Notes under the pieces: model-generated
The model's input: the letters and a program-made list of their open reading frames with translations, nothing else
Told to the model about the DNA's origin: nothing
Databases searched by the model: none
NCBI GenBank assembly: GCA_036395755.1
Contig: DASWCZ010000069.1
Coordinates: 77,988 to 141,987, forward strand
DNA from: Thermoanaerobaculia bacterium
GTDB taxonomy: Bacteria > Acidobacteriota > Thermoanaerobaculia > UBA5066 > Gp7-AA6
DNA: 64,000 nt
Reading direction: 5' to 3'
Part shown: one piece after another, positions 1 through 64,000 of the stretch
How the letters are laid out: each line of letters starts with the position of its first letter
Position numbering within the stretch: the first letter of the stretch is position 1
Translations under genes and position numbers: made by a program

Positions 1-840
1 GAGAGTCGTTCCGTCCCGATGGCAGAACTCTGCGACTTTGGTGAGAGGGATACGGCCGATTCTCCGAGCGACATAACCGATCATCGCTCTCGCCTGCGCC
101 CGCTCCGTTGAAAAGGCACGACCTCTCATCTCCTCGATATCGACACCTGCTCTACCCGCCACCACTCGCGCCAGCCGTTCGACGCTCCAAGTTCGTGGGC
201 GCTCCGGTTCGGCTGCTCTCTCGAACGCGATCCGCGCGAACCTCTCATCCCCCTTCACGACGCGCGCTACCGCGTTGAGGTCCTCATATGACTCCGGTTG
301 CTCGCAGCTCATGAACTCCCGATATCGGCGAGCCTCTCGGCCAGAGTCGGCACCAAGTAACTCGGAAAGTCCGTGCGTATCGAGCCACTCAGGCGGACGC
401 TCTCCCCGATAGAAGCGATCGCTTGACCAGCGGTAAAGCCGCGGCTCGCGCACGATTCCGGCCTTCACGGGATTCTCGTGAATGTAACGGACGAGGGCGA
501 GCAGGTAAGAGGTCTTCTGAACGAGTAAGGCCTTGTAGCGCCCTTGAAAGAGATGCCCTACCCGTTGGTGGCGCTGGTTGAACTTTTGAGCGTATGAACC
601 ATGTAGCGCCAACACGATCCGCGACAACGGAACCGGTCCGGTCTCGACTGCGAGGTGGACATGATTCGTCATGAGGCAATAGGCATAGAGACGAAAGCGG
701 AATCGATCGCGGTAGTGAGCGAGCCGTCGAAGGTAGATCTTCCGATCTGAGTCGTCTCGAAAGACCTCACGCTGCTCGTTGCCTCGCGCGATGACGTGAT
801 ACACCGCGCCCGAAAACTCCAGACGCTGTGGGCGCGACAT
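1..840 (-). mobile_element. REP-associated tyrosine transposase (RAYT; IS200/Y1 HUH family) with C-terminal DnaA-domain-IV-like HTH; 3' end outside window
   Basis: Not in ORF track. Manual translation from ATG at 840 is open to base 1: MSRPQRLEFSGAVYHVIARGNEQREVF...AYCLMTNHVHL (HUH)...GHLFQGRYK...VRYIHENPVKAG...YRWSS...ARAMIGYVARR...KVAEFCHRDGTTL. REP-like repeats lie directly upstream. Confidence 0.9.
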
Positions 841-910
841 CAGCGACCCCTGGACAAGACCGACACTCTTATCTCATTCCCTGATCTCTTCTTGTCACAA
901 GCAGTCCGCG

Positions 911-966
911 ATGCAGCGATTCAGCGATTCAGCGCTGACCCGAATTCAGTGATTCAGCGTTGACCC
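911..966. repeat. REP-like repeat family A (ATTCAGCG octamers ending in TGACCC), two tandem units next to RAYT
   Basis: ATGCAGCG ATTCAGCG ATTCAGCG CTGACCC GA ATTCAGTG ATTCAGCG TTGACCC; same unit at 33522-33584 and 59463-59532. Confidence 0.85.
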
Positions 967-967
967 T

Positions 968-994
968 AAAAAAGCCCCTCCCGCGGGAGGGGCT
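968..994 (-). terminator. Intrinsic terminator of SdrD-like/OmpA operon
   Basis: Minus strand AGCCCCTCCC-GC-GGGAGGGGCT followed by TTTTTT, just after OmpA-like stop. Confidence 0.8.
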
Positions 995-1015
995 GGAAGA
1001 GTGCGGCAGAAGACC

Positions 1016-2062
1016 TTACGGGTTGAACGTCGTCACGATCACCGCCTTGCCGAAGTTCGACGTGTCCGTTGTGTTCACTTCCGTGGTGATTCGCGACGCG
1101 TCGATCGCGTGGCGATCCACGAGATACGCCTTGGCGTTCTCCGCGCGCTGGCGGGCCAGGGATTCGCGGCGCGAAGCCGCGGTCCCGGTGTCCGGATATC
1201 CGGTGATGACGACAGCCGCACGCGGGTTCTCGCGCAGACGGAGCGCCACGGCGTCGAGACGCGCCTTTGCGATGTTGGTGACCCGCGCGCTGCCCCGATC
1301 GAAGTCGATCGTGTCCGTCGTAGGGGCCGGCGGAGGCGGCGGGGCGACCACGGGCGGAGCCGGCGGCGGCATCGGGGCGGGCGGAGTCTCGGGCGGAGCC
1401 GGAGGAGGCGGCGGCGGGGGCGGCGCCGGCGGCGGCGCGATGACGGTCGGCGCCGCATGGCCTCCGAAGTGGAAGAGAAGGCCGATGTTCGGCTCCACGT
1501 CGATCCGGCTGTCCTGCTCGAAATCGCCGAACCGGTCGTGGAGGGTCTTCTTGAAGTCGTAGACGCCCTTCGCTTCGAGTCTCAGGCCGACCGCCCGGCT
1601 GAACCGGTACTCCGAACCGAACGCAAGATAGGCGATCGGGACGCTGTCTCCCCCGGAGAACAGCTTTTCCCGAGAGATGCCGCCGCCCACCCCGAGGTAC
1701 GTGTTCCACCCGGGCACGCGGGGGGTGAAGTCGAACATTGCTCCGAGCGTCGCCTCCCAGTACTTGGGCCTCGAGTCGAAATACTGCGCGGTCAGCTCGA
1801 GCGCGAAGTGGTTCGTGACGAAAGTGCCGAGCCTCCCGCCGTAGAAGAGGTAGTTGGTCTGGTCCAGATTGCAATTGCACCGGAAGTCGCTGTCGCCGAT
1901 GAACACGTAGCCGACGTGCGGACCGATGTACCACTCGCCGGCGAGATCCGACGATGGGACCACCCGGTCGCTCACGTCAGTGTACGTTTGTGCCGACGCA
2001 GCTCCCGTGACCAGCAGGAGCGCAACCGCCGTTGTCAGGATCCCCGATTTCACTTTCCTCAT
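1016..2062 (-). CDS. OmpA-family outer membrane protein (beta-barrel, Pro-rich linker, OmpA C-terminal domain)
   Basis: Signal peptide MRKVKSG...ASAQ after GGAGG; amphipathic strands ending GLLFHFG; poly-Pro linker; TIDFDRGSA...VITGYPD...LARQRAENAKAYL. Confidence 0.85.
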   Translation of the reverse strand: MRKVKSGILTTAVALLLVTGAASAQTYTDVSDRVVPSSDLAGEWYIGPHVGYVFIGDSDFRCNCNLDQTNYLFYGGRLGTFVTNHFALELTAQYFDSRPKYWEATLGAMFDFTPRVPGWNTYLGVGGGISREKLFSGGDSVPIAYLAFGSEYRFSRAVGLRLEAKGVYDFKKTLHDRFGDFEQDSRIDVEPNIGLLFHFGGHAAPTVIAPPPAPPPPPPPPAPPETPPAPMPPPAPPVVAPPPPPAPTTDTIDFDRGSARVTNIAKARLDAVALRLRENPRAAVVITGYPDTGTAASRRESLARQRAENAKAYLVDRHAIDASRITTEVNTTDTSNFGKAVIVTTFNP

Positions 2063-2088
2063 CTTCAAGCCTCCGCGCGGATGCGCTC

Positions 2089-4242
2089 TCAACATTTGTT
2101 CAGGAACAGGAAGCCGCTCGCCGTCTGCCCCGGTGTAAGGGTGATCGTGTAAGTTCCGGGAAAGCCCTGCGACCCGGGGAACGTTTGGAAGAAGTTCGTC
2201 GGCAGGATCTCGGAGAGGACGTAGGTCCCTGCCGGGATGTTCGTGAACGTGAAGTCCCCGTTCGCGTTCGAGGTCGTCGACGCAACCAGGTTGCCGGTCG
2301 TATCGCGCAGCTCGAACACGATGCCTTCGAAGCCTCGGTCATTCCCGTCCAGAATGCCGTTGCCGTTCAGGTCGAGAATCTTGCGGCCGGTGATCGTGCC
2401 GGTCCCGGACGGGTTCGCCTGGTTCCCGAAGAGAAGTCCCGAGACTCCGGTCGTCTCCGTCACCGTAGCGGAGAACGTCCCCGGAGCGGCCGGCGCGGTC
2501 TGATGGAAGCCCGTCGGGAGGACCTCGGCCACCGTGTAGGTCCCGGCCGGAATTCCCGTGAAGGCGAAGTTGCCGGACGCGTCGGTCGTCGTCGTGCGAA
2601 CCGTGCCCGCGGCGTCGGTCAGCCGGATCGTGACACCCGGGAGCCCCAGCTCGTCCGCGTCGCGAACGCCGTTTCCGTTCAGATCGTTGAACTTCACTCC
2701 GCTGACCATCGCGCCCAAAGCGCGGTTTCCGAAAAGATTCCCCGACGAGGTCCGCTGTGCAAAGTTGATCGTCGCCGAGATCGTCCCCGGTGAAGGGGGA
2801 GCGGTCTGGGCGAAACCGGTCGGGACCGTCTCCGTCAGCGTGAACGTGCCGAACGGAACTGCTGCGAACGTGAAGTTGCCGTCTGCGTCCGTCACAACCG
2901 AGAGGTTGGCCCCCGTCGGGTCGTTGATCGAGGCCGTGCGGGTGATCGTGACGCCAGCCAGGCCGGGCTCGCCAGCGTCGAGGACTCCGTTTCCGTTGAC
3001 GTCGAGGAACTTGGTTCCGGTGATCGTTCCGGTCAGGACTCCGCGAAAGTTGCCGAACGTGTTGTCGATCGAGCTGCCCCCCGAGGCGAGCGTGACGGGA
3101 ATCGAGTTGGCGGCGGGCACGGTCAGGGAGAAGCCCTGCCGCTGCGTTTCCGAGAGCGTGTAGCCGCCCGGCGCGACGTTGGTGAACAGGAAATTACCGT
3201 TCGCGTCGGTCGCCACGGTCTGCGGAGCAGGACCGCCGGCCGCGGTAGACGTCAAAGTGATGAGGAAGCCGGCCAGTCCGGGCTCGCCCGGGTCCCGGAC
3301 GCCGTTGGCGTTCAGGTCCTCGAACTTGATGCCGCCGATCGCGTTGGGGATGAGCTGGTTGCCGAAAATCAGGCCGGAGAAGTTCTCGTCGCACCCCTCG
3401 ACGAAGTAGCCGTGGTCGAGGGCAATCAGGCGACGCGAGATGCGCCGGTCATTCGGCGCCGTCTGCTGATAGCCGAACGGCACCGTCTCGACGATGCGGA
3501 AGTCCCGTGCGTGCTCGAGACCACACACCTGGAAGGAGCCGTCGGCGCCGGTCAAACCCCGAAGCGGAGCGCGGCTCGCGTCGTCGACGTCGGATGCGTG
3601 GATCTCCACGCCCGGCAATCCCGGCTCGCCCGAGTCGCGCAGGCCGTTTCCGTTGCGGTCCTCGAACTTGGCGCCGGAGACGCAGAACGTGTCCTCGCAG
3701 AAACGCTTGTCCTCCACGCGGAAGCTGGTCGTCAACGAGAACTCAGGCCGGAAGCCGTGGAAGCAGCCGGTCCCGCACACCGGATCGATCTGCGTCGCGT
3801 CCCCTTCGAAACGGGAGACCGGCGTCAGCCAGAGGAGATACGACGCCACGAGATTCCCCGCGTCCCGGAACGGCGCAACGCCGACGGCGAGCGCGCCGCA
3901 GGGTCCCTGCGCCTCCGTCGAATGCGTCGTTCCATCGTAAGAGGAGAGCACGCCGTTGTGGACCGTCACGACGCGCTCGGCGACCGGATCGGAAGATAGC
4001 AGTCGCCTTCCGGAGAGGTCGGTGACCTGGAAGTAGTACCGCCCGTCGGACACGAACTGGGTGAACGCGCATGCAGAGTTCGTCGGTCCCGCGGTGAAGA
4101 AGACCGCCTCCTTGTCGGGGAAGATAGAGACGGCGGTCGAGCTCGCGTCGACCGTGGTCACGACACCCGGCACCTGCGCGAGAGCGCCGAGCGAACACAA
4201 GATGAGAGCGATCGCGGCGACTGGGAATCGCACCCGGTTCAT
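2089..4242 (-). CDS. Secreted SdrD-B/Cna-B-like repeat protein (5 repeats) with Cys-rich N-terminal domain
   Basis: Signal peptide from MNRVRF; five repeats of G-x-K-F-x-D-x-N-G-N-G-x-x-D-x-G-E-P-G-L...T-D-A-x-G-x-F-x-F...Y-x-L-x-E. Confidence 0.85.
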   Translation of the reverse strand: MNRVRFPVAAIALILCSLGALAQVPGVVTTVDASSTAVSIFPDKEAVFFTAGPTNSACAFTQFVSDGRYYFQVTDLSGRRLLSSDPVAERVVTVHNGVLSSYDGTTHSTEAQGPCGALAVGVAPFRDAGNLVASYLLWLTPVSRFEGDATQIDPVCGTGCFHGFRPEFSLTTSFRVEDKRFCEDTFCVSGAKFEDRNGNGLRDSGEPGLPGVEIHASDVDDASRAPLRGLTGADGSFQVCGLEHARDFRIVETVPFGYQQTAPNDRRISRRLIALDHGYFVEGCDENFSGLIFGNQLIPNAIGGIKFEDLNANGVRDPGEPGLAGFLITLTSTAAGGPAPQTVATDANGNFLFTNVAPGGYTLSETQRQGFSLTVPAANSIPVTLASGGSSIDNTFGNFRGVLTGTITGTKFLDVNGNGVLDAGEPGLAGVTITRTASINDPTGANLSVVTDADGNFTFAAVPFGTFTLTETVPTGFAQTAPPSPGTISATINFAQRTSSGNLFGNRALGAMVSGVKFNDLNGNGVRDADELGLPGVTIRLTDAAGTVRTTTTDASGNFAFTGIPAGTYTVAEVLPTGFHQTAPAAPGTFSATVTETTGVSGLLFGNQANPSGTGTITGRKILDLNGNGILDGNDRGFEGIVFELRDTTGNLVASTTSNANGDFTFTNIPAGTYVLSEILPTNFFQTFPGSQGFPGTYTITLTPGQTASGFLFLNKC

Positions 4243-4320
4243 CCTTCCCTTCCTTCCTTCGCTTTCCTTTTCGGGGATACGAGTAGGTCCGCTGACCCCT
4301 CCAACCGTCCGCCGGACTGC

Positions 4321-4336
4321 TGCAAGGAACATGCCC
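4321..4336 (-). promoter_or_regulatory. Putative sigma54 (-24/-12) promoter
   Basis: Minus strand GG-CATGTTCCTT-GC-A (GG-N10-GC), about 80 nt upstream of the SdrD-like gene. Confidence 0.6.
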
Positions 4337-4353
4337 CCGAAGCCCGGTACAAA

Positions 4354-4405
4354 AAGGGTTTCGAACGAAAGGGAGCTCGAAGGGTTTCGAACGAAAGGGA
4401 GCTCG
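4354..4405. repeat. Perfect 26-bp tandem direct repeat (possible activator site)
   Basis: AAGGGTTTCGAACGAAAGGGAGCTCG x2 (4354-4379, 4380-4405). Confidence 0.85.
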
Positions 4406-4485
4406 CCGGCGGTCACCTCAGCAATGGCGAGGGCGAGGGCCGCCGAATCGCGGGCCTCGCGGGACGAAAAAGGGCCTCCGAGCGG

Positions 4486-5829
4486 TCAGCGCGGAGCGTA
4501 GCGGAAGATCCGACCCGCCTTCATCACGAAGAAGACCCGCTCGGTCGCGTGGATGTCCTTCAGCGGATCTCCCGGCACGGCGACGATGTCCGCTTCCTTG
4601 CCCTTCTCGAGCGTTCCGATCAGCTTGCCGAGTCCAAGCAGGTCGGCCGCCGCGGGTCCCGCGGCGCGAAGGGCCGCGGCCGGAGCCATTCCGAGACCGA
4701 CGAGCAGGCCGAATTCCTGGGCGTTGATGCCGTGCGGAGAAACACCGGAGTCGGTGCCGAACGCGATCCGGACTCCGCTCTTCAACGCGCGCCGGAACAT
4801 GTCGGATCGCGCGGCCAGGGCGGCGCGGGCCTTCGCTGCGATCTCCGGGGGAAACTTGTCCGCCTTTCCGCCGGTCCATTCGCCGGCGAGGAGAGTCGGG
4901 ACGAGGTACGTGCCCTTCGCCTTCATCAGTGCGAGCGTTTCGTCGGTCAGAAAAGTGCCGTGCTCGATCGAATCGATCCCCGCTTTGACGGCCGCTCGCG
5001 CCGCGAGATCTCCATGGGCGTGCGCTGCCGCCTTTCGTCCCAGCCGATGGGCCTCGTCGACGATCGCCGCGAGCTCCTCGTCCGTCAGCTGCGGCGCGGC
5101 GACGTCGTCGGCGAGGGAGAGGACTCCCCCCGAAGCGCAAGTCTTGATGACGTCGGCGCCGTACTTCACGTTCAGCCGCACTGCCTCTCGCGCCTCGGCC
5201 GGGCCGTGAACGATCCCTTTCTCCGGGCCGCGCTCGGCTCCAAAGGTGCCGACCGGGAACCCCGTCTGGTCGCAGTGTCCGCCCGTGGCCCCGATCGCGT
5301 TGCGCGCCGCGACGATGCGGGGCCCGGGCACGAGCCCGCGGTTGATCGCGTTGCGAAGGCCGACGTCGATCGAGTCGCTCGAGCCGACGTCGCGAATCGT
5401 GGTGAAACCCGACTCCAGAGTCTTGCGCGCGTAGCCGGCGGCGAAGAGCGTCTTCTCGGCAACGGAGCGGCGCAGATTCTCGTAGAAGTCGACGAACCAG
5501 TTCTCCGACGGCTCCTGCGTCACGTGCGTGTGGCAGTCGATGAAGCCGGCGAGCAGCGTCGCGTCTCCCAGGTCGAGCGCGGTCGCTTCTCGCGGGATCG
5601 GCAGGCCCGATCCGACGTCGCGAATGCGCGAGCCTTCGATGATCACCACGCCGCTTTCGATCATCCGGTCCGAGCGACCGTCGAAGACCCGCGCGGCTTT
5701 GAGAGCCACGACGGATGGGGGGGAAGGCGACGCCGCCGGCCGCGGATTCTGCAGCGCGACACCGACGACCGCGGCGCCGAAGATCAGTGCGCCTGGAAGG
5801 AGGATCGCTCTTATGCGCCGGGCGCTCAT
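4486..5829 (-). CDS. Amidohydrolase family metal-dependent hydrolase (Xaa-Pro dipeptidase-like), exported
   Basis: GFIDCHTH, AAHAHG, SIEHG, AFGTDSG, GKEADIV motifs; N-terminal hydrophobic segment; start uncertain (5859 or 5829). Confidence 0.85.
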   Translation of the reverse strand: MSARRIRAILLPGALIFGAAVVGVALQNPRPAASPSPPSVVALKAARVFDGRSDRMIESGVVIIEGSRIRDVGSGLPIPREATALDLGDATLLAGFIDCHTHVTQEPSENWFVDFYENLRRSVAEKTLFAAGYARKTLESGFTTIRDVGSSDSIDVGLRNAINRGLVPGPRIVAARNAIGATGGHCDQTGFPVGTFGAERGPEKGIVHGPAEAREAVRLNVKYGADVIKTCASGGVLSLADDVAAPQLTDEELAAIVDEAHRLGRKAAAHAHGDLAARAAVKAGIDSIEHGTFLTDETLALMKAKGTYLVPTLLAGEWTGGKADKFPPEIAAKARAALAARSDMFRRALKSGVRIAFGTDSGVSPHGINAQEFGLLVGLGMAPAAALRAAGPAAADLLGLGKLIGTLEKGKEADIVAVPGDPLKDIHATERVFFVMKAGRIFRYAPR

Positions 5830-5895
5830 CTCATGCTGGAAGAGTGGCGTTCTTAGCACAGGCCGCGGGGGCCGGCAAGCGACCGCCGCGAAGAT

Positions 5896-7308
5896 TCACG
5901 CCGCAGTCCGCGCCTCCGGAGGCTCTTTTCCGCGTCTGGCGGCGTAGATCGCGCCGCCGATCGCGAGCGCGATGCCCGCGGCGATCCAGCTCTTTCTCTC
6001 CGCGGCGAAGAGGAACAGGAGGCAGAAGGCGAGCGCCGCGATCGGGATGGTCAGACCGCCCGGCAGTCGGATCGTCCGGGCAGTCGCCGGCATCTTACGC
6101 CGCAGCACGGGGACGGCGGCCGCCGTGCCGATGTAGGTCGCGAGTCGCGCGATCGCAGAGAGCATCGCGAGGCGCTCCGCGAGCCCGAGGGAGCTCTTCG
6201 CCGGGAACAGAAGGTTGATCGACCAATCGAGGATGATGAGAAGGAGGGCAACGCCGGTCTGGGTCAGGATCGCGACGTGCGGCGTGCGGTAGCGCGGGTG
6301 GATCCTCGCGAAGACTCCAGGGAGCCTGCCAGTCTCCGCGAGCGCGTAGAGATAGCGGGGGCCGGCGAGCACCGTGTTGTTGTTGGTGCCGAGGACCGAG
6401 AGAACCGCGCCGAGCGTCAGGAGGAAACCGCCGACCGGACCCATCATCACGGCGGCGGCATCGGCCAGGGGAGTGGGTGAAGAACCGAGGTTCGCAATGG
6501 TCCCGATCGCGACCAGCTGGACCGTCGTGTAAATCGCGGTCACGATGGCGATCTGCGTGATCAGCGCGAACGGCACGTCCCGCTTCGGATTGAGGAACTC
6601 GCCGGCGGGAGCGGGCGTGTTCTCGAAGCCGGCGTAGGCGAAGAGGACGAGGAGCGCGGCTTTCATGAAGTTCCCGCGTGCAGGCATCGGGACCGGGAAC
6701 ACGCGGCTCCAGTTGACCCAGAAGAGTCCTACCGCGACGAAGAGCACGAGCGGCAGGACCTTCCCCCACGCGAGGATGACGGCGGTCCGCGCCCCCGACT
6801 TCACGCCGCGCACGTTGATCCACGTGAGCACGAGGAGAGGCAGGACGACCGTCGTGGCCTGCCCGATTCCCCCGCGAGCGCCGGGCCAGAGGTAGCCGAC
6901 CGCCCGAGCGAAAAAGACGGAGAGGCCGGCGATCGAGGAGATGCGCGCGATCCACGTCATCCAGCCGACCTCGAAGCCGACGAAGTCCCCGAACGCGGCG
7001 CGCGTGTAGACGATCGCGCCTCCCGGCCGGTCAAAGAGGCTCGAAGCCTCCGCGAAACAGAGCACGAGGAGGAGCACGGCGAAACCCGCCGCGAGGATGG
7101 CCCAGATGCTCGCCGGGCCCAGCAGCTCCGCCGTCGCCACCGGGAGGATCAGGTAAACGCCGCTCCCGATGACGTCGTTGACGGAGAGGGCAACGATCTG
7201 CCAGCGCGAGACCGCGCGAAGAAGACCGGTCTCTTTGTCGATCCGCTCGATTCCGGAGGCCAAAGCGCGGCCATTCTCTTCCGACAGCCGCCGTTTCCAG
7301 AAGTCCAA
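5896..7308 (-). CDS. APC family amino acid permease
   Basis: ~12 TM; VIGSGVY, FAYAGFE, PRYLYALA, HPRYRTP; true start possibly ~7263. Confidence 0.85.
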   Translation of the reverse strand: MDFWKRRLSEENGRALASGIERIDKETGLLRAVSRWQIVALSVNDVIGSGVYLILPVATAELLGPASIWAILAAGFAVLLLVLCFAEASSLFDRPGGAIVYTRAAFGDFVGFEVGWMTWIARISSIAGLSVFFARAVGYLWPGARGGIGQATTVVLPLLVLTWINVRGVKSGARTAVILAWGKVLPLVLFVAVGLFWVNWSRVFPVPMPARGNFMKAALLVLFAYAGFENTPAPAGEFLNPKRDVPFALITQIAIVTAIYTTVQLVAIGTIANLGSSPTPLADAAAVMMGPVGGFLLTLGAVLSVLGTNNNTVLAGPRYLYALAETGRLPGVFARIHPRYRTPHVAILTQTGVALLLIILDWSINLLFPAKSSLGLAERLAMLSAIARLATYIGTAAAVPVLRRKMPATARTIRLPGGLTIPIAALAFCLLFLFAAERKSWIAAGIALAIGGAIYAARRGKEPPEARTAA

Positions 7309-7312
7309 AATG

Positions 7313-7337
7313 AAAAAGCCCGGGTCTCGCCGGGCTC
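7313..7337 (-). terminator. Intrinsic terminator
   Basis: Minus strand AGCCCGG-CGAGAC-CCGGGCT TTTT after M15 peptidase stop. Confidence 0.65.
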
Positions 7338-7358
7338 CTTCGGACTCGAGACTCGGCT

Positions 7359-8222
7359 TTATCCGTTCCAGCGCGCCTTCGTGCCGCGAGCGTCGATGTG
7401 GACGAACGGGCCGTGAGAAGAAGTGGCCGGATAGATCCCGATCCCGCCGACGAGGTCCGGGTCTTTGTGCTCGACGGCGTCCGCAGCCGACGCGAGGATC
7501 GCCGCATCCTTCAGATCGACCCGACCGTCGTGGTTCAAGTCGTCCAAGCGACCGTCGTGATCGTCGTCGGGATAGACGTCCGCTGCGTCCCCATACTGGT
7601 GGCGCGACACGGCCGACCGTCCGCCCGGCCCGATCCCCTGCTCGTTGTACTGGGGCGTGCGGAATCCGCTCATGATCGTCAAACCCTTCACGGGATATCC
7701 CATTGCGTGGAGCTCTTCGATCGTGAGCTCGAGCTTGTCCAAGAGACGGCGGTCGAGCACAACGTATTTCGGCCAGACGTCGCGCTGATCCTTCGTCACG
7801 AAGTCGCCCAGCTTGAAGTGCTCCGAGACGCTCGTGCCGAAGGTCTCGTGGGTGACCTCGATGAAGCCCTTCGGGGTCGCATAGATCGGGCTGCGCGGCT
7901 CGCGCCCTTCGTACGGCCAGTTGCCGATCCGATAGGAGCCGATGCGGCCGTTGACCTTCGCGGAAAACGGCTTCATCACGACCAGGGAGAGATTCCCCAC
8001 GGTCGTGTCCGTTCCGTCCGGCGAAAGCGGATAGACGCCGGGTTCGCTGGAAGCCGCGGTCAGCTTCCCGGCCGGGAGGTCACCGGGGAGCGAGAAGATC
8101 GCCCGGAGCTTTCCGGACTCTCCGATCAGGGCGGAAAGGCTGCCGAAGGCGGTCGCGGACGTCCCGCGTGCGGGAAGGAGCGAAAGGACCGCGAGAGCGG
8201 GGGCGACGAGAAGGAGACGCAT
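7359..8222 (-). CDS. Peptidase M15/YcbK-like (LAS-type) cell-wall peptidase with EF-hand-like insert
   Basis: SGFRTPQYN, SRHQYGDAAD, FVHIDARG; signal peptide from MRLLLV; DDDHDGRLDDLNHDGRVD insert. Confidence 0.8.
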   Translation of the reverse strand: MRLLLVAPALAVLSLLPARGTSATAFGSLSALIGESGKLRAIFSLPGDLPAGKLTAASSEPGVYPLSPDGTDTTVGNLSLVVMKPFSAKVNGRIGSYRIGNWPYEGREPRSPIYATPKGFIEVTHETFGTSVSEHFKLGDFVTKDQRDVWPKYVVLDRRLLDKLELTIEELHAMGYPVKGLTIMSGFRTPQYNEQGIGPGGRSAVSRHQYGDAADVYPDDDHDGRLDDLNHDGRVDLKDAAILASAADAVEHKDPDLVGGIGIYPATSSHGPFVHIDARGTKARWNG

Positions 8223-8458
8223 CAGCCGGGCTGTGACAGTCACGGTTATCGTGGTCCTTTCTTCGACAGAATGACCGGGGGATTCCGGCAGCAATCCTAG
8301 CGTCTTGTCGATGCCGGGAGCAATGAAAGAACGGCCGGGTGCGCGCCCCTATTCCAGTCCGAGCCGGAAAAATCAGTTCCCCAAGTTACTGCATATGCTC
8401 ACGTTATTTGCGTGATCAGCGGGGTAGGGGACGCGACCGCGACCGTTAGACTGCCGCG

Positions 8459-9562
8459 ATGCTTCGCGCCGGAATCGTCGGGCTTCCGAACGTGGGCAAG
8501 TCCACACTCTTCAACGCCCTGACGCGCACGCGAAAAGCGGAAGCGGCGAACTACCCGTTCTGCACGATCGAGCCGAACGTCGGGGTCGTCACCGTGCCCG
8601 ATGCCCGGCTCGAGACCCTCGCGAGGATCTCGCGGACGACGCGCATCATCCCGACGACGATCGAGTTCGTCGACATCGCGGGGCTCGTCAAGGGAGCGTC
8701 GAAGGGGGAAGGGCTCGGAAACCGGTTCCTCCAGCACATCCGCGAAGTCGACGCGATCGTGGAGGTCGTGCGGTGCTTCGAAAGCCGCGACGTCGTGCAC
8801 GTCGCCGGCGCCCTTGACCCTCTAGGTGACATCGAGACGATCAAGACGGAGCTGGTTCTCGCCGATCTGGAGACGGCCGGTCGGTCGAAGGAGAAGGCGG
8901 AAAAGACGGCGCGGGGCGGCGACCGGCAGGCGAAGGCTCTCCTGGCGGTTGCCGGGAAGCTCGAGAAGCATCTCGATTCCGGGAAGCGCGCGCTCACCCT
9001 CGTGCTCGACCCGGAGGAAAAGGAGATCGCCCGGCGGCTCTTCCTCCTGACCTCCCGGCCGATGATCTTCGCGGTGAACGTCGGGGAGGACGAGCTCGCG
9101 AGCGCCGACGAGCTCCCCCGCGTGGCGGCGGTGCGCCATTACGCCGAGACCCACGTCGGCACGGAGGCGGTCGTCGTCTCCGCCGAGATCGAAGCGCAGC
9201 TCGCCGAGCTTCCCGACGACGAAGCCGCGGATTATCTCGCCGGGTTGGGCGTCGCCGAATCCGGGGTCGACCGGCTGATCCGGGCCGTGTATCACCTCCT
9301 CGGGTTGCGCACTTTCTTCACCGCCAGCGAGAAGGAGGCGCGCGCCTGGACCTTCCACGCGGGAGACGCCGCCCCTGCGGCCGCGGGCGTCATCCACTCC
9401 GACTTCGAACACGGTTTCATCAAGGCGGAGACCGTCTCTTTCGACGACCTGGTCGGCGCCGGTTCGATGGCGGGGGCTCGCGAGCGCGGCCTGCTGCGGC
9501 AGGAGGGGAAGGACTACCTCGTCGCGGACGGCGACGTCATCCTGTTCAAGTTCAACGTGTAG
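8459..9562 (+). CDS. ychF: Redox-regulated ATPase YchF
   Basis: GIVGLPNVGKSTLFNAL, ANYPFCTIEPN, DIAGLV, C-terminal FKFNV. Confidence 0.97.
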   Translation: MLRAGIVGLPNVGKSTLFNALTRTRKAEAANYPFCTIEPNVGVVTVPDARLETLARISRTTRIIPTTIEFVDIAGLVKGASKGEGLGNRFLQHIREVDAIVEVVRCFESRDVVHVAGALDPLGDIETIKTELVLADLETAGRSKEKAEKTARGGDRQAKALLAVAGKLEKHLDSGKRALTLVLDPEEKEIARRLFLLTSRPMIFAVNVGEDELASADELPRVAAVRHYAETHVGTEAVVVSAEIEAQLAELPDDEAADYLAGLGVAESGVDRLIRAVYHLLGLRTFFTASEKEARAWTFHAGDAAPAAAGVIHSDFEHGFIKAETVSFDDLVGAGSMAGARERGLLRQEGKDYLVADGDVILFKFNV

Positions 9563-9611
9563 TTTTTCGGAGCGCGAGCAGAATCCGGAGTCCCTTCCAT
9601 CTTCCCTCCGG

Positions 9612-9899
9612 TCAAATCTCGGGGAGCCGAAGAACCTGCCCCGGAAAAATCAGGTCGGGATCCTTGATGTGATCCCGATTCTCTTCGTAGATCTTCTCCC
9701 AGAGACTCGCCTTGCCGTAAACGTGCTGCGCGATCTTCGAGAGCGAGTCGCCCTTGACGACGGTGTAGCTCTGCATCGTGTGGTCTTCCTTCGAGGAGAG
9801 CTGGCTGCCGCCCCCGAACACGACTCCGCTGTCGGCGGGGTCGGAACCTCCGATGGACGTGCCCCCGCCCGAGACGATTCCATTCTTGCTGTCGGGCAT
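9612..9899 (-). CDS. Small LysM-domain protein
   Basis: YTVVKGDSLSKIAQHVYG...IYEEN...PDLIFPGQVLRLP; GAGGAGG SD. Confidence 0.9.
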   Translation of the reverse strand: MPDSKNGIVSGGGTSIGGSDPADSGVVFGGGSQLSSKEDHTMQSYTVVKGDSLSKIAQHVYGKASLWEKIYEENRDHIKDPDLIFPGQVLRLPEI

Positions 9900-9923
9900 G
9901 GATCCTCCTCGCTCACGTGGAAA

Positions 9924-9939
9924 TGCACGCTCCGTGCCG
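9924..9939 (-). promoter_or_regulatory. Putative sigma54 promoter of LysM gene
   Basis: Minus strand C-GG-CACGGAGCGT-GC-A, 24 nt upstream of ATG. Confidence 0.65.
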
Positions 9940-9941
9940 GA

Positions 9942-10943
9942 TCATCGCTGCGACATTCGGACAAATCGTTCGTAAAGATCGACCTCGAAGACGCTTCCGA
10001 TCGCAACCGGAATCCTCTCGTGGAGCTTGCGCGGCGCGAGCTCGAGCACCCTCTCCTTTCCGGTCGAAGCGCGGCCCCCCGCCTGCTCGACGACGAACGC
10101 GAGCGGATGGGACTCGTACAGCAGCCGGATCTTCCCCGAAGGCTTTCCGGATGAAGCGTCCGCGGGATAGAGGTAGATCCCGCCTTTGATCAGGATCCGG
10201 TGGACGTCGCCGACCATCGAGCCGGAGTAACGGGTCGAATAGGGGCGGCCGCTCGCTTCGTCCGGCTCCTTCAGGTGCTCGACGAACGCCCGATCGGCCT
10301 CCGCCCATCCCGCCCGACGGCCTTCGTTCACCGCATATCCCCGCCCCCGCTTCGGCATCTCGAGACGCCGGCGGACGAGCACGAACTCCCCGATCGCTGG
10401 ATCAAGCGAGAAGACGTGCGTTCCTTTTCCGCTGGTGTAGACGAAGAGGACGGCCGGCCCGAAAAGGATGTAGCCCGCTGCGACCTGCTCGGTGCCGGGC
10501 CGGAGCAGGTCGGCCTCGGTCCCGCCGCCGCGGGGCCGGATCGAGAAAATCGTCCCGAGAGTGCCGTCGACGTCGATGTTGGAGGAGCCGTCCATCGGAT
10601 CGAACAGCACCGCGTACCGTGCGCCGTCGGCGCGTCCGCGATAGACGTGAGGCTCCTCCAGCTCTTCGGACGCGACGAAGCTCACGAGGCCGCCGTAGTC
10701 GAACGTCTCGACGAGAATGTCGTTCGCGCGGACGTCGAGCTTCTTCTGCTCTTCGCCGGAGACGTTCGCGGTGCCGGCTGAGCCGTGCGTGTGCTGGATG
10801 TCGGCGATGGCGAGCTCGCGCGCGATGCGCTTGCCCGCGACGCCGAGCCGCATGAGGAGCAGCGACAACTCGCCGGTCGACGCCGGATGCTCCTGCTGTC
10901 CCTCGAGAATGAAGCGGTCCAGCGTGACAGGCGGCCGCGTCAT
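9942..10943 (-). CDS. fbp: Fructose-1,6-bisphosphatase class 1
   Basis: GEEQKKLDV, ASEE, FDPMDGSSNID, RYSGSMVGDVHR, RLLYE. Confidence 0.95.
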   Translation of the reverse strand: MTRPPVTLDRFILEGQQEHPASTGELSLLLMRLGVAGKRIARELAIADIQHTHGSAGTANVSGEEQKKLDVRANDILVETFDYGGLVSFVASEELEEPHVYRGRADGARYAVLFDPMDGSSNIDVDGTLGTIFSIRPRGGGTEADLLRPGTEQVAAGYILFGPAVLFVYTSGKGTHVFSLDPAIGEFVLVRRRLEMPKRGRGYAVNEGRRAGWAEADRAFVEHLKEPDEASGRPYSTRYSGSMVGDVHRILIKGGIYLYPADASSGKPSGKIRLLYESHPLAFVVEQAGGRASTGKERVLELAPRKLHERIPVAIGSVFEVDLYERFVRMSQR

Positions 10944-10954
10944 GGGCGGCGATT

Positions 10955-12025
10955 CTACGGGATGGCCGACGCCGACTTCGTCCACTCGCGCCACGCCGGC
11001 TTCGGTCTTCCATCGGCCTGGACGAGGCCGCGATTGGCGAAGAACGCCGTTCGGCGCGGGCCCTCTCCCCCGCCCCCTCCTGCCGCCGGGAGAGGGGGCA
11101 ACCCCCCGGAGTCGTGCGGATCGGGATCGCGCCACGGAACGTATCGCGCGAAGAGGAGACGCGACCGCTCGGTTGCCGCGGCGAGCCGCCGCATCCGCCG
11201 GACGAAGTCCGCCTGCTTTTCCGGGGTCGAGCCGTTTTCCGGCGCGGAGGAAAAGCTCACCTCGGTGAACCCGACCGGCCGGCCCGCGGCGCCCCGGAGG
11301 ATTGCGTTCCAGTCGCGATCGATCGTTTCCGGAGAGCGGTGGGTAAACGGCGCGGCGGGCGCAAACGGCGCGTAGACGTAGAAGAGCGCCGGGCTCTTCC
11401 GATGGAGCTCCGCTTCGACGGCGGGGGCTTGAGTGTCGGTGGGCGCGGCGGTTGTGACCCCCACCAGGAGGCGCGGAGATTTCTTTCTCAGAAAATCGAC
11501 GGCGCCGTCGAAAAGGCGTACGAATTTCCGGAGCTCGTCCGGCTTGTCGGCGAAATACGAGTCCGCCTCGTTGCCGAGCGAGAGCGTCGAGAAATCGGCG
11601 AGAGCCGGAAGGAGAGCGTCCAGGAGCTTTCCGAGCCGGACGGTCAGCTTCGGATCGTCGAAAGAGACTTGGGCGAGATCGGCGGGGACTTCGCGCTCGC
11701 GGCCGTTGACGAGCGGAAGGTCGAGATGAAGGACCGCTCCCGACTGACGGAGCAATCGGGCAGCCCGCGTGACCGAGGCGACGTCATAGCGGCGCGGCCG
11801 AGGCTCGGCGGCCGGCCAGGAGACCTCGAGGGCGAAGAGCGAGACTCCGGCGCGCCGCACCTGCTCGATCGCCTTCTGTCGGTCCGCAGCCGAGGCGGAC
11901 TCGGGAAGATTGACGGCGAGCCCGAGCGCCGCCGATGCGTTCGCGGGGCGCGGCCGCGGCGTGCTCGCCACGGCGTGTGAACGAGCGGGGCGGGCGAGGA
12001 AGAGCGCGAAAAGGAGAGCGGTCAC
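10955..12025 (-). CDS. Exported glycoside-hydrolase-like TIM-barrel protein (clan GH-A-like)
   Basis: Signal-like N-terminus from GTG 12025; SLGNEAD (acid/base) and GFTEVSF (nucleophile-like); C-terminal GL...G.PKPAW. Confidence 0.6.
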   Translation of the reverse strand: MTALLFALFLARPARSHAVASTPRPRPANASAALGLAVNLPESASAADRQKAIEQVRRAGVSLFALEVSWPAAEPRPRRYDVASVTRAARLLRQSGAVLHLDLPLVNGREREVPADLAQVSFDDPKLTVRLGKLLDALLPALADFSTLSLGNEADSYFADKPDELRKFVRLFDGAVDFLRKKSPRLLVGVTTAAPTDTQAPAVEAELHRKSPALFYVYAPFAPAAPFTHRSPETIDRDWNAILRGAAGRPVGFTEVSFSSAPENGSTPEKQADFVRRMRRLAAATERSRLLFARYVPWRDPDPHDSGGLPPLPAAGGGGGEGPRRTAFFANRGLVQADGRPKPAWREWTKSASAIP

Positions 12026-12069
12026 TGCCCTATTGTGCACGCACGAATAGAATCGCAGCGGAGGTGCCG

Positions 12070-12594
12070 ATGAGAACGAACCGCTCCACCGCGGCTGCCG
12101 CCGCGGCCCTGGGATTTCTTCTGACGACGGCCGCGTGCAAGAGCTCCGCTTCCACTCCCACCCCCGCCCCCGCGACTTCTTCTCCGATCGTCGCGGCCGC
12201 ATCGACTCCCGTTCCGGCTCCGCCGCCGGCGCCGGTCGCCGAGCACATCAAGCTCCAGCACATCCTCATTTCCTTTACGGGCAAGGTCCCGGGCAAGAAC
12301 ATCACGCGAACGCAGGACGAAGCGCGCGCGCTCGCGCACCAGATCTTCGGCCGCGCGAAGAAAGGGGAGGACTTCGATTCCCTGGTGCGCACCTATACCG
12401 ACGACCGCGCCCCCGGCATCTACGCGCTCGCGAACTCCGGCGTTACTCCCGGCGAAGGAGAGTTCTCGCGCGACCGGATGGTCCCCGCGTTCGGCGAGGT
12501 CGGTTTTTCGCTCGCTCGGGGCGAGATCGGCATCGCCGAGTACGACCCGGTGAAGAGCCCGTACGGCTGGCACGTCATCAAGCGGCTCGAATAG
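12070..12594 (+). CDS. Parvulin-type peptidyl-prolyl isomerase, lipoprotein
   Basis: Lipobox TAAC; HILI, GEDF, MVPAF, SPYGWHVIK; GGAGG SD. Confidence 0.9.
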   Translation: MRTNRSTAAAAAALGFLLTTAACKSSASTPTPAPATSSPIVAAASTPVPAPPPAPVAEHIKLQHILISFTGKVPGKNITRTQDEARALAHQIFGRAKKGEDFDSLVRTYTDDRAPGIYALANSGVTPGEGEFSRDRMVPAFGEVGFSLARGEIGIAEYDPVKSPYGWHVIKRLE

Positions 12595-14793
12595 GTGTCT
12601 TCGGGAGCCCGTCTCCGCGTCGCCGCCGGTCTGGCGGCGGCGGCCCTGTGCCTCGTCCCCGCGCGAGGCCTCGCGGAGAAGAGAAAGCTGTCGATCGAAG
12701 ACACCGTCGCCGAGCCTCCGTTGGCCGGACGTCCGGCCGCCGGCGTCACGTGGCTCGTCGGCGGATCGCGGTTCTCCTACGTCGTCCGGAAAGGCTCGGG
12801 CGACGCCGAGGTCTCGGAGCTCTGGGTCGAGGAGACCGCCGGCGGAAAGAAGAGGATGGTGGTCTCGACCCCTGCGCTCGCGCTCCCCGAAGAGCCGGCG
12901 CCCGAAAAGAAGGGGAAGCCGGAGACCGCTTCGCTCGAAGGCTATCGCTGGTCGCCCGACGGACGCGCCGTCCTCGTCAGCGGCGGCGACGACCTCTGGC
13001 TCTACGATGCCGTCGCGAACTCGATCAAGCGGTTGACAAGCGATCGGGACAAGGAAGAGTTCCCCTCCTTCTCCCCGGACGGCAAGCGAATCGCGTTCGT
13101 TCGAAAGAACGACCTCTTCGTGATCGAGCTCGACGGCCGCCGGGAGACCCGGCTGACGAGAGACGGCGGCGAGCAGATTTCGAACGGTCGGCTCGACTGG
13201 GTGTACGAAGAGGAGCTCGCGAGCCGCGACGGCCGCGGCTACGAGTGGTCGCCGGACGGACGCTCGATCGCTTATCTCCGCCTGGACGACGCGCCGATCG
13301 CTCGGTATCCGCTCGTGAACTATCTCGCCGTTCCCGCGACCGTCGAGTGGCAACCCTATCCCAAGGCCGGCCAGAAGAATCCGAGGGCTTCCTTTCACGT
13401 CGTGGATGTCGATGGAGTCGAGCGCGGCGCGGTTGCGCTCGACGGCGACGGTTACGTCGTTCCCGCTTTTTCCTGGACGACCGATTCGAGATCGGCGTGT
13501 TACCGCGTTCTGAACCGCGCGCAGAACCGTGAGGAAGTTCGTCTCTTCACTCTCGCCGGGGGGACCTCGAAGACGCTCTTCGTCGAGCAGGCTCCCGACT
13601 GGGTGAACGTCGCCGATCCCCCCCGTTTCCTGCGCGACGGCCGCTACGTCTGGAAGTCGGAGCGCACCGGATACGCGCACCTCTTCGTCGGGAGGAGCGC
13701 GGGGGGTGAGCCCGCGCAGATCACCCGCGGGGACTGGCTCGTGGATAAGATCGCCGGCGTGGACGAGGTTCGGGGGCTCGTCTACTTCACGGCGACCGAA
13801 GAGAACGTCCGCCGCCGGCAGATCTACCGAGTGTCTCTCGATGGAACCGGCTTCTCGAGGCTGACTTCGTCGCGCGGGCAGCACTCGCCGGAGCTTTCCC
13901 CCGACGGCCGCTTCCTCCTCGATACGTTCTCGACCGTCGCGCAGCCACCCGTGCTCTCGCTGATGGACCCTGCGGGCCGGGAAATCCGCGCCGTAGACCG
14001 GCCGGACAGCCGCCTCGACGAGTACGAGCTCGCGACGACCGAAGAAGCCAACGTGCGCGCCGACGACGGCGCGCTTCTCGAAGCGAGGCTCGTCAAGCCG
14101 GCAGACTTCGATCCGTCTCGAAAATACCCGGTCGTCGTCTTCGTTTACGGCGGTCCGCATTCGCAGGTCGTCCGCGACGCATGGGGAGCGACGACCCTCC
14201 TCGATCATCTGCTCGCGAGCCGGGGGTTCCTCGTATGGAGCCTCGACAATCGCGGCGCGGCCGGACGCGGTCACGCCTGGGAAGCCCCGGTCTTCCGCGA
14301 CATGGGCCGCCGCGAGCTCGCCGACCAGCTCGCCGGGGTCCGCTACCTGAAGACGCTTCCCTACGTGGACGGATCCCGGATCGGGATCTGGGGCTGGTCA
14401 TACGGCGGGTACATGACGCTCTTCGCGCTCACGAACGCTCCCGAGGTCTGGAAGTGCGGAGTCGCCGGCGCTCCGGTGACCCACTGGAGGTTCTACGACA
14501 CGATCTACACCGAACGTTACATGCGCACGCCGGCGGAGAACCCGGACGGCTACGAGCGCTCGGCGCCGCTGACGAAAGCGAAGGATCTTCGCGCGCCACT
14601 ACTTCTGATCCACGGCGCGTCGGACGACAACGTCCATCTCCAGAACACCCTCGCGTTCGTCGATGCGCTCGCCCGGGCGCGAAAGCCGTACGAACTCCAG
14701 ATCCAGCCGAGAGAAAAGCACGGCTTCCACGGTACCGACGCGCTCACCTTCCGGAACCAGGCGATCGTCCGGTTTTTTGAAGAGCACCTGTAA
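12595..14793 (+). CDS. Dipeptidyl peptidase IV family (S9B) serine peptidase
   Basis: Beta-propeller WSPDG repeats, DWVYEEE, GWSYGG, HGASDDNVH, EKHG. Confidence 0.93.
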   Translation: MSSGARLRVAAGLAAAALCLVPARGLAEKRKLSIEDTVAEPPLAGRPAAGVTWLVGGSRFSYVVRKGSGDAEVSELWVEETAGGKKRMVVSTPALALPEEPAPEKKGKPETASLEGYRWSPDGRAVLVSGGDDLWLYDAVANSIKRLTSDRDKEEFPSFSPDGKRIAFVRKNDLFVIELDGRRETRLTRDGGEQISNGRLDWVYEEELASRDGRGYEWSPDGRSIAYLRLDDAPIARYPLVNYLAVPATVEWQPYPKAGQKNPRASFHVVDVDGVERGAVALDGDGYVVPAFSWTTDSRSACYRVLNRAQNREEVRLFTLAGGTSKTLFVEQAPDWVNVADPPRFLRDGRYVWKSERTGYAHLFVGRSAGGEPAQITRGDWLVDKIAGVDEVRGLVYFTATEENVRRRQIYRVSLDGTGFSRLTSSRGQHSPELSPDGRFLLDTFSTVAQPPVLSLMDPAGREIRAVDRPDSRLDEYELATTEEANVRADDGALLEARLVKPADFDPSRKYPVVVFVYGGPHSQVVRDAWGATTLLDHLLASRGFLVWSLDNRGAAGRGHAWEAPVFRDMGRRELADQLAGVRYLKTLPYVDGSRIGIWGWSYGGYMTLFALTNAPEVWKCGVAGAPVTHWRFYDTIYTERYMRTPAENPDGYERSAPLTKAKDLRAPLLLIHGASDDNVHLQNTLAFVDALARARKPYELQIQPREKHGFHGTDALTFRNQAIVRFFEEHL

Positions 14794-14902
14794 CCCCAAG
14801 TAACATTTCGGGGAATACGCCCGTCTTTCCCAGGCCTGCAAGGCCGAGGAATCCCTCCGTTTTTCCGAACAAAGAGGTCCCTCGCTGCGTTGCGGTGAAT
14901 CC

Positions 14903-14918
14903 GGGCATGGACTTTGCT
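14903..14918 (+). promoter_or_regulatory. Putative sigma54 promoter in a convergent intergenic region
   Basis: G-GG-CATGGACTTT-GC-T (GG 14904-5, GC 14916-7). Confidence 0.65.
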
Positions 14919-14927
14919 CGTACGTCA

Positions 14928-15010
14928 GGTCGTCGGACCGCGCCTTTCGCACAAACTGGCTGGACCGACCAGAACACGCCGCTCCGAGAAATCGGAGCGG
15001 CGTTGCTTTC
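14928..15010 (+). ncRNA. Candidate sigma54-dependent small RNA (~80 nt)
   Basis: Begins at predicted +1; 5' GGTCGTC can pair with GACCGACC (14963-14970); ends in 12-bp GAAA-loop hairpin plus TGCTTTC; no credible CDS. Confidence 0.45.
14976..15010 (+). terminator. Hairpin terminator (possibly bidirectional)
   Basis: ACGCCGCTCCGA-GAAA-TCGGAGCGGCGT then TGCTTTC. Confidence 0.7.
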
Positions 15011-15018
15011 GAGGTCGT

Positions 15019-15789
15019 CTATCCCGACGGCGTCCCGACGAGCACGATCGGACCAGACGGCTGCGGTAGACCCCCCCGGGGCTCGACGGTGACCGCGAAG
15101 TTCTCGGCGGTCGAGATTGCCGCCAGGTTCTTCGACTCGAAGAGGGCGCGGCCGGACGGATCCGCGTCGAAGACGCCCGCGTCCACGGGCTTTCCGTCGA
15201 CAAAGACCCAGAGCTGATATTGCCGGTCGGCCGGGAGAGGCGCGAGGTTGCCGGCGACCAAGACTCCGCGCTTCGCCCTTTCGCTCCAGAAGACTTTCGC
15301 CCGCGCGTTCGGCTGCGGTCCCTTCCCGCCCAGGAACAGCAGGCGCACGTCATCGCTCTCCAGCACCCGCGTCCGTAGATCGCGCCGCGCGAGCTCCGAC
15401 CGGCTGGTTTCGACGGCAGAGGCGAGCTCCGAGTTGCGCGCGCGAAGTTCTTCGCGCTGCCGGCGCAGGCGCGCGTCGTCGAGCGCGATCATCACGAAGA
15501 GGAACGCCGCGGCGGCGGCGAACGTCCAGGCGGCGGATCGGGACGGGCGAGACGCCGGGCGACGGGCCGGACCGAGCGACGCGAGAAGGTCATCGCGCAG
15601 AGACGGACGCGGCCGGCGCGGAGGCACGGCCGCCGCCAGGCTCGAGGCCGCGAGACGCAGCTCGGGCAGGAGGCCTTCGCAGGTCGAGCAGCGGTCCTCG
15701 ACTAACCGGGCGTATTCGGCCGCGTCGTCCTCCAGAGGGAGGCCGAGGGCGGCGAGGGAGACGAGCTCCTCGTGTCTCTCGCTATGCAT
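15019..15789 (-). CDS. Anti-sigma factor, RskA family
   Basis: N-terminal ZAS-like CSTC, single TM, coiled coil, YQLW...AGVF...FAVTVEPRGGLPQPSG. Confidence 0.9.
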   Translation of the reverse strand: MHSERHEELVSLAALGLPLEDDAAEYARLVEDRCSTCEGLLPELRLAASSLAAAVPPRRPRPSLRDDLLASLGPARRPASRPSRSAAWTFAAAAAFLFVMIALDDARLRRQREELRARNSELASAVETSRSELARRDLRTRVLESDDVRLLFLGGKGPQPNARAKVFWSERAKRGVLVAGNLAPLPADRQYQLWVFVDGKPVDAGVFDADPSGRALFESKNLAAISTAENFAVTVEPRGGLPQPSGPIVLVGTPSG

Positions 15790-16375
15790 CTCTCTCTTCC
15801 CAGTACGGCCGCATGCGTTCGCGGAGTTTCATCAAACCCAGGCGGATCCGCGTCTTGACGGTGCCGAGCGGGGTGGCCGTCCGCCCTGCGATTTCCTGGT
15901 GGGTGAGTCCGTCGAAGTAGGCGAGCTCGAGGGCGCGCCTCTGGTCGGCGGGGAGGTCCCCGATTGCGGCGCGGCAGATCGTCTCCCACTCGCGCGCCGC
16001 AGAGCCCGCTTCGACGTCGTCCCGCGCGGGGGCGTGCGCCAGCGGATCACGGCCGTCCGCGGCGCCCGAGGCCATCGGCCGCCTCGTTCTCAGACGATCG
16101 ATGGCGCGGCTGCGGGTCGCGATGATCAACCAGGCCAGCACGGAGCCGCGGAGGGGGTCGAAGGACGACGACGCCCTCCACGCGTAGAGAAAGACTTCCT
16201 GGACGACCTCCTCGGCCTCGCCGGTTTCGCCGAGGATCCGGTGGGCGACACCGAGGAGCCGCGCCGCATGACGGTCGTAGAGGCGCGCGAGCGCATCGGC
16301 GTCGCGCGCTTCCATCGCGGCGACGAGCACCCGGTCGCTCCGATCGGTGTCTGCCGGCTCTGCACGCGGATTCAT
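15782..16375 (-). CDS. ECF sigma factor, SigK-like
   Basis: LYDRH, AEEVVQEVFL, RSRAIDRLR, AYFDGLTHQEIA, PLGTVKTRIR; overlaps rskA. Confidence 0.92.
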   Translation of the reverse strand: MNPRAEPADTDRSDRVLVAAMEARDADALARLYDRHAARLLGVAHRILGETGEAEEVVQEVFLYAWRASSSFDPLRGSVLAWLIIATRSRAIDRLRTRRPMASGAADGRDPLAHAPARDDVEAGSAAREWETICRAAIGDLPADQRRALELAYFDGLTHQEIAGRTATPLGTVKTRIRLGLMKLRERMRPYWEERDA

Positions 16376-16428
16376 GGAACGTCTTTCCGAGCGAGGGGGC
16401 CGAAGGATACTCTTTTCGCGCGAAGCGG

Positions 16429-16455
16429 AAATCCAAGCGACGCCCGCCATCCGTA
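16429..16455 (+). promoter_or_regulatory. Putative SigK-type ECF promoter of DUF4331 gene
   Basis: aaATCC-N17-CGTA upstream of AAGGAGG SD. Confidence 0.55.
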
Positions 16456-16483
16456 TTCGACCACGTAACGAAGGAGGAACCCG

Positions 16484-17968
16484 ATGAAGAAGCTCTGGCG
16501 TCTGTCACGGAGCGGTACGGTCTGGACCGCCGCGCTCGCTTTCTCTCTCGCCACCCTGCTCGCCCCCCCGGCCGCCCGGGCCTCGAGCCACCGCGAAGCG
16601 CCGCTCATCAGTGCGGACCCCGAGGCGGACAACACGGACGTCTATTTCTTTCTGGATCCCGTAGACGGCGGACGGGTTGTGATGATCGGCAACTGGATCC
16701 CTCTGGAAGAGCCCGCCGGAGGACCGAACTTCTCGCATTTCGGCGAGGACATCCGCTACGAGTTCAACGTGGACTGGGACGGCGACGCGATCGAGGACGT
16801 CGTCTATCGCGTCACCTTCCACCGCAACGTGCGCAACCCGAACACGTGGCTCCAGAACACCGGCCCCGTGAGCTCCCCGACCGACACGAACCTGAACGTC
16901 TACTACACGTACAAGGTCGAGAAGATCCTGGGCCCCTCTCCCAACCAGAGCGCGGCCTCGAAAACCGTCCTCGGAGAAGACCTGATTGAGGCGCCCAACA
17001 ATGTCGGCCCGAAGTCGTTCCCGGGTGATCCTGCGGGCTCCGGCTATGGCAAGGGCTCCAACATCGCGAGCACGGTCTACACGGTCGACCAGGACACGAA
17101 GGTGTTCGCCGGACCGCGCGCCGACGGCTTCTACGCGGACCTCGGAATGATCTTCGACCTGATCAACTTCCGGCCCGGCACGCTGCCCGGCAACGCGGGC
17201 GGGGGCAAGAACGACCTCGCCGGGTTCAACACGCATACGATCGCGATCTCGGTCCCCATCTATCAGCTCACGAAGAACCACACGCTGCCGACTCTGACTT
17301 CCGACCCCAACGCGATCATCAGCATGTGGTCCTCGACGTGGCGGCTGCAGACCCGCGTCCTTTCCGACAGCGGCGAGAAGCCCACGGACTCCGGCGCCTG
17401 GGTGCAGGTCTCGCGCCTCGGCGTGCCGCTCGTCAACGAGGTCGTCATCCCGCTCGGCCAGAAAGACCTCTTCAACGCCTCCTATCCGAAGGACGACGCT
17501 CAGTTTGCGGCTTCGATTCTCGACCCGGAAGTTCCGAAGATCCTGAAGGCCCTCTTCAACATCGATTCGCCGCCCATGCCGCGCAACGACCTCCTCGCGG
17601 TCGTGCTCGGCGTCGACGGATTGACGCGCCGTCCCGGAGAGGTCATCTCCGACCAGCTCCGTCTGAACGTCGCCGTCTTCCCGACGCCGCCCTCGCTCGC
17701 CAACCGCATGGGGGTCCTCGGCGGCGATCTGGCGGGCTTCCCCAACGGACGGCGTCCATACGATGACGTGGTGGACATCGAGCTCCAGGTCCTGGCGGGC
17801 GTCCTCGTTCCCGCGTTCAACCACGCGCCGAACAACCAGCTGGGCGACGGGGTGGATGGACCGGACAAGCCGTACAACCCGGCGTTCCCGTGGCTCGCGA
17901 CGCCGCACTCGGGCTTCGATCACCGCCACGACGCGGCGCCGCAGATCACGCACTTCGGCGCGCAGTAA
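16484..17968 (+). CDS. DUF4331 family secreted protein
   Basis: Signal peptide then ASSHREAP, DNTDVY, QVSRLG.PLVNE, GFPNGRR..DDVVDI, FPWLATPH. Confidence 0.88.
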   Translation: MKKLWRLSRSGTVWTAALAFSLATLLAPPAARASSHREAPLISADPEADNTDVYFFLDPVDGGRVVMIGNWIPLEEPAGGPNFSHFGEDIRYEFNVDWDGDAIEDVVYRVTFHRNVRNPNTWLQNTGPVSSPTDTNLNVYYTYKVEKILGPSPNQSAASKTVLGEDLIEAPNNVGPKSFPGDPAGSGYGKGSNIASTVYTVDQDTKVFAGPRADGFYADLGMIFDLINFRPGTLPGNAGGGKNDLAGFNTHTIAISVPIYQLTKNHTLPTLTSDPNAIISMWSSTWRLQTRVLSDSGEKPTDSGAWVQVSRLGVPLVNEVVIPLGQKDLFNASYPKDDAQFAASILDPEVPKILKALFNIDSPPMPRNDLLAVVLGVDGLTRRPGEVISDQLRLNVAVFPTPPSLANRMGVLGGDLAGFPNGRRPYDDVVDIELQVLAGVLVPAFNHAPNNQLGDGVDGPDKPYNPAFPWLATPHSGFDHRHDAAPQITHFGAQ

Positions 17969-17984
17969 CTCCCTGTCTTTCGGC

Positions 17985-18021
17985 TCCCCGGTCCGGCCGC
18001 GCGCCGGGCCGGGGATTTTTT
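17985..18021 (+). terminator. Intrinsic terminator/attenuator between DUF4331 and ferritin-like gene
   Basis: TCCCCGGTCCGGC...GCCGGGCCGGGGA followed by TTTTTT. Confidence 0.7.
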
Positions 18022-18061
18022 GCGACCGTGCAGTAGGCTCCCGGCTCACGAGGAGGGTCGA

Positions 18062-18616
18062 ATGATTCACCAACCGCGCCGCGACTTTTTTCGCGCCGCT
18101 GCCCAGACCGGGCTGGCGCTCGGTCTCGCCGCCGCCGGCCGTCCCCTGATCGCGCTCTCTCCCAAAGAAGGCGGTGCCGCGGGGGACGACATTACCCTCC
18201 TGAACACGGCTCTCGCACTCGAGCACGAAGCGATCTGGGCGTACGGCCTCGCGGGGAAGAGCGGTCTCCTCTCCGCAAAAGCGAAAGAGGTCGGGCTCGC
18301 GTTCCAGGGCAGCCACGAGATCCACCGCGACCTGATCGTCGACGCCGTCAAGCGCAAGGGCGGAAGCCCGGTCGAGCCGAAGAAGGAGTACGTCTTCGGG
18401 GTTCCCCTCGCGAACGAGAAGGACGTGCTCGAGCTCGCGTTCCAGCTCGAGGTCGGCGCGGCGCGCGCCTACCTGACCGTCGTCGACAAGTTCCAGGACC
18501 GCGCGCTCTCCGCATCGGCAGGCCGGATCCTCTCCGACGAGGTTCTTCACGCGACCGTCCTGAGGAGCGTCCTCGGCCGGGACGTGGTCCCGACCTTCCG
18601 ACTCATTGAGAACTGA
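18062..18616 (+). CDS. Ferritin-like domain protein with Tat signal
   Basis: PRRDFF twin-arginine; LNTALALEHEAIWAY, HEIHRD, LEVGAARAY, ILSDEVLH. Confidence 0.85.
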   Translation: MIHQPRRDFFRAAAQTGLALGLAAAGRPLIALSPKEGGAAGDDITLLNTALALEHEAIWAYGLAGKSGLLSAKAKEVGLAFQGSHEIHRDLIVDAVKRKGGSPVEPKKEYVFGVPLANEKDVLELAFQLEVGAARAYLTVVDKFQDRALSASAGRILSDEVLHATVLRSVLGRDVVPTFRLIEN

Positions 18617-18617
18617 T

Positions 18618-18693
18618 GGGGTCAGGTTGGGGGCCAGGCTGCCACATTGGGGTCAGGTCTCCACTTGCCACATCGAGGGCCAGGCTGCCACAT
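18618..18693. repeat. REP-like repeat family B cluster (left arm of 44-bp inverted repeat)
   Basis: GGGGTCAGGTT, GGGGGCCAGGCTGCCACAT, GGGGTCAGGTCTCCACTTGCCACAT, GAGGGCCAGGCTGCCACAT. Confidence 0.85.
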
Positions 18694-18722
18694 ACCCGCC
18701 AGACCGGAACTCGCCGTAAGAC

Positions 18723-19595
18723 GTGAAGAGACGCGGATCTCTCGCCGTACTCCTGGCACTCGCGAGCGCCTGCCGCGGAGAAGGCGAGCGGCCGCTCCGT
18801 ATCGGGTCGAAGAACTTCTCCGAGCAGGTCATCCTGGGCGAGATCGCCGCCCAGGGTCTCGAGGCCCGTGGCGTGCGCGTCGACCGCAGGCTGAATCTGG
18901 GCGGCACGTTCGTCTGCCACCAGGCGTTGAAGGCCGGCGAGCTCGGCCTCTATCCCGAATACACCGGGACCGCGTTCACTGCGATCCTCGCCCGAAAACC
19001 GGTCTCGGAACCGGAGCTCGTCCGCGCCGAGGTCGCGAAGGAATACCGGAAACGCTGGAACCTCGTCTGGTCGCCGCCGCTCGGTTTTGAGAATACGTTC
19101 GCGCTCGTCATGCGCCGCGAGGACGCGGCGCGTTTGCACATCTCGAAGATCTCGGACCTGGCGGCGCACCCCGAGATCCGGCCGGGGTTCGGATACGAGT
19201 TTCTCGAGCGCGAGGACGGCTTTCCGGGGCTCGCGAAGACGTACGGCCTGCGCTTCTCGCAGCGGCCGGCGCAGATGGACCTGGGACTTCTCTACCAGGC
19301 GCTCGCCAGCCGCAAAGTCGACCTCGTGGCAGGCAACTCGACCGACGGCCTGATCGACGCGATCGGAGGGGTCGTGCTCCAGGACGACCGGCGGTACTTC
19401 CCGCCGTACGAGGCGGCGTTCGTGCTGGGCGCGGAAGTCTGGAAGCGGCCGGCGGTCCGGGCGTTCTTCGAGTCACTCGCTGGAACGATCGACGCGGCGA
19501 TGATGCGAAAAATGAATGCGTCAGTCGACCAGGACAAGCGCCGTCCGGAGGACGTCGCGCGCGAGTTCCTCAGGCGCTCGGTAAAATCACCCTAG
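18723..19595 (+). CDS. Osmoprotectant (glycine betaine/choline) ABC transporter substrate-binding lipoprotein
   Basis: Lipobox ASAC; IGSKNFSEQ, YPEYTGT, GFENTFAL, EREDG, DDRRYFPPY. Confidence 0.92.
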   Translation: MKRRGSLAVLLALASACRGEGERPLRIGSKNFSEQVILGEIAAQGLEARGVRVDRRLNLGGTFVCHQALKAGELGLYPEYTGTAFTAILARKPVSEPELVRAEVAKEYRKRWNLVWSPPLGFENTFALVMRREDAARLHISKISDLAAHPEIRPGFGYEFLEREDGFPGLAKTYGLRFSQRPAQMDLGLLYQALASRKVDLVAGNSTDGLIDAIGGVVLQDDRRYFPPYEAAFVLGAEVWKRPAVRAFFESLAGTIDAAMMRKMNASVDQDKRRPEDVAREFLRRSVKSP

Positions 19596-19600
19596 CAGGC

Positions 19601-19644
19601 ATGTGGCAACCTGACCCCCAATGTGGCAAGTGGAGACCTGACCC
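19601..19644. repeat. REP-like repeat family B (right arm of 44-bp inverted repeat)
   Basis: Reverse complement matches 18650-18693 at 40/44, outer 24 bp identical. Confidence 0.85.
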
Positions 19645-19646
19645 TC

Positions 19647-20279
19647 TCAAGGCTGCATCCGCCGCTCGAGGAACCCCAGCAGGCCGTCCGCGGCGAGGGC
19701 GAGGAGCGCGGCCGGAACCGCTCCCGCGAGGATCAACCGGTGATCGACGATCGCGACGCCGCGGTAGATTAGGACCCCGAGTCCCCCCGCTCCGATTGCA
19801 GCCGCGATGGTCGCGAGCCCGATTGACACCACGGTCGCGATCCGGACCCCGGCGAGAACAACCGGCAGCGCGAGCGGCAGCTCGACGAGCCGGAGGCGCT
19901 GCCGCGGCGTCATGCCGAGCCCGATCGCCGATTCGATGACCGCGGGGTCCACCGAGGAAATCCCGACGTGCGTGTTTCGAAGGATCGGGAGGAGCGCGTA
20001 GACGACGAGCGCGGCAATCGCGGTGCGCGCGCCGATCCCGCCGATGAGCGGCATCGGGATCAAAAACCCGAAGAGAGCGAGGCTCGGAATCGTCTGGACG
20101 ACGTTTGCGAAGCCGAGGATCGGACGCGCGAGACGAGGGCGCCGCGTCAGCGCGACCCCGAGCGGAACGCCGATGGCCACGGCGAGGGCCGTCGAGATGA
20201 GCACCAGGACGACGTGCTCTCCCGTCAGGGCCACGATTTCCGCCCGCCGTTCCCAGAAGTACGCGGAGAAATCGCTCAG
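19647..20279 (-). CDS. Osmoprotectant ABC transporter permease
   Basis: QTIPSLALFG, LLPILRNT, ESAIGLGM, VELPLA, IGAGGLG; probable CTG start overlapping ATPase TGA. Confidence 0.9.
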   Translation of the reverse strand: MSDFSAYFWERRAEIVALTGEHVVLVLISTALAVAIGVPLGVALTRRPRLARPILGFANVVQTIPSLALFGFLIPMPLIGGIGARTAIAALVVYALLPILRNTHVGISSVDPAVIESAIGLGMTPRQRLRLVELPLALPVVLAGVRIATVVSIGLATIAAAIGAGGLGVLIYRGVAIVDHRLILAGAVPAALLALAADGLLGFLERRMQP

Positions 20280-21028
20280 GGGGCCGCCCCCGGCAGCTCG
20301 TCGGAAACGAACTCGCGCACGAAGTCGTCCGCCGGCGCGGCGAGGATCTCCCGCGCGGTGCCGGTCTGCCGCGCCCGGCCGCGATCGACGATCGCGACGC
20401 GGTCGCCGAGCCGGAACGCTTCGCGCAGATCGTGCGTGACCAGGAGGACGGCCTTGTGAAGCCTCCGCTTCCAGTCCAGGAATTCCTTCTGCATCGAGCG
20501 CCGGGCGATCGGATCCAGCGCGCCGAAAGGCTCGTCCATCAGCAGAACCGGCGGGTCGGCGGCGAGCGCGCGCGCGACACCCACCCGCTGCCGCTGTCCG
20601 CCGGACAGCTCTCGCGGCCGCCGCTCCCCGAACTCCGCTGCGGGAAGCCCGACGAGCCCGAGGAGCTCTTCCGACCGCGCGCGTCTCTGGGTTTCCTTCC
20701 AGCCGATCAAGCGGGGTACGGCTTCGACGTTCTTCCTCACGCTCCAGTGAGGGAAGAGGCCCGCCTCCTGGATGACGTACCCGAGCCGCCGGCGCAGCGC
20801 GATCGGGTCCTCGCCCCGGACATCGCGGCCGAACACGAGAACCTCTCCCGAGTCGTGATCGAGCAGGCGATTGACGAGCTTCAACGCCGTCGTCTTCCCG
20901 CACCCCGAGGGACCGACGAGCGCGAGCGTCTCCCCAACGCCCACCGTCAGGGAGAGTCCGTCGAGCACCGAACGGCCGTCTCCGAACGACTTGCGGACGT
21001 CGCGAAATTCGATGACGGGAGGGGACAA
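20276..21028 (-). CDS. Osmoprotectant ABC transporter ATP-binding protein
   Basis: GPSGCGKTT, LSGGQRQR, LLMDEPFGALD; TTG start at 21028 after GGAG. Confidence 0.92.
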   Translation of the reverse strand: MSPPVIEFRDVRKSFGDGRSVLDGLSLTVGVGETLALVGPSGCGKTTALKLVNRLLDHDSGEVLVFGRDVRGEDPIALRRRLGYVIQEAGLFPHWSVRKNVEAVPRLIGWKETQRRARSEELLGLVGLPAAEFGERRPRELSGGQRQRVGVARALAADPPVLLMDEPFGALDPIARRSMQKEFLDWKRRLHKAVLLVTHDLREAFRLGDRVAIVDRGRARQTGTAREILAAPADDFVREFVSDELPGAAP

Positions 21029-21084
21029 GATGTTCGCTCCGGCTCCAGGTGAGCTTAGCTTCTCTCTTTGAGAGAATGGGAACG

Positions 21085-22371
21085 ATGTCGCAGCCTTACG
21101 ACGCGGTCGTGATCGGAGGAGGCCCCGGCGGCTCGACGGTGGCCACGCTGCTCGCGCGAGCGGGCCGCAAGGTCGTTTTGCTCGAGCGTGAGAAGTTCCC
21201 GCGTTTCCACGTCGGGGAGTCCCTTCTTCCCTACAACCTTCCAATCTTCGACCGTCTGGGCGTGGCGGAGAAGGTCCGCGCGGCCGGCTTTCAGCAGAAG
21301 CGCGGGGCGTACTTCTGGAACGAAGAGACGGGCGGCATCCGGCCGGTCGACTTCTCGACGGGGATCGACGACAGGCACCCCTCCGCTTACCAGGTCAAGC
21401 GCGCGGACTTCGACCAGCTCCTGCTCTCCCACGCCGCGGAGGCCGGGGCGGAAGTCCGCGAGGAGACCGCCGTTCTCCGGGTTCTCTTCGAGAACGACCG
21501 GGCAGTCGGGGTCGTCGCCCGCCGCCGGAGCGGCGCCGACCTCGAGATCCGGGCGCGGGTCGTCGTCGATGCGTCGGGGCAGGACGCTCTGCTCTCGCGT
21601 CAGCTCGGCACCCGGCGCTTCGACAAACGCTTGAAGCGCGCCGCGCTCTTCGCGCACTACGAGGGATTCCGCTGGCCGCAGGACCACCGGCCGGGCGACA
21701 TCCTGCTGCCGATCGACCGAGGCGTCTGGTACTGGATCATTCCGTTTTCCGACAAGACGTGCAGCGTCGGCGCAGTATTCGAGCCCTCGTTGGCCCGAAG
21801 CGGCGCCGGAGAGAATGCCTCGGTCGAAGATCGCTTCGACTGGCTCCTCGCCCGATCGGCACGCACGACCGAGCTCCTGGCCGGATCCAGACGGACGAGC
21901 CGGGTCTTCGGGATCTCGGACTACTCGACCTCCTCCGCGCGCGCCGCCGGCGATGGATGGGCGCTGGTCGGGGACGCGGCGACTTTTCTCGATCCGGTTT
22001 TCTCGACCGGCGTGTTCCTCGCGATGGCCATGGGAGAGCGCGTGGCGAAGCGGATCGACCGCGCGATCGAGACCCGCGGAGCCGTCCGCGCCGCCGACCT
22101 CGAGCCCTACAGCAGGGAGGCCCGCCGCCTGGTGGCGCGCTTCCGACGCTTCGTGTACGCCTTCTACGATCCGGTCTTCTTCGAGGCGTTCTGCTCCAAG
22201 GAGCCGTTCGACAGGATGCGCGCCGCCGTCACCACGATCCTCTCCGGAGGAGTCGAAAAAGTTTCCTTGATGTCGCGAATCTGGATCGAGCTCGTCTTTC
22301 TTTCGGTCGGCTTCGACCGTTTCCGCCGAAAGCTCGGAATCGGTCCGAAACCGGAGAACGCCGCGGCCTAG
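21085..22371 (+). CDS. FAD-dependent oxidoreductase, tryptophan-halogenase family
   Basis: GGGPGG, FPRFHVGESLLP, DASG, WYWIIP, GDAATFLDPVFSTG. Confidence 0.85.
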   Translation: MSQPYDAVVIGGGPGGSTVATLLARAGRKVVLLEREKFPRFHVGESLLPYNLPIFDRLGVAEKVRAAGFQQKRGAYFWNEETGGIRPVDFSTGIDDRHPSAYQVKRADFDQLLLSHAAEAGAEVREETAVLRVLFENDRAVGVVARRRSGADLEIRARVVVDASGQDALLSRQLGTRRFDKRLKRAALFAHYEGFRWPQDHRPGDILLPIDRGVWYWIIPFSDKTCSVGAVFEPSLARSGAGENASVEDRFDWLLARSARTTELLAGSRRTSRVFGISDYSTSSARAAGDGWALVGDAATFLDPVFSTGVFLAMAMGERVAKRIDRAIETRGAVRAADLEPYSREARRLVARFRRFVYAFYDPVFFEAFCSKEPFDRMRAAVTTILSGGVEKVSLMSRIWIELVFLSVGFDRFRRKLGIGPKPENAAA

Positions 22372-22385
22372 CTTCGATCCCGCGG

Positions 22386-22943
22386 TCAGCCGCCGAGCAG
22401 CCCTTTCTTCAGGTCGGCCTGGACCGGGCTCGGGCCGAGCCACACCGCGAAGAGCGCGTCGGCGAAGTCTTTCCCCTCGATGACGCCCTTCTCGACGTTC
22501 TTCGCCGAGACGACCGTTCCCTTGCCCGGGACGTAGGTGAGCGTAATCCGATCGCCCTTCTCGACGTTCGGAATCATCGAGTTCAGCCGGTCGAGGCGCG
22601 CTTTCAAGCCGGCGAGCTGGCTCTTCGAGTTCTTCTCGAAGCCTTCGGTGATCGCTTCGGTGATCTTCGAGTGGTCGAGCGCCCGCAGGAGCGAGAGCTG
22701 CATCTGTTTGACCTGGTCGGAAGAGATCACGGCGTCGGCGTCCTTCGACGGGGTCTCGAGATACAGCCCGGCCACGTAGACCTTGAACACGACCTTCGTC
22801 CGCAGCCCCATGCCGTTCAACCTTAAGGTCTTGCCCTCGACAGTCGTCGTGTCGGGAAGCGTGACCCCGGCGACCTCCCGCGCGAAACCGGGCGAGACGA
22901 TCGCGAGCGTCGCGAGTACCGCAAGGAAAGTCTTTCTTTGCAT
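22386..22943 (-). CDS. Chalcone-isomerase-like exported protein
   Basis: Signal peptide; LNGMGLR.K..FKVYVAGLY, FAVWLG..P....LKKGLLG. Confidence 0.85.
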   Translation of the reverse strand: MQRKTFLAVLATLAIVSPGFAREVAGVTLPDTTTVEGKTLRLNGMGLRTKVVFKVYVAGLYLETPSKDADAVISSDQVKQMQLSLLRALDHSKITEAITEGFEKNSKSQLAGLKARLDRLNSMIPNVEKGDRITLTYVPGKGTVVSAKNVEKGVIEGKDFADALFAVWLGPSPVQADLKKGLLGG

Positions 22944-22989
22944 CGCTGGCCCTCTTCTGGCGAAGTTTACTTTGGACTTCGACCGGGAC

Positions 22990-24030
22990 TCAGCCGGTGT
23001 ACCTCGCCCGGGCCAGATCGACGATTTCGCGAATCAGGTCGGTGTAGCTGCGACCCGCCTTCTTCGCAGCCATGGCGAACTCCGCGGTGGAGGCGAGCCA
23101 GGGGTTCGGGTTCGCCTCGATGACGAACACTTCTCCCTTCTTCGTCAGCCGCATGTCGACCCGCCCGTAGTCGCGCAGCTTCAGAGCCTGGTACACGGAG
23201 AGCGCCGTCTCCGAAAGTCGTTTGATCGTCGACTCTTCGAGATCCTCGGCGGGAGCCGACTTCGTCATCTTGTACGCCTCGGTCTCCTTGTCCCACTTGA
23301 CTTCCTTGCCGGCGATCTTCGGCGTTCCTTTCGGAAGCTTCGAGAGATCGAGCTCGACCATCGGCAGGACTTCCGGATTCTCGTTGCCGATGATCGCGGC
23401 GTAGATCTCACGTCCTTCGATGTACTCCTCGATCAGGGCCGGCGAATCGAACTCCTGCTGGATGTAGTGAATGCGCTCCATCAGCTCCTTGATGCTCTCG
23501 ACGACCGAGCCGGCGTCGATGCCGATCGAGCCATCTTCGGAAGTGGGCTTCACGATCAGCGGGAAGGAGATGTCGTGCGAGTGGTCCAGCTTGCCGCGAT
23601 AGGAGGTCGCGAAATATGGAGTCTTGATTCCATGGAACGCGAAAATCTTTTTCGCGAGAGCCTTGTCCTGTGCGAGGTAGAGCGCATGGGGGCCGGCGCC
23701 GGTGTAGCGGCAACCGAGCAGCTCCAGGTAGGCGGCGATGTTCATGTCCATCGTGTCGTCGCCGGCGTACGACTCGGTGAGGTTGAAAACGAGGTCGACA
23801 TCGAGGCGCGCGAGCGCGATGAGGGTCTTCTCCGCGCCGTCCAAGACCTGGTAGAACGGTTCATGGCCGAGCTTTCCGAGAGCCTCGAAGATCTCCTCGC
23901 GATCCGGCTTTTCCTGCTTCTTTTTCCGCCGTTTGCCGCGGACCGGCTTCGCGGAAGCAGGCTCTGGTGCCGGCTCCGTCTCCTCCCAGACGTCGTAGAG
24001 AACCGCGACCTTGAACTTCTCGGAGCTCAT
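22990..24030 (-). CDS. ATP-grasp ligase, D-Ala-D-Ala-ligase-like
   Basis: LVFNL.E, YTG, QDKALAK, PLIVKP..EDGSIGI, EEYIEGRE, YGRVDMR, IEANPNP; no Ddl N-terminal GGxSxE. Confidence 0.85.
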   Translation of the reverse strand: MSSEKFKVAVLYDVWEETEPAPEPASAKPVRGKRRKKKQEKPDREEIFEALGKLGHEPFYQVLDGAEKTLIALARLDVDLVFNLTESYAGDDTMDMNIAAYLELLGCRYTGAGPHALYLAQDKALAKKIFAFHGIKTPYFATSYRGKLDHSHDISFPLIVKPTSEDGSIGIDAGSVVESIKELMERIHYIQQEFDSPALIEEYIEGREIYAAIIGNENPEVLPMVELDLSKLPKGTPKIAGKEVKWDKETEAYKMTKSAPAEDLEESTIKRLSETALSVYQALKLRDYGRVDMRLTKKGEVFVIEANPNPWLASTAEFAMAAKKAGRSYTDLIREIVDLARARYTG

Positions 24031-24034
24031 CCGG

Positions 24035-25048
24035 TCAGGGCTGCACGAACTTTCCGCGCGTCAGGTAGTTCATCGCGAGGGCCGTCGCGTACACGGTGAC
24101 CTCCGTCAGGTGCTCCTTCTCGTACTTCACCTCTGCTCGCAGACCGAGCTCGCCGACCTTCGATTCGATCGCCTGGACCAGGCCCTTGACGAGCGGCCGC
24201 TGAACCCCGGTCCAGTAAGTGAGCTTGTCCACCATCGCCTTGTGGTTCTCACGGAGGAGATCGACCGCCGGGCGAACGCCCCTCTTCCGCCGGCGCGATG
24301 CTTTGAAGATGTCGTTCAGGTCGGCCTCGAGCGGCAGCTCCTCGGCAGAGAGCGGCTCGGTGAGCGCCTTGCCGTAGAAGTCGGCGACCGTGGTCTCCAT
24401 CTCCTCGACGGTGATGTCGGTCCGTCCCTTCGAACGGACCGGCTCGGCGTCGCCGAACTTGCGCGCCATGCGATCGGCGTACTTCAGCTTCGCCAGAGCA
24501 CCCCAGCCGCGATACTTCTTGCGCCAGTTGGACCGCGGGGTGAGCCACACCGCAAAGGTCTCGGCGAAGTCCTCGTCCGGGTGCTTCTGCGCGTACCACC
24601 CGTCGATGTGGCGGACGTAGCGCTTCGAGAAAGGGACCGGCCGGTAGCTCTCGCGATACGGCCGGCGGAACGGGCCGAAGAGGGCGCGCCACTCCGGCGT
24701 CTCGTAGAGGCGATACGCGTAGTTGAACGCGTGTCCAGCTTCGTGCCGGAGATACATCATGATCTCGCGCTCGTCCTCGAGATCGTTCATTTCCTTCTCG
24801 AGCCGCGCGAGCTTCGGGTTCGCGAGGTAGAAAGGGATTCCTATGACCGGCTCTCCGGACGGGCATCCCCACTCGTCCGTGAGATAGCAGAGCGGCCGGA
24901 ACCTGCGGATCCCTTTCCGCTCGAGCTCCCGGTAGAGCCTCTGGATCGAGCGCTCGAGCGGAGAACCCTCGAGCTTGAGCCCCAGCTCCTTGATCGGCTT
25001 GGAAAGGATTTCCTGGACGTCCGGAGGCGCTTTTTCGAAGGCTTGCAA
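24035..25048 (-). CDS. Putative zinc-binding metallopeptidase (HExxH; Peptidase_Mx-like)
   Basis: LRHEAGHA and YAQKHPDEDFAETFAVW; start uncertain (TTG 25048 preferred). Confidence 0.8.
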   Translation of the reverse strand: MQAFEKAPPDVQEILSKPIKELGLKLEGSPLERSIQRLYRELERKGIRRFRPLCYLTDEWGCPSGEPVIGIPFYLANPKLARLEKEMNDLEDEREIMMYLRHEAGHAFNYAYRLYETPEWRALFGPFRRPYRESYRPVPFSKRYVRHIDGWYAQKHPDEDFAETFAVWLTPRSNWRKKYRGWGALAKLKYADRMARKFGDAEPVRSKGRTDITVEEMETTVADFYGKALTEPLSAEELPLEADLNDIFKASRRRKRGVRPAVDLLRENHKAMVDKLTYWTGVQRPLVKGLVQAIESKVGELGLRAEVKYEKEHLTEVTVYATALAMNYLTRGKFVQP

Positions 25049-25222
25049 GGCTTTTCGGAAAGGGTAGCACGGCGCGCGGCGATTCCGTCGAGGACCTCGC
25101 TTCACAATGACGAACGATCGTCGCGTTCGCGAGCGGGGATCAGCGCCGAGGTCGAAACGGAGGTCGCGATCGTGGCGCCCGTTGACCGGCGGCGCGCAAG
25201 TCTCTACCCTTGAGAGCAATAC

Positions 25223-26386
25223 ATGAACATCTTTTTCCTGGGCCAGCTCCTCCACACGGTCGGGGCTGCTCTCCTCGCCGCGATCTTTCTCTATCTCTCG
25301 CGCGGGAAGGGCAACCGGGCGCTGAACGCGGCGGGAGTGGCGTTCGTGTTCCTTTCCCTCTCGCTCGCTTCGCTCCTACTCCTCTCCGGCCGAGGTCTTC
25401 CCTTCGAGAACTTCCTCTTTCAGTACTGGAAGACCCTTTTCATCGTCGCGCTCATCGTGGCGGCGCGGCGGATGGACCGCAACGCGCCGCTCGCGCGTCC
25501 GCTCACCGTCGCCGCCGTCGTCGCCCTGCCCATTTCTCTCGCCGTGGTGTTCTGGAGCGGTCAGAGCGTGCTTTTCTACGCGGTCCACGCCGGGCTGCTC
25601 GCGATCGCCTGGTCCGCGATCGCGGTTTTGATCGGCGCCGGCCGCTCATCCGGTATCGGAAAACGATTCGCGGCGCTCCTCGCGGTCATGACCGTCGCCT
25701 TCCAGGCGACCTACGCGGTCTTCTCCGCCCTCGCCGTCGGACCGGGACAGCACGATTCGTTTCTTCTCTATGCCGGCTTCTACGACCTCTTTCTCGAGAT
25801 GCTCTTCGGCATCGGGCTCATCATCTGGGCGATGGAGGAGACGGAAGCGCGGCTGTCGGTCATCCACGCGCGGGCGCTCGACGACACCCGGCGTCGCAAG
25901 CGGCTTGCTCTGATCGATCCGCTGACCGAGGTCTACAACCGGCACTTTTTCGACGAGATCCGACCGAGCCTCGACCGGGAAGCCGCGGGAGGTACCGTGG
26001 TTCTCGTGGACGTGGACGAGCTGAAGACGATCAACGACACCCAGGGTCACGACGAGGGGGACAAGGCGATCTGGACGATCGCGACCGGAATCAAGAAGTT
26101 GATCCGCGGAGCCGACTTCCTGATTCGATGGGGAGGGGACGAGTTCCTGGTGATCCTTCCCGGTATGGACGAAGAGATCGCCAAGCGGCGGTTCTACCTG
26201 CTCCCCCAAAAGATCGAGGAAGTGCGCCAGGCGCCCCGGCTGAAGGAGCGGGCGTACCCGAGGTTTCTCGCCGCGTCGGTCGGGGTCGCCCCCTTCTCGC
26301 GCCGGATTACGATCGAGGACGCGATCGAGAAGGCCGACGCCGTCATGTACGAGCGCAAGAAGGCGCACAAGGAAATGCGGGGATAA
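25223..26386 (+). CDS. Membrane-bound diguanylate cyclase (about 7 TM + GGDEF)
   Basis: DPLTEVYNR, KTINDTQGH..GD, RGAD I-site, RWGGDEF. Confidence 0.92.
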   Translation: MNIFFLGQLLHTVGAALLAAIFLYLSRGKGNRALNAAGVAFVFLSLSLASLLLLSGRGLPFENFLFQYWKTLFIVALIVAARRMDRNAPLARPLTVAAVVALPISLAVVFWSGQSVLFYAVHAGLLAIAWSAIAVLIGAGRSSGIGKRFAALLAVMTVAFQATYAVFSALAVGPGQHDSFLLYAGFYDLFLEMLFGIGLIIWAMEETEARLSVIHARALDDTRRRKRLALIDPLTEVYNRHFFDEIRPSLDREAAGGTVVLVDVDELKTINDTQGHDEGDKAIWTIATGIKKLIRGADFLIRWGGDEFLVILPGMDEEIAKRRFYLLPQKIEEVRQAPRLKERAYPRFLAASVGVAPFSRRITIEDAIEKADAVMYERKKAHKEMRG

Positions 26387-26393
26387 AAAATGT

Positions 26394-26487
26394 GGGGTCG
26401 GGTCTTCACGAGTCACCGCAACCAGCGTTCAGTCGGACGGAGCTTTGCCACTTTGCATGGCAAAGTGGCAAATGGAGACCTGACCCC
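26394..26487. repeat. REPIN-like element of family B
   Basis: Ends GGGGTCGGGTCTTCA / TGGAGACCTGACCCC (13/15 IR); internal perfect 13-bp hairpin TTTGCCACTTTGC-ATG-GCAAAGTGGCAAA (26444-26472). Confidence 0.8.
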
Positions 26488-26760
26488 ATGAACTACCACT
26501 GGGCCGATTGCCCCAACTGCCTCTGCCACCTCGCGGTCAACTGGACGATGCGTCCGGGCGAGATTCTGGGATCGGTGCGCCGCTGGTCCGCCGATCGGTC
26601 GATCAACGACGGAAAAGCATTTCAGCTGCCGGGGGCCGCCGGCGCGACCCCTCTGGTCGTTTCGTGCGTCTGCGGCGCTCCGATTTCGCTTCCCGACCCG
26701 CCCGACGCCGTCGGCGGCGAGCGCTCCGATGACCTGCGCGTCAAGCTCACCGCCGACTGA
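26488..26760 (+). CDS. Small Cys-rich hypothetical protein (90 aa)
   Basis: MNYHWADCPNCLCH...VSCVCG; C-terminal part of track ORF 25210..26760; fits between DGC and Smr genes. Confidence 0.65.
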   Translation: MNYHWADCPNCLCHLAVNWTMRPGEILGSVRRWSADRSINDGKAFQLPGAAGATPLVVSCVCGAPISLPDPPDAVGGERSDDLRVKLTAD

Positions 26761-26784
26761 GGTGCGGCTGACCGCCGTCCGCTC

Positions 26785-27051
26785 TTGAAGCAGATTCCGA
26801 TCGAGGACTCCCTCGATCTGCACTCGTTCCTTCCGCGCGACATCGGCGACGTCGTCTCGGACTACCTCGACGAGGCGCGCCGCCTCGGGTTTCGCGAGGT
26901 CCGGCTGATCCACGGAAAGGGGCGCGGAATGCGCCGGGCGGAAGTCCGCCGGCTGCTCGCCGGCGACTCGCGGATCGCGGACTTCTTCGATGCCCCGCCG
27001 CAACGGGGCGGGTTCGGCGCGACGGTGGTGGTCTTGAAACTGGAGCCTTAG
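26785..27051 (+). CDS. Stand-alone Smr domain protein
   Basis: LDLH, LIHGKGRG, GGFGATVV. Confidence 0.88.
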   Translation: MKQIPIEDSLDLHSFLPRDIGDVVSDYLDEARRLGFREVRLIHGKGRGMRRAEVRRLLAGDSRIADFFDAPPQRGGFGATVVVLKLEP

Positions 27052-27593
27052 GGCGAGACGGCTTCGACCTCGACCTTGACGGGCATTGCCGCGCGCGCGA
27101 CCTTCGAAATGATGCAGTACTTCTCGGACAGCTGCAGCGTCTTCTCGATGCGTGCCCGGTCCCCCTCGATGAGAGCGACCGGCACGAGCGCGTGAATGAC
27201 CGCGCCGGTCATCCGGTATCCGCCCGCCGGGTCCTTCCCGAGCGTTCCGTGCACGCGGATTGCCGGCTCGGCGTACGCGATCTGGAGCTTCTTCAAAAAG
27301 ATCGCCCACGTGTTCACGAAGCAGGCCGCGACGGCGGCCAGGAGGAGCTCTTCCGGGTTTGCCGCCGCCGCGGGCTCGCCCGCGTCGCGGGAGCCGGCGA
27401 TCGGGATCGTCAGGCCGGCATCGGGCAGCCGGATCGCGCCCGTGCCGGAGCCGTCCCCTTTCCAGCTCGCCGACGCTTGGAAAACCTGTCCGGGCTCGGT
27501 CTCTTTTCCGGATTCGACGGACTTCGGCGCCACCGCGCCGTCGGCCTGGGACTCGCGCGTGTTCTTGGCCGACGGATTCTCCGAGTCCGCCAT
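27048..27593 (-). CDS. OsmC/Ohr family protein
   Basis: NPEELLLAAVAAC, EKYCIIS; GAGGTG SD before MADSEN. Confidence 0.85.
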   Translation of the reverse strand: MADSENPSAKNTRESQADGAVAPKSVESGKETEPGQVFQASASWKGDGSGTGAIRLPDAGLTIPIAGSRDAGEPAAAANPEELLLAAVAACFVNTWAIFLKKLQIAYAEPAIRVHGTLGKDPAGGYRMTGAVIHALVPVALIEGDRARIEKTLQLSEKYCIISKVARAAMPVKVEVEAVSP

Positions 27594-27620
27594 CGCCACC
27601 TCTCGAAGGATCATAGACCG

Positions 27621-28058
27621 GTGAAAAGGTGGCGAATGCTGGCGATCGGCGTGATCGCGCTCGCTCTCGGAGCCGGTTGCGCGAGCCGCCCGCGGCCGAC
27701 GGCGGAAGCCATTCGCCGCGTGACGAATCCGCCGGCGATCGTCGAAGGCCGCGTCGTCGATCGAGAGGGTCGTCCCGTCGCCGGTTTGACCGTGTGGGGT
27801 CTGCCGCGAGAAAAGGACGTCGGCTGGTCGGCGCCGTCGGTGACGGACGAGGGGGGACGGTTTCGGCTCGTGCTCGTCGCGCCGGGGGAGTACGGCTTCC
27901 TGATCTCCTGGAAAGGAATCACGGTCGTCACGCCGCGAAAGGACGATCCCTCCCGGGTTGTCGTCGCACTCGGCGCCCGCGAGAAGCGCGCGGGCGTCGA
28001 GCTCGTGTTCCATCGCGAAGAGTGGGATCACGCATTGATCTCGCCCCGCGCGCCGTAG
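27621..28058 (+). CDS. Lipoprotein with carboxypeptidase-regulatory-like domain
   Basis: Lipobox GAGC; VEGRVVDREGRPVAG...TDEGGRF...PGEY. Confidence 0.7.
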   Translation: MKRWRMLAIGVIALALGAGCASRPRPTAEAIRRVTNPPAIVEGRVVDREGRPVAGLTVWGLPREKDVGWSAPSVTDEGGRFRLVLVAPGEYGFLISWKGITVVTPRKDDPSRVVVALGAREKRAGVELVFHREEWDHALISPRAP

Positions 28059-28067
28059 AATCCGGGC

Positions 28068-28463
28068 ATGGCGAGCGAACCCGGGAGGGCGACTCCCCCG
28101 CCCCGCCGCGTCCGGTGCGCGATCAACGGCGAGGAGATCGACGTCTGGGACGGATACCGACTGTGGGACGCCGCCCTCGACGCCAACGCGAGTCTCTGGA
28201 AGTGGTGCGGCGGCAACGGTCTGTGCACGACCTGCGCGGTGCTGCCGCTCGCTGGGGGCGAAAACCTCTCCGAGCCGACGCGCCGCGAAAGGATTTCGGT
28301 CGCGACGTGGTGGCTCGGCAAGCCTCTCGCCTTCATCCGGAAGCGCTGGAAGGGAAAGCCGATCCGGCTCGCCTGCCAGGCCTACGTCCGAGGTCCCGTG
28401 GAGGTGGTCGGACTTTTCGGGAAGAAGGCCCGCAAGGTTCGCGCGGCGCACGGCCTGCGGTAG
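28068..28463 (+). CDS. 2Fe-2S ferredoxin-like protein
   Basis: CGGNGLCTTC ... RLACQ. Confidence 0.85.
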   Translation: MASEPGRATPPPRRVRCAINGEEIDVWDGYRLWDAALDANASLWKWCGGNGLCTTCAVLPLAGGENLSEPTRRERISVATWWLGKPLAFIRKRWKGKPIRLACQAYVRGPVEVVGLFGKKARKVRAAHGLR

Positions 28464-28473
28464 CCGGACGATC

Positions 28474-29460
28474 TTGACCCGCGCTGTCCGGCGCTTCTTC
28501 TTCTTCGTCTCCGCGGGCGCCGCACTCTTCATCGCGGGGTCCTGGCTCGCGTCGCGACGCCTCGCGGCGCGGCTCGTCTCGGCAACCGGCCTCGGACCGA
28601 CCTCGGACCGGCGCGGAGAGCTGCTCGCCGCGCTTTCCGGCGCGGCCGACTTCGCGGAGGAGCTTCGACACGCGGGGAGTGTGCTCGATCCGGTCGAGCT
28701 CGTCGCGACGTTCGCTTCGCCCGGCCACCCGGAGCGCAGGCCCACGCTCCTCTTCCTCCATGGAAAAGGGGGCGCCGCTTCCGAGTGGGAAGACGATGCC
28801 CTCCGCGCGATCGCTCTCGGTTACAACGTGCTGCTTCCGGACCTGCGCGGACACGGCCGCTCCGGCGGGCGGTACATGACGTTCGGCTTCCTCGAGAAAG
28901 ACGATCTCGCAAACGCGATCGCCGCAGCGCGGGAGCGGTGGAACATCGACCCGCACCGACTGGGCATTCACTCCTGCTCGGCCGGATCCTCCATCGCGCT
29001 CGAGCTCGCCGCGAACCGGACGGGAGTCCGCGCGGTCTGGCTCGAGTCGCCGTTCGCCGATCCGCGCGAGATGGCGCGCCACTACCTGTCCGCCGCGACC
29101 GGCATCCCGGCGCTTTTCCTCTCGCTCGCGACGCGCTGGGCGGTGTCCCGAACGCTCTCGGGGGTCAAGCGGGACCTCGGGCTTGAGCGCGTCGCCGGCG
29201 GTCTCGAGCACGCCGACCCCGTCGCGGCGCTCGAGCGCGTGCGCTGTCCGGTCCTGCTCGTCTACGGGGAGGAGGATCGTCTCGTCCCGCCGCGTTTCGT
29301 CGAGCGCTTGATCGAGGCCCTCCCGCCGGGGAGCGCGGTCTTCCGCGCGACCGGGGCGGGACACTGCCACCATCCGAACGAGGCCGCGGTCGTGGTTCGC
29401 GAGGAGTACCTCCGCCGATGGACCGAGTTCTTCGCAAAGCACCTACCGGTTCCGGGTTGA
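28474..29460 (+). CDS. Alpha/beta hydrolase with N-terminal membrane anchor
   Basis: LFLHG, DLRGHGRSGG, SCSAG nucleophile elbow, GEEDRLV, GAGH. Confidence 0.82.
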   Translation: MTRAVRRFFFFVSAGAALFIAGSWLASRRLAARLVSATGLGPTSDRRGELLAALSGAADFAEELRHAGSVLDPVELVATFASPGHPERRPTLLFLHGKGGAASEWEDDALRAIALGYNVLLPDLRGHGRSGGRYMTFGFLEKDDLANAIAAARERWNIDPHRLGIHSCSAGSSIALELAANRTGVRAVWLESPFADPREMARHYLSAATGIPALFLSLATRWAVSRTLSGVKRDLGLERVAGGLEHADPVAALERVRCPVLLVYGEEDRLVPPRFVERLIEALPPGSAVFRATGAGHCHHPNEAAVVVREEYLRRWTEFFAKHLPVPG

Positions 29461-30657
29461 ACCCCGCTTTTTAGCGGTGGCGGGTGCAGGTCCGCGGGAC
29501 CTGTCCCCGCGCCATCTCGGATCCTCGGTCCTCCCTTTCAACTGCCCGCATGCCGCGGAGGTGTCCGGCCCCCGGCTTCTCCGGACGGTCACGGGAATCC
29601 GGGCCGCGGCGAGAGCGGCGGCGAACCCGTCGATCACGGGCTCGGCTGGCCTTTTCCAGCCGGGCAGGTAGACCGGATCCTCGTTCAACGGAATGACGTT
29701 GACCTTCGCGTCGATTCCGGTAAGGAGTTTCGCCAGCCGCTTCGCGGCGTCCGGAGAATCGTTGCGTCCCGCGATCAGGACGTACTCGACGGTCAGCCGG
29801 CGGCGGGGCTCGAGCGGCCATTCCCGCATCGCGCGAAGGAGACCGTCCAAGGGATAGGTCCGGTCGATTGGCATCAGCGAGGCGCGCGTCTCGTCGTCCG
29901 AAGCATTCAGCGAAACCGCCAGGTTCGGGCGCCTCTCGAGGGAGGCGAATCGGGCGAACACCGGCGTGATGCCGGAGGTCGACACGGTCACGCGGCGCGG
30001 CGGGACGACCTCGAAGAGCACCTCGAGCGCTCCCGTCACGCCCTCCGGGTTCAAGAAGGGTTCTCCCATCCCCATGAAGACGACGCGCAGGCCCTCGGCG
30101 CTCCGGTTCACGTCGTCCGTGACCGCATAGAGCTCTCCCACGATCTCTCCGGCGGTCAGGTTGCGCCCGCCGCCCAGACGCCCCGTGACGCAGAACGCGC
30201 AGTCGACCGCGCATCCGGTCTGCGACGAGAGGCACACCGTGAACCTGCCGGCGCTCCCGAGAGCACCGGCACTCGAGGGTCGGGGTGAGGGGGCAGACTT
30301 CGCCGTCGCTCGGGCGTCCTCGAACTCGTTGACCTGGGCGCCGCCGGGGTCCCCCGGCATGTAAACCGCTTCGATGAGCGCCCCGTCGTCCAACCGGAGG
30401 CCGTATTTGACGCTCCCGTCACGGGATGCCTCGCGCCGGACGATCGAGGGCAGTGCGATCGGCATCTCCGACCCGAGCCGCTCACGCAGCTCCCGCGGCA
30501 CTTCGTGGATTTCCGCGGCCGAGCGCGCCCCGCGACGGTGAATCGCATCGAAGATCTGCCTCCCGCGATACGCCGGAAGCTGCCAGCTGCGCGCGAGGGA
30601 CTCCCACTCCGAGCGCGAGAGGCCGAGCGGGTGCGGAGAAAGGTTGGGTGCCGTCAC
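29443..30657 (-). CDS. rlmN: Dual-specificity RNA methyltransferase RlmN
   Basis: CLSSQTGCAVDCAFC, VFMGMGEP, EYVLI, AACGQL. Confidence 0.93.
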   Translation of the reverse strand: MTAPNLSPHPLGLSRSEWESLARSWQLPAYRGRQIFDAIHRRGARSAAEIHEVPRELRERLGSEMPIALPSIVRREASRDGSVKYGLRLDDGALIEAVYMPGDPGGAQVNEFEDARATAKSAPSPRPSSAGALGSAGRFTVCLSSQTGCAVDCAFCVTGRLGGGRNLTAGEIVGELYAVTDDVNRSAEGLRVVFMGMGEPFLNPEGVTGALEVLFEVVPPRRVTVSTSGITPVFARFASLERRPNLAVSLNASDDETRASLMPIDRTYPLDGLLRAMREWPLEPRRRLTVEYVLIAGRNDSPDAAKRLAKLLTGIDAKVNVIPLNEDPVYLPGWKRPAEPVIDGFAAALAAARIPVTVRRSRGPDTSAACGQLKGRTEDPRWRGDRSRGPAPATAKKRGSTRNR

Positions 30658-30712
30658 GTGTGTTGCGGCGCGGCCGGGAGCGCCGCGCGCCGATCCTACA
30701 GCGCGAGAAGCG

Positions 30713-31093
30713 TCAGTCGCCCTTCAAAGCCCGGGATCGCCGGGCGATCCGGGAGACGCGGACCATCGGCGTCCGCCGGTTTCGCACCTTTCGGGTGGGA
30801 TCGATCCCGAGGGATCGGAGAAACCGCAGGTCCTTGACGTTGATCCGGAACGCGGCGCGCTCCTCGGAGGGCCGCTCTTTCTCTCCCCGCGCGCCGGAAG
30901 ACCGCGACCGGGAGCCGCCCCGGCCCTCGCGGCGGTTCACGCCCACCTTCGCGTCGAGGACCATGTAGAGGTTGTAGCCCTCGTCGCGAATCCGCTGGAT
31001 CGACTCGTGCACGCGACCGGACCCGGAAATGGATTCGTTGATCGCCTGTCCGAGCTCCTTCAGCATCTCGCGAAGGTGATCGTTCAGTTCCAT
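30713..31093 (-). CDS. Hypothetical protein (126 aa, basic C-terminus)
   Basis: Clean ORF MELNDHLREMLKELGQAINESIS...KDLRFLRSLGI with TTGACG-N18-CATAAT promoter upstream. Confidence 0.7.
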   Translation of the reverse strand: MELNDHLREMLKELGQAINESISGSGRVHESIQRIRDEGYNLYMVLDAKVGVNRREGRGGSRSRSSGARGEKERPSEERAAFRINVKDLRFLRSLGIDPTRKVRNRRTPMVRVSRIARRSRALKGD

Positions 31094-31218
31094 GGTCGCG
31101 GCGATTATGAATGCCTGCTCGCGCGAGCGTCAAGCATGTTTCGATCTCTCGATTGGTGCTATTCTGATGCGCCGCTTCGCGCGTGGCGGGCATGCCGCGC
31201 GTTCGCCGATTCACTCCC

Positions 31219-32325
31219 TCAGGTCTCCTCGATGCGGCGGCACCAGTGCGCGGGAAGCGGGTGCGCGCACGATTCGGGCGGACGCCACGCGGCGCGCGCG
31301 AAGATCGCGGCAGCTTCGCTCCCAAAGCTCGGACGGAAGCAGCGTCGCAGCCGCTCGCGGAAATCTCCGCGGCCACATCGGGCGAGCGCGCGGGCGACGC
31401 CCCCGTCGCTCATCCGCTCGTAGCGGAATCGGGCCGCCAGTGATGCGCGCGTGAGCGGCAGCGCGAGCTCCTCCCGGAGGGCGTCGAATGATCTTCCGCG
31501 CGCGATGCTCTCCGCGGCGAGCAGCCCGTCCGTGAGCGCCCCCCGGAGTCCCAGGCCGAAAAGAACGTCGCGCGAGCCGGCGGCTTCTCCGATGAAGCGG
31601 CAGCCGCCGGCCTGCGAAGAACCGGGGACGACGCAGCTCACGCGGCCGGTCGCCGTCCGGTCCCCCGCAATCGAGAAGTCGGAGATTCTTCGAAAGCGAT
31701 TGAGGACGTCGTCGAAGTGTCGGTCCAGACGTCGCCGGTCGCGCGCGACGAGGCAGCCGAGAGTGCCGGCGCCGTCCGCAACGAAGAGCCACGCGAAGCC
31801 GCCGGGAGTACGGACCGGGTCGAACATCAGTTGAACGCGATCCTCCGCGCCGGTCGCGAAGACCATTCGTTTCGCGAGGAGATCGGGCGCGGGCGGGCCG
31901 GTCGCCAGCACGTCGACGTCGGAGACATCCCTGCGCTCGCCGAAGCGGATCTCGACGCCGAGCTCGCGGGCGCGTGCCAGCAGCATGGTGTCGAGAGAGC
32001 CGTCAACGGCCCCCCGCCGGACGAGGTACGCGAACGGGCGCCGGCTCGCGACACGCGTCCGGCGCAGCTCTCCGTCGAAGAGCTCGGCCGCCTCGACTGC
32101 AACCGCCCAGACTTCTTCGAGGCCGAGCACCTCGAAAACCTGGCGGGCGTCGTTCTCCTCGCTCCAGTTCTCCAGGAGCTCGATCGAGCCGGCGCAGGCG
32201 GTCGCCGTGCCGTCCCCCGCTTCGAACACCACGGTCGGACGGCCGACCTGCGCGAGCGCGATCGCGCAGGACAGCCCCGCTGGCCCGGCGCCCGCGATCC
32301 GGACCATTTCGTTTCCGCGGATCAT
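31219..32325 (-). CDS. FAD-dependent oxidoreductase (geranylgeranyl-reductase-like)
   Basis: IAGAGPAG, PGGFAWLF, IGEAAG..D...GLG; C-terminal C.H....HWC; start 32325 or 32307. Confidence 0.75.
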   Translation of the reverse strand: MIRGNEMVRIAGAGPAGLSCAIALAQVGRPTVVFEAGDGTATACAGSIELLENWSEENDARQVFEVLGLEEVWAVAVEAAELFDGELRRTRVASRRPFAYLVRRGAVDGSLDTMLLARARELGVEIRFGERRDVSDVDVLATGPPAPDLLAKRMVFATGAEDRVQLMFDPVRTPGGFAWLFVADGAGTLGCLVARDRRRLDRHFDDVLNRFRRISDFSIAGDRTATGRVSCVVPGSSQAGGCRFIGEAAGSRDVLFGLGLRGALTDGLLAAESIARGRSFDALREELALPLTRASLAARFRYERMSDGGVARALARCGRGDFRERLRRCFRPSFGSEAAAIFARAAWRPPESCAHPLPAHWCRRIEET

Positions 32326-32366
32326 CGATTCGATTGTAGCGAGCCGTTGCCGGATACTGCGTTTCG

Positions 32367-33539
32367 ATGTTTTCCTTTTTCGCGCACCTCGCCTGCACGA
32401 AATGCGGGCGGCTCTACGAGCGCGACAGCCGTTTCGGGGTATGCCCGGCCGAGGGTTGCGGAGGACCCCTTTTCGCGCGATACCACGACCGGGCGCTCGA
32501 CCGCGACGCGGCGCCCGATCGGCCGCGGTCGATCTGGCGGTGGCGCGAGATGATGCCCGTCGAGGAGCCGGACCACATCGTCTCGCTCGGCGAAGGGGGG
32601 ACGCCGCTCTCGCCTGCGCGCCGGCTCGGCGCCCGCGAAGGGTTCTCCGACCTGTGGATCCAGGACGAGTCGGGGAATCCCACCGGCTCGTTCAAGGCGC
32701 GCGGCCTCTCCGCGGCCGTCTCGAAGGCGAAGGAGCTCGGCTTCGCGCGCATCGCTCTTCCCTCCGCCGGCAACGCGGGCGGCGCGGCGGCGGCCTACGC
32801 GGCGCGCGCCGGGATGAAATGCGACGTGTTCCTGCCCGACGACACGCCGGAGCTCTTCCGAATCGAGTGCGAACGATACGGCGCGCGGGTGACGCTCGTT
32901 CCCGGACTGATCGACGCTTGCGGAAAGCTCGTCGCGGAGGGGGCCGCGCAGGGGAAGTGGCACGACGTCTCCACTTTGAAGGAGCCGTACCGCGTCGAGG
33001 GAAAGAAAACGATGGGATACGAGCTCGCGGAGGACTTCGGCTGGGAGCTGCCCGACGCCGTGATCTATCCGACGGGAGGAGGCACGGGTCTGATCGGAAT
33101 GTGGAAGGCGTTCTCCGAGATGGAGCGGCTCGGGTGGATCGGGCCGAAGCGGCCGCGCATGATCGCGGTGCAGGCGGCCGGCTGCGCTCCCATCCCGAAG
33201 GCGTATGCCGAGGGGTGTGCGACTGCGGAGAAATGGGAGAACGCCACGACCTACGCGTCGGGGCTGCGTGTTCCGAAGCCGTTCGCCGACTTCCTCATCC
33301 TCGCGATCCTTCGGGAGTCCGGGGGCGAGGCCATCGCCGTGACGGACGACGAGATGCGCGCTGCCGAGTCGGAGATGGGAGAAACGGAAGGACTGTTCGT
33401 CTGTCCGGAGGGCGCGGCGACGTGGGCCGCGGCGAAGAACCTGGCCACCGGCGGAAAGCTGGACCGCCGGTCCCGAATCGTGCTCTTCAATACCGGAACG
33501 GGGTTCAAGTACCTGGTACCTGGGGTCAACGCTGAATGA
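32367..33539 (+). CDS. thrC: Threonine synthase
   Basis: N-terminal CxxC..C..C, LGEGGTP, NPTGSFKARG (PLP Lys), SAGNAG, EGKKTM, NTGTGFKY. Confidence 0.85.
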   Translation: MFSFFAHLACTKCGRLYERDSRFGVCPAEGCGGPLFARYHDRALDRDAAPDRPRSIWRWREMMPVEEPDHIVSLGEGGTPLSPARRLGAREGFSDLWIQDESGNPTGSFKARGLSAAVSKAKELGFARIALPSAGNAGGAAAAYAARAGMKCDVFLPDDTPELFRIECERYGARVTLVPGLIDACGKLVAEGAAQGKWHDVSTLKEPYRVEGKKTMGYELAEDFGWELPDAVIYPTGGGTGLIGMWKAFSEMERLGWIGPKRPRMIAVQAAGCAPIPKAYAEGCATAEKWENATTYASGLRVPKPFADFLILAILRESGGEAIAVTDDEMRAAESEMGETEGLFVCPEGAATWAAAKNLATGGKLDRRSRIVLFNTGTGFKYLVPGVNAE

Positions 33540-33584
33540 CTGAATTCAGCGCTGACCTGAATTCAGCGATTCAGCGTTGACCCC
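33522..33584. repeat. REPIN-like element of family A
   Basis: Perfect 16-bp IR GGGGTCAACGCTGAAT / ATTCAGCGTTGACCCC with internal GAATTC units; contains thrC stop. Confidence 0.85.
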
Positions 33585-33602
33585 GTTAGAATCGGTGATT
33601 CC

Positions 33603-36200
33603 ATGCGCTACTCCTCCGTCCGGCCGCGTCTCGATCCCATCCTCCCGACGGTCGAGAAACCGGGCCGCTACGTCGGCCTGGAGCGCAACGTGGTCCGCAA
33701 GGACCTCGGAGCGTCCGCGGTGACGGTCGCTCTGGCTTTTCCGGATACGTACGAAATCGGGATGAGTCATACCGGGTTGAAGATCCTCTACGAGATCGTC
33801 AACCGCCGCCCCGAGTTCGCGTGCGAGCGGACCTACGCCCCGTGGGTCGACCTCGAAAGCCGGATGCGCGACCGGGAGATCCCTCTTTTCACGGTCGAGT
33901 CCTTTGCGCCGGTGGCGGACTTCGACGTCGTCGGGTTCTCTCTCCAGTCGGAGCTGAACTACTCGAACATCCCGAACATGCTCGACCTCGCCGGAATCCC
34001 GCTGTGGCAGCGCGACCGCGGCGACGCGGACTCGATCGTTCTCGGCGGAGGCCCCTGCACGGCGAACCCGGAGCCGCTCGCCGACTTCTTCGACGCCTTC
34101 TTGGTCGGCGACGCGGAGGAGGCGCTCCCGCGTTTTCTCGACGCGTTGTCCGACGCGCGCGGGTCCGGCGTTGCCCGGCGGGATCTCCTCGCGCGGCTCG
34201 CCTCCCTCGACGGCATCTACGTCCCCTCTCTCTACGACGTCACGTACGACGAGGCCGGTCGCGTCCTCGCGATCACCCGGAACGACTCCCGCGCGCCGGA
34301 GCGCGCGCGGCGCACGTGGGTTCCGGTCCTGAAACCCGAGTACTACCCGGATCGACCGATGGTTCCTTCGGTCGAGATCGTCCAGGACCGCCTCGGTCTG
34401 GAGGTGATGCGCGGCTGCACGCAGGGCTGCCGCTTCTGCCAGGCCGGGTACTGGTATCGCCCCGTGCGGGAGCTCGACTTGGACGACGTCGTATCGATGA
34501 CGAAGACGTTCATCGCGGAGTCGGGGTGGAGCGAGGTGGGACTCCTTTCGCTCTCGACCGCGGATTACTCACAGATCGAGCCGCTCGTTCGCTGTCTCGC
34601 CCCGCAGCTCTCCGACCGGCGCGTGTCGATCTCGCTTCCGTCACTTCGCGCCGAGGCGTTTTCCGTCGGCCTCGCCGACGCCGTCTCCGAAGTGAGAAAG
34701 TCCGGCTTCACGTTCGCGCCGGAGACCGGTTCGGACCGGCTGCGCCGAGTCATCAACAAGACCTTCACGAACGCGGACATGATCCAGGCCGCCGACGTCG
34801 CCTTCGCGCGCGGATGGGACCTGATCAAGGTCTACACGATGATCGGTCTCCCGACCGAGACGAAAGAGGATTTAGAGGAGCTGGTCACGCTCGTGGAAGG
34901 AATTCTCGCGCAGGGACGCAAACACGGACGCAAGGAAGTCAACGTCTCGGTCGGGCCGTTCGTGCCCAAGTCCTGGACGCCTTTCCAGTGGGCGCCGTTC
35001 GACGGCGTCGAGCTGCTCGAAAAGAAGCTCGGCTATCTCAAGGAACGTTTCCGCCGCGTCCGCGGCGCGAAGATGAAGTGGCACGAGCCGCGCGAGGCCG
35101 AGATCGAGTGCGTTCTCTCGCGCGGAGACCGCCGCGTGGCGCGGATCCTCCATAGGGCCTGGGCATCCGGCGTGAAGTTCGACGGCTGGAGCGAGCACTT
35201 CCGCTACGACCTGTGGAACCGGGCGTTCGAGACGGAGGGGATTCCGAAGTCCGCCTGGCTACGCGCGTACGACGTCGACGAGGTCCTGCCCTGGGACGTG
35301 CTCGATGCCTCCATCACGAAGCGATTTCTCAAAGTCGAGCTCGTGAAGGCGAAGAAGGAGATGCGCACCGAGGACTGCAAGTGGGGGCACTGCTACGCCT
35401 GCGGCGTGCCGGGCAACGGCGAGGACACGGTGCTCGCGACCTCGATGCAGGGGACCCTCCCGACGCTCGACGCGTCGGTGTCTTCCGCCGACGATCCCGC
35501 GGCCTACCGGGAGGTCGCGAAGGGCGCCGCTTACCGCCAGAAGGCAATGCCGGACCTGCCGTCGGCCGTGCGGCGTTCCGCGACCCCGGTCCACGAGGTC
35601 TTCCGCCACCGGATCACGTTCGAGAAGTCGGGCGACGCGCGGTTCCTGTCGCACCGCAACACCATGGACGTTCTCGAGCGCGCCATCCGCGCAGCCGGGC
35701 TTCCCGCGCGTTACTCGGAAGGCTTCAATCCGCACATGAAGCTCTCGATGGGGCCGGCGCTCGCGCTCGGCCTCGAGAGCCGCCACGAAGTTTTCGACGT
35801 CGAGGGCATCGCGCCCTTTGGAGCCGGCGCGGCCCGCGCGATCTCGGAAAAGCTGCCGCCGGGCCTGTCGGTCTCCCAGGTCCGGGAGCTCGGCTCGACC
35901 GAGCCGTCCCTCTCGCGAGCCGTCAAGTCCGCACGCTACGTCGTGCGCCTCGACTCGGCCGATCACGTCGGCCGCGCGACCGAAGCGATCGCCAACGGCT
36001 GGCGCGAAGAGATGCCGGCTCTTCGCGCGATCTCGCTCGAGGAGGACGCGGAAGGCGGGCGGCTGACCTTCGAGGTGAACCTGGATCAATCGGCGGGCGA
36101 AACCTCGACGCCGAAGAAGGTGCTCGAAAAGCTGCTCTCGATTCCGCCCGAGGCCCAGGCGATCCTTTCGATCACGCGCGAAGCGACCGTACTGGGATAG
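33603..36200 (+). CDS. TIGR03960-type B12-binding radical SAM protein fused to TIGR03936/DUF2344-type domain
   Basis: EKPGRYVG, AFPDTYEIGMSH, RGCTQGCRFCQAG, C-terminal RFLSH...YSEGFNPH. Confidence 0.88.
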   Translation: MRYSSVRPRLDPILPTVEKPGRYVGLERNVVRKDLGASAVTVALAFPDTYEIGMSHTGLKILYEIVNRRPEFACERTYAPWVDLESRMRDREIPLFTVESFAPVADFDVVGFSLQSELNYSNIPNMLDLAGIPLWQRDRGDADSIVLGGGPCTANPEPLADFFDAFLVGDAEEALPRFLDALSDARGSGVARRDLLARLASLDGIYVPSLYDVTYDEAGRVLAITRNDSRAPERARRTWVPVLKPEYYPDRPMVPSVEIVQDRLGLEVMRGCTQGCRFCQAGYWYRPVRELDLDDVVSMTKTFIAESGWSEVGLLSLSTADYSQIEPLVRCLAPQLSDRRVSISLPSLRAEAFSVGLADAVSEVRKSGFTFAPETGSDRLRRVINKTFTNADMIQAADVAFARGWDLIKVYTMIGLPTETKEDLEELVTLVEGILAQGRKHGRKEVNVSVGPFVPKSWTPFQWAPFDGVELLEKKLGYLKERFRRVRGAKMKWHEPREAEIECVLSRGDRRVARILHRAWASGVKFDGWSEHFRYDLWNRAFETEGIPKSAWLRAYDVDEVLPWDVLDASITKRFLKVELVKAKKEMRTEDCKWGHCYACGVPGNGEDTVLATSMQGTLPTLDASVSSADDPAAYREVAKGAAYRQKAMPDLPSAVRRSATPVHEVFRHRITFEKSGDARFLSHRNTMDVLERAIRAAGLPARYSEGFNPHMKLSMGPALALGLESRHEVFDVEGIAPFGAGAARAISEKLPPGLSVSQVRELGSTEPSLSRAVKSARYVVRLDSADHVGRATEAIANGWREEMPALRAISLEEDAEGGRLTFEVNLDQSAGETSTPKKVLEKLLSIPPEAQAILSITREATVLG

Positions 36201-36208
36201 TCCATCCC

Positions 36209-36589
36209 ATGCCGTACCGCGTTACCGTCACCGCGCGGTTCGAGGCGGCGCACAACCTGATCGACTACGCGGGAGGACCGGAACCCCTTCACGGCCACTC
36301 GTATCGTGTGGAAGCCGTCCTCGAGAACGAGAAGCTCCAGCAGTACGACCTGGCGATCGACTTTCTGACCGCCAAGAACGCTCTCGAGGCGATCGCGAAG
36401 GAGCTCGACTACAAGTACATCAACGAGCACCCCGCCTTCGCCGGGCGCAACACGTCCGCGGAGAACATCGCGCGCTGGTTCGCCGAGCGCCTCGACTCGT
36501 CCGGCGCGCTCGGGTGGACGCGGGTCGCGGAAGTCACGGTCCGGGAGGGTCCCGAGAACCGCGCGACGTATGTTCCGAAAGGAACCTGA
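36209..36589 (+). CDS. queD: 6-carboxytetrahydropterin synthase family (QueD-like)
   Basis: FEAAHNL, LHGHSY, LDYKYIN, NTSAENIA. Confidence 0.8.
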   Translation: MPYRVTVTARFEAAHNLIDYAGGPEPLHGHSYRVEAVLENEKLQQYDLAIDFLTAKNALEAIAKELDYKYINEHPAFAGRNTSAENIARWFAERLDSSGALGWTRVAEVTVREGPENRATYVPKGT

Positions 36590-36767
36590 TCCTCCAGGCG
36601 GCTTCGAGGCCGACGCCGAAACCGTTGCCGAAGTGTCGATGAAACGGGAGACACGGCGGAAACGGTGTTACGAAAAGTAACGAAAATCCCCGGAATCCCT
36701 CTGGTGAGAAGTGTCACCGAACGGACTAACTCACTTCTTCACAAAGATTAGTGGCTCTCCGGGACGG

Positions 36768-36783
36768 CGGCACAGCGTTCGCT
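36768..36783 (+). promoter_or_regulatory. Putative sigma54 promoter of pilin cluster
   Basis: C-GG-CACAGCGTTC-GC-T; upstream palindromes GTTAC-GAAAA-GTAAC (36667-36681) and GGTGA-N6-TCACC (36703-36718). Confidence 0.5.
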
Positions 36784-36808
36784 AAGATGTCCGTCGGCTC
36801 CCAGGAAG

Positions 36809-37600
36809 GTGCGGACTCAAATTTTCTATCTGGGCGGGGATGAATTGACTTCTTCGAAAGATGTACCGCGACACGTGTCGCCGGAGGTGATCGGAAATCG
36901 ATCGGGCGTCGCGGGCCGGCGCCAGCGGGGCATGACGCTCATCGAGGTCCTGATCGTCATCGCCATCCTCGCCGTGCTCGTGCTGCTCGCAGCCCCCTTC
37001 GCGGGAAAGATCATCCGCCGCGCGAACGACCTCGGCGCGTTCGCCACCATCCGACAGGTCCTGGCTTCCGCCCGTCTCCAGGCGGTCAAACGCCAGGCGA
37101 ACGTGGTCGTTCTCATCAGTCTCGACAACAAGCGGATTCACCTCTACACGTTTCAGGACCGGGCCAACGACGACACGAATCCGCTTCCCGCCGACGAGGC
37201 CGCGGCCGCCGGCAACTTCCAGCAGGACGGCGGGTTCGTGAAGTCGGGCGCCGACGAGCCGACGTTGGGCGACGTCACACTCAGCAACTACATCAAGCTC
37301 TGGAAGTTCGGAGGCAGTCCTGACGACCTGACGAACGCCGCCGCCTTCAACAAGTATCTCGGCAACGCAACCCTGTCCAGCCGCATCGCGTTCACTCCGG
37401 CCGGCGGCATCGTTCCGCCGGAGGACACCTCGACCTCCGCGCTCCCCACGACATCGGGAGGCCGGGGCATCTACTACGCGGACTTCGGCGCCAAGAACTT
37501 CTTCCGGGTCACGATCGACAGCGATTTCTCGGGCAAGCTGCGGATCGACAAGTACGTCGAAGGAACGGGGTACACGACGACCGGATGGATCTGGAGATGA
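36809..37600 (+). CDS. Type IV minor pilin, FimT/FimU-like
   Basis: Prepilin motif QRG|MTLIE then hydrophobic helix; ARLQAVKR; start uncertain. Confidence 0.8.
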   Translation: MRTQIFYLGGDELTSSKDVPRHVSPEVIGNRSGVAGRRQRGMTLIEVLIVIAILAVLVLLAAPFAGKIIRRANDLGAFATIRQVLASARLQAVKRQANVVVLISLDNKRIHLYTFQDRANDDTNPLPADEAAAAGNFQQDGGFVKSGADEPTLGDVTLSNYIKLWKFGGSPDDLTNAAAFNKYLGNATLSSRIAFTPAGGIVPPEDTSTSALPTTSGGRGIYYADFGAKNFFRVTIDSDFSGKLRIDKYVEGTGYTTTGWIWR

Positions 37601-38196
37601 GAAAAGAGAACCTGTCGGGTGAGCGGGGGTTGACGTTGATCGAGATCCTCGTCGCGCTCTCGATCCTCGCGCTCGCCGTGCTCGCCCTGGCGCCGCTCTT
37701 CACCGGCGCGATCCGCACGAACGCCTCTTCCAATATGCTGACGAACGCCAACACGCTGGCGCGGGAGAAGCTCGAGGAGCTCTCGGGCTACCCCCGCAAC
37801 GATCCCCGCCTGAACGTCACGACGCCCTCGAACGCAGCGGCTCCGACGGGCGTGGCCGTCTCGCCTGCGCCCCTCGCGGTCGTCGGCGCCTGCGATGCGG
37901 TTCCGGGCGCCAGCCCCGCCCGAACGTACTGTGAGAACGATCTCCCGATGTGGTACCAGCCTTCCACGGGAGCGACCTCCTACGCGGCCACGTCGCCCGG
38001 CGCCGGCTGGTTCCGCTTCCCGTACTCGAGGGTCTACACGATCGAGCAATTCGACGGGACCCTGACGACCCGCATCGCGTCTCCCAACCCCTACATCGTC
38101 AAGCTGATCACGGTGATCGTGCAGCCGACTATCGGCCCGCTGCCGGGTCTGCGCCGGACGACCCAGTCGCTCTACCTGCGGGTGAAAAATGCCTGA
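37597..38196 (+). CDS. Type IV minor pilin, PilV-like
   Basis: ERG|LTLIEILVAL, LAREKLEEL; ATGA overlap with previous gene. Confidence 0.8.
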   Translation: MRKENLSGERGLTLIEILVALSILALAVLALAPLFTGAIRTNASSNMLTNANTLAREKLEELSGYPRNDPRLNVTTPSNAAAPTGVAVSPAPLAVVGACDAVPGASPARTYCENDLPMWYQPSTGATSYAATSPGAGWFRFPYSRVYTIEQFDGTLTTRIASPNPYIVKLITVIVQPTIGPLPGLRRTTQSLYLRVKNA

Positions 38197-39475
38197 GCGG
38201 AACGAACGCGGGATGACGCTCATCGAAGTGCTCGTGTCGCTCGCCGTGCTGATCACGGTCGTGGCCGGCCTCTACACGCTGCTCGACCGCGGAAACAAGC
38301 TGGCCAAGCAGGAGACCAATGTCGCCGAGGCGCAGCAGTCCTCGCGGATCGGCATCTACGAGCTGTCCCGGCAGATCCGTCAGGCGCGCGTCGGCGGCCT
38401 CTTTTTCGCCAACGCCGTCCTGCCGGTGGAGAACAACAGCGCGGGCGGAGTCAGCGTGAACGACCTCTCCGGCATCGCGCACTTCACCCGCAAGGGGACC
38501 GACGTCATCGAGGTCCGCGGCATCCTGTCCGGAGACAAGTACTACTTCGCCTCCGGCGACGTCACCTGCGCGGGCAGCTGCGCGACGACGACCGCCGCCA
38601 CGGTGACCATCCACTCGACCTCGACGGGCGGCGTGTCCAACTTCGCGCCGGGCAGCGCGCCCTCTCTCATCAGCCGGACCCGTCCCTTCTTTTTCGCCGT
38701 GGCGGCCGGGGCAAACGACGTCGTGAACATCTCGGGGACCGATTACCTGGTCCCGGAGTACATCGTCGGTCTCGTAGACACCGGCGGGACCTGGTACACG
38801 CAGACCGCCAGTACGTTCACGTTCACCATGAACCCGCAGGATTCGGGAGCGAAGAAATTGAACGCATCCAACTCGACCGCTCCCAGCATCGACAAGCCTT
38901 TCTCGGGAGGCATGGTCGATGAAGTCCGATTCTTCGTCGATGAGGGCCCGGCGGACGTCTCGGCGAGCAACGCCGATACCCATCCCTCGCTGGTCGAGGC
39001 CACGTTCGACCCGGGCTCCGGCAACTACGATATTCAGCCGCTCGTGGACGAAGTGGAGGACTTCCAGGTCGCCTACGGCGTGGACGGCGCCGACGCCTCG
39101 GTTCACGACAAGGGGGTCGATCCCGCGAAAATCGATACGAGCGGCAGCAACAAAGACGAGTGGGTCGGCAACGTCGCCAACGAGGTCTCGACGACGCTTG
39201 CGCTGAGCTCCACCGATCCGAAATTTGTCCCGGGGTTCGTAGATACCACCGTCCCAAGCGGCTCCTCGGACCCCGCGCTCGCCCTTCCTTCGCTCCGCTC
39301 GGTCTGGCTTTCGCTCGTCGTCAAGTCGACCGACCCGGACTTCGTGTACGGCGGGCCGGGCGCGCGGGGCATTCAGATCCTGGATTCGACGATCAAGAAC
39401 TTCTCGACCGCGACGGGCCGGCCCTATCGACGCCGGCTCCAATCTTTTGCGGTCTCGCTGAGGAACTACTCGTGA
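38189..39475 (+). CDS. Type IV minor pilin, PilW-like
   Basis: ERG|MTLIE, QIRQA, VEDFQVAYG, C-terminal VSLRN. Confidence 0.82.
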   Translation: MPERNERGMTLIEVLVSLAVLITVVAGLYTLLDRGNKLAKQETNVAEAQQSSRIGIYELSRQIRQARVGGLFFANAVLPVENNSAGGVSVNDLSGIAHFTRKGTDVIEVRGILSGDKYYFASGDVTCAGSCATTTAATVTIHSTSTGGVSNFAPGSAPSLISRTRPFFFAVAAGANDVVNISGTDYLVPEYIVGLVDTGGTWYTQTASTFTFTMNPQDSGAKKLNASNSTAPSIDKPFSGGMVDEVRFFVDEGPADVSASNADTHPSLVEATFDPGSGNYDIQPLVDEVEDFQVAYGVDGADASVHDKGVDPAKIDTSGSNKDEWVGNVANEVSTTLALSSTDPKFVPGFVDTTVPSGSSDPALALPSLRSVWLSLVVKSTDPDFVYGGPGARGIQILDSTIKNFSTATGRPYRRRLQSFAVSLRNYS

Positions 39476-39498
39476 GGCCCTCGATCGGGGTGGAAACC

Positions 39499-40005
39499 AT
39501 GAGAATTCTTTTGCATCCGAAACACCGCGGGCGCGGCGAGAGAGGCATCGCGCTCTTCCTCGCGATCCTGCTGCTCTTGATCCTGACGGTCATGGGCGTC
39601 GCGCTCATGTTCACCGCCTCGATCGAACAGACCCTGTCCGCCACCGAGACGAAGATCTCGAAGATCTTCTACGCCGCCGACTCCGGCATCGAGTACGGCA
39701 CCGGCATGCTGAACAACACCATCGCCTACAACGGCGGACTCATGCCGGTCGGGGTTTCCAGCAACTACCCGACGGTGACGACCCCGGACATGGCCGTGAC
39801 CGTCTCTCAGCCGGTTCTTCTCGGTTACTCGATCCTCCCCGGAGATCAGATCCAGTCCTCGGGCAAAGGGTACGGGACCAGCCAGATCGTCGAGAACGTC
39901 TACGCGCTGACGTCGACCGCGAACTCGACCAACATTCAGGCGAGCAAGACGATCGATGCCGACGTGGGCATCTATCCGAAGACGCTTTCCATTCCGACTC
40001 CATAG
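39499..40005 (+). CDS. Type IV minor pilin, PilX-like
   Basis: ERG|IALFL (no Glu5), FYAADSGIE. Confidence 0.8.
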   Translation: MRILLHPKHRGRGERGIALFLAILLLLILTVMGVALMFTASIEQTLSATETKISKIFYAADSGIEYGTGMLNNTIAYNGGLMPVGVSSNYPTVTTPDMAVTVSQPVLLGYSILPGDQIQSSGKGYGTSQIVENVYALTSTANSTNIQASKTIDADVGIYPKTLSIPTP

Positions 40006-40021
40006 GAGTCGAGGAGAAACC

Positions 40022-43000
40022 ATGCTCCGTCACGCGCGCTGCTTCCTTCTCGCCCTGGGAGTGATTTCGGCCGTCGTCCAACCGGTCCTCGGCGACGACA
40101 AGGACCTGCTGAAGAGCGGTGACGCCTCGGGAACGCCGCCGAACCTGCTCGTCGTCTTCGGCAACACGGAGACTACGACGCAGTCGCTCAGCGTGCTTCT
40201 GAATACGCCCATGAGCACCTGGGACGGCGACGCGGACTCTGCCTCAAGCAAGCTCGGCGCCGCAAAGCGAGTGATTCGCCAGTTCGTCGCCGACCACCAC
40301 ACGCAGTTCAACATCGGTCTGACCGCGTTCTCCCGTCCTCCGAACAACAATCAGACGAGCATCCTCCAAAAGCACTGGATCTACGCGCCGGTGGCGACCG
40401 ACTTTCCGGCCGAGACGTGGGCAGAACCGATTGGAACCCTCGAGAGGTGGGGAGTCGGCGGCGAGGGCCCGTGCACGAACAAAACGGTTCCCGTCTGCAG
40501 CGACCGGTCCCCCGTGCTCACGCTTCCGAGCGGAAATGCGGGCAGTCTGACCGGTCCTTTCTTCGGCTCCAACCCCGGAACGGCGGGCACGACGTGCGGC
40601 TCGGCCGGTATGGCCTGCATCAACCTCTCGAACAACGAGCGGATCCGCGTGCGGATAACGACCGGCAAGTACGGCGACGCGTTCACGGATGGGACGCTCG
40701 CCACTTACACGCTCGGAGGCTCCCCGCCTCGCTCCGTTCAGGTGACGAAGGAATATCAGACGAAGTCCGGCAACACGTGGACGACGCAGGCGTTGACGCC
40801 GCACAGCAATCCCGGGACCATCGTGGTTCCGTACGTCGCGATGGGCTCACCCATCCCGGCCTCGGGCGGCTCGCCGGACCCGACGCTCTTTTATGCGACC
40901 GGCGCCACGAACTCCACGGGAGGCTCGATCGCCGGCCGGTCGCTCGGCTTCTTGAGCGAGCCCCAGAGCGACTTCACTATGCAGGCGAACTGCTCGGGCC
41001 TGGAGTTCCAGCAAAACGGGAATCTGCTGGTCAATATCCCCCGCGACTATCAGATCCCGGACCCGAACAACCCGGGTCAGTGCCTGCCGGCGAAGGACTC
41101 CTACCCCTGCGTCAAGCGGTTGCTGCGGCCTCAGGCGTACATCGAGAACTACGACACCTCGACCGGCACGTTCACGACCAACGACCCGGACAACCCGGGC
41201 TACACACAGACCGGGCAGAGCAAGTACGCCGACGGCTGCGACCCAACCCTCTTGGGCGCCCTAGCCGGCAGCCAGAACCTGGACAGCGTCGAGAGAACGG
41301 TGATCCTGACCGCAAAGAACGGAAACCAGGCTCCAATCAAAAACGCTCTTCAGAACATCCTCGACTACTTCACCAAACCGGGGATCGATGGGTTCACGAA
41401 CGGCGTGCGCGGGGACGATCCGAACGCCGGCTGCCGCAACGGCGCGGTCATCCTGATCTATGACACGTTCAACGCCTGCACGAATGATAGCTGCGGCTTC
41501 CTGACCAGCAAGTTCCTGACCACTTTTAAACAGCTCGGCATCCCGATCTACGTCATCGGCTTCGGGGCGAGCGCCGCGGCCACGGCGGACACCGGCGTCT
41601 GCATCGCGCACAATAGCGGCGCGATCCTCCCCGACGGCAGCGACGGCTATTTCCCGGTCACGACCGCCGCTCAGCTCGTCCAGGCATTGAACGACATCGC
41701 CGTGTTCGTCCTCCAGAGCCAGAAAGGCTTCGTCGCGGCGACGATTTCGACGGCGCAGGCCGCCGGAGACCAGATGGTGTACCTCGCGACGTTCAACGCG
41801 GCGAGCTCGCGCTCCATCTGGGATGGACGGGTCAATGGTTACAGGCTCGACGCGAACGGCAAGCTCCAGCTCGGGACGCGGACGATCAAGGACCAGAACG
41901 ATCCGTTCGCCAACGTTCCACTCCCGGCCCCCTCGAACGACCCGGCCTCGCTGATCTGGAACGCGGGCCAGAACCTGGCGCAGACGCCCGGGACGGGAGC
42001 GACGAATTCCTCCGCCATCCTCGCTCCCAACGCGACAAAGACCAACGGAACCTACTCGGACGGCTCGAACGACACGGTCTCGACGATCGCGACGACCCGC
42101 TACCCCGGGCGAAAGATCGTCTTCTCGCTGCCGACGGGCTACACCGATCCGGTGCCGACTCTTCCGATTCCCCCTTCGAGCTCCGTGCCGGAAGGCCGGC
42201 ACGACCTGACCGCCTCGACAAGCGCGACCTGGTGGCCGGCGCTGAAGGCGCTGCTCGGGCCTCAGACCTCGCCTCCGGCGGTGGTTTCGCCGGCGCTCAC
42301 CGACACCGACGCGACCGACTCTCTCCGGTTCATCTGGGGAGATCGGGACGCCGTCATGGGCGCGCTCGCCTCGACCGCCACACAGAAGTACACGCCTCCC
42401 AACAGCTCGTTCCAGTTGAAGCTCGGGGACATGTTCCACGCCGGCCCGGTTCTGGTCGGACCGCCGAGCGAGTTCGCGTACTACGCAGCGAACCTGAACA
42501 ACTACCAGACCTACCGAAACACGTTCCTGCGGCGGCGCCGCGTTCTCTTCTTCGGCGCGAACGACGGCCTGTTCCACGCCGTGGACGCCGGCGCCTGGGA
42601 CCGGACCCCGTCGCTCTGCGTGAATCCGGACGGGACGCAGGGTCACTGCTTCGACCTCGGAACCGGCGCGGAGCTCTTCGCTTATGCGCCGCGGGCGATC
42701 ATGCAGCTCTTCAAGCCCCTGAAGGATGCCGTCGGAGCGCAATCGAAGCGGGACGAATGGTCCGTGGATGGCTCCCCGACCGCGGGCGACGTCTTCATCG
42801 ATTCCGCGAACAACGGCGTGCCAACACCTGCCAACCGGATGTGGCACACCGTCCTCGTCGGCGGAATGCGGGAAGGCTCGCCGTTCGAAGGGACATCCGG
42901 CGCCGCGCCCGCGGTTTCGCTGGGAAGCTATTACGCGCTCGATCTGACGCAGCCGGACGAGCTCGTCCCGGACGGCAGCGGCGGCTTCACCATGCCGGTC

Positions 43001-44257
43001 CCGGCCACGTTCAATGCCCCGAAATGTCTGAACGTGTCGGGCGACTCGACCTGCGCCCGCGACTGGCCCACGGTCCTGTGGGAAATCTCGGACGTCGGCG
43101 ACCTCGACGTCGCTCCGTCGCCGGGGGCCGGATTCGGAGACATGGCTGAGACCTGGTCGAAGCCGGGCCTCGGCAGGGTCCGGGTCTGCACGGCCAACTG
43201 CGACACGAGCTCGCCGACCACCGAAGACCGGTACGTCGCGATCTTCGGCGGCGGGTTCGACCGGGAACGCCTGAACCGGCGCGGCAACTGGATCTACTTC
43301 ATCGACGTCGAGACCGGTCACGTGCTCTACCGCGCGAACTCGAGCTGCGGGATCAACTCCGGGTCGGGATGCTCGCCGACCTACTTCGCTTCGATTCCGT
43401 CCGAAGCGGCCGTGCTCGATACGTCCGGTGATGGGTTGCTCGACGTCGTCTACTTCGGAGACCAGAAGGGTCAGCTCTGGCGGATCGACCTTTCCGACCT
43501 GAGGATGAGCGCTTCACCGCCGGGCAGCCGCTGGCAGACCCAGATCGATCCTTCGGCGGGGTCGGCGAAGCCGTTCCTCGTCTTCCAGGCTCCGCAGCCG
43601 GTGGCCCCGGCAGTCGATCCCTTCTATCCGATCTACTACCGGCCGACGGCGGTTTACCTGGGCTACAACGTCAACGGCAAGGCCGCGTTGGGTCTCGCGT
43701 TCGGGACCGGAGACCGGGACGACATCCTGTCGAGGAACTTCCCGGGAAGTCTCAACTTCAAGCAGCGCTTCTACTACGTGGTCGACAAGGCGAACACTCT
43801 GACGCGGACGGAGAGCGACCTCTACGACATCACCTCGTCGACCGCCCCGAGCACCACTTCGGTGCCGGCGAACGGCTGGATGATCGAGCTCGCCAAGGGC
43901 GAGCGCGTGATCACCGACTCGATCTCCATCAACGGCGTCATCTTCTTCACGACCTACAACCCGAACGGTACGGTGACAGGTCCCAATGCCTGCGGGAACG
44001 CCGGCAAGTGCGGCCTCGCGCCCGGGACGGCAAGGTTGTATCGGGTTCTGTACGCAACCGGGAACCCGTACAGCGGCACGGACCGCGCGGAGGTCCAGAC
44101 GCAGGGCGGCTTCCTGTCGGAGCCGGTGTACTTCCAGTCGAGGGACCAGCAGGGCAACATCTTCTACAGCACCGAGAACACCGTGAAGACTGAGAACGCG
44201 CCGGGCGGCAAAAAGACGTCGATCAAGGGCTGGAAGGAACGCTCCCGACGGCCCTAG
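40022..44257 (+). CDS. pilY1: PilY1/PilC-type pilus adhesin (vWA-like N-terminus, beta-propeller)
   Basis: Signal peptide; SKLGAAKRVI, IYVIGF, KLGDMFH, GANDGLFHA, GAELFAYAP, ETWSKP, DTSGDGLLD, GDQKGQLWR, C-terminal WKE. Confidence 0.85.
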   Translation: MLRHARCFLLALGVISAVVQPVLGDDKDLLKSGDASGTPPNLLVVFGNTETTTQSLSVLLNTPMSTWDGDADSASSKLGAAKRVIRQFVADHHTQFNIGLTAFSRPPNNNQTSILQKHWIYAPVATDFPAETWAEPIGTLERWGVGGEGPCTNKTVPVCSDRSPVLTLPSGNAGSLTGPFFGSNPGTAGTTCGSAGMACINLSNNERIRVRITTGKYGDAFTDGTLATYTLGGSPPRSVQVTKEYQTKSGNTWTTQALTPHSNPGTIVVPYVAMGSPIPASGGSPDPTLFYATGATNSTGGSIAGRSLGFLSEPQSDFTMQANCSGLEFQQNGNLLVNIPRDYQIPDPNNPGQCLPAKDSYPCVKRLLRPQAYIENYDTSTGTFTTNDPDNPGYTQTGQSKYADGCDPTLLGALAGSQNLDSVERTVILTAKNGNQAPIKNALQNILDYFTKPGIDGFTNGVRGDDPNAGCRNGAVILIYDTFNACTNDSCGFLTSKFLTTFKQLGIPIYVIGFGASAAATADTGVCIAHNSGAILPDGSDGYFPVTTAAQLVQALNDIAVFVLQSQKGFVAATISTAQAAGDQMVYLATFNAASSRSIWDGRVNGYRLDANGKLQLGTRTIKDQNDPFANVPLPAPSNDPASLIWNAGQNLAQTPGTGATNSSAILAPNATKTNGTYSDGSNDTVSTIATTRYPGRKIVFSLPTGYTDPVPTLPIPPSSSVPEGRHDLTASTSATWWPALKALLGPQTSPPAVVSPALTDTDATDSLRFIWGDRDAVMGALASTATQKYTPPNSSFQLKLGDMFHAGPVLVGPPSEFAYYAANLNNYQTYRNTFLRRRRVLFFGANDGLFHAVDAGAWDRTPSLCVNPDGTQGHCFDLGTGAELFAYAPRAIMQLFKPLKDAVGAQSKRDEWSVDGSPTAGDVFIDSANNGVPTPANRMWHTVLVGGMREGSPFEGTSGAAPAVSLGSYYALDLTQPDELVPDGSGGFTMPVPATFNAPKCLNVSGDSTCARDWPTVLWEISDVGDLDVAPSPGAGFGDMAETWSKPGLGRVRVCTANCDTSSPTTEDRYVAIFGGGFDRERLNRRGNWIYFIDVETGHVLYRANSSCGINSGSGCSPTYFASIPSEAAVLDTSGDGLLDVVYFGDQKGQLWRIDLSDLRMSASPPGSRWQTQIDPSAGSAKPFLVFQAPQPVAPAVDPFYPIYYRPTAVYLGYNVNGKAALGLAFGTGDRDDILSRNFPGSLNFKQRFYYVVDKANTLTRTESDLYDITSSTAPSTTSVPANGWMIELAKGERVITDSISINGVIFFTTYNPNGTVTGPNACGNAGKCGLAPGTARLYRVLYATGNPYSGTDRAEVQTQGGFLSEPVYFQSRDQQGNIFYSTENTVKTENAPGGKKTSIKGWKERSRRP

Positions 44258-44280
44258 TCGGGGGGGCGAAACGGAGGACC

Positions 44281-44309
44281 GGGGCGGCCATTCGGCCGCC
44301 CCTTTTTTT
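44281..44309 (+). terminator. Intrinsic terminator of pilin cluster
   Basis: GGGGCGGCC-ATTC-GGCCGCCCC followed by TTTTTTT. Confidence 0.85.
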
Positions 44310-44320
44310 GCTGCCGGGGC

Positions 44321-46177
44321 TCAGGCGCTTTCGGCGCTCTTCCGCCGGCCGTGGTCGAGGATCCGTTTGCGCACCCGGATCGCCGAGGGCGTCACCTCGA
44401 CCAACTCGTCGTCGTTGATCCACTCGATCGCCTGCTCGATCGTGAGCAACCTCGGCTGGTTCAGCCGGACCGCGATGTCGGCCGTCGACGCCCGCATGTT
44501 CGTCAGCTGCTTGCGCCGGCAGGGCTGGACGACGAGGTCGTTGTCCTTGACCTGCTCGCCGACGATCTGGCCGCCGTAGACGGCCTCGCCCGGCTTGACG
44601 AAGAACGTGCCGCGGTCGGCGAGCTGGTCGAGCGCGTACGCGGTGACCTCTCCCGGCTCCTTTGCGATCATCGCGCCCCGCTTGCGGTTGGGAAGCGGAC
44701 CGCGGTGAGGCCCGTACTCGTCGAAGAGGTGATTCAAGAGCCCGGTCCCCCGTGTCAGGGACAGGAACTCGAGGCGGAAGCCGAGGAGGCCCCGCGAGGG
44801 GACGGTGAACTCGATGCGCGTTCGGTCGCCGTGCCGGCCGATGTGGCGCAACTCTCCCCGGCGCTCGCCCACCGCGGCGATGAGCGGCCCCGTGAACTCT
44901 TCCGCGCAGTCGATGACGAGCTCCTCGTAGGGTTCCAGGAGCTCGCCGTTCTCGCCCGTGCGGAGGATGACCTGAGGACGGCCGAGGGCGAACTCGTATC
45001 CTTCCCGCCGCATCGTTTCGGCCAGGATCGAGAGCGAGAGCTCGCCGCGCGCGAGGACGAGGGACGCGTCCGGCTCCGCGGTTTTCTGGAGACGTACGCC
45101 GACGTTTCGTTCGAGCTCCTTCTCGAGGCGCTCCCGGAGATGGCGGCCCGTGACGAACTTTCCAGAGCGGCCGGACATCGGAGAATCGTTCGTCCGGAAC
45201 TCCATCGAGAGCGTCGGCTCGTCCACCCGGATCCCGGGCAGCGGCGCCGGATCCACCGGATCGAGCAGCGTGTCGCCGATCTCGATGTCGGGCAATCCCG
45301 AGATCATGCAGATGTCGCCGGCCGAGACTTCCCCGACCTCGACCTTCTCGATCCCCGCAAAGAGCTGGATCTTGCCGGCGCGCCCCCTCTGGACGATCTC
45401 GCCGCCCGGCCGGACCGCCGCGAGCTCGCCGGTCCGCTCGAGGACTCCGGAGAAGACCCTCCCGACCGCCTGGCGGCCCACGTAGTCGGAGTATTCCGTG
45501 TTTGCCACGATCATCTTGAAAGGACCGTCTCCGATGGCGGGCGCCGGGATGTGCTCGAGAATGGCGTCCAAGAGCGGGCGGAGGTCGCCGGAGCTCGCCG
45601 ACGGATCGAAGCTCGCGAACCCGAAACGGCCCGAGCCGTACAGGACGGGGAAGTCGAGGTGATGGTCGAGCGTCGCGAGCGAGAGAAAGAGGTCGCGGAT
45701 CTCCTCCTCCACTTCGAGGGTCCGCGCGTCCGCGCGGTCGATCTTGTTGATGAGAACGATCGGCCGCTTGTCCCCTTCGATCGACTTTTTCAGCACGAAA
45801 CGGGTCTGCGGCAAAGGCCCTTCGGACGCGTCGACCAGGAGGAGCACGCCTTCCACCATCGTCAGGATGCGCTCGACCTCGGAGCCGAAGTCCCGGTGCC
45901 CGGGCGTGTCGACGATGTTGATGATCGTGTCGCGATAGCGGACGGCCGTGTTCTTCGCGAGGATCGTGATCCCCCGCTCGCGCTCGAGGTCTCCGGAGTC
46001 CATGATCAGCTCGGAAACCTGCTGGCCGGCGCGAAAGGTGCCGCACTGCTTCAACAACGCGTCGACGAGCGTCGTCTTGCCGTGGTCGACGTGGGCCACG
46101 ATGGCAAGTCCCCGCCGGTCCGCGCGGACGCGGACAGGAAGAGCGGAGGCGGAGGGAGCCGTCATGATGTCGGTCAT
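44321..46177 (-). CDS. typA: Translational GTPase TypA/BipA
   Basis: [51 protein letters not shown]. Confidence 0.95.
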
Positions 46178-46251
46178 ATTCTCAGAAGAATGAGAGAACC
46201 AACCAAACGCTCCCGACCGGAAAACTCTTCCCGGGGGCAACGGAGGCTCTG

Positions 46252-46608
46252 GTGACGGACGCGCGCCGCCGAATCGTTTACTCGACCGGCTCCGGCCGGC
46301 TCTGCGGCACGTGCGGATGGCCCGAGGTGGACTGCCGGTGCTCCTCGAAGCTCCCGCGCAAGCCGGAGCCGGTGCCGGAGCGGATCCAGGTGAACCTCTC
46401 GGTCGAGAAGCGCGGCTCCGGCAAGATCGTGACGGTCATCGACGGGCTTCCCGGGAACGCCGAATTCCTAGCCGGCCTTGCGCGCGAGCTGAAGAAGTCA
46501 TGCGGCACCGGCGGCCGCGCCGGAAACGACTTCGTCGAGATTCAGGGGGACCATCGCGAACGCCTGCGTGAGCTCCTTGCGCGTCGAGGCTGGCGGGTCA
46601 GAGGGTAA
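46252..46608 (+). CDS. yciH: SUI1/eIF1-like translation factor YciH
   Basis: [30 protein letters not shown]. Confidence 0.9.
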
Positions 46609-46782
46609 GGCCGGTTGACCGAGGCCGGTTGCGCCGGCGCGCGGAAACGTGACACCCTTCGAACTCTTCCGCGCCGGCTTCGGCGCGACGGTAACGGCGG
46701 TCTGCCGGCGACCCCCTCCCGTTCCCCCTGGACATGCGCCGGATAATGGCGGGGCAGCGCCCCGCGGAAAGACGTCAACTCC

Positions 46783-48192
46783 ATGGCCTTTTCCGGTTTC
46801 GGACTCCACCCCGATGTCTTAAAGGGCGTCCGCGAGATGGGTTTCTCGCGACCGACGCCGATCCAGAAGGACGCGATCCCTGCCGCTCTCGAGGGACGGG
46901 ACCTCCTCGCGACGGCAGCGACGGGGAGCGGCAAGACGGCCGCGTTCCTGCTGCCGATCCTTCACCGACTGCTGCCCAAACCGCGCCGCGCGACACGCGC
47001 ACTGATCATCACCCCGACGCGCGAGCTCGCCGCGCAGATCGAGGACCACGCTCGTCAGCTCGCCGTGCATACCCCCATCCAGACGGCGACCGTGTTCGGA
47101 GGCGTGGCGATGGGGCCGCAGGAGCACGCGTTCCGCGCCGGAGTCGACGTGATCGTTGCGACACCGGGCAGGCTCCTCGACCATTTCCGGCACGCCTACG
47201 CGCGGCTCGACAGCCTCGAAATCCTCGTGATCGACGAGGCGGACCGGATGCTCGACATGGGATTCCTGCCCGACATCCGGCGGGTCCTGAAACACGTGCC
47301 CTCGCGGCGTCAGACGCTGTTCTTCTCGGCCACGATGCCTCCGCCCATCGTCACGCTGGCGCGCGAGATCCTCCGCGACCCCGTTCCCGTCAACGTTGAG
47401 CGCCCGGCGGCGCCGGCGGTCGGCATCACTCAGGCCGTTTATCCGGTGACCGGAAACCTGAAGACGCCGCTTCTCGCCGAGCTGCTGCGACGCGGCGACC
47501 TCCAGAACGCCCTCGTCTTCACCCGGACGAAGCACCGCGCCAACCGGCTCTTCGAGGCGCTGTCGAAGCGGGGCGTCTCCGTCGAGCGCATTCACGGCAA
47601 CCGCAGCCAGCCGCAGCGGACCCAGGCGCTCGGCGGGTTCAAGAGCGGCAGGTACAAGGTTCTGGTCGCGACGGACATCGCGGCCCGCGGGATCGACGTC
47701 GAGGCTCTTCCCCACGTCGTGAACTTCGACGTGCCGCACGTTCCGGACGACTACATCCATCGCGTCGGTCGAACCGCTCGAGCGGAACGGACCGGCGACG
47801 CCTTCACGTTCGTCTCGCCGGAGGAGGAGGGGGACCTGCGCGCCATCGAAAGGGCGCTCGGCCGCCGGCTGCCCCGGATTACCCTGCCCGGATTCGATTA
47901 CTCAGCCGCGCCGGCGGAGCGATTGGAGATCCCCATCGCCGAGCGCATCGCCGCGATCCGCGCCCGCAAGGCGGGCGATCGCGAGCGCGCGAAGGCGAAG
48001 TCCGCCCGACGGGGAGCGACGGCGGCGACTGCGGCGCCCGCGACGGCTGCTGTTCGGCGAATCGGAGGACCCGTGGCCTCCGGACGGCCCGCGGGGCCGT
48101 CGGGATCCGCCGGCGGACAGACGTCGTGGTCGAGCCGCCGGAGCCGGCGGGGTCCCGGCCGGAGATCCTCCGCGAGAAGCCGGCGTCCGTGA
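46783..48192 (+). CDS. DEAD-box RNA helicase (RhlE-like)
   Basis: ATGSGKT, PTRELA, DEAD, SAT, HRVGRTAR; basic tail. Confidence 0.95.
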   Translation: MAFSGFGLHPDVLKGVREMGFSRPTPIQKDAIPAALEGRDLLATAATGSGKTAAFLLPILHRLLPKPRRATRALIITPTRELAAQIEDHARQLAVHTPIQTATVFGGVAMGPQEHAFRAGVDVIVATPGRLLDHFRHAYARLDSLEILVIDEADRMLDMGFLPDIRRVLKHVPSRRQTLFFSATMPPPIVTLAREILRDPVPVNVERPAAPAVGITQAVYPVTGNLKTPLLAELLRRGDLQNALVFTRTKHRANRLFEALSKRGVSVERIHGNRSQPQRTQALGGFKSGRYKVLVATDIAARGIDVEALPHVVNFDVPHVPDDYIHRVGRTARAERTGDAFTFVSPEEEGDLRAIERALGRRLPRITLPGFDYSAAPAERLEIPIAERIAAIRARKAGDRERAKAKSARRGATAATAAPATAAVRRIGGPVASGRPAGPSGSAGGQTSWSSRRSRRGPGRRSSARSRRP

Positions 48193-48812
48193 CGACACGG
48201 GTCTATCTGGTGCGCCACGGAGCGACCGTGTTCTCCGAGGACCGTTTTGCCGGAGAGACGAACGTTCCTCTCTCCGAGATCGGGTGCGCGCAGGCCCGTG
48301 CTTTGGGCGCGCGGCTCGCCGGCGACCCGATCGATGCCTTCTACGCCTCGCCGCTCGATCGCGCGCTCGAGACCGCGCGACTCGTCGCCGCTCCGCACGG
48401 GCGGGAGGTCGTCCCGCGCGCGGAGCTCCGCGAGATCTCGCACGGCCGCTGGGAACAGAAGACACTGGCGGAAGTCGAGAGCCTCTACCCCGGCGAACAC
48501 GCGCGTTGGGAGTCGGACCCTTTTTCCTTCGCTCCCGAAGGCGGGGAGACCGGGCTCGCCGTCATGGCGCGCGCTCTTCCCGCTCTGCTCGAGATCGTCG
48601 CATCGCATCCCGACGGCCGGGTTCTCGCCGTGTCGCACAAGGCGACCATTCGGCTTCTCGTCAGCGCGCTCCTGGGATTCGATGCCCGCGGCTATCGGGA
48701 TCGGCTCGACTCCAGTCCTGCTGGCCTCTCCATCCTGGATTTCCGCGAGCCGAGCCGGGCGCGTCTGGCGCTCTTCAACGACACGTCGCACTACGAAGCG
48801 CCGGTGCGGTGA
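48189..48812 (+). CDS. Histidine phosphatase (phosphoglycerate mutase family)
   Basis: LVRHGAT, SPLDRA.ETA, LRE, VSH, NDTSH; GTGA overlap. Confidence 0.9.
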   Translation: MTTRVYLVRHGATVFSEDRFAGETNVPLSEIGCAQARALGARLAGDPIDAFYASPLDRALETARLVAAPHGREVVPRAELREISHGRWEQKTLAEVESLYPGEHARWESDPFSFAPEGGETGLAVMARALPALLEIVASHPDGRVLAVSHKATIRLLVSALLGFDARGYRDRLDSSPAGLSILDFREPSRARLALFNDTSHYEAPVR

Positions 48813-48844
48813 CGGAGTCGGCAGCGGAGGTCGACGAGCTCGAG

Positions 48845-50728
48845 TTACCTCGCGCCGCCGCCGTGGACCGGTAGGGCGACCCCGCGCGCCGCGAACGCCG
48901 GGCGGGCCGGGACGGGCAGCGGCACCGCCTCCCCGGGCAAAGCCGGAAGCGGAACGCTCCGGCCGCGCGCGAAGACTTCGTGCCGGCCCTGGGTCTTGTA
49001 CCACTCGGCGAGCGAGGCGGTCTGGAACATCTCCTCGATGATCTTGCGCCAGCCGACGCCCGTGTTGTACGCGCAGAACGAGATCTCCCCCATCTGCGTC
49101 GCGTAGGGAATGATGCACATCTCGGTCCGCCGGAAGTCGTAGTTGAAGAGGTCCTGGAACCACATTCCGCCGATGAAGAAAACCCGCCAGGCGTAGCGCT
49201 TCTCCTTCGCGAGCCCGAGCTTCCCGCCCGTGTGGCCGTCCATGATCTTGATGACGCTCCACGGCGAGAGTCCGCCCGGGATCCCCTCACTTTTCAAGTT
49301 CCTCAGCACCGACAGGGCGACCTGCGCGGCGGTCCAGACCTTCCGGCGGCCGGAGTCGGTGATCCCCTTGACGTCCTGGAGCATCCGGTCCACGTTCAGG
49401 ATCGAAGGGACAGTCACTTTCGTTTTCGTCTCCGCGTTCACCAGGAGCATCGTGCCGATGCCGCAGTTGGGATGGCATCCGCACTTGAGCGACCCCCACT
49501 CCGCCTCGAGCCCACCCAGGAGGTCCTTCAGGTCCGAGAAAGGTCCGGATGCGGACAGCGGGTACCAGTCGGAGAGCGGCTCTCCGATTCCGGCCTGTGT
49601 CTTGGCGTCGTGGGCGAGGTGAGAAAGCGTGTAGCGCTGCTTGCGGCGGGTTTCGTCGTCGATGTCCTCGTCCCGACCCGTGAACGAGACCGGCTGGAAC
49701 GAGACCGTGTTGACCTTGTCGATGTTCTCGATCGCGAACCGGAGGATCTCGCCGACCTGGTCGTCGTTGATCCCGTTGACGATCGTCGTCACGAGCGTGA
49801 TGTCCACGCCGTGCTTGTGCAGGTTCTCGATCGCGCGCAGCTTGACGTCGTAGAGGTTGCCTACCTTGCGGTGCTGGTTGTGCTCGTTTCCGACGCCGTC
49901 GAACTGCAGGTATGCGAATCGGAGGCCCGCCTCGGCCGCCTGCCGCGCGAACTGTTCGTCCTGAGCGAACCGGATTCCGTTCGTCGCGCACTGGACCGAG
50001 AAATACCCGATCTCCCGCGCGTGGCGGATGGCGGGAAGGAAGTGCGGAGAGAGCGTGGGCTCGCCGCCCGAGAACTGGACGGAGAGCTGGCGCCGCGGTT
50101 TCACGGACGCCGCGTCGTCGAGGAGCTTCTTGACCTCGTCCCACTCGAGCTCGTGGACGTAGCCCACCTGGTTCGCGTCCATGAAGCAGGGGTTGCACAT
50201 CATGTTGCAGCGGTTGGTGAGATCGATCGTGAGCACCGCGCCCCGCCCGTACCGGATCGACGACGTCCCGTGCTCGTGCAGCCCGTCTTTCGGGATCACG
50301 AAGTCGCGGCCGGGATAGAGAGACTCGATCCGTTTGAAGAAAGCGGAGTCGATCGACATCACGTCTTCGAATAGCCCGTGCTTCGGGCAGCTCTTCCTCA
50401 TGAGAATCCGGCCATCTTCTTCGACGATCGAAGCCTTGATCTCCCCGGGATTTCCATCGACCAGGACCTTCCAGTCCGCTTCCCCGGAAAGGATCTGGGA
50501 ACGGACTTCCGTCACGCAGCGGGGGCAGAGCGAGTCGGTCTCGCGGGGAAAGCCGAGGTTCGGAAACGAACGTTCCCGCTGCTTCAGGAGGGGGGCCGGG
50601 GCCCACTTCGGCTGGAAGGATCTTTCCGGAAAGCGGCGGTCGATCGCGCGCGCGGCGCGCCAGAGCAGGTCGGCGGTCTTCGAGACTCCGCCATAAATCG
50701 CTCTTCTCACAGTCGTCGACAAATTCAT
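48845..50728 (-). CDS. Radical SAM protein, Tes/MJ0619 (tetraether lipid synthase) family
   Basis: SLCPRC...KSCPKHG N-terminal metal site, DLTNRCNMMCNPCF, FSGGEPT, YLQFDG, FQPVSFTGR, CGCHPNCG, CIIPY...SFCAYN. Confidence 0.8.
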   Translation of the reverse strand: MNLSTTVRRAIYGGVSKTADLLWRAARAIDRRFPERSFQPKWAPAPLLKQRERSFPNLGFPRETDSLCPRCVTEVRSQILSGEADWKVLVDGNPGEIKASIVEEDGRILMRKSCPKHGLFEDVMSIDSAFFKRIESLYPGRDFVIPKDGLHEHGTSSIRYGRGAVLTIDLTNRCNMMCNPCFMDANQVGYVHELEWDEVKKLLDDAASVKPRRQLSVQFSGGEPTLSPHFLPAIRHAREIGYFSVQCATNGIRFAQDEQFARQAAEAGLRFAYLQFDGVGNEHNQHRKVGNLYDVKLRAIENLHKHGVDITLVTTIVNGINDDQVGEILRFAIENIDKVNTVSFQPVSFTGRDEDIDDETRRKQRYTLSHLAHDAKTQAGIGEPLSDWYPLSASGPFSDLKDLLGGLEAEWGSLKCGCHPNCGIGTMLLVNAETKTKVTVPSILNVDRMLQDVKGITDSGRRKVWTAAQVALSVLRNLKSEGIPGGLSPWSVIKIMDGHTGGKLGLAKEKRYAWRVFFIGGMWFQDLFNYDFRRTEMCIIPYATQMGEISFCAYNTGVGWRKIIEEMFQTASLAEWYKTQGRHEVFARGRSVPLPALPGEAVPLPVPARPAFAARGVALPVHGGGAR

Positions 50729-50831
50729 TGGCATCGAGGTTTGGTGACCGCCCTTCCCTCCGTTCGTCGCCCCTCCCGGCCGGAGATTCCGGGCCGCTCG
50801 TTGACAGCGATTCTATCCGAAAACGAATCGG

Positions 50832-51938
50832 TCAACGGCCGCGCGCGTCTTCGATGAAGCGCTCCGGAGAGAAAAGACGGGGATGTTCCGCGGTCACTCG
50901 CGTGACCATATCGGCGACGAGAACTGCCGTCAGGGGCGCCAAGAGAATGCCGTTGCGGAAGTGTCCGGCGGCGAGAAAGAGGCCGGAGACAGGCGACTCG
51001 CCGATGATCGGGAAGCCGTCGGGCGTGCCCGGCCGCAGGCCGGCCCACGCACACGTCACGCGCGCGCTCTCGAGTGTCGGCGCGAGAACGAGCGCCGCGG
51101 CGAGAAGGCGGGCAACGCCGCCCGCCGTCACTTCCTTGCGGAATCCGGCTCGCTCGACGGTCGCGCCGACGAGGATCCGCCCGTTGCCGCGAGGCACCAG
51201 ATAGACGTCCTCCGAGGCGAGGACGATCGGGAACGGCTCCCTGTCGCTGAGCTCGACGATCTGCCCGCGGACCGGCTCGACCGGAATCTGGAAAGGAAGC
51301 GCGGTATCGAAATTCGCCCACGCGCCGGCGCAGTCCACCACGGAATCGGAGCGGATCGGGCCGCTCGTCGTCTCGATTCCCAGGCAGCGGCCTCTCTCGA
51401 CCAAAAACCGCGTCGCGGCCACGCCTTCGAGAACGGCGACGCCGCGGTGATCGAGAGAGCTCTCGAGAGCCCGCACGAGCGACCGGTTGTCGACGACGGC
51501 GTCCTCAGGGAAGAAGAGCCCGTGGTGGATCTCGCGCGCCGCGCGACCCGCCGACCGCCGGGCGATCTCGGTCGCCTCCAGGCGTTCGAGAGGAAGACCG
51601 GCGTCGATCTGCCATGCGAACCGCTCGAGCGATTCGGCAGCGCCGACGCGAAGAACTCCGATGCGTCGCCATCCGACGTCGATGCCGGTTTCCTCTCCGA
51701 GGAGAGCGGACCACTCGGGATACAAGTCGCGGCTTTTCCTCGCGAGATCGAAGAAGAGCGAAGGCGATTCGGCGTCCGACTGCGCGGACAGGAGTCCCGC
51801 CGCGGCGGAGGAAGCCTCGTCGCCGGTCCGTCCGCGTTCGACGACGACGACGTCGCAGCCGCGCGAGGAAAGCTCGCGCGCGAGCGAGAGACCGATGACT
51901 CCGCCGCCGACGACGACGGTGTCGGCGGACGCTTTCAT
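50832..51938 (-). CDS. thiO: Glycine oxidase ThiO family
   Basis: GGGVIG, ASSAAAGLL, PVRGQ, WAGLRP, GHFRNGILLAP. Confidence 0.85.
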   Translation of the reverse strand: MKASADTVVVGGGVIGLSLARELSSRGCDVVVVERGRTGDEASSAAAGLLSAQSDAESPSLFFDLARKSRDLYPEWSALLGEETGIDVGWRRIGVLRVGAAESLERFAWQIDAGLPLERLEATEIARRSAGRAAREIHHGLFFPEDAVVDNRSLVRALESSLDHRGVAVLEGVAATRFLVERGRCLGIETTSGPIRSDSVVDCAGAWANFDTALPFQIPVEPVRGQIVELSDREPFPIVLASEDVYLVPRGNGRILVGATVERAGFRKEVTAGGVARLLAAALVLAPTLESARVTCAWAGLRPGTPDGFPIIGESPVSGLFLAAGHFRNGILLAPLTAVLVADMVTRVTAEHPRLFSPERFIEDARGR

Positions 51939-52474
51939 CGACCCGCGAGCGCTCGCACCCGGGTGACCGCCCCGCCGGGACGATAGTAGCTGCGCGCCAG
52001 GAGGCCGATCGCCCGGACCCCGGCGTAGGTCAGAAGGCTGCCGATCGCTCCTCCGACGTGCGTCGCGAGACGGGTCTTCCCCTTCCGCTTGAGAGAAGCC
52101 GAAACTCCCTTGACGACGTTGCGACGCACGAACTCCGCGCCGCCTCCCAGGAGCAAGCTCACCGCGACCGTCGCGGCCCTCTGCTCCCGCGTCGTCGAAC
52201 GCCCATAGATCCGCGCGATCGTCAGGACCAGGCGGTTCAAAGCGAGGACCTGGTACGAGAAGTCGGCCGCCAGCGGAAGCACCGCCAGGAATCCGGGCGG
52301 TGCCGACGCGACGGCGCCGATGACGCCGCAGCGGACGGCCGTGTGGTGGATCAGTCGATCGACGAGGTCATCGCGCGAATACTCGGGATATAGGGCACGG
52401 AACTTCCGCACCTCGTCGGCGATCTTGTCGCGATCCACGTCGGTCAGGACCGTGCGCGCGAGAGCGACGTACAT
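51935..52474 (-). CDS. EcsC-like hypothetical protein
   Basis: Gly/Ala-rich hydrophobic hairpins, IARIYG; overlaps thiO start. Confidence 0.6.
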   Translation of the reverse strand: MYVALARTVLTDVDRDKIADEVRKFRALYPEYSRDDLVDRLIHHTAVRCGVIGAVASAPPGFLAVLPLAADFSYQVLALNRLVLTIARIYGRSTTREQRAATVAVSLLLGGGAEFVRRNVVKGVSASLKRKGKTRLATHVGGAIGSLLTYAGVRAIGLLARSYYRPGGAVTRVRALAGR

Positions 52475-52559
52475 GAGGAGATTTTACCGTGCTCACTCGA
52501 TCGGAATACCGTCCGAGGGACGGTGTTATCGTTCCGCGGTTGTCTCGAAAGGAGCCGAT

Positions 52560-53180
52560 GTGAAGAGCAAAACAGCGCTCACGTTTTTGCTGCTCTGCGC
52601 CCTCGCCGTCTCGGGCCAGGCGGCTCAAAAGGGGAAAAAGAAAGTGGCCGCACGCGATTACGCCAACACCCTTGCAATTCTCCAGACCGACATGGGTGAC
52701 ATCACGATCAAGTTCCACTATGACGCCGCGCCCAAGCACGTCGAGAACTTCGTCGACCTCGCCGCGAAAGGTTTTTACGACGGGACCATGTTCCACCGGG
52801 TCATCCCCGGATTCATGATCCAGGGGGGCGACCCTCTGACGAAGAAGGCGGAGGACCCCCGGCATCCGTACGGCACCGGCGGAAACGTGGTCAACGGCGC
52901 AGAGGTTCACGTGAAAGCCGAATTCAACGAGACCCCGCACAAGCGCGGCGTCGTCTCCATGGCGCGCGCGGCCGACCCCAACTCGGCGTCCTCACAGTTC
53001 TTCATCGTGGTGAAGGACTCTCCCTTCCTGGACCGGCAGTACAGCGCTTTCGGAGAAGTCGTGTCCGGAATGGAAGTCGCCGACAAGATCGCCGCCGTGC
53101 CGCGCAACGCGACCGACCGCCCGAACCAGCCCGTGCGCATCAAGAAGGTCGTGCTGAGCCAGGCGAAGTCGCTTTCCTAG
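52560..53180 (+). CDS. Cyclophilin-type peptidyl-prolyl isomerase, exported
   Basis: FYDGTMFHRVIPGFMIQGGDP, SMARA, SQFFI, FGEV; AAGGAG before GTG 52560. Confidence 0.93.
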   Translation: MKSKTALTFLLLCALAVSGQAAQKGKKKVAARDYANTLAILQTDMGDITIKFHYDAAPKHVENFVDLAAKGFYDGTMFHRVIPGFMIQGGDPLTKKAEDPRHPYGTGGNVVNGAEVHVKAEFNETPHKRGVVSMARAADPNSASSQFFIVVKDSPFLDRQYSAFGEVVSGMEVADKIAAVPRNATDRPNQPVRIKKVVLSQAKSLS

Positions 53181-53200
53181 GCCGTCCAAAGGTTCCGAGT

Positions 53201-54199
53201 TTGAGGGAGCAGGCGCCCCTCCCGGCGGGTCCCCCGATCCCTCCGGAATTCTCCGGGCTCCTGCAACTCGCTCGGCGGTCCGGCTACGAGCCGGTCTCCG
53301 TCGAGGTTCTGCCGGGCGACGTAGGGCGCCGGCGCTACGCGCGGTTCGCGCTCGCCGGAAACGAAAGCGTTCTCGGAGTCGTCTACCCTTCCGAGGAAGA
53401 CGACGCCCGGCGGCGCTGGCTCGCAGCGCGCGCGCACCTCTCCACGCGGATCCGCGTGCCGGCGCTCTACGCGCAAGACAGCTCCGGAAATCAGATCCTC
53501 GAAGACTTCGGCCCCGAAGATCTCGCTTCCCGGCTGGCGTCGAAACCGGCCGAGCGCGCAGTCTGGCTGGAGCGTGCCGCCGCGATCGCGATCACCATCG
53601 CGGAGATTTCCGATCCGGGTATCAACACGCCCTTCGATGCGGCCTTCTTCTTTCGGGAGCTCGACCTCGCGCGCGAAGCGGTCTTTGACCTCTGGCTCGG
53701 GGAGTCCTTGGACACCGGGGAGAGGGCGACGCACGACGCCTGGGCCGCGTCCCTCGCGCGCGAAATCGAAACGCATCCCCGGGTCCTGTGCCATCGTGAC
53801 TTCCACGGCAACAATCTCTTTCCGGTCGGCGAGGACGTCGCTGCGATCGACTTCCAGGACCTGCGCAGCGGACCGGACTCTTACGATCTCGCTTCGTTGC
53901 TGTGGGAGCGCACGACGCTCGAGTGGATGACGGAAGAGACCGGCGTCGTCGTCGTGCTCCACTTCGCCGACCGGCGCGGCCTCGAGTGGAAAGCTTTTTC
54001 GCGGCGATTCGACCGCGTGCTCCTTCAGCGCGCCTGGAAGGTCTGCGGAACGTTCGCTCGCGCGGTCGCTCAGGGAAAGGGACCCGTCTACCGCTGGTAT
54101 CTGCCGCGCGAGCTTGCCCTCGTGCGGCGGCTGCTCGTCGCGAGCGCGGATGACGCCTTCCGGACCGTGTTCGAGTCGCGTCTCGCCGCGCTCTGCTAA
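53201..54199 (+). CDS. Aminoglycoside-phosphotransferase-family kinase (AmgK-like)
   Basis: GD...RRY.R, EDFG, HRDFHGNN, IDFQD, YDLASLL. Confidence 0.8.
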   Translation: MREQAPLPAGPPIPPEFSGLLQLARRSGYEPVSVEVLPGDVGRRRYARFALAGNESVLGVVYPSEEDDARRRWLAARAHLSTRIRVPALYAQDSSGNQILEDFGPEDLASRLASKPAERAVWLERAAAIAITIAEISDPGINTPFDAAFFFRELDLAREAVFDLWLGESLDTGERATHDAWAASLAREIETHPRVLCHRDFHGNNLFPVGEDVAAIDFQDLRSGPDSYDLASLLWERTTLEWMTEETGVVVVLHFADRRGLEWKAFSRRFDRVLLQRAWKVCGTFARAVAQGKGPVYRWYLPRELALVRRLLVASADDAFRTVFESRLAALC

Positions 54200-54222
54200 G
54201 CTAGCAAGGTAGGAGAATCACT

Positions 54223-54405
54223 ATGGGCCGCCTTGGAGTCCCGGAACTTCTCATCATCCTCTTGATCGTTCTCGTTATCTTCGGAGCGTCGCGCCTGCCC
54301 CAGCTCGGGAAGGGGATCGGGCAGGGACTGAAGAACTTCAAGGAGGCCGTCAAACCCGAGCCGGAGCCTCCCGCGCGCGACAAGACCCCTCCTCCGCCCG
54401 TCTAA
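54223..54405 (+). CDS. tatA: Twin-arginine translocase TatA
   Basis: GVPELLII...[20 protein letters not shown]. Confidence 0.92.
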
Positions 54406-54411
54406 ATTACG

Positions 54412-54443
54412 GTGACTTCGCGCGCTTCAGCGCGTGAAGTCAC
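54412..54443. terminator. Hairpin between convergent tatA and Fis-like genes
   Basis: GTGACTTCGCGCGCT-TC-AGCGCGTGAAGTCAC. Confidence 0.6.
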
Positions 54444-54700
54444 TTCTTCTTGTTGATGTCGGGTGAGACGGCGAAGCGGTACTGATCGCGCGGCAGACGG
54501 ATGTTCAAGAGCCCGACCTTGTTGCGAAGCGTGTTGCGATGAATCCCGAGAGAAGACGCCGCCCGGCCGAGATTTCCGGACGATCGTTTGACCGCTCCGA
54601 CGATGTACTTCTTCTCGAACTCCTTCTTCGCGAGATCGAGCGAGATGCCATGGGTGAGAAGCTCTTCGATGACTTGCTGGAGTTGAGAGTCCAGGTTCAC
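54440..54700 (-). CDS. Small Fis-type HTH protein
   Basis: FEKKYI..A.....GNLGRAA..LGIHRNTL; GGAGG before GTG 54700. Confidence 0.85.
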   Translation of the reverse strand: MNLDSQLQQVIEELLTHGISLDLAKKEFEKKYIVGAVKRSSGNLGRAASSLGIHRNTLRNKVGLLNIRLPRDQYRFAVSPDINKKK

Positions 54701-54975
54701 GTCGGCCTCCGGCGAAACGAGAGCGGCGTTGGAAGGCGCGCATCTTAGCAAACGAAATTCGCCGCGAGAAGAGTCGAGGGAGAATCTCTCGCTTCGCACC
54801 GCGGTCACGCGAGAAATAAATTTTCGTGCCAGCGCGAAGTCGACTCCCTCGCGAAGCGAGCCTTCGCGGATTGGATGAGCGATCGCGCCGGGCCGGAAGC
54901 GCGACGGTGACCCAGACGAAAAAAAGAAGAGGCGTCGGCCGCCTCTCCTGAAGTTGTTCGGAACGGCCCGGACGA

Positions 54976-55893
54976 TTATTTCAGCTCGACCTCGTCTCCG
55001 ACTTCGATGAGTCGGTAGGAGTCGGTCACCCGCCCGACGGCCCACCGGTCGCCGACGGCGAGAACCCCGATCTCTCCGAGATACGTGCGCGGGATGAACA
55101 CGCCGGGTGGGGGAGGCACGTTCACCCAGTACGCGCCGACCGGTCGGATGCCGTACTCGCGTCCGATGGCGTACCGGTAGATCGTCAGAAAGTCACCGGG
55201 CTCGACGCCGTCCGCCGCGCCCAGGTCGACCAGGATCGTGTGATCCGCCCCGACCGCGACGATACCGTCCCGCGTGGAGACGATTCGCCCCCGCACCTTT
55301 CCCGAGGGCAAGTCGCCCGCCCTGGCGGGGGGCGACTTGCGGGCGAGCGGGATCGGAATCGGCTCGAACGGCTTCAAGAACGAGCCTATCGGGATGTCCG
55401 TGCAGGAGCCGGAGATGATCGCGCTCGCCGTCCGGGCTTCCACGCTCTCGATGACGGCCCGGCCACGGTACTGGTAGAACTGGCCGAGATCCTTTCCCGT
55501 CGTGGGGTGCACGACCATCTGCTCGGGCGTGATCAGCCAGAACTCGTCTCCGATCTTGAGTCCCTTGTCATACCCAGCGTTCAGGTAGACCCGATCGCTC
55601 GTTCCGAAATCGACCTGCTCCGCGACGTTTTCGGCGCCGATGACCCGCACGGGGAAGGTTTCGTTCGGTTGACCCAGATAGCCGTAGCAGTGCACATCGC
55701 TCTCGTAGCCGACGGGCTGGGGCGCCAGCTCGACCCCCGGCGCCGGCCCGACCCGGGTGATGGTCTGCGTGGGGGGTGTGACGACGATGGTGCCGCCCGG
55801 AACTTCCCTCTTGGGAGGCGGGGTCTGGGCGACGGCGGCTGCGGCCACCAGAATTCCGGCAACGAGGGCGCCAGGACGAACGGGCGGACGCAT
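54976..55893 (-). CDS. Exported protein with two beta-barrel (FlgT-C/TsaP-like) domains
   Basis: Signal peptide; repeated VYLNAGYDKGLKIGDEF / ILVDLGAADGVEPGDF and IPIG / IEVGD motifs. Confidence 0.6.
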   Translation of the reverse strand: MRPPVRPGALVAGILVAAAAVAQTPPPKREVPGGTIVVTPPTQTITRVGPAPGVELAPQPVGYESDVHCYGYLGQPNETFPVRVIGAENVAEQVDFGTSDRVYLNAGYDKGLKIGDEFWLITPEQMVVHPTTGKDLGQFYQYRGRAVIESVEARTASAIISGSCTDIPIGSFLKPFEPIPIPLARKSPPARAGDLPSGKVRGRIVSTRDGIVAVGADHTILVDLGAADGVEPGDFLTIYRYAIGREYGIRPVGAYWVNVPPPPGVFIPRTYLGEIGVLAVGDRWAVGRVTDSYRLIEVGDEVELK

Positions 55894-55937
55894 GGCGGGC
55901 TCCTTAAGAAATTCGGAGAGACACTACTTCTGCCTTA

Positions 55938-55966
55938 AAACTACGCCTGCCTTGCGGAAGTGTCAA
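55938..55966 (-). promoter_or_regulatory. Sigma70-type promoter
   Basis: Minus strand TTGACA-N17-TAGTTT upstream of AAGGAG-ATG 55893. Confidence 0.65.
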
Positions 55967-56135
55967 CGAAGCCGGGGCTCGGGCCGCGCAAAACCGGCGC
56001 AAGCGGCAGAAGCCCATGCCCCGTGCTCGTTATTCCAAGACGCGAAGCGCCGAAAAAATCCCTCGCTTTCGAGAAGAGATCCTTCGCGGCGGACCCCAGC
56101 CTGTGCGGAGCGAAAGCGAAGGGCAGGATGACAGC

Positions 56136-56987
56136 CTAGTTCGGACTCTGGGCTTTGGACTTCGGATTCGGGCTCGCCGCAGCGGCGGCTGCTGGCTTTT
56201 CGCCTCGAGGTCCCCGTACCCTGCGCGCGTACTCGCTCGCCGGAAATTCCGCGGTGAGCCGCGCGTAGTACCGGTCCGCCTCCTGACGGCGGCCGAGCCG
56301 TTCCAGAACGCGAGCGGCGTAGAAATAGAGCTTGTCGCGTGCCCCGTACTCCGGGTACCTCTGCTCCAGGTCGATGAATCGGGCGAGCGCCGCAGAGGTC
56401 GCGCCCTTCCGCATGTAGAAGTAGCCCACACTGAACTCGTGCTCGGCGAGCGCGCCCGTCAGCACCCGGACTCTTTCCCTCGCGGCGCCCGCGAAACCGG
56501 AGGTCGGGTACTCGCGAATCAAGGCCTGGTACTGGTCGATCGCCTCGCGGGTCGGGGTCTGGTCGCGATCGGGCCGCTGCATCTCCCTGTCGTAGGTCAG
56601 CGCGAACTGGTACCGGGCATAATCACGCCGGGGAGCGCCGGGGTAACGGTTCAGGTAGTCGCGATAGCGGAACCGGGCCTCCGTGTACCCGCTCGAGCCG
56701 CCCTGCTTGAAGAAGGAGTCCGCGACGAGAAGGAGCGCGTCGCGTCCCAGCGGATCGTTGGGGTACGTCTCGAAGACGAAGGTCAGGTATTTGCGCCCCT
56801 GGTCGTACCTCTTCTTCTCGATCAGCGCCTTTCCCTTCTCGAAGAGTGTCTCTTTCGGTTTGGCGAGCAGCTCCTGTGTCAATTTGTCCGGCTTCTTCGC
56901 GCCGGAACACCCGTCCGCCAGGAGGAGAACGGCCAGCGCAGCCATCCCCCACTTCGTCCCGGTCACTCTCCCGGCCCGTCGCGTCAT
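56136..56987 (-). CDS. bamD: Outer membrane protein assembly factor BamD
   Basis: Lipobox-like ADGC; TPRs; RDQTPT..A, YPTS, LAEHEFSVGYFY. Confidence 0.85.
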   Translation of the reverse strand: MTRRAGRVTGTKWGMAALAVLLLADGCSGAKKPDKLTQELLAKPKETLFEKGKALIEKKRYDQGRKYLTFVFETYPNDPLGRDALLLVADSFFKQGGSSGYTEARFRYRDYLNRYPGAPRRDYARYQFALTYDREMQRPDRDQTPTREAIDQYQALIREYPTSGFAGAARERVRVLTGALAEHEFSVGYFYMRKGATSAALARFIDLEQRYPEYGARDKLYFYAARVLERLGRRQEADRYYARLTAEFPASEYARRVRGPRGEKPAAAAAASPNPKSKAQSPN

Positions 56988-56989
56988 CT

Positions 56990-57661
56990 TCAGATTCGCA
57001 CCCCTTCGGCGGCCGCGCGCAACCGCCCGATCGCCGCGGCGGGGTCGCTCGTCCCGTAAATCGCCGTTCCGGCGACCAGAATTTCCGCCCCGGCCGCGGC
57101 GAGAGGACCCGCGTTGTCCGCTCCGACGCCACCGTCCACCTCCACCGTCAGCCGGATTCCGCCCTCCAACGCCTCCGCCCGGAGCCGCCGGACCTTTTCG
57201 ACCGAGCCCGGCAGGAACGATTGTCCTCCCCAACCGGGGTTGACCGACATGACAACGGCGTAGTCGAGGTCGGCCCAGCACGCGGAGAGCGCTCCGGGCG
57301 GAGTCGCCGGGTTCAAAGCGGCGCCCGCTCTCGCCCCCGCTTTTCGGATGGCGGAAAGGCAGCGCTGGAGGTGCCGTGTGGCCTCCACGTGGACGGAAAC
57401 CCAGTCGGCCCCCGCGTCGAGATACTCGGCGAGCGTGCGTTCGGGCGTCTCGATCATCAGGTGAACGTCGAGCGCCAGTCGCGTCGCCGCCCGCAGCGCG
57501 CGCACGACCGGTGGTCCGATCGTGAGGTTCGGCACGAAGTGCCCGTCCATGACGTCCACGTGGACCAGGTCCGCGCCTCCCTCTTCGGCGAGCGAAAGCG
57601 CGTCGGCGAGCCGCGCAAAGTCCGCCGCGAGCAGCGACGGCGCGATCCGGAGAGAGCTCAC
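56990..57661 (-). CDS. rpe: Ribulose-phosphate 3-epimerase
   Basis: IAPSLLAADF, HVDVMDGHFVPN, MSVNPG.GGQ, VDGG. Confidence 0.96.
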   Translation of the reverse strand: MSSLRIAPSLLAADFARLADALSLAEEGGADLVHVDVMDGHFVPNLTIGPPVVRALRAATRLALDVHLMIETPERTLAEYLDAGADWVSVHVEATRHLQRCLSAIRKAGARAGAALNPATPPGALSACWADLDYAVVMSVNPGWGGQSFLPGSVEKVRRLRAEALEGGIRLTVEVDGGVGADNAGPLAAAGAEILVAGTAIYGTSDPAAAIGRLRAAAEGVRI

Positions 57662-58398
57662 GACGCCGGAGGAATCGCCGAAGCCGACTGCGAGACGGTC
57701 AGCGAGACGACGTCCCGCCGGGAGAGAGGGTACCCGGCGGGCGGAAACTGTTTCAGGACGGTATTCGGCGCGACTCCCTCGTACGTTTCGTACCGCGCGC
57801 TTCCCACCCGAAAACCGAAGGTTTCGAGGCGCGCGCGGACCTTATCCGCATCCCTGCCGACGAAGTCCGGCATGACGAATCGGAGCTCCGGCATCCCGCG
57901 GTTCGTCAGTACCTCGACGGCGCTCCCCTTGGTCGCCGGCGTCTCGGGATCCGGGCTTTGCGCAACGATTCCCGCGGACGCCTCCGCATCGCGATACCAG
58001 GAGACGGCGCCCAGCTGGAGCGACTCGCGAGCGAGCTTCAGGGCGGCCGCGCGTGGGGCGAGACCGGCCAAGTCAGGGACCTGGAGCTCGCGGGGACCGA
58101 GCGAGAGGACGAGGCGGACGACCTGGCCGGGCTTCGCGAGCGAGCCGGCCTCGGGCTGCTGGATCAAGATCCGATGCCGCGGCACCCGGTCGTCGTGCCG
58201 GGCGCGGGACGCCTGCTCCTCGACCCGCAGCCCGACGTCGTGAACGATCCGGATGGCCTCGGGAACGGACTTGCCGCCGAGGTCCGGGACGGTCACGGAG
58301 CGGCCGACGATCGAGGCGCGGAACGACAGCCAGGCCGCGAAGAGAAACGCCGCGCCGAGCAGGGCGCCGTAGAGCAGCCGGAAGAGGATGCGCGGCAC
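57658..58398 (-). CDS. PASTA-domain protein (1 TM + 3 PASTA)
   Basis: VPDLGG, VPDLAG, MPDFVG each with Q.P..G. Confidence 0.88.
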   Translation of the reverse strand: MPRILFRLLYGALLGAAFLFAAWLSFRASIVGRSVTVPDLGGKSVPEAIRIVHDVGLRVEEQASRARHDDRVPRHRILIQQPEAGSLAKPGQVVRLVLSLGPRELQVPDLAGLAPRAAALKLARESLQLGAVSWYRDAEASAGIVAQSPDPETPATKGSAVEVLTNRGMPELRFVMPDFVGRDADKVRARLETFGFRVGSARYETYEGVAPNTVLKQFPPAGYPLSRRDVVSLTVSQSASAIPPAS

Positions 58399-58476
58399 GG
58401 CGAAACGCTAACACAACCATTTGCTTCCGAACGTCCTTGACTGACCGGCCCGGCGCTTGCACACTCGGCGTTCTCG

Positions 58477-59463
58477 ATGTCGACGAGAAAATTCCGCGAG
58501 CCGGAGACCCCGGCCTGGTTCTCCGACCGCCGGTTCAAGAAGGCCGACCTCCACTGCCATTCCGTCTACTCGACGTTCAAGTACTTCCGAATCGCCAACA
58601 CGCGCGACTCCTACAACCGCCCCGAGGACGTCTACCGCCTCGCCAAGCAACGCGGAATGGACTACGTCACGCTGACCGATCACGACTCGATCGACGGTTG
58701 CCTGTATCTGCTCGACAAGCACCCGGACTTGGACGACTTCTTCATCTCCGAAGAAGTGGAGACGTGGTTCCCCGACACGCGGCAACGGATCCACGTCAAC
58801 GTCTTCGCGATCGACGAAAAGCAGCACGCCGAGATCCAGCGGCGCCGGGAGAACATCTACGACCTCCACGAGTACATCCGGGACGAAAAGATTCTCGCGT
58901 CCGCGAACCACATGTTCCAGAACTACCGGATGCGCAACTCGCCGCGGCAGTACTTCGAGGAGATGCTCCGGATGTTCGACGTGTTCGAGGTCAAGAACGG
59001 GGCGATGGCGTCGCAGCACAACCGCCTGGTCGAAGACCTGATGGCGGTCGTGCGCGAGAAGCGCGGCGACGTCTCGCTCGTGGCGGGATCCGACGCCCAC
59101 ACCCTGGGGCCGCTCGCGCGCGTCTATACCGTGGCCGAGGCCGAGTCGGTTGGGGAGTTCCTCGACAAGGTCCGGTTCGGACAGTGCTTCGTGTGGGGAA
59201 GCGAGATGGGCTTGCGGGTTCTCCTCTCTGACGTGTACCGGATGGTCTTCCGGTACTACGGGAGCGTTCTCGATCTCAAGAACCCCGAGTTCACGCGCGG
59301 AGAAAAAGCGCGGCACCTCGCTCTCGCGGCCGTGGGTGCGCCTTTTTCCGCCGCCGGCGTGCCGCTCGCGATCACGTCGTTGAACTACGTCAAGCAGATC
59401 TTCGTCACCCGAAAAATCGGGCAGGAGCTCATGGAGCACCTGGAGGACCGAGAGCCGTCGTAG
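58477..59463 (+). CDS. PHP-domain metal-dependent phosphoesterase
   Basis: ADLHCHS, TLTDHDSIDG, NH, EVKNG, AGSDAH. Confidence 0.85.
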   Translation: MSTRKFREPETPAWFSDRRFKKADLHCHSVYSTFKYFRIANTRDSYNRPEDVYRLAKQRGMDYVTLTDHDSIDGCLYLLDKHPDLDDFFISEEVETWFPDTRQRIHVNVFAIDEKQHAEIQRRRENIYDLHEYIRDEKILASANHMFQNYRMRNSPRQYFEEMLRMFDVFEVKNGAMASQHNRLVEDLMAVVREKRGDVSLVAGSDAHTLGPLARVYTVAEAESVGEFLDKVRFGQCFVWGSEMGLRVLLSDVYRMVFRYYGSVLDLKNPEFTRGEKARHLALAAVGAPFSAAGVPLAITSLNYVKQIFVTRKIGQELMEHLEDREPS

Positions 59464-59532
59464 GGGTCAGGCCTGAATCGCTGAATTCGGGTCAGCGCTG
59501 AATGGCTGAATTCAGTGATTCGGCGTTGACCC
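59463..59532. repeat. REP-like family A cluster (two forward, one inverted unit)
   Basis: GGGGTCAGGCCTGAATCGCTGAATTC GGGTCAGCGCTGAATGGCTGAATTCAGTGATTCGGCGTTGACCC. Confidence 0.85.
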
Positions 59533-59546
59533 TCTAGAATCCTGGC

Positions 59547-60425
59547 GTGAAGGCCGTGCCGGTTACCGTCAACGATCTGCCCCTCGGCGCTCATCAATCC
59601 ATCGCGGGAGGAACGCCACGCGCCGTCGAGCGCGGTCTCGAGGTCGGCTGCCGGGTGCTCCAGATCTTCGTCAAGAACAGCAACCGCTGGGTGGGGCGGC
59701 CGATCGATCGGCCCGAGGCGCGCGCTTTCCGCTCCGCCGCACGTGGTGCCGGGCTCGCGCGGGTCGTGGCGCACACGTCCTACCTCATCAACCTCGCATC
59801 TCCCGTGGCGGAGCTCTCGCGCCGATCGATCGAAGCCCTGGTCGAGGAGATCGAGCGGTGCGAGCGCCTCGGGATCCCGGACCTCGTCCTGCACCCAGGC
59901 GCCCATTGCGGAGAAGGAGAATCCGCCGGGGTAGCGCGGATCGCGGCGTCGCTCGATCAAGTCTTCGAACGCACGGGCGGCGCTCACGTCCGGATCCTTC
60001 TCGAGACCGCCGCCGGACAGGGCTCCTGCGTCGGCCACCGTTTCGAGCACCTTCGGGACATCCTCGGCGCCGTCCGCACGCCTCGACGGGTCGCCGCCTG
60101 TTTCGACACCTGCCACGTTCACGCCGCGGGGTACGACATCGTGAGCGCGCGCGGCTGGGCGGAGACGATTGCCGATTTCGAACGCACCGTCGGACTTTCG
60201 CGGCTGGCGGCGATCCACGTCAACGACTCGAAGAAACCGCGCGGCTCGCGCGTCGATCGCCACGAGCACATCGGCCGCGGCACGATCGGCCGCCGGGGCT
60301 TCGTGAACCTCATGACCGACCCGCGTCTCGCGGCGATCCCCAAGTTCCTCGAGACCCCCAAGGACGAGGACGCGCTCGTGCAGGATCGAAAGAACCTGGC
60401 GGTCTTGCGCCGGCTCGCGACGTGA
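59547..60425 (+). CDS. nfo: Endonuclease IV
   Basis: GAH.SIAGG, HTSYLINLAS, HPG, ETAAGQG, DTCH, HVNDSK, DRHEHIG, ETP. Confidence 0.95.
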   Translation: MKAVPVTVNDLPLGAHQSIAGGTPRAVERGLEVGCRVLQIFVKNSNRWVGRPIDRPEARAFRSAARGAGLARVVAHTSYLINLASPVAELSRRSIEALVEEIERCERLGIPDLVLHPGAHCGEGESAGVARIAASLDQVFERTGGAHVRILLETAAGQGSCVGHRFEHLRDILGAVRTPRRVAACFDTCHVHAAGYDIVSARGWAETIADFERTVGLSRLAAIHVNDSKKPRGSRVDRHEHIGRGTIGRRGFVNLMTDPRLAAIPKFLETPKDEDALVQDRKNLAVLRRLAT

Positions 60426-60850
60426 GGAGGGCGCTCCTTCTCTCGCTCGCCGGCTCGGCCGTCCTCGCCGGGTTCTCCGTCGCCGCGCTGCCCTTCGCGC
60501 GCGGTCTCTTCCACGCGCCGCGAACGCCCTACGACGCGAGCGAGGCGACGTTCATGGTTCCCGCCTGGATCCTCCTGCAACGGGCGGCCGGGGTCGTGCC
60601 GCGCGGAGCCTCCGTCGTCGTCCGCACGGAGCCTTCCGACGCAACCAGTGACTCATACCTCCATCGTTTCGCGGTCGCGCTCCTGCCGGGCCGGAAGGTC
60701 GTCCCGGCCGCGTTGTGGAGCGTGCCGACGGACTCGGAGGTGCTGCGCGAGGCCGATTACGAGATCGTGGTCGGGAGAGCGCCTCCGACTCCGGCCGGTC
60801 GGCTCGTGCTCTCGATTCCGGAGGGAAGCGTCTGGAAGCGGGAGCGGTGA
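60422..60850 (+). CDS. Hypothetical membrane-anchored protein
   Basis: GTGA overlaps on both sides; hydrophobic N-terminus VRRALLLSLAG. Confidence 0.6.
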   Translation: MRRALLLSLAGSAVLAGFSVAALPFARGLFHAPRTPYDASEATFMVPAWILLQRAAGVVPRGASVVVRTEPSDATSDSYLHRFAVALLPGRKVVPAALWSVPTDSEVLREADYEIVVGRAPPTPAGRLVLSIPEGSVWKRER

Positions 60851-62184
60851 GAGCCGGATACCTCTGGCTCGCGTCGTTCGCCGTCTTTCCACTCGCCGGC
60901 GCGCCTTTCGTCGTGCATCCGGCGTTCCGCCGCTTCGGAAACGTCTGCCGGATCGCGCTGGCGGGAGGAGTCGGCATGGTCCTTCTCTCCGCGACGATGA
61001 CGGTCTGGGCGCTCGCCGGCTGGCGCTGGGGGCCGATCCTCGTCCTCGCGAGCGCAGCCGTCGCGTTCGCGCTCCGGAGTCTGATCCCGAAGGGGTCAGA
61101 TCCCGCGCCGCCCGAGGCGCGGTCAGGGAGGCGAGATCAGAGTCAGGCGCGTACTCTGGTATGGATCGCGCTCATCCTCACCGCGATCTCCATCTTCGCC
61201 GCGCTGGCCGCGACGCTCGCGGCGCGCTCGACCTCTCCGGACCTCCTCCTCTTCTGGGGACCGAAGGCGCAGCAGTTCGCGGCCGCCCGGACGATCGACG
61301 CCGGCTTTCTCTCCGCCCCCTACCTCGAATACTTGCACGTCTACTACCCGCCGCTCGTCACGAACGTCTTCGCGTTTGCCACAATGATCGCCGGACGATT
61401 CCCGTGGGGCGCCGCGACGCTGACGTTCCCGCTGCTGCTCGCCGCGACGGCCGTTGGACTCTTCGGGATCCTTCGGGCCGAGGCGCCCGCGCCGCCCGCG
61501 GCGGCGGCGACCGCGCTCGTGATCTGCGCCCTCGGGCTCACCGGGATCCACTCTTCGGTCGCCGGCAACGCCGAGCCGTTCCTCCTTTTCTTCGAGCTCC
61601 TCGCCGTCGCGCTCCTCGTGACGCCGGCGGCGCGATCCGAGGCGGGAAAGCTCCTCGCCGGCCTCTTCCTCGCAGGCGCCGCGGCGGCGAAGGTCGAGGG
61701 ACTTCCATTCGTCGGCGCAGTCATCGTCCTCTTTCTTCTCGTCGACCGCGACGCCGCCCGCCCGTTCGCGCGATCGGCGCTCCTCCTCCTGGCTCCGACG
61801 ATCGTTTCGATCGGCACCTGGCTCGCCTTCGGCGCCATGCGGAAAGTCTTCTTCGGCTACAAGGGTTACGGGCGCTCGCTGGAGTTCCACTGGGACCATT
61901 TGTCCGCCGTCGCGTCCGCGATCGGAACCGCGCTGTGGAAGGCCGGGTATGTGCTCCCGTTCGCCGTACCGATCCTGGTACTCCTAACGATCCGGCCGAA
62001 AGGCCGCCGCGCCGTTCTGCCGCTCGGGGTCGCCGCGGCGCTTTCGGTCTTCCTCCTGCTGACCTACCTCCAGAGCCCGCGGGATCCCCGGCTCTGGATC
62101 GCGTGGTCGGCGGCGCGGACGTTTTCGCCGGTCACCGCGATGATCGCCCTCGCTTCCTTCCGCGGGAGAGGAGAATCGCACTGA
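60847..62184 (+). CDS. Polytopic membrane protein, GT-C/PMT-like
   Basis: ~12 TM; D...FWGPKA, YYPPL, AKVEG. Confidence 0.6.
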   Translation: MRAGYLWLASFAVFPLAGAPFVVHPAFRRFGNVCRIALAGGVGMVLLSATMTVWALAGWRWGPILVLASAAVAFALRSLIPKGSDPAPPEARSGRRDQSQARTLVWIALILTAISIFAALAATLAARSTSPDLLLFWGPKAQQFAAARTIDAGFLSAPYLEYLHVYYPPLVTNVFAFATMIAGRFPWGAATLTFPLLLAATAVGLFGILRAEAPAPPAAAATALVICALGLTGIHSSVAGNAEPFLLFFELLAVALLVTPAARSEAGKLLAGLFLAGAAAAKVEGLPFVGAVIVLFLLVDRDAARPFARSALLLLAPTIVSIGTWLAFGAMRKVFFGYKGYGRSLEFHWDHLSAVASAIGTALWKAGYVLPFAVPILVLLTIRPKGRRAVLPLGVAAALSVFLLLTYLQSPRDPRLWIAWSAARTFSPVTAMIALASFRGRGESH

Positions 62185-64000
62185 CGGCGCAGGCGGCGAG
62201 AGTTCCGGCGGTGACAGCCAGGCCCGCGGCGAAGCCGTCCGGCCAGTACCGCAGTACGGCGGCATGTCTCCCCGGCGGAACGCGGAAGGCGAGAAACGCA
62301 CGGTTATAGGTCGCAAGCGTCGACCGGCGTCCGTCGATCCGGAGCTTCCAGCCGGGCCAGCGCGTTACGGACGTCCCGACGGTCGCTCCTCCCGCCCCGG
62401 CCTCGACCGAGAGAGCGAGGCGGTCCGGCCGGTACGATTCGATGTGGACGCGCGCTTCGCCGTTCTCGACCCATCTTCCCGCAAGGGCACTGTCCGATCC
62501 GGAGACCTCGACGACGCCAAACGCGGCGAAGTCCTGGATCTGTTCGAGCGATCCGCGAGCTCCCTCCTCCGACGCCTCGTAGCGCAGGCGCCGGGGCACG
62601 AACGCGCGCTCGAACGCGCCCGGGTTCTCGAGCAAACGGGTTCCGTCCCCCACCGCGCGCTCGATCCAGCCCGGCGGAACCCGGCGGTCGGCGGGAGCGA
62701 GCACCCACCGGACGTTCAGGAAAGAGAGGAAGGGCCGCGTCGGGTCCTCCACGCGGTTGAACCAGACCGGCTGCGGCACGCACCACAACGGAAAGGTCTC
62801 GTAGAGCGGCGCGAACGTCATCGCCTCGTATCCGCGTACGTCCTCGAGCTCGTAGAGCGCCGAAACGTTCGGGACGAACGTGAAGCCGACCGCCGTGAAC
62901 CGGTAGGGGGCATCGCGCGGAATCGGTTTCAGGACTTCCAGGTCGGGATAGAAGGCGCGGGAGGGAAACGTCGGGTACACGCGGCCGGCTTCCAGGCCCC
63001 GCTCCGCGATCAGAAGGACGAGCGCAACGGCGGGAAGGCACGGAGCGAATCGTCTCCGGGCGACTGCGACGGCAACCGTCACCGCGAGCAGGACGAGCGG
63101 CACGATCTGAAGCAGCAAGCGGCTCTCGAGAAAATCCTTTTCTACGTCGAGCCGGAGAAGCATCGGCCGAGCCTGGAAAAAGAGCAGGGCGACCGCGGCC
63201 GCCGTCGCGATCGCGGCCGCGAGCGCCGTTCCGAGCTTTTCTCCGCGGCGAATTCGCTCGGCGCCGACCGCCGCGAGCGCCGAAAGAGAGAGCGCTGCGA
63301 GGAACACCGTCCGCTCGTTCAACGCGATGTCGAAGAAAGGAAGCCGCGCCACGGCGTCCGCGACGATCGGCAGCCGCGCCCAGAGCGCCGCGCCGAGGAA
63401 CCCGAAGACCAGGAACGGCCACTTCTCGCGCTGCGCGGACAAGAGACCGACGAGGGCGAGCGGGAAAAGAATCGCCCCGGCATACGCTGCGGGCTCTCCG
63501 AAGCCGATCGCGGTCCTTCCTTTTCCGGAGACTCCGAGCGCATAGGGCACGACGTCGGGAATGGAGCGCCGTAGGCTCTCCGCGAAGCTCACGGAACGAT
63601 CGCTGTGCGCGTACGAGACGGATCGGATCGCGTGTTCCTGGGTGTGCGGGAGCGCTTCGATGAGCGGCAGCAGCAGGACGGCGGAGAGTCCGAGCGTGAT
63701 CGCACCGGCCAGGAGGGCAAGACGCAGGGAGCGCGGCCTCCTGCCGCGACCGGCAAAGGAGAGCTCGAAAAGAAAGAAGATTCCGGCCGCCGACACGGCG
63801 AAGAGGAGCGTCTCCGGATGGCCGGACGCCACGATGAGAAGGAGTGCGACGACGGTCAGGACGAGCGCTCGCCGACAGGGCTCGAACGCGAGCCGGCGCA
63901 CGCCGAGCAGGAGCAACGGAAACGGAGCGGACGCGGACGTGTGCTGCCACCCGGCGAAGAAGACCTGGTAGTCGCAGAACGCCCACCCCGCCGCGCCCAG
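62132..64000 (-). CDS. YfhO-family membrane protein (GT-C-like); 5' end outside window
   Basis: SGHPET, LLLP..E, EDVRGYEAM, FLNVRW, WPGWK...DG, VPPGRH..VLRY. Confidence 0.75.
   Translation of the reverse strand: MGAAGWAFCDYQVFFAGWQHTSASAPFPLLLLGVRRLAFEPCRRALVLTVVALLLIVASGHPETLLFAVSAAGIFFLFELSFAGRGRRPRSLRLALLAGAITLGLSAVLLLPLIEALPHTQEHAIRSVSYAHSDRSVSFAESLRRSIPDVVPYALGVSGKGRTAIGFGEPAAYAGAILFPLALVGLLSAQREKWPFLVFGFLGAALWARLPIVADAVARLPFFDIALNERTVFLAALSLSALAAVGAERIRRGEKLGTALAAAIATAAAVALLFFQARPMLLRLDVEKDFLESRLLLQIVPLVLLAVTVAVAVARRRFAPCLPAVALVLLIAERGLEAGRVYPTFPSRAFYPDLEVLKPIPRDAPYRFTAVGFTFVPNVSALYELEDVRGYEAMTFAPLYETFPLWCVPQPVWFNRVEDPTRPFLSFLNVRWVLAPADRRVPPGWIERAVGDGTRLLENPGAFERAFVPRRLRYEASEEGARGSLEQIQDFAAFGVVEVSGSDSALAGRWVENGEARVHIESYRPDRLALSVEAGAGGATVGTSVTRWPGWKLRIDGRRSTLATYNRAFLAFRVPPGRHAAVLRYWPDGFAAGLAVTAGTLAACAVSAILLSRGRKRGRSSR

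Follow-up and report, generated by a model that had tools for sequence, protein, structure and literature searches.

In invertons such as Hin/Gin and Fim, a short segment lies between inverted repeats, and its orientation sets the transcription unit to which a gene or a promoter belongs. According to the portion of text available from PMC11040001, bacterial gene inversions generally come from homologous recombination on inverted repeats. The RAYTs of Nunvar et al. 2010 were found only in Gammaproteobacteria, as stated in the accessible part of that paper (PMC2817692). Our literature search did not find a REP-bounded single-gene inversion among its best-ranked matches, which is a weak negative, and a search on the repeats of Thermoanaerobaculia returned nothing relevant.

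Here we describe a locus in a 64,000-nt stretch of Thermoanaerobaculia DNA (the window), where the gene for a substrate-binding lipoprotein (SBP) of an ABC importer is enclosed by two inverted repeat arrays and lies on the strand opposite to the rest of its operon. The arrangement most probably goes back to one old, fixed inversion, brought about by recombination between inverted arrays of a genus-specific, RAYT-associated repeat.

Layout of the locus

The features at the locus, with their positions in the window, are given below (L, long repeat unit; S, short repeat unit).

16484–17968, plus strand: DUF4331 gene (PF14224, E 2e-129), outer neighbour untouched by the inversion
17985–18015, plus strand: GC-rich hairpin plus T-run, resembling a terminator, in the gap separating the DUF4331 gene from the ferritin-like gene (consensus match only)
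18020–18616, plus strand: ferritin-like gene (Ferritin_2/DUF4439; profile match)
18618–18693, plus strand: left repeat array (truncated unit 18619–18627, S 18631–18647, L 18650–18673, S 18677–18693)
18694–18722, plus strand: “tail” between the left array and the SBP start, resembling the SBP 3′ end in inverted, diverged form
18723–19595, plus strand: OpuAC substrate-binding lipoprotein (SBP) gene (PF04069, E 3.4e-59), the inverted segment
19601–19644, minus strand: right repeat array (in minus-strand reading, L 19621–19644, then S 19601–19617)
19647–20279, minus strand: ABC permease gene, BPD_transp_1 (PF00528), stop TGA 19647–19649
20276–21028, minus strand: ABC ATPase gene, ProV-like and lacking a long C-terminal extension (PF00005; ABC_tran match listed as 20276–21244)
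26425–26490, minus strand: third repeat copy, of palindromic type, with a head and a 13-bp hairpin

The SBP gene runs from a GTG start (18723) to a TAG stop (19593–19595), and its product begins with a signal peptide ending in LASAC, which we take to be the lipobox of a lipoprotein-type signal peptide. It is the sole OpuAC gene found in the genome of the window, G000 (E ≤ 1e-20). An OpuAC protein, a BPD_transp_1 permease (its start codon is uncertain, a CTG overlapping the ATPase stop) and a ProV-like ATPase make up the composition of OpuA/OpuC/ProU-type importers (glycine betaine family). The ATPase scored 266.9 bits against TIGR01186 (ProV subfamily), under the cut-off of 326.6, and the OsmF model gave a score of 109 against a cut-off of 400; since all NCBIfam equivalog scores are far under their cut-offs, we leave the substrate of the importer unnamed. 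The profile searches agree with an earlier note on this DNA that the SBP gene (plus strand) opposes the permease and ATPase genes (minus strand). On the other side, the stop codon of the ferritin-like gene (TGA, 18614–18616) abuts the left array; this gene converges on the SBP gene in the ancestral order and shares its strand here, and the DUF4331 gene adjoins it in relatives too. The hairpin at 17985–18015 has a stem of 13 pairs, 11 of them GC.

The arms of the inverted repeat, 18650–18693 (plus strand) and 19601–19644 (reverse complement), are identical at 40 of 44 positions, with no mismatch between the sides in the outer 24-mer. All this had been read from the letters in the earlier note and was reproduced, as was the distance of 2 nt between the right arm (end at 19644) and the permease stop (TGA 19647–19649). 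The left arm was given correctly there as 18650–18693, but the array on this side is longer (18618–18693). A repeat search gave a longer inverted repeat, of 53 nt and 87% identity (18650–18702/19592–19644). Allowing up to 3 mismatches, the arm 24-mer has three matches in the window vs. 0.00 expected from 100 shuffles, the third being at 26463–26486 (minus strand). The palindromic copy at 26425–26490 folds as DNA with a z of −3.56, and 0 of 200 shuffles folded equally well. Single-strand folding was found neither for the left array (z −0.2 as RNA, +1.9 as DNA) nor for the right one (+1.7 and +2.1, respectively), and none of the three RNA fold values obtained for the arms at the locus (z −0.2, +1.7 and +1.7) was significant. 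The Rfam search of 17500–21500 gave no match at E ≤ 1. In view of the absence of a significant fold and of an Rfam match, we reject an RNA or terminator role for the arrays. No promoter-like sites were found in 16300–21400, and no promoter is assigned here to the SBP gene.

The repeat family and its cognate RAYT

The genome G000 contains 112 repeat units in 71 arrays, and the 24-mer occurs there in 63 exact copies, or 110 at up to 4 mismatches. All 15 genomes of one uncultured Thermoanaerobaculia genus contained the repeat, and none of the 26 genomes from neighbouring genera did; in a collection-wide scan the matches listed were Thermoanaerobaculia or Acidobacteriota MAGs throughout. At the loci inspected the copies are extragenic, and the repeat is seen to insert repeatedly beside stop and start codons. 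Most copies are non-palindromic and stand in head-to-tail direct arrays with a 27-nt period (31 of the 71 arrays have 2–4 units). Genome-wide in G000, a completed hairpin ends 22/71 arrays, and an inverted unit at most 45 nt away accompanies 8/71. On inspection, no GT[AG]G head was seen immediately 5′ of the palindrome.

The cognate RAYT gene (G000:C14:118–1089) encodes 323 aa with a long C-terminal part. Its match to PF01797 (Y1/HUH, IS200/IS605 superfamily) at G000:C14:160–483 scores 42.6 bits against a cut-off of 23, and the match to NF047646, “REP-associated tyrosine transposase”, scores 79.7 bits, just under the cut-off of 80. The gene sits between repeat arrays at 49–99 (plus strand) and 1103–1180 (minus strand), which face inward in the same geometry as around the SBP gene. 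The repeat flanks the RAYT on both sides at 10 of 11 genus loci, the eleventh (G010) being cut by a contig end; at the one out-of-genus RAYT locus examined (G018) the repeat was not found. Two more distant PF01797 copies are encoded in G000, and the window itself carries a Y1-transposase homologue, 40% identical to the RAYT, at 55–840 (minus strand), around which no inverted repeats were found in 1–1400. Genomes with a RAYT orthologue of at least 76% identity have 25–178 repeat copies, those with only a 53–56% paralogue 27–56, and G002, G005 and G013, with distant RAYT matches or none, 3–27; G009 (68% complete, no RAYT match) has 57.

The repeat is thus RAYT-associated and REP-like. The latter term, used in the earlier note, suits its abundance, its lineage restriction and its place around the RAYT, but not the palindrome of the unit or the GT[AG]G head; we do not call the repeat a canonical REP because the arms do not fold, few arrays carry a hairpin and inspection showed no GT[AG]G head.

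Gene order in relatives

The comparison set comprised 15 genome loci of the genus and 80 metagenome loci, 95 in all. The co-oriented order ATPase–permease–SBP was found at 11 of the 15 genome loci and the inverted order at four (G000, G011, G009 and G010); among the metagenome loci 71 have the ancestral order, two are inverted and seven uninformative. In repeat-free relatives the permease stop overlaps the SBP start (GTGA). All six inverted loci (four genomes and two metagenome contigs) bear the repeat on both sides, and an inverted locus without it was not found (0/6). Of the 82 loci with the ancestral order, 76 are repeat-free, two carry the repeat on the permease side only (G014 and L168) and four on the ferritin side only (G012, L165, L166 and L236). 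The immediate precursor, with the repeat on both sides of an un-inverted gene, was not found in the 95 loci.

In the tree of the flanking genes and in that of the SBP gene alike, the four inverted genomes group together in a single clade (support 100/99). The results show that the SBP gene inverted once, in the common ancestor of four soil species, all from one uncultured genus of the Thermoanaerobaculia. Since all inverted loci represent one event, the association of repeat and inversion amounts, evolutionarily, to n = 1. The one-sided genomes are not sisters of the inverted clade: the flank tree puts G014 with G005 and G007, both repeat-free, and places G012 beside G006 and G002. We therefore regard the one-sided genomes as parallel or recombinant states, not as proven ancestors.

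These data bear out the fixed past inversion proposed in the earlier note: the relatives are co-oriented, the inverted genomes are one clade, and repeats stand on both sides. A convergent order in repeat-free relatives, which the note had held against an inversion, is not what we see; they have the co-oriented ATPase–permease–SBP order instead. The idea of a mobilised cassette found no support in the comparison, as G000 has one copy and the SBP gene does not change its place across the 95 loci: it adjoins the permease gene at 15/15 genome loci, with the ferritin-like gene also detected beside it at 12, and at 73 of the 80 metagenome loci its neighbours are again this permease and/or the ferritin-like/DUF4331 genes (the remaining seven have no flank).

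An assembly error at the repeats, for which the note had allowed, is so very unlikely as to be nearly negligible, because the inverted order recurs in six independent assemblies, namely two metagenome contigs and the genomes of four species, each assembled separately. Moreover, an ordinary read is longer than the arrays (44–76 nt), whose inner parts are not the same on the two sides. The public-run data, short-k Logan contigs from 20 soil, rhizosphere and sediment runs, break right at the repeats and so do not fix the orientation: the pieces end inside the repeats (18300–18677, 18655–19638 of 984 nt, and 19617–20000) and are silent on orientation and minority forms. A “joint” 18671>19621, one side of which is just 23 letters long, is accounted for by the 24-nt repeat itself.

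Within the inverted clade, the dN/dS of the SBP gene is 0.08–0.14 at a dS of 0.17–0.47. Judging from this low ratio and from the lack of a second detected OpuAC gene in the genome, the SBP gene remained functional, under purifying selection, after the flip.

Breakpoints and the tail

The one-sided loci G014 and L168 are informative on the breakpoints. Their array has an outer flank matching that of the right arm here (the permease stop) and an inner flank matching that of the left arm (the tail and the SBP start). Furthermore, the first 120 nt of the G014 SBP gene are 83–86% identical to those of three inverted genomes and 77% to G010, vs. 63–73% for the other ancestral genomes. This mixture of flanks, together with the similarity of the SBP 5′ parts, is expected if a crossover took place inside the arrays, and we conclude that the breakpoints lie within the repeat arrays.

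One might suppose that the gene was inverted by an unrelated route and that the repeats were inserted later, independently, at both new junctions. One-sided insertions did occur at the same junctions in lineages which the flank tree keeps apart. Nevertheless, this course is highly improbable: the flanks that G014 and L168 share with both arms of the inverted genomes imply that the array pre-dates the inversion and spans the breakpoint, and repeat-free inverted loci number 0/6.

In G014 and L168, whose SBP gene is un-inverted, the tail likewise accompanies the SBP start. In a shuffle test, its similarity to the SBP 3′ end gave p ≤ 0.001–0.02 for G000, G011 and G009 and was not significant for G010; a second test was weaker (p 0.007, 0.0145 and 0.058, the rest not significant), which makes the overall support moderate and uneven. 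The inverted repeat does not stop at the repeat units but reaches ~17–22 nt further, into the 3′ end of the SBP gene (18/22 in G011), an extension not explained if two insertions were simply followed by a crossover. Two further ideas on the tail were dropped. In G000 it is not a regular component of the repeat, the sequence 3′ of other short units being unrelated (15 short-unit sites in G000, 3 of them at the locus), and homology reaching the EFL codons, suggested by alignments, was weak in the second shuffle test.

IS200/IS605-type Y1 transposases work on one DNA strand. The repeat's own mobility could have inverted the gene, through RAYT catalysis or coupled to replication, by a process like intramolecular transposition or template switching in which an array and adjacent DNA are copied to the far side in inverted form, and not by general recombination of two independently inserted arrays. 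A cognate RAYT is at hand (G000:C14:118–1089), boxed by the same repeat in the inward-facing manner of the SBP gene (both sides at 10/11 genus loci), and a tail like the inverted SBP 3′ end agrees with the copying of an array along with DNA beside it. We consider this course unlikely, as G014 and L168 have array and tail before an un-inverted SBP gene, so that duplication and inversion are separable; single-strand Y1 action makes two inverted copies no obvious substrate for inversion, and the similarity of the tail falls short of significance for G010 and weakens in the second test.

Related to this is the arrangement of arrays across the family. Of the pairs separated by 0.7–1.5 kb, 14 face inward, none faces outward and 2 have both arrays on the same strand; the 14 reduce to about five independent loci (RAYT, SBP, EamA, C40p and L115). 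The inward-facing pairs, the invariant long unit and the tail similar to the SBP 3′ end hint at a bolder reading, which we hold to be distinctly unlikely: the repeat and its RAYT might act as one system to box single host genes in the RAYT-like inward geometry and then flip or re-wire them, the SBP array having been copied with 20–40 nt of SBP 3′ sequence and the box being reversible still. That boxing always gives inversion is ruled out by a control gene, EamA, which is boxed by longer arrays of the repeat in three genomes and is un-inverted; this also counts against recombination between arrays as the cause at the SBP locus.

Fixed inversion or live switch

In the earlier note the box was also seen as a live switch, by which the SBP gene toggles reversibly between the strand of the ABC operon and that of the DUF4331/ferritin-like genes. 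Recombination between flanking inverted repeats keeps their geometry and is reversible in principle; G014 and L168 could be flip-backs, and the long unit at the SBP locus is identical in 9 of 10 copies across the four inverted genomes despite a dS of up to 0.47. Yet all 6/6 assemblies with the repeat on both sides share one orientation, which leaves the switch unsupported, and the arms have diverged inside (40/44), so that ~24 identical bases remain. The EamA box, with longer identical arms, likewise has one orientation in 3/3 boxed genomes and in all un-boxed relatives. Nor is an invertase gene found nearby. The note had seen no site-specific invertase in the window, and the searches extend this: serine invertases (PF00239) gave 0 matches in the whole of G000 (97.6% complete), and the three tyrosine recombinase matches (PF00589) in this genome are on C82, C96 and C60, with none on C69, the contig of the window. 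A switch still in operation is thus quite improbable.

The single fixed inversion through the arrays most probably proceeded as follows. The ancestral operon was ATPase–permease–SBP, in which the stop codon of the permease overlapped the start of the SBP gene, and was convergent with the ferritin-like and DUF4331 genes. Arrays were then inserted right behind the permease stop and right behind the ferritin-like stop, each with its GGGTCAGG end pointing outward. A crossover within the arrays turned the 0.9-kb segment around, thereby detaching the SBP gene from the transporter operon and placing it 3′ of, and co-oriented with, the ferritin-like gene. As for the enzyme, we infer that general homologous recombination or template switching was involved rather than a dedicated invertase. 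Identity of 24–26 bp is close to the lower limit of RecA-type recombination; the present identical stretch between the arms is 24–26 bp, a point against a RecA-type crossover.

Significance and comparison with known systems

The locus is a natural example of a short dispersed repeat reshaping operon architecture, with living relatives preserving the ancestral order, the two kinds of one-sided insertion and the inverted end state. The ABC importer tolerates the move of its binding-protein gene from a translationally coupled operon to the opposite strand, and the new arrangement has been long-lived (dS up to 0.47). It also places on record a RAYT-associated repeat family in Acidobacteriota, mostly in direct tandem arrays, which is useful for REP/REPIN biology; as contigs break at its arrays, the family should be of use to MAG assemblers as well. 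Taken together, the inversion is an ordinary kind of rearrangement with unusually clear intermediates, and no new class of mechanism.

With invertons the locus has in common the inverted repeats around a short segment whose orientation decides the transcription unit. It differs from them in having no invertase gene nearby, one orientation in 6/6 assemblies and diverged arms, and in that a whole gene was flipped, not a promoter. The Galileo inversions of Drosophila likewise have mobile-repeat copies in opposite orientation at both breakpoints; as described in the part of PMC2775673 available, that element is a kilobase-sized eukaryotic DNA transposon causing megabase inversions, whereas here a 24-nt bacterial repeat bounds an inversion of 0.9 kb.

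The REP/BIME-RAYT systems and REPINs of Gammaproteobacteria, so far as the accessible portions of the sources describe them, share with our family a short, lineage-specific repeat at about 100 copies per genome (PMC2817692, PMC3116915, PMC3337134), a Y1-transposase gene between two inverted copies of the repeat (PMC2817692) and a copy number that tracks the presence of the cognate transposase. Measured against the same portions, the family here differs in its mostly direct tandem arrays, only 22/71 having a completed hairpin, and in that no GT[AG]G head is seen directly before the palindrome. The host, too, is different, a member of the Acidobacteriota, with a RAYT of 323 aa and a long C-terminal part.

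The closest resemblance in outcome is to gene inversions by homologous recombination, where, in the available text of PMC11040001, a pair of inverted repeats brackets the segment, no dedicated recombinase is involved, and the change of strand is fixed and visible by comparative genomics. Compared with the inversions described in that text, our repeats are very short, with 24 bases now identical and 44–53 nt in all, and belong to a REP/RAYT family, and a single gene was cut out of a translationally coupled operon, with the one-sided states surviving in relatives.

Organisation of the SBP locus and its repeats

In the window, the gene for an OpuAC-family binding protein (SBP) lies on the strand opposite to its ABC permease and ATPase genes:

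16484-17968 (+), DUF4331 gene
18020-18616 (+), ferritin-like gene
18723-19595 (+), OpuAC-family binding protein (PF04069, E 3.4e-59), with a leader of lipoprotein type
19647-20279 (-), ABC permease gene
20276-21244 (-), ABC ATPase gene

The inverted arms that the earlier note had placed around the SBP gene, 18650-18693 and the reverse complement of 19601-19644, were borne out, with 40 of 44 positions matching and the outer 24 nt identical; when extended in a repeat search of the window, the pair reaches 53 nt at 87%. The left array starts 1-2 nt past the ferritin-like stop, and 2 nt separate the right arm from the permease stop. These arms showed no fold (z +1.9 and +2.1 as DNA, -0.2 and +1.7 as RNA). 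With up to 3 mismatches allowed, the window contains three copies of the 24-mer, against an expectation of 0.00 from 100 shuffles. The third copy, 26425-26490 (-), has a palindromic form, with the head followed by a perfect hairpin of 13-bp stem (DNA fold z -3.56); it directly touches a CAT, the reverse of ATG. As to the permease frame (20276-20279, -), no ATG, GTG or TTG was found close to the conserved N-terminus; the first conserved residues begin at a CTG overlapping the ATPase stop (CTGA), and the permeases of relatives align from residue 1.

The window corresponds to positions 77988-141987 of contig C69 in the source genome (G000; 3.25 Mb, 97 contigs, 66.8% GC), which bears 63 exact copies of the 24-mer and 110 at up to 4 mismatches. 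Its 71 arrays hold 112 units: 40 arrays have one unit, 22 have two, 8 have three and 1 has four. The units follow head to tail with a period of 27 nt; a 17-nt short form, equal to the long unit without CTCCACT, often comes next after a long unit, and a completed hairpin ends only 22 of the 71 arrays. The repeat was present in all 15 genomes of the genus (3-178 copies each) and gave no hit in 26 genomes drawn from 16 further genera within its family and order. When prokaryotes were scanned with one genome for each species, at least 112 stretches were returned, every listed match belonging to a Thermoanaerobaculia or Acidobacteriota MAG.

Many arrays of the source genome (for example C47:29804-29830, C14:3091, C21:3249) meet an opposite-strand start codon with their outward end, as in ...GGAGACCTGACCCC(C)ATG, which suggests that the repeat may provide the genes beside it with a Shine-Dalgarno-like GGAG some 10 nt upstream. 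Elsewhere, arrays abut stop codons, where TGA, TAG or ATA is followed by GGGTCAGG. The repeat also fragments the assembly: contigs C14 and C34 both end (1-120) in the same array and the first bases of the RAYT region (RAYT, REP-associated tyrosine transposase), and C36 and C97 are among others starting or ending in arrays.

Gene order in relatives

We fetched 15 genome loci with the SBP protein and placed the five genes by tblastn. In 11 of them (G005, G014, G006, G004, G007, G003, G012, G002, G024, G020, G019) the ATPase, permease and SBP genes follow one another in that order on one strand, an ancestral order that converges on the ferritin-like and DUF4331 genes where this flank is present. 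The SBP gene alone was reversed in four (G000, G011, G009, G010; SBP 91-100% identical), and a repeat scan found arrays at both sides of it in all four. Nine ancestral loci had no repeat. In G014 arrays lay only in the gap from the permease stop to the SBP start, and in G012 the only array separated the SBP stop from the ferritin-like stop. At repeat-free loci the SBP gene starts at or just after the permease stop; at the two junctions read closely (G005, G007) stop and start overlap as GTGA. The unpublished genome G024 enters as a single ancestral locus, as one outgroup row out of three in the trees and as some rows of the RAYT search, and G030 as tally rows only.

A scan of metagenome contigs gave 80 further loci, not all independent since some of these contigs may share populations with the genomes: 2 were inverted, 71 ancestral and 7 without a flanking gene. 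Both inverted loci (L160, with all five genes, and L161; SBP 93-96% identical) had the repeat on both sides, while 67 of the ancestral ones had none, three had it on the ferritin side only (L165, L166, L236, near-identical to one another) and one on the permease side only (L168). Arrays on both sides of an un-inverted SBP gene were found at none of the 15 genome and 80 metagenome loci. A live switch between the two orientations, entertained in the earlier note, received no support at the assembly level in any of the six assemblies with arrays on both sides, and we consider it very unlikely. Mis-assembly, also raised there, is extremely unlikely in our estimate. The contigs of public runs, all short-k, break at the repeats.

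Among the 80 metagenome loci (L160-L239), convergence of the ABC operon with the DUF4331 and ferritin-like genes persists to an SBP identity of roughly 65%, a conserved pairing which hints that the two units are functionally linked. At the two most distant loci (56-57%), only the ABC genes were seen. In L006, L008, L010, L014, L162, L168 and L171, the spacer between the SBP stop and the ferritin-like gene is occupied by another dispersed palindromic repeat (type ...gtcatcc[tc]gag...gatc...); in two of these, L168 and L171, the final SBP residues (C-termini ...ATRNP...) seem to be encoded by it.

Breakpoints and age of the inversion

The permease-side module of G014 and L168 consists of the permease stop, long and short units, a 38-40-nt tail and the SBP start. 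Both this tail and the initial 120 nt of SBP specifically resemble those of the inverted genomes (83-86% identity to three of them, 77% to G010, 63-73% to other ancestral genomes). In the inverted genomes, the inner flank of this module now stands behind the ferritin-like stop and its outer flank (permease stop plus 2-6 nt) at the other junction; likewise, the ferritin-side array of G012 and L165 is like the left arm of G000 on its outer side and like the right arm on its inner side. Such an exchange of flanks is exactly what a crossover within inverted arrays would predict. An inversion of unrelated origin with later insertions of the repeat would not predict it, and this order of events appears extremely improbable. 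Taken together, one fixed inversion by recombination between inverted arrays is the best-supported reading, and we hold it to be probable.

Behind the left array, the tail is similar to the SBP 3' end, stop included, that follows the right array, taken as its reverse complement (18 of 22 positions in G011); the inverted repeat was therefore probably longer at the time of the inversion. In shuffle tests, p was <=0.001-0.02 for G000, G011 and G009, and likewise when the G014 tail was compared with the 3' ends from G000, G011 and G010; the similarity of G010's own tail was not significant. A less anchored second test was weaker (p 0.007, 0.0145 and 0.058, the rest not significant). An array may also have been copied across the SBP gene along with flanking DNA. 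The right array of G011 holds a third tail-like copy; behind other short units in G000 the tail was not present.

The four inverted genomes form one clade (support 100/99) in a tree of the ATPase, permease and ferritin-like proteins, and likewise in the SBP tree; therefore, one inversion is enough. Within this clade SBP shows dS 0.17-0.47 and dN/dS 0.08-0.14, a constraint no weaker than in six un-inverted genomes (0.11-0.22), and it is the sole OpuAC gene found in G000 (E<=1e-20). The inversion is old and the SBP gene stayed in use. Despite this divergence, all 24 positions agree in nine of the 10 long units that the four genomes have at this locus; short units and spacers vary.

Association with a RAYT, and controls

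A PF01797 search found three Y1-transposase genes in G000. One, C14:118-1089 (323 aa), scores 79.7 bits against the NCBIfam model 'REP-associated tyrosine transposase' (cut-off 80) and is flanked by arrays of the repeat found around the SBP gene, at 49-99 (+) and 1103-1180 (-), whose CACAT ends point toward the gene, in the same geometry as at the SBP gene. The repeat lies on both sides of the transposase gene at 10 of 11 genus loci, the eleventh being truncated where its contig ends. Among the genus genomes, copy number varies with whether this transposase is present: 25-178 copies in G000 and in those with an orthologue of at least 76% (G011, G004, G008, G010, G014, G012), 27-56 with a 53-56% paralogue (G001, G006, G003, G007), and 3-27 with neither, the exception being G009 (68% complete) with 57. 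The second gene, window 55-840 (-) or C69:78042-78827 (PF01797, 61 bits), is 40% identical to this cognate RAYT, with no inverted repeat in 1-1400 and no 24-mer copy nearby; the third homologue, C69:157722-158558, lies beyond the window.

An origin of the inversion coupled to the RAYT or to transposition is unlikely. It would account for the tail, but in G014 and L168 the duplication stands apart from the inversion. Recombination between the arrays would have taken the route of general homologous recombination or template switching; gene inversions usually proceed in this way (PMC11040001). No serine recombinase was found in G000, and no tyrosine recombinase on the contig of the SBP locus (C69).

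An EamA-type gene (C47:28880-29794) is boxed by two long units per side in G000 and G010 and three in G004; G014 has the repeat on one side, and G007, G002 and G005 have none. Its orientation relative to the neighbours is constant in all these genomes; therefore, boxing alone does not flip a gene. The boxed gene of G010 (L024, G010:C193, 1501-2357) matches as two separate pieces, residues 1-162 and 171-295, whose frames differ; this may be a frameshift or a pseudogene. Neighbouring arrays 0.7-1.5 kb apart in G000 and loci L028-L139 were inward-facing in 14 cases, outward-facing in none and on the same strand in 2; the 14 represent about five independent loci (RAYT, SBP, EamA, a 294-aa gene on C40, and L115). 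For spacings of 1.5-6 kb, both opposite geometries were equally frequent (11 vs. 14).

Discussion

As read from the sequence, the flip abolished the GTGA coupling of SBP to the permease and left the gene 106 nt downstream of the ferritin-like gene, in the same orientation. A strong terminator-like hairpin at 17985-18015 (+), 13 pairs followed by TTTTTT, lies between the DUF4331 and ferritin-like genes; were it functional, the ferritin-like and SBP genes would require a promoter of their own. A sequence scan found no promoter-like site at the locus.

An equivalent case was not found in a literature search made mostly at listing level, which is a weak negative. Inversion mediated by inverted repeats and REP-RAYT systems are both already known. 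REPs are defined by a palindromic unit, which the repeat of this genus does not match. What is new is the lineage of the host, a repeat that mostly takes a non-palindromic tandem form, and the inversion of a single gene with surviving intermediates.
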